Shown: positions 1 through 8,713, numbered from the stretch's first letter. The stretch is 8,713 nt of DNA from Octopus sinensis (GCF_006345805.1 NW_021828368.1:1-8713); one strand, 5' to 3'. Numbers and translations: made by a program. The notes: generated by a model from the letters alone, not told the origin.

Positions 1-257
1 TCAGTGTCATTTGCCGAACCGCTAAGTTACGGGAATGTAACCAGCATCGGTTGTCAAGCGTTGTTGGGGGACAAACACAGGCACACAAACATATACACAC
101 ACATACATATATACATATATACGACGGGCTTCTTTCAGTTTCTGTCTACTAAATCCACTCACAAGGTTTTTGTTCTTCCCGAGTCTATAGTAGAAAACCC
201 CAAGGTACCACGCAGTGGGATTGAACCTCGGAACAATGTGGTTCGTAAGCAAGCTAC
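1..257 (-). mobile_element. tRNA-derived SINE, family A, head-truncated; probably continues beyond the window start
   Basis: Aligns by eye with the copy at 6436-6874 (shared TTGTCAAGCG..GGGGGACAAAC, CA/TA tract, ACGACGGGCTTCTT..CAGTTT..GTCTAC, TGAACC..GGAAC..TGTGGTT.GTAAGCAAGCTA). Minus-strand B box GGTTCAATCC at 218-227. A box lost, because homology stops at ~257. Confidence 0.85.
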
Positions 258-263
258 GTACTG

Positions 264-442
264 TTTTTTTTATATATAAATTAAGTACCAGTTATGCGCT
301 GGGGTCGACATAATCGACTTGATCCCTTTGCTGTCCTTGTTTGTCGCCTCTATGTTTAGCCCCTTGTGGACAATAAAGAAATAAGAAATATAGTCACAAA
401 GAGGTCAATATCCGCAGAAGCAAAAATCACAAATTAAAGGGG
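264..442 (+). repeat. Left arm of ~180-bp inverted duplication (partner 1639-1800)
   Basis: The reverse complement of 1639-1800 matches this segment: T-run, SINE B 3' half and ~50 bp of non-SINE flank (TATAGTCACA..TCCGCAGAA.CAAAAATCACAAATTAAAGGGG). Confidence 0.85.
277..388 (+). mobile_element. tRNA-derived SINE family B, 3' half only
   Basis: TAAATTAAGTACCAGTT..CTGGGGTCGA..TAATCGACTT..TTTAGCCCCTTGTGG..AATAAAGAAATA matches the 3' halves of the copies at 623-849 and 5953-6190. Confidence 0.85.
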
Positions 443-527
443 ACATTACGCATTTAATGTGGCTCTGTATCGTTTCTTTAATACATTCAACTTGCTTTAC
501 TGGAAATAAAAGACAATCCTCTCTCAA

Positions 528-622
528 ACATGCACGCATATATACACACACACGCAGGCGAGCTCACACACGAACGCACACGCGCATTACGCACGCACTT
601 ACACATACACACATACACATAC
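528..622. repeat. Imperfect (CA)n/(CACG)n microsatellite
   Basis: Directly visible. Confidence 0.85.
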
Positions 623-849
623 TATTTCTTTATTACCCACAAGGGGCTAAACACAGAGAGGACAAACAAGGACAGACAAACAGATTAAGTCGATTATATC
701 GACCCCAGTGCGTAACTTATTTAATCGACCCCGAAAGGATGAAAGGCAAAGTCGACCTCGGCGGAATTTGAACTCAGAACATAACGGCAGATGAAATACG
801 GCAACGCATTTCGCCCGGCGTGCTAACATTTCTGCCAGCTCGCCGCCTT
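623..849 (-). mobile_element. Full-length SINE family B with 16-bp target-site duplication
   Basis: The minus strand reads GGCGGCGAGCTGGCAGAAATG (A-box-like) ... GAGTTCAAATTCC (B box) ... core ... AATAAAGAAATA tail. It is flanked by exact ACACACATACACATAC at 607-622 and 850-865, and has a small internal deletion near 717. Confidence 0.9.
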
Positions 850-1161
850 ACACACATACACATACAAGCACACTCCGTTACTCGTTGGACAAGCCAATCC
901 TAGATATGAATATGAATAAAAGCAGCATGGTCACGCTGAAATGCTGCTAATTACAACTCTGCTCGATGAGAGCAAACCTGGAGCTGAAAAAGGGCAACAA
1001 AGTTAATAACGACTTTATACTATTTCCAACATGGGCACACAAAGGTATAAATGTGATGGATTGAATAGAGAAAATCGACTAATTTAAAATCCAAAAAGTA
1101 ACTGGTATTCATTTCAATGTCGTGGGTTGGGGGTTGAAATGAGAATACAAATACTTAATTA

Positions 1162-1433
1162 CCGTATTTTAACGTGAATAAGGAAACCATTTTGTCAAAA
1201 ATTAGGTTTAAAAAATATGAGAGTTTCTTATACATAGATCGCGTTATAATCCCTTGCAAAACCTTTTTTCCAAATTTTAAGCCCAAAAAAATTAGGGGGT
1301 TCCTTAAACAAGTTAAAATACAGTAGATTTACCCCTAAAATATATCAAACTGTTATAATCCCTTGCAAAACCTTTTTTTCTAAATTTTAAACCCAAAAAA
1401 ATTAGGGGGTTCTTTAAACACGTTAAAATACGG
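1162..1433. mobile_element. Non-autonomous Tc1/mariner-superfamily MITE (Tc2/pogo-like CCGTATTT termini), TA-flanked, right end duplicated
   Basis: TACCGTATTTTAACGTG (1160-1176) is the exact reverse complement of CACGTTAAAATACGGTA (1419-1435), and the match extends imperfectly to ~27 bp. A second, diverged right TIR (CAAGTTAAAATACAG+TA) ends at 1323. The Tc2/pogo assignment is from recalled terminal motifs. Confidence 0.75.
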
Positions 1434-1532
1434 TAGATTTACCCCTAAAATATATCAAACTGTTATAATCCCTTGCAAAACCATTTTTCCAAATTTTAAG
1501 CCCCAAAAATTACCCCTAAAATATATCAAACT
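1243..1532. repeat. Tandem repeat, 109-110-bp unit, two full copies plus an internally deleted third
   Basis: Units start GTTATAATCCCTTGCAAAACC at 1243, 1352 and 1462. The third unit lacks the TIR-containing middle. Confidence 0.95.
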
Positions 1533-1638
1533 CGCCACGTTGATATTCCCGCCCCTCAAATGCTCTGATATAATGACTTCAATAATGCTCTGAAACAATG
1601 GCTTCAAACTTTGGCAGAGAGTCAGTAATTTTGTGAAG

Positions 1639-1800
1639 CCCCTTTAATTTGTGATTTTTGTTTCTGCGGATGTGACTATATTTCTTATTTCTTTATTGCC
1701 CACAAGGAACTAAACATAGAGGGGACAAACAAGAACAGCAAAGGGATTAAGTCGATTACGTCGACCCCAGTGCGTAACTGGTACTTAATTTATAAAAAAA
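1639..1800 (-). repeat. Right arm of inverted duplication (partner 264-442)
   Basis: Reverse complement matches 264-442. I count 9 substitutions over ~120 bp, plus a 12-bp indel in the flank. Confidence 0.85.
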
Positions 1801-1954
1801 GATTGTGGTCAGATGATACTTATTTTATTGACCTCGAAATGATGAAAGGGAAAGTCTACCTCGGTGGCATTTGAACTGAGAACGTAAAGATCCGGAAGGA
1901 ATGCCGCTAAGCATTTTGTCCGGTGCGGTATAGGTTCTGCCAGCAGGCCGCCTT
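1681..1954 (-). mobile_element. SINE family B, full-length but interrupted by a 24-bp insert (1793-1816)
   Basis: The head on the minus strand (CTGGCAGAACC A-box-like, CAGTTCAAATGCC B-box-like) is at ~1830-1954. The tail is at 1681-1792. Confidence 0.85.
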
Positions 1955-2154
1955 TGACGTAATGAAAAAGAGAAATGTTAGCAAACAGAGAGAGGAGGGG
2001 GAGGGCAGATTGTAAATAAATCAAATTGTGACGTCCTTTGATCTTGACCTATCAATGGCGGTTGGTGAAGATTCTTTATAAACGAGATTCATTAAATACA
2101 TTCAAAGCAATCTTCCTAAGCTTTATTTTGAAAATCATTTCCTCTGAATGTGAC

Positions 2155-2253
2155 CTCTCTTTCTCTCTCTCTCACCCTCTCTTTCCCTCTATCTCTTTCT
2201 CTCCATCTATTTCTCTCTTTGTTTCTCTCCGCCCACCTCTCTTCCTTTCTCTC
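2155..2253. repeat. CT-rich low-complexity/(CT)n tract
   Basis: Directly visible. Confidence 0.85.
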
Positions 2254-2369
2254 GTTTTCTGGTAGGAAAGAGAAAACACTTGTTTTAACTATCATCACTA
2301 TTTTTTACGACTGTTTTTCTTTTATATTTTTATTCAGTATATAGTTTTTTCCCTTCTATAAATTACTAT

Positions 2370-2460
2370 ACACACGCACATACACGCACACACACACACA
2401 CACACACACATACACGCCACGCGCGCGCGCAAGCACACACACACACAGTCACGCACACAT
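2370..2460. repeat. (CA)n microsatellite with a (CG)n interruption
   Basis: Directly visible. Confidence 0.9.
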
Positions 2461-2542
2461 ATGAGAACGATAATATTTTTTTAAATATCATCGTTGATGG
2501 CTGCGAGTATAAGCCGTTGTACAAATTAATAAAATATATACA

Positions 2543-2544
<2 letters not shown>

Positions 2545-2573
<29 letters not shown>
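2545..2573. repeat. (TA)n microsatellite
   Basis: Directly visible. Confidence 0.95.
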
Positions 2574-2575
<2 letters not shown>

Positions 2576-2672
2576 AGGGTACTACATAAGCACCTGCATC
2601 ACTAAAAATAGAAGTCAAAATACTTCTAAGTCACGGAAGAATCACAAAATTAAAAATACACAAATATATAAA

Positions 2673-3277
2673 CAGTGCGTTGGGTAAATTTTCACCATTT
2701 TGTATTTTTTATTTCACGCATGCGCATTCATTGTTTGGTTTTGATTTTGTCGATCATACAGTATGGTAGGGTCAGTTTGGCACCGTCTATGAGAAGAACA
2801 GCACCATGACGCAATTCGCTCAGCTAGAAATTTGAAAACGATATGCTGTACTGATTGGCATTTTCACCGGAAGCGTCAATGTGAACAGATAACGAACACT
2901 CAGAACAACCGTTGGCTTGCTGTGTCCCAAAACATGTACCGAGAGTGATAAAAATCAAACATCCAGTCAACATCATGGTGTTTGGAGTGACCACTAGTGA
3001 CGGCGACGTGATGCCTCCATTTATCTTCCCACATGGCCTCACGCTCAACACGGAGGCCTACATCAAGTGCCTGGAGGATGTAATGCTGCCCTGGGTCAAC
3101 AGGGTGGCTGCTGGAAGACTATGTCTGGCAACAGGACTCTGCACCATGCCACACAAGCAGGAGAACCCAGTCATGGCTTTCAGACAATTTCTGCGACCAC
3201 ATCTCACCCCTAACATCTGGGCACCTAACTTCCCAGACCGCAACCTCCTTGATTATTATGTGTGAGGCACAGTTTAG
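2673..3277 (+). mobile_element. Tc1/mariner DNA transposon remnant, DD37D (maT-like), internally deleted and 3'-truncated
   Basis: Contains the transposase pseudogene below. The left boundary is approximate (CAGTG.. start). No matching right TIR was found in the window. Confidence 0.8.
2806..3265 (+). pseudogene. DD37D transposase pseudogene
   Basis: Joined frames give NTQNNRWLAVS / HVPRVIKIKHPVNIMVFGVTTSDGDVMPPFIFPHGLTLNTEAYIKCLEDVMLPWVNRVAAGR / YVWQQDSAPCHTSRRTQSWLSDNFCDHI / TPNIWAPNFPDRNLLDYYV*. Catalytic D2 is GAC 3135-3137 and D3 is GAT 3251-3253, with 37 residues between once the 2-nt insertion at 3204-3205 is discounted. There is a putative start ATG at 2806 and a premature TGA at 2833. 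The first catalytic D and the HTH region are absent. Confidence 0.88.
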
Positions 3278-3281
3278 GACT

Positions 3282-3393
3282 CAGTTTCATACACCTACAG
3301 GTTTCACGAGCAATGCCATTTTTACCTGTAGAGTTACCAGTTTCATACACCTACAGGTTTCACGAGCAATGCCATTTTTACCTGTAGAGTTAC
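3282..3393. repeat. Perfect 56-bp tandem duplication (3282-3337, 3338-3393)
   Basis: Two identical copies of CAGTTTCATACACCTACAGGTTTCACGAGCAATGCCATTTTTACCTGTAGAGTTAC. Confidence 0.97.
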
Positions 3394-4394
3394 CAAACTG
3401 CCAAATATTATTTATTTAATTGTAGCTTGAACTAACTACATGAGATTTATATTTATATGCAAATTGGACCGTTTCAGGTCAAATTATCTTTGTCGAACTG
3501 TTGCAGATATATCTCTGGTAATTAAAGAGTCAGTATCCAAAGCAGTCTCAAAGTATTTCTTCCATCTTTGTAAAATCTCATTTTTTCATTCAGCAGTTTT
3601 ATAAAATTTGTATTGGAAACGGGGCGCGAACCACAGATTCATGATCCATAAACGCTTTTCATAGAATGTTTTAATTCCTTCCTATCTATATATGTTGGAT
3701 CCTATTTCTTTTCTGCTTCCATCAAATATCTCTCGTATCTTTAAAGACTTGTGTATCGATCTCCTTAGCTCAAGGTAAGTCTTTTCTCTCGCTTGGAATT
3801 TTTCTCAGATATCCACTTCTCGTGTGCTGTCTGCAAACTTTCTAAGAGAAAATTAATTTCAAGGTTTCTCTTCTCAAATGAATGCCAATGCTTAAGATGG
3901 AGAAATCAAGCATTTCAAAGGAAGCAAAGTATGTTGCTTATTTGAGGTACCTCTCAAATTCTTCAACATTTATTATAAATATTCACAATTCAGACTTACA
4001 ACTAATTTATCTCGGAGCTCTGGAATCGTTAACTTCAGCCTTGAGAGACTTGACAATTATACATCTAGAAGCTTTGATATCCTAATATCGTTGTTTTGTT
4101 AAATTCAGAAAGATACTTTACCTCATAACACAGAGCGCTTCGACTGTCAACAAACGGTATGAGATTAACGAACGGAAAGAACGTAATTTTGTTTAATTTA
4201 TTGATGTTTGTATAATCAACGTGTTGCATAACCATTATTTATAATCACCAGTTTGTACATTTACGAGATTAGGCAATCAACAGATTGTATAAATCCGATT
4301 ACATAATCGTTCTGGTGATTATGCAGTTAATTAAATGCTGGTCCTTTGAGTTAGGATACATCCAAGTTATTTCATCGTTATTTAGTTGCTAGAA
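3282..4394 (-). mobile_element. Decayed RTE-clade LINE ORF: endonuclease C-terminus, linker and start of RT domain 0
   Basis: Minus-strand peptides in colinear order: ITWMYPNSKDQHLINCIITR (4370-4311; cf. RTE TWMHPRSKHWHLIDY), NVEEFERYLK*ATYFASFEML, LEINFLLESLQTAHEKWISEKNSKREK (3863-3783), KSVYGS, EILQRWKKYFETAL (3579-3538; cf. ILxRWxEHF) and NSTGKNGIARE (3391-3359; cf. KAPGxDGIPxE). Many stops and frameshifts. Family motifs are recalled, not searched. Confidence 0.8.
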
Positions 4395-4789
4395 GTGGAG
4401 GCGCAATGTCCCAGTGGTTAGGGCAGCGGACTCGCGGTCATAGGATCGCGGTTTCGATTCCCAGACCGGGCGTTGTGAGTGTTTATTGAGCGAAAACACC
4501 TAAAAGCTCCACGAGGCTCCGGCAGGGGATGGTGGTGATCCCTGCTGTACTCTTTCACCACAACTTTCTCTCTCACTCTTACTTCCTGTTTCTGTTGTAC
4601 CTGTATTTCAAAGGGCCGGCCTTGTCACTCTCTTGTGTCACGCTGAATATCCCCGAGAACTACGTTAAGGGTACACTTGTCTGTGGAGTGCTCAGCCACT
4701 TACACGTTAATTTCACGAGCAGGCTGTTCCGTTGATTCGGATCAACCGGAACCCTCGTCGTCGTAACCGACGGAGTGCTTCCAAAAGAA
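4395..4789 (+). mobile_element. Full-length tRNA-derived SINE family C (tRNA-Arg-like head) with 11-bp TSD
   Basis: A-box-like TGTCCCAGTGG (4407-4417) and B-box-like GGTTTCGATTCC (4450-4461). Exact AGTTGCTAGAA at 4384-4394 and 4790-4800. It may correspond to the tRNA-Arg-related 'OR' SINEs described from octopus (recall, unverified). Confidence 0.9.
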
Positions 4790-4980
4790 AGTTGCTAGAA
4801 CTGTTTGCTTGTGACAGAGAGGCAAAATTCATAGCAAAATGACAACCGACGTAGGTCAATGGCAATCGTTTTTAATTCACTGCGCTTTAACATTTGCGCC
4901 AGGCCAAGTATCAGAATCACAAAGCAGTAGGATCTAATTCTTACGAGAGACTTTTAAGATGGCTGAATGTAAATTCTGTT
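4790..4980 (-). mobile_element. Continuation of the RTE LINE endonuclease upstream of the SINE insertion
   Basis: Minus strand gives NLHSAILKVSRKN*ILLLCDSDTWPG (DSDTWPG at 4918-4898) and LRRLSFCYEFCLSVTSKQF*Q, which runs in frame into LNNDEITWMYP after removing the SINE and one TSD copy. Confidence 0.75.
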
Positions 4981-5115
4981 GTGTCTGAGGAGAGTCATTT
5001 CTTTTTTTGTGCCTTATGATTTAACACACTCACCGGTAAGATTTCCACTTATTCCTTATTTTTATTTTCCTAAAATTTTCGTTGCTTCTTGCAACCTTTT
5101 CAATAGTTTTGACTC
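4981..5115 (+). mobile_element. Possible Penelope-like terminal-repeat fragment with partial hammerhead motif
   Basis: CTGAGGA (4985-4991) is followed by GAGTCA (4992-4997), which is complementary to TGACTC (5110-5115). No GAAA follows. It sits where RTE homology ends. Confidence 0.3.
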
Positions 5116-5152
5116 TGTCCATTATTAACACTACATTCCTTTTTGTTTGTTT

Positions 5153-5384
5153 GTGCGCATGTGTGTGGGTCAGTGTGTGTGTGTGTGGTGTGTGTGGGTA
5201 CCTATGCATGCATGCATGTACGTATGTATGTGTGTATGTATGTATGTATGTATGTATGCATGCATGTGTGTATGTATATATGTATGTATATGCATATATA
5301 TATATGTATGTGTGTGCATCTGTATGTATATGTGTGTGTGGGCGTGTGTTTGTATATGTATGCACCTCTATCTCCTTGTGTGTG

Positions 5385-5425
<41 letters not shown>

Positions 5426-5438
5426 TGTGTGTGTGTGT
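5153..5438. repeat. Compound (GT)n/(TATG)n/(TA)n microsatellite
   Basis: Directly visible. Confidence 0.95.
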
Positions 5439-5489
5439 TTTGTAGCTATGTATGTAAATTGCCATAGTCATTATACGACAGAATCGAAA

Positions 5490-5680
5490 TATAGAAGTTT
5501 ACTAAATATGCTGAGTTCTCTTTCCTTTCGATCTAAATTTGATGTCACGGTGCGATAAAATTGACCTTGGTCAAGTTATAAGGGATCTTCTATCAATGGT
5601 AGTTTTCATTTGTGCATGATCACACACGTGTGTGTATATCTCCCCGGATATCTTCCCACCTATAAAAGAATTGCAACGAA
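5490..5680 (-). mobile_element. Possible N-terminal piece of the same RTE endonuclease
   Basis: Minus-strand FFY/GKISGEIYTHVCDHAQMKTTIDRRSLIT*PRSILSHR weakly resembles the RTE EN segment FFWSGK..GE.R.HGVGFAIKT..P.GI..R. Position and strand fit, but similarity is weak. Confidence 0.3.
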
Positions 5681-5952
5681 GTAGTTCTTCATAGATATAT
5701 CCGAGCTATCATCACGAAAGACTGCTTGGATCCTCTTTTTAATCTGTGATATTAGAGTATGAATTTCCAGGATATCTCTCTATCAAAGAAGAACAATTAT
5801 TAACTCTTACTTTCCCGATTTTCCTGTTTTCTGCCTCAACATATCTATTATACACACTTTTATACAAATTACACTGTGTAACAAATTTTTCTCTTTTTTT
5901 TTTTTTGTCTTTTATCAGTTGAGCATGTCCCAGAGTGGATGATAATATGTGT

Positions 5953-6333
5953 AAGGGCGACGAGCTGGCAGAAACATTAGTACGCCGGGAAAAAATGCTT
6001 AGCGGTATTTCGTCTGCCGCTACGTTGTGAGTTCAAATTCCGCCGATGTCGACTTTGCCTTTCATCCTTTCGGGGTCAATTAAATAAGTACCAGTTACGC
6101 ACTGGGGTCGATATAATCGACTTAATCCGTTTGTCTGTCCTTGTTTCTTCTCTCTGTGTTTAGCCCCTTGTGAGTAGTAAAGAAATAGGTATTTCGTTTG
6201 CTGTTACGTTCTGAGTTCAAATTCCACCGAGGTCGACTTTGCCTTTCATTATTTCGGGGGTCGATTAAATAAGTACCAGTTACGCACTGGGGCCGATGTA
6301 ACCGACTTAATCCCTTTGTCTGTCCTTGTTTGT
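5953..6333 (+). mobile_element. SINE family B head-to-tail dimer (full copy 5953-6190 plus headless partial copy 6188-6333)
   Basis: A-box-like TGGCAGAAACA (5966-5976) and B box GAGTTCAAATTCC (6029-6041). The second unit restarts at GGTATTTCGT 6188-6197, which also occurs at 6004-6013 (period 184 bp). Confidence 0.9.
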
Positions 6334-6474
6334 TTTATCCACCTTATAGTGGATAAGCATTATTTGTGAGTTAACAAAGCTACCAACAGTTTCATGCGAT
6401 CTATATGTGCGTCTGTTTGTGAATATATCCATATATTGTCAAGCGATGGTGGGGGGACAAACGCCGACACAAAC

Positions 6475-6522
<48 letters not shown>

Positions 6523-6533
6523 TATATATATAT

Positions 6534-6670
6534 GACATAAGTCCTTGTTTTTCCTGATGAGAAGGCGGCATAATGCACCCCTTATTCCTTCGAAATTAGG
6601 AATATGCAGCCTTCGAAACATATGTCGAGAATAAGGAATTTTGTTAATTCGTCGTTCAACTCCGTTCTCA

Positions 6671-6680
<10 letters not shown>
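6534..6680 (+). mobile_element. ~147-bp hammerhead-bearing cassette (Penelope-like pLTR or retrozyme-like fragment)
   Basis: Non-SINE sequence absent from the 1-257 copy, embedded between two (TA)n runs. It holds the hammerhead motif followed by AATAAG and a T-rich end. Confidence 0.6.
6542..6637 (+). ncRNA. Type I hammerhead ribozyme motif (minimal palindromic stem III, enlarged stem II)
   Basis: Stem I 6542-6553/6627-6637 (11 bp, 2 G-U, 1 bulge). Core CUGAUGA 6554-6560. Stem II GAAGGC 6561-6566/GCCUUC 6609-6614. GAAA 6615-6618. Stem III within the palindrome ACAUAUGU 6618-6625. Cleavage triplet GUC 6624-6626. Confidence 0.82.
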
Positions 6681-6711
<31 letters not shown>

Positions 6712-7089
6712 GACGGGCTTCTTCAGTTTCCGTCTACCAAAATCGACTCACAAGGCTTTGGTCTGCCCGAGGCTACAGTAGAAGACAGCTGTCAAAGGCG
6801 CCACACAGTGGGACTGAACCCGGAACTATGTGGTTGGTAAGCAAGCTATTTACCACACAGCCACTCCTGCGCCTATATTAACTACATCATGTTTATGTCT
6901 ATGAATATGTTGATATTTAATTTTAGGCAGGACTATACATACAGACCGGACGTTGACTAATTTTCAGTAGAATAAATTATTTTATATTTGGCAGTGACTT
7001 CGAATTTTGCGTTTTCTTGTCTTCCTCTGAAGAAATCAAATGAGCTGAAACTGCGAAGTCTCTGTCAGATTTTCCTTTGTAAATGTTAC

Positions 7090-7383
7090 GTGTGTGTGTG
7101 TGTGGAGGGTGTGTGCTTGTGTGTGTGTATGCGTGTGTGCGTGTGTGTGTGCGCGTGTGTGTGTGCGTGTGTGTGTGTGTAAGCATACATACATGCATAC
7201 ACATACACACATATATATATACGCACACACACGTGTATGCACACGCATACATGTGTATGTATGCATGTATGTGTATATATATACATATACATATATATAT
7301 TTGTATATGTATATGATGTATATATATATCTGTGTGTGTACATATACACACATATATATATATGTGTTATATATATGTGTATG

Positions 7384-7419
<36 letters not shown>

Positions 7420-7496
7420 CACGCTGTACACTCATGTGTATGTATATATATATATATGTATGTATATATATTACATATATATATTATAATTATATA

Positions 7497-7530
<34 letters not shown>
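7090..7530. repeat. Compound (GT)n/(CA)n/(TA)n microsatellite
   Basis: Directly visible. Confidence 0.95.
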
Positions 7531-7531
<1 letters not shown>

Positions 7532-7752
7532 ACACGCTGTACATCAAGTACACCACATTTGCAACGCTCATGTAATTATTTGAAAGTATAAAGAATACGG
7601 CGACGACATTTTCTTCTTGTAAGGTTTCGCTTGTATTGAACAAATATTGACAAATCTCTTGGATAACACTTCGCTGTCTCTTGAAAAACTTCGGCTAGAA
7701 CGGAAGGGTTTTCCGTTGTTTCTCCGTTGTAAAGAGTTAGTTGCAAACTCTT

Positions 7753-7863
7753 GAAGAAAGAAAGAAAGGAAGGGCGGAAGGAAGGAAAGGAAGAAAAATG
7801 GAAGGAAGAAGATGAATGAAAAGGAAAAGAAGATGGAGGTGGTGGTTCAGGTGGAGGAAGAAG
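7753..7863. repeat. Purine-rich (GAAA/GGAA) low-complexity tract
   Basis: Directly visible. Confidence 0.8.
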
Positions 7864-8010
7864 TGAAAACGAAGAGGTGTTCCTTCGATCATTTTCCCTT
7901 CGTTCGTGTGAGTAAATCTACTTAGAAGAGCCACAGACAGGCTTTGAGATACGCGACCAGATCTGGTGACCCCCATCTCAAGCATTTTGTCTCACGTTGA
8001 CATAGAAATG

Positions 8011-8713
8011 CACATACAGAAACATAGGCACACATACACACACATACAGAAACATAGACACACATACACACACATACAGAAACATAGACACACATACACA
8101 CACATACAGAAACATAGACACACATACACACACATACAGAAACATAGACACACATACACACACATACAGAAACATAGACACACATACACACACATACAGA
8201 AACATAGAACACAAGACACCACAACAGAAACATAGACACACATAAACACACATACAGAAAACGTAGACACACATACACACACATACAGAAACATAGACAC
8301 ACATACACACACATACAGAAACATAGACACACATACACAAACATAGACACACATACACACACATACAGAAACATAGACACATACACACACATACAGAAAC
8401 ATAGACACACATACACACACATACAGAAACATAGAAACACATACACACACATACAGAAACATAGAGCACATATCACACACAACAGAAACATAGACACACA
8501 TACACACACATACAGAAAAATAGACACACATACACACACATACAGAAACATAGACACACATACACACACATACAGAAATAGACACACATACACAAACATA
8601 GACACACATACACACACATACAGAAACATAGACAACTACACACACATACCCCCCAGAAACATAGACACACATACACACACATACAGAAACATAGACACAC
8701 ATACACACACATA
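8011..8713. repeat. 30-bp minisatellite (CACATACAGAAACATAGACACACATACACA), ~23 units, running off the window end
   Basis: Near-exact 30-bp periodicity over 8011-8206, with variant units further on. Confidence 0.97.

What the first reader, a model, noticed from the sequence alone, without database searches (positions are those of the whole stretch)
6542..6637. Complete type I hammerhead ribozyme with palindromic minimal stem III and a large structured stem II
Seen: every core element is in the right order: stem I (11 bp), CUGAUGA, stem II (GAAGGC/GCCUUC), GAAA, A-U and C-G pairs of stem III, and GUC. Predicted cleavage is after C6626. Stem III lies in the 8-nt palindrome ACAUAUGU. Stem II extends via GCAUA/UAUGC (6568-6572/6603-6607) and a UUCCU/AGGAA hairpin, 54 nt in all. 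Established: minimal hammerheads with palindromic stem III are typical of Penelope-like elements and cleave as dimers (work from the de la Pena and Breaker labs). Inference: the monomer is probably weak, but two transcripts could pair through the palindrome. The long stem II is unusual for this class.
Basis: partly seen in the sequence, partly recalled or inferred. Interest (0 to 1): 0.85.

Follow-up and report, generated by a model that had tools for sequence, protein, structure and literature searches.

The report
Hammerhead ribozyme in Penelope-like retroelement tail
The window does hold a complete hammerhead self-cleaving RNA motif, but it is the 143-147-base leftover tail of a Penelope-like retrotransposon that has scattered more than 7,000 such motifs through this large animal genome, and only its big, conserved helix II is out of the ordinary.

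Summary
At 6542-6637(+) there is a type I hammerhead with a full catalytic core, a 54-nt helix II, a 2-bp helix III inside the palindrome ACAUAUGU, and a GUC cleavage site.

It is not a stand-alone gene. It is the 5'-truncated 3' tail (about 6534-6676) of a retrotransposon inserted into a (TA)n microsatellite.
- Longer copies in the same 2.72-Gb genome run upstream into one ORF. [quoted passage not shown]
- The ORF carries the motifs published for the Hydra clade of Penelope-like elements (PLEs).
- Full units have the hammerhead on both sides of the ORF.

At least 7,219 intact hammerheads of this type are present, against 0 for the reversed-pattern control. Between subfamilies the core is invariant and helix II shows compensatory changes. 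The helix III 8-mer stays self-complementary, and cofolding predicts the classic double hammerhead.

A PLE hammerhead is a known kind of thing. Two points are new in detail: helix II is expanded about four-fold relative to a distant relative's compact hammerhead, and Rfam's curated thresholds miss the motif. The window copy is a dead, slightly damaged passenger. Cleavage itself was not tested.

The parts
6534..6676 (+). 5'-truncated 3' tail of a Penelope-like (Hydra-clade-like) retrotransposon. Both ends are uncertain by a few bases because they abut TA repeats.
   Evidence: A 147-nt query (6534-6680) finds 51 scored copies at 93-98% identity among 1932 first-look candidates. Other copies continue upstream of GACATAAGT, and 22 of 30 copies end at ...CATTTAT followed by (TA)n.
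6542..6553 (+). Hammerhead stem I, 5' strand.
   Evidence: The proximal 5 bp are conserved with covariation.
6554..6560 (+). Core C3-A9 (CUGAUGA).
   Evidence: Invariant across subfamilies except the free position N7.
6561..6614 (+). Helix II domain of 54 nt. It has 6 bp, a 1x1 mismatch (G6567/A6608), 5 bp, an internal loop and a distal hairpin.
   Evidence: The proximal rod is 93% paired, and 5-6 of its 11 pairs show changes on both sides.
6615..6617 (+). Core G12 A13 A14.
   Evidence: Invariant.
6618..6625 (+). Helix III plus loop 3, which together form the self-complementary 8-mer ACAUAUGU (A15.1-U16.1, C15.2-G16.2, loop AUAU).
6626..6626 (+). C17. The predicted scissile bond lies between C6626 and G6627.
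   Evidence: Follows from hammerhead numbering applied. Other subfamilies have GUA here.
6627..6637 (+). Hammerhead stem I, 3' strand.
6475..6533 (.). (AT)n microsatellite, upstream half of the insertion target.
6677..6710 (.). (TA)n microsatellite, downstream half of the insertion target.
6440..6853 (.). Host interspersed repeat that carries the microsatellite. Its paralogue at window 30-270 has the microsatellite without the hammerhead tail.
   Evidence: alignment A3.

Best explanation
The motif is the hammerhead ribozyme carried in the terminal repeat (pLTR/3' tail) of a Penelope-like retrotransposon.

[quoted passage not shown] The ORF has the motif set published for the Hydra clade.

The window copy arose by target-primed reverse transcription into a (TA)n microsatellite. 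That reverse transcription stopped early, so only the last roughly 143 nt of the element were copied, and these happen to include the whole ribozyme.

In transcripts of full elements the ribozyme sits both upstream and downstream of the ORF. Helix III is too short to hold as a monomer. Two ribozymes, either on one tandem transcript or on two RNAs, are therefore inferred to pair through the self-complementary 8-mer ACNNNNGU and swap stem I strands. This builds a double hammerhead that cuts after GUC/GUA, leaving 2',3'-cyclic phosphate and 5'-OH ends and trimming read-through RNA to unit length.

The 54-nt helix II is a lineage-specific expansion that selection has kept. Its role is unknown.

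Shown here: the motif, its family, its host element, the covariation and the copy number. Inferred: cleavage, dimer use and biological role. The window copy itself is a passenger with no expected function.
For: Motif and significance.

Family and truncation:
- 51 scored copies at 93-98% identity.
- Other copies extend 5' by 89 to more than 1200 nt.
- 3' ends: 22 of 30 at (TA)n, 7 of 30 running into the next unit.
- Head-to-head inverted partial copies are frequent.
- The paralogous host repeat lacks the insert.

Host element:
- Upstream ORF with FDIxxFYPSI, a YRDD box and IYQC...YIGET...R..NH...CxxC.SE.
- One unit has a hammerhead at 1384, an 899-codon open frame and a hammerhead at 5030, spacing 3646 nt.
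- More than 10,066 first-look RT candidates in the genome.
- The AlphaFold model (pLDDT 76, pTM 0.74) has telomerase RTs as its best PDB matches, E = 1.3e-9.
- Motifs RW(K/L), DKT, no Cys pair between GIY and YIG, and CxxC..E..N..CxH match the Hydra-clade description in PMC8557442.

Conservation:
- A covariance model finds this hammerhead in each of the 12 loci fetched around divergent RT subfamilies, and in 2 of the 5 shorter RT loci also searched.
- 85.5% of cells are paired against 37-50% in slid controls.
- Helix II is 93% paired, with 5-6 of 11 pairs changed on both sides.
- The core is invariant.

Copy number: 7,219 exact matches to a core-plus-spacing pattern, against 0 for the reversed control.

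Dimer:
- Loop 3 is AUAU, AUGU or ACGU in whole subfamilies. The non-complementary ACAU occurs 41 times, scattered, against 1,410 for AUGU.
- The cofold MFE forms the intermolecular 8-bp helix III plus trans stem I in 5 of 5 subfamilies, 5.8-12.7 kcal/mol below two monomers.

Literature on PLE hammerheads, tandem/inverted insertions, tails and (TA)n bias: PMC4209133, PMC8557442.
Against: - No cleavage or expression data exist for this family.
- Metazoan PLE hammerheads cleave poorly in vitro (PMC4209133).
- In the one PLE reconstituted in vitro, hammerhead mutants did not affect insertion, and no RNA-seq reads ended at the cut site (PMC11167929).
- Rfam scores the motif below its gathering threshold.
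- Pfam barely sees the RT or the GIY-YIG domain, so the PLE and Hydra assignments rest on motifs, a predicted fold and architecture, not on a phylogeny.
- The Hydra-type CxCX5C linker is absent from these ORFs.
- The loop-3 argument rests on only two substitution steps among master lineages, and CpG decay contributes to both AUGU and ACAU.
- The window copy has no partner ribozyme nearby.
- The window copy prefers a slipped stem I register.
Confidence: 0.85

Rival explanations
1. The conserved hammerhead-shaped RNA is kept mainly as a structured 3'-end element that the element's RT/EN recognises for target-primed reverse transcription. On this view self-cleavage is weak or irrelevant in vivo.
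For: - The distal part of helix II (UUAUUC...GAAU) is nearly invariant in sequence rather than covarying.
- The motif lies within about 50 nt of the element's 3' end, so even very short truncated copies retain it.
- In PAc, hammerhead mutants did not change insertion.
- Metazoan PLE hammerheads have low activity in vitro.
Against: All catalytic-core positions, the G10.1-C11.1 pair, the NUH site and the self-complementary helix III are kept in every subfamily, while the helices change by compensation. This is the pattern expected for a working ribozyme. A pure protein-binding site would not need the exact hammerhead core. The two roles are not exclusive.
Confidence: 0.15
2. The copy belongs to a non-autonomous 'retrozyme' (a short tandem repeat released as circular RNA by flanking hammerheads) and not to an autonomous PLE.
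For: - Some loci carry two complete hammerheads in direct orientation only 287 nt apart (L027), or alternating inverted pairs with a period of about 500 nt (L002).
- Animal retrozymes have been proposed to derive from PLE terminal repeats (preprint 10.64898/2026.07.22.740005).
Against: - The window has one copy only, with no direct repeat.
- The sequence is collinear with the tail of ORF-bearing elements, from the truncation point to the (TA)n junction.
- A graded series of 5' truncation points is seen.
Confidence: 0.05
3. The motif is a chance match in AT-rich, repeat-rich DNA.
For: The Rfam score is below the gathering threshold. The surrounding sequence is low-complexity.
Against: - 2 descriptor hits in 1000 shuffled windows.
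- 7,219 genomic matches against 0 for the reversed control.
- Covariation across subfamilies.
Confidence: 0.01

Closest known systems
Hammerheads of Penelope-like elements (Cervera & de la Pena 2014, PMC4209133; from my own memory also Lunse, Weinberg & Breaker 2017 on small PLE hammerheads that cleave as dimers)
   Same: - Type I topology.
- Located in the terminal repeats on both sides of an RT/GIY-YIG ORF.
- Thousands of mostly solitary, truncated copies, and pairs on opposite strands 100-700 bp apart.
- G10.1-C11.1 pair.
- Helix III minimal, with palindromic 15.2-16.2 and loop 3, implying dimers.
- Consensus families with compensatory changes.
   Different: - Published metazoan PLE hammerheads have helix II of about 6-8 bp. 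Here helix II is a 54-55 nt domain: a 12-position rod, an internal loop and a hairpin.
- There is no unpaired nucleotide between A9 and G10.1.
- A real 2-bp helix III with a 4-nt loop is present, unlike the 'min-HHR', which has none.
Hydra clade of C-terminal EN+ PLEs (Craig et al. 2021, PMC8557442)
   Same: - RW(K) and DKT motifs.
- No CCHH cysteines inside GIY-YIG.
- CxxC and CxH around the catalytic E and N.
- Insertion into (TA)n.
- Hammerhead present.
- Aquatic invertebrate hosts, including molluscs.
- Distant protein relatives (29-40% identity) carry the CxCX5C linker.
   Different: - The ORFs in this genome have lost the CxCX5C linker cysteines and gained two disordered low-complexity stretches of about 70 and 125 residues. 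The one before the nuclease is N/S-rich.
- Units are about 3.65 kb, against the published figure of under 3 kb.
- The hammerhead is not 'canonical' in size.
- Clade membership was not tested by phylogeny.
Rfam RF00163 Hammerhead_1
   Same: The whole 45-position model aligns, with core and helices in order.
   Different: The score is 22.7 bits against a gathering score of 34. The motif is not reported in a gathering-threshold scan, nor in an E<=1 scan of 29.5 kb.
Double hammerheads of satellite and viroid-like RNAs (newt satellite 2, Schistosoma Sm-alpha, ASBVd; Forster et al. 1988 as cited in PMC4209133)
   Same: A short, self-complementary helix III. The active fold is predicted only when two copies pair.
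   Different: Those sit in short tandem satellite or rolling-circle units. This one sits in the tail of an autonomous retrotransposon, and the window copy is solitary.
Compact hammerhead of distantly related elements (ENA contigs L053-L056)
   Same: Same place in the element: about 157 nt after the stop codon and about 60 nt before a ...TTTAT 3' end that abuts (TA)n. Same orientation.
   Different: Helix II there is a 4-bp stem with a 5-nt loop (about 15 nt), and helix III is 3 bp with a 3-nt loop.

Membership tests
Hammerhead ribozyme, type I | Core C3 U4 G5 A6 N7 G8 A9 / G12 A13 A14 / A15.1-U16.1 / H17, in order, between three helices, with helix I open. | tested here: met
   The core is invariant in 24 and in 20 distinct family sequences.
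Hammerhead ribozyme, type I | Helices supported by compensatory change. | tested here: met
   Helix II: 93% paired, with 5-6 of 11 pairs changed on both sides. Proximal stem I pair 12-95 is UA/UG/CG. Slid controls are 27-50% paired. Distal stem I is not conserved between subfamilies.
Hammerhead ribozyme, type I | Site-specific self-cleavage. | not testable with these tools
   Needs in vitro transcription or RNA-end mapping.
Rfam RF00163 Hammerhead_1 | Bit score at or above the curated gathering score (34). | tested here: not met
   22.7 bits. No hit at gathering threshold. The L049 copies are not reported at E<=1.
PLE-type hammerhead (PMC4209133) | Lies in the terminal repeats flanking an RT plus GIY-YIG ORF. 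| tested here: met
   L049: hammerheads at 1384 and 5030 around the 1718-4417 frame. L051 is similar.
PLE-type hammerhead (PMC4209133) | Palindromic 15.2-16.2 and loop 3. | tested here: met
   ACAUAUGU in the window; ACACGUGU and ACAUGUGU in other subfamilies.
PLE-type hammerhead (PMC4209133) | Unpaired nucleotide between A9 and 10.1 (frequent, but not universal). | tested here: not met
   G6561 follows A6560 directly and pairs with C6614. The distant relative has a U there.
Penelope-like element | RT whose nearest relatives are telomerase RTs. | tested here: met
   Foldseek of the AlphaFold model: ranks 1-3 and 5-10 are TERTs, best E = 1.3e-9. This is fold evidence, not a phylogeny.
Penelope-like element | GIY-YIG endonuclease fused to the RT. 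| tested here: inconclusive
   The motifs IYQC...YIGET, R, H, E and N are present and aligned with relatives. The model shows beta-beta-alpha-alpha-beta-alpha at residues 780-870. Pfam GIY-YIG gives only E = 0.008-0.03, below its cut-off. One relative reaches 6.3e-5.
Penelope-like element | 5' truncation, partial tandems (pLTR), adjacent inverted copies and microsatellite targets. | tested here: met
Hydra clade of PLEs (PMC8557442) | DKT instead of DKG; an RWK motif; no CCHH inside GIY-YIG; CxxC/CxH around E and N. | tested here: met
   SDKT, IRWL (relatives have RWK/RWR), a single Cys between GIY and YIG, and CNLC..SE..N..CPH.
Hydra clade of PLEs (PMC8557442) | CxCX5C linker before the nuclease. 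| tested here: not met
   Relatives have CNCRx3-4CPLxGxC. The ORFs of this genome have low-complexity sequence there instead.
Hydra clade of PLEs (PMC8557442) | Placement inside the clade in an RT/EN tree with reference PLEs. | not tested
Metazoan non-LTR retrozyme | Head-to-tail array of short (about 170-400 nt) units, each with a hammerhead. | tested here: not met
   The window has a single copy. Only occasional loci such as L027 look like this.

The most novel reading that the evidence does not exclude
The 54-55 nt helix II is not just tolerated bulk. It would be a lineage-specific functional module grafted onto a PLE hammerhead.

Its proximal rod covaries, while its distal hairpin (UUAUUC...GAAU) is almost invariant in sequence across all subfamilies. 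This hints at a protein-binding site (the element's own RT/EN, or a host factor) or an RNA-contact site that couples ribozyme folding to reverse-transcription priming or to dimer formation.

If so, this would be a protein- or partner-gated hammerhead class with more than 7,000 genomic copies that curated models do not detect.
Probability: 0.2. Interest if true: 0.55.

Novelty: new member of a known kind. Interest (0 to 1): 0.3.

Why it matters
This result turns an apparently striking solitary ribozyme into an explained object: a dead-on-arrival retrotransposon tail.

Three things may still be useful to specialists.
1. It documents a very abundant PLE lineage, fitting the Hydra clade by its motifs, in what is probably a cephalopod genome. 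That is at least 7,219 intact hammerheads and more than 10,000 RT candidates. I found no ribozyme mentioned in a recent octopus repeat annotation (PMC13282606).
2. Rfam thresholds and short-helix descriptors miss hammerheads with a large helix II, so hammerhead censuses in such genomes are undercounts.
3. The family offers a natural comparison between a compact and an expanded helix II in homologous elements. It also offers a helix III that changes along an AU to GU to GC path, which only makes sense in a dimer. Both are directly testable in vitro.

Tried and rejected
- Rfam at gathering threshold on the window gave nothing. Rfam at E<=1 on six loci missed even the clear L049 hammerheads.
- The top 'evalue' hit, a Pestivirus 3'UTR model, is an artefact of the (TA)n run.
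- Pfam on ORF pieces and on the full ORF gave almost nothing. Sequence and profile searches of the PDB gave nothing relevant. The RT call therefore rests on motifs and on a fold search.
- Model R1 and my first descriptor found nothing in distant relatives' contigs. Reading the sequence by eye then showed a compact hammerhead.
- The supplements of PMC8557442, which list Hydra hammerheads, are not held.
- ARAGORN found no tRNA-like heads in the window.
- I tested whether the invariant distal arm CCUUAUUC is kept because it pairs with the stem I 3' strand. The duplex is strong in the window copy (-10.4 kcal/mol). Across subfamilies it is only modestly better than shuffled arms (mean -5.6 against -3.7; 2-47% of shuffles do as well). 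I do not claim it.
- I considered and rejected a chance motif, a retrozyme unit and a host-exapted ribozyme. Nothing bears on host use.

Full report
**1. The observation**

- Stem I strands: 6542-6553 and 6627-6637.
- CUGAUGA: 6554-6560.
- Helix II: 6561-6614. It comprises GAAGGC/GCCUUC, a G/A mismatch, GCAUA/UAUGC, and a distal hairpin UUCCU/AGGAA.
- GAAA: 6615-6618.
- Helix III: A6618-U6625 and C6619-G6624, closing the loop AUAU.
- GUC: ends at C6626.

The open helix is helix I, so the topology is type I.

Significance:
- The MFE fold reproduces stems I and II, with a z-score of -3.28.
- Rfam at gathering thresholds reports nothing in the window.
- In a permissive scan of 6480-6700, Hammerhead_1 aligns end to end at 22.7 bits (gathering score 34), E = 0.0021. 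It is penalised for a 50-nt insertion in helix II.
- A structural descriptor of my own hits the window once. It hits 1000 dinucleotide-preserving shuffles of the window twice in total.

**2. It is a repeat, and this copy is a truncated tail**

The window lies in a 2.72-Gb assembly of 13,516 contigs.
- A 147-nt query (6534-6680) has 1932 first-look candidates. The 51 scored copies are 93-98% identical.
- Oriented alignment of 30 copies shows that most continue upstream of the window's first base (GACATAAGT...). They extend through ...CATCTTGATGCT and further, with many different 5' end points.
- At the 3' side, 22 of 30 copies end at ...CATTCTTTCATTTAT followed directly by (TA)n. Seven run straight into the start of another unit, and one is in TA-rich sequence.
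- Partial copies in head-to-head inverted orientation sit next to many copies.
- In the window the insert lies between an (AT)30 run (6475-6533) and a (TA)n run (about 6677-6710). Both sit inside an interspersed repeat whose paralogue at 30-270 has the microsatellite without the insert.

**3. The host element**

Longer copies lead upstream into an ORF.
- A 645-codon open frame and an 899-codon frame show the RT boxes FDIxxFYPSI and YRDD. After a long low-complexity stretch comes a C-terminal IYQC...YIGET...R..NH...CxxC.SE...N...CxH domain.
- In locus L049 the hammerhead occurs at 1384 and again at 5030 in the same orientation, on either side of the ORF (1718-4417). The unit length is 3646 nt. 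L051 is alike.
- The RT piece has more than 10,066 first-look candidates in the genome. Subfamilies are at 72-88% amino-acid identity, and open frames reach about 920 codons.
- Pfam is nearly blind to this protein, and so are sequence searches of the PDB.
- An AlphaFold model built on 27 homologues (mean pLDDT 76, pTM 0.74) has telomerase reverse transcriptases as its best structural matches (E = 1.3e-9). DRT2, group II intron and retron RTs follow.
- A telomerase-like RT fused to a GIY-YIG nuclease, together with pLTR-like repeats, 5' truncation, tandem/inverted insertions and microsatellite targets, is the published definition of Penelope-like elements (PMC8557442).
- Within PLEs the motif set fits the Hydra clade as that paper describes it. 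The set is SDKT in place of DKG, IRW(L) for RWK, no cysteine pair between GIY and YIG, CxxC and CxH around the catalytic E and N, and (TA)n targets.
- Distant relatives (29-40% identity) also have the CxCX5C linker. The ORFs of this genome have lost it.
- I could not run a phylogeny with reference PLEs, so the clade call is provisional.

**4. Conservation of the ribozyme**

I fetched 12 loci around divergent RT subfamilies. A strict descriptor was followed by a covariance model built on nine sequences.
- The model finds a hammerhead with the same 54-55 nt helix II in each of these 12 loci. It also finds one in 2 of the 5 shorter RT loci searched with them.
- On 24 distinct sequences, 85.5% of cells are paired, against 37-50% when partners are slid.
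- Helix II is 93.4% paired, and 5 of its 11 pairs are changed on both sides: GC/AU at 27-75, 28-74 and 31-71, and AU/UA at 34-68 and 35-67.
- The proximal stem I pair 12-95 runs UA/UG/CG. RNAalifold recovers helix II on its own.
- A second set of 20 distinct types, taken from genome-wide pattern hits and aligned without the model, gives 93.2% pairing and 6 of 11 pairs changed on both sides for the rod.
- The catalytic positions are invariant. Variation falls only on N7 (U/A/G), on position 17 (C/A), and as G-U at 10.1-11.1 in some lineages.
- The distal hairpin of helix II is mostly invariant in sequence (UUAUUC...GAAU), so it is neither supported nor contradicted by covariation. Most subfamilies fold it as UCCU.AUUCC-UUC-GGAAU.AGGA.
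- The exact pattern CTGANGAGAA-N44-50-YTTYGAAACAYRTGTMGA occurs 7,219 times in the genome. The same pattern read backwards occurs 0 times.

**5. Helix III and the dimer**

- In the energy model, forming the 2-bp helix III costs +0.6 to +1.4 kcal/mol.
- The 8-mer A-C-NNNN-G-U is ACAUAUGU, ACAUGUGU or ACACGUGU in established subfamilies. All three are self-complementary if G-U is allowed.
- The changes follow an AU to GU to GC path between loop positions 2 and 3. These two positions can pair only between two molecules.
- Genome-wide, the non-complementary ACAU variant occurs 41 times, scattered over several subfamilies. AUGU occurs 1,410 times, and AUAU plus ACGU occur 5,768 times.
- This evidence is suggestive and not strong. 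It rests on two substitution steps, and CpG decay feeds both AUGU and ACAU.
- RNAcofold of two copies gives, in 5 of 5 subfamilies, an MFE with the 8-bp intermolecular helix III and stem I formed in trans. This is the double-hammerhead topology, at 5.8-12.7 kcal/mol below two monomers.
- This matches what is published for metazoan type I and PLE hammerheads (PMC4209133).

**6. The window copy itself**

- Against a 30-copy majority sequence of the 143-nt tail, it differs by two single-base deletions. One lies in each strand of distal stem I.
- It also differs by one A-to-G change and a small rearrangement near the 3' end.
- The core, helix II and helix III are identical to the majority sequence.
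- No second ribozyme lies in the window.
- This copy is best seen as a non-functional passenger.

**7. How unusual is helix II?**

- Contigs encoding distant relatives of the ORF (L053-L056) carry a hammerhead at the homologous place. It lies about 157 nt after the stop codon and about 60 nt before a ...TTTAT end that abuts (TA)n.
- Their helix II is a 4-bp stem with a 5-nt loop.
- Published metazoan PLE hammerheads have helix II of 6-8 bp.
It explains why Rfam misses the motif, and why descriptors with short spacers would be expected to miss it too.

**8. What is known and what is new**

- Hammerheads in PLE terminal repeats, their dimer design, PLE insertion into (TA)n and the Hydra clade are all published (PMC4209133, PMC8557442).
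- The biological need for cleavage is still unclear (PMC11167929).
- A recent repeat annotation of Octopus vulgaris lists PLEs but mentions no ribozyme.
- The source organism is not given. The assembly size, the roughly 30 large contigs and a weak hit to an Octopus bimaculoides protein suggest an octopus. That is my inference and is unverified.
- I rate the finding as a new member of a known kind, with a noteworthy helix II variant.

**9. Limits**

- No cleavage, expression or RNA-end data were available.
- The RT and EN assignments rest on motifs and a predicted fold.
- The covariance-model alignment leans towards its own structure, although the MAFFT-only set agrees.
- Copy counts are lower bounds.

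Noticed in passing
L049:1718-4417 (ORF residues 492-562 and 633-758); alignment A4: The PLE ORFs of this genome have lost the CxCX5C cysteine linker that their distant relatives carry before the nuclease. They have gained two disordered low-complexity stretches of about 70 and 125 residues, the one before the nuclease being N/S-rich. The elements still insert into (TA)n, which sits awkwardly with the published idea that this linker directs (TA)n targeting.
   Followed up: partly
L027:1256-1647 (- strand); L002:1452-2226: L027 has two complete hammerheads in direct orientation only 287 nt apart, a retrozyme-like mini-tandem that could release a small RNA. L002 has four hammerheads alternating -,+,-,+ with a period of about 500 nt.
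   Followed up: partly
window 6580-6587 and 6629-6636: The distal helix II arm CCUUAUUC is an 8/8 complement of GAAUAAGG in the stem I 3' strand of this copy (duplex -10.4 kcal/mol, against -11.0 for stem I itself). This could be a misfold or a switch. Across subfamilies the effect is weak.
   Followed up: yes
alignment A5, window-type positions 29-34 and 39-43 (window 6582-6587, 6592-6596): UUAUUC and its partner GAAU in distal helix II are almost invariant in 20 divergent subfamily types, while the neighbouring rod covaries. The reason for this sequence constraint is unexplained.
   Followed up: partly
window 269-398, 622-811, 1671-1800, 5993-6339: Several copies, in both orientations, of a SINE-like interspersed repeat (90-95% alike). 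It includes a tandem pair at 6004-6339. ARAGORN finds no tRNA-like head.
   Followed up: no
window 30-270 and 6420-6860: A second interspersed repeat family carries an internal (CA/TA)n microsatellite. One copy served as the target of the PLE tail insertion.
   Followed up: partly
window 1243-1509; 3282-3395; 8011-8713: Three tandem arrays: a 110-nt unit x2.4 (93% matches), a perfect 56-nt duplication, and a 30-nt-period array of about 24 copies (CACATACAGAAACATAGACACACATACACA) that runs off the window's end.
   Followed up: no
L053:2797-2850 and the same motif in L054-L056: The compact hammerhead of the distant relatives has U/U flanking a CGCC/GGCG helix II, where G10.1-C11.1 is usual. Helix III is 3 bp (ACU/AGU) with a 3-nt loop. 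The source organism of these ENA contigs is unknown.
   Followed up: partly
window 6488-6581: A sub-threshold Rfam match to a Pestivirus 3'UTR model (32 bits against a gathering score of 90) is caused by the (AT)n run. It is an artefact, not viral sequence.
   Followed up: yes
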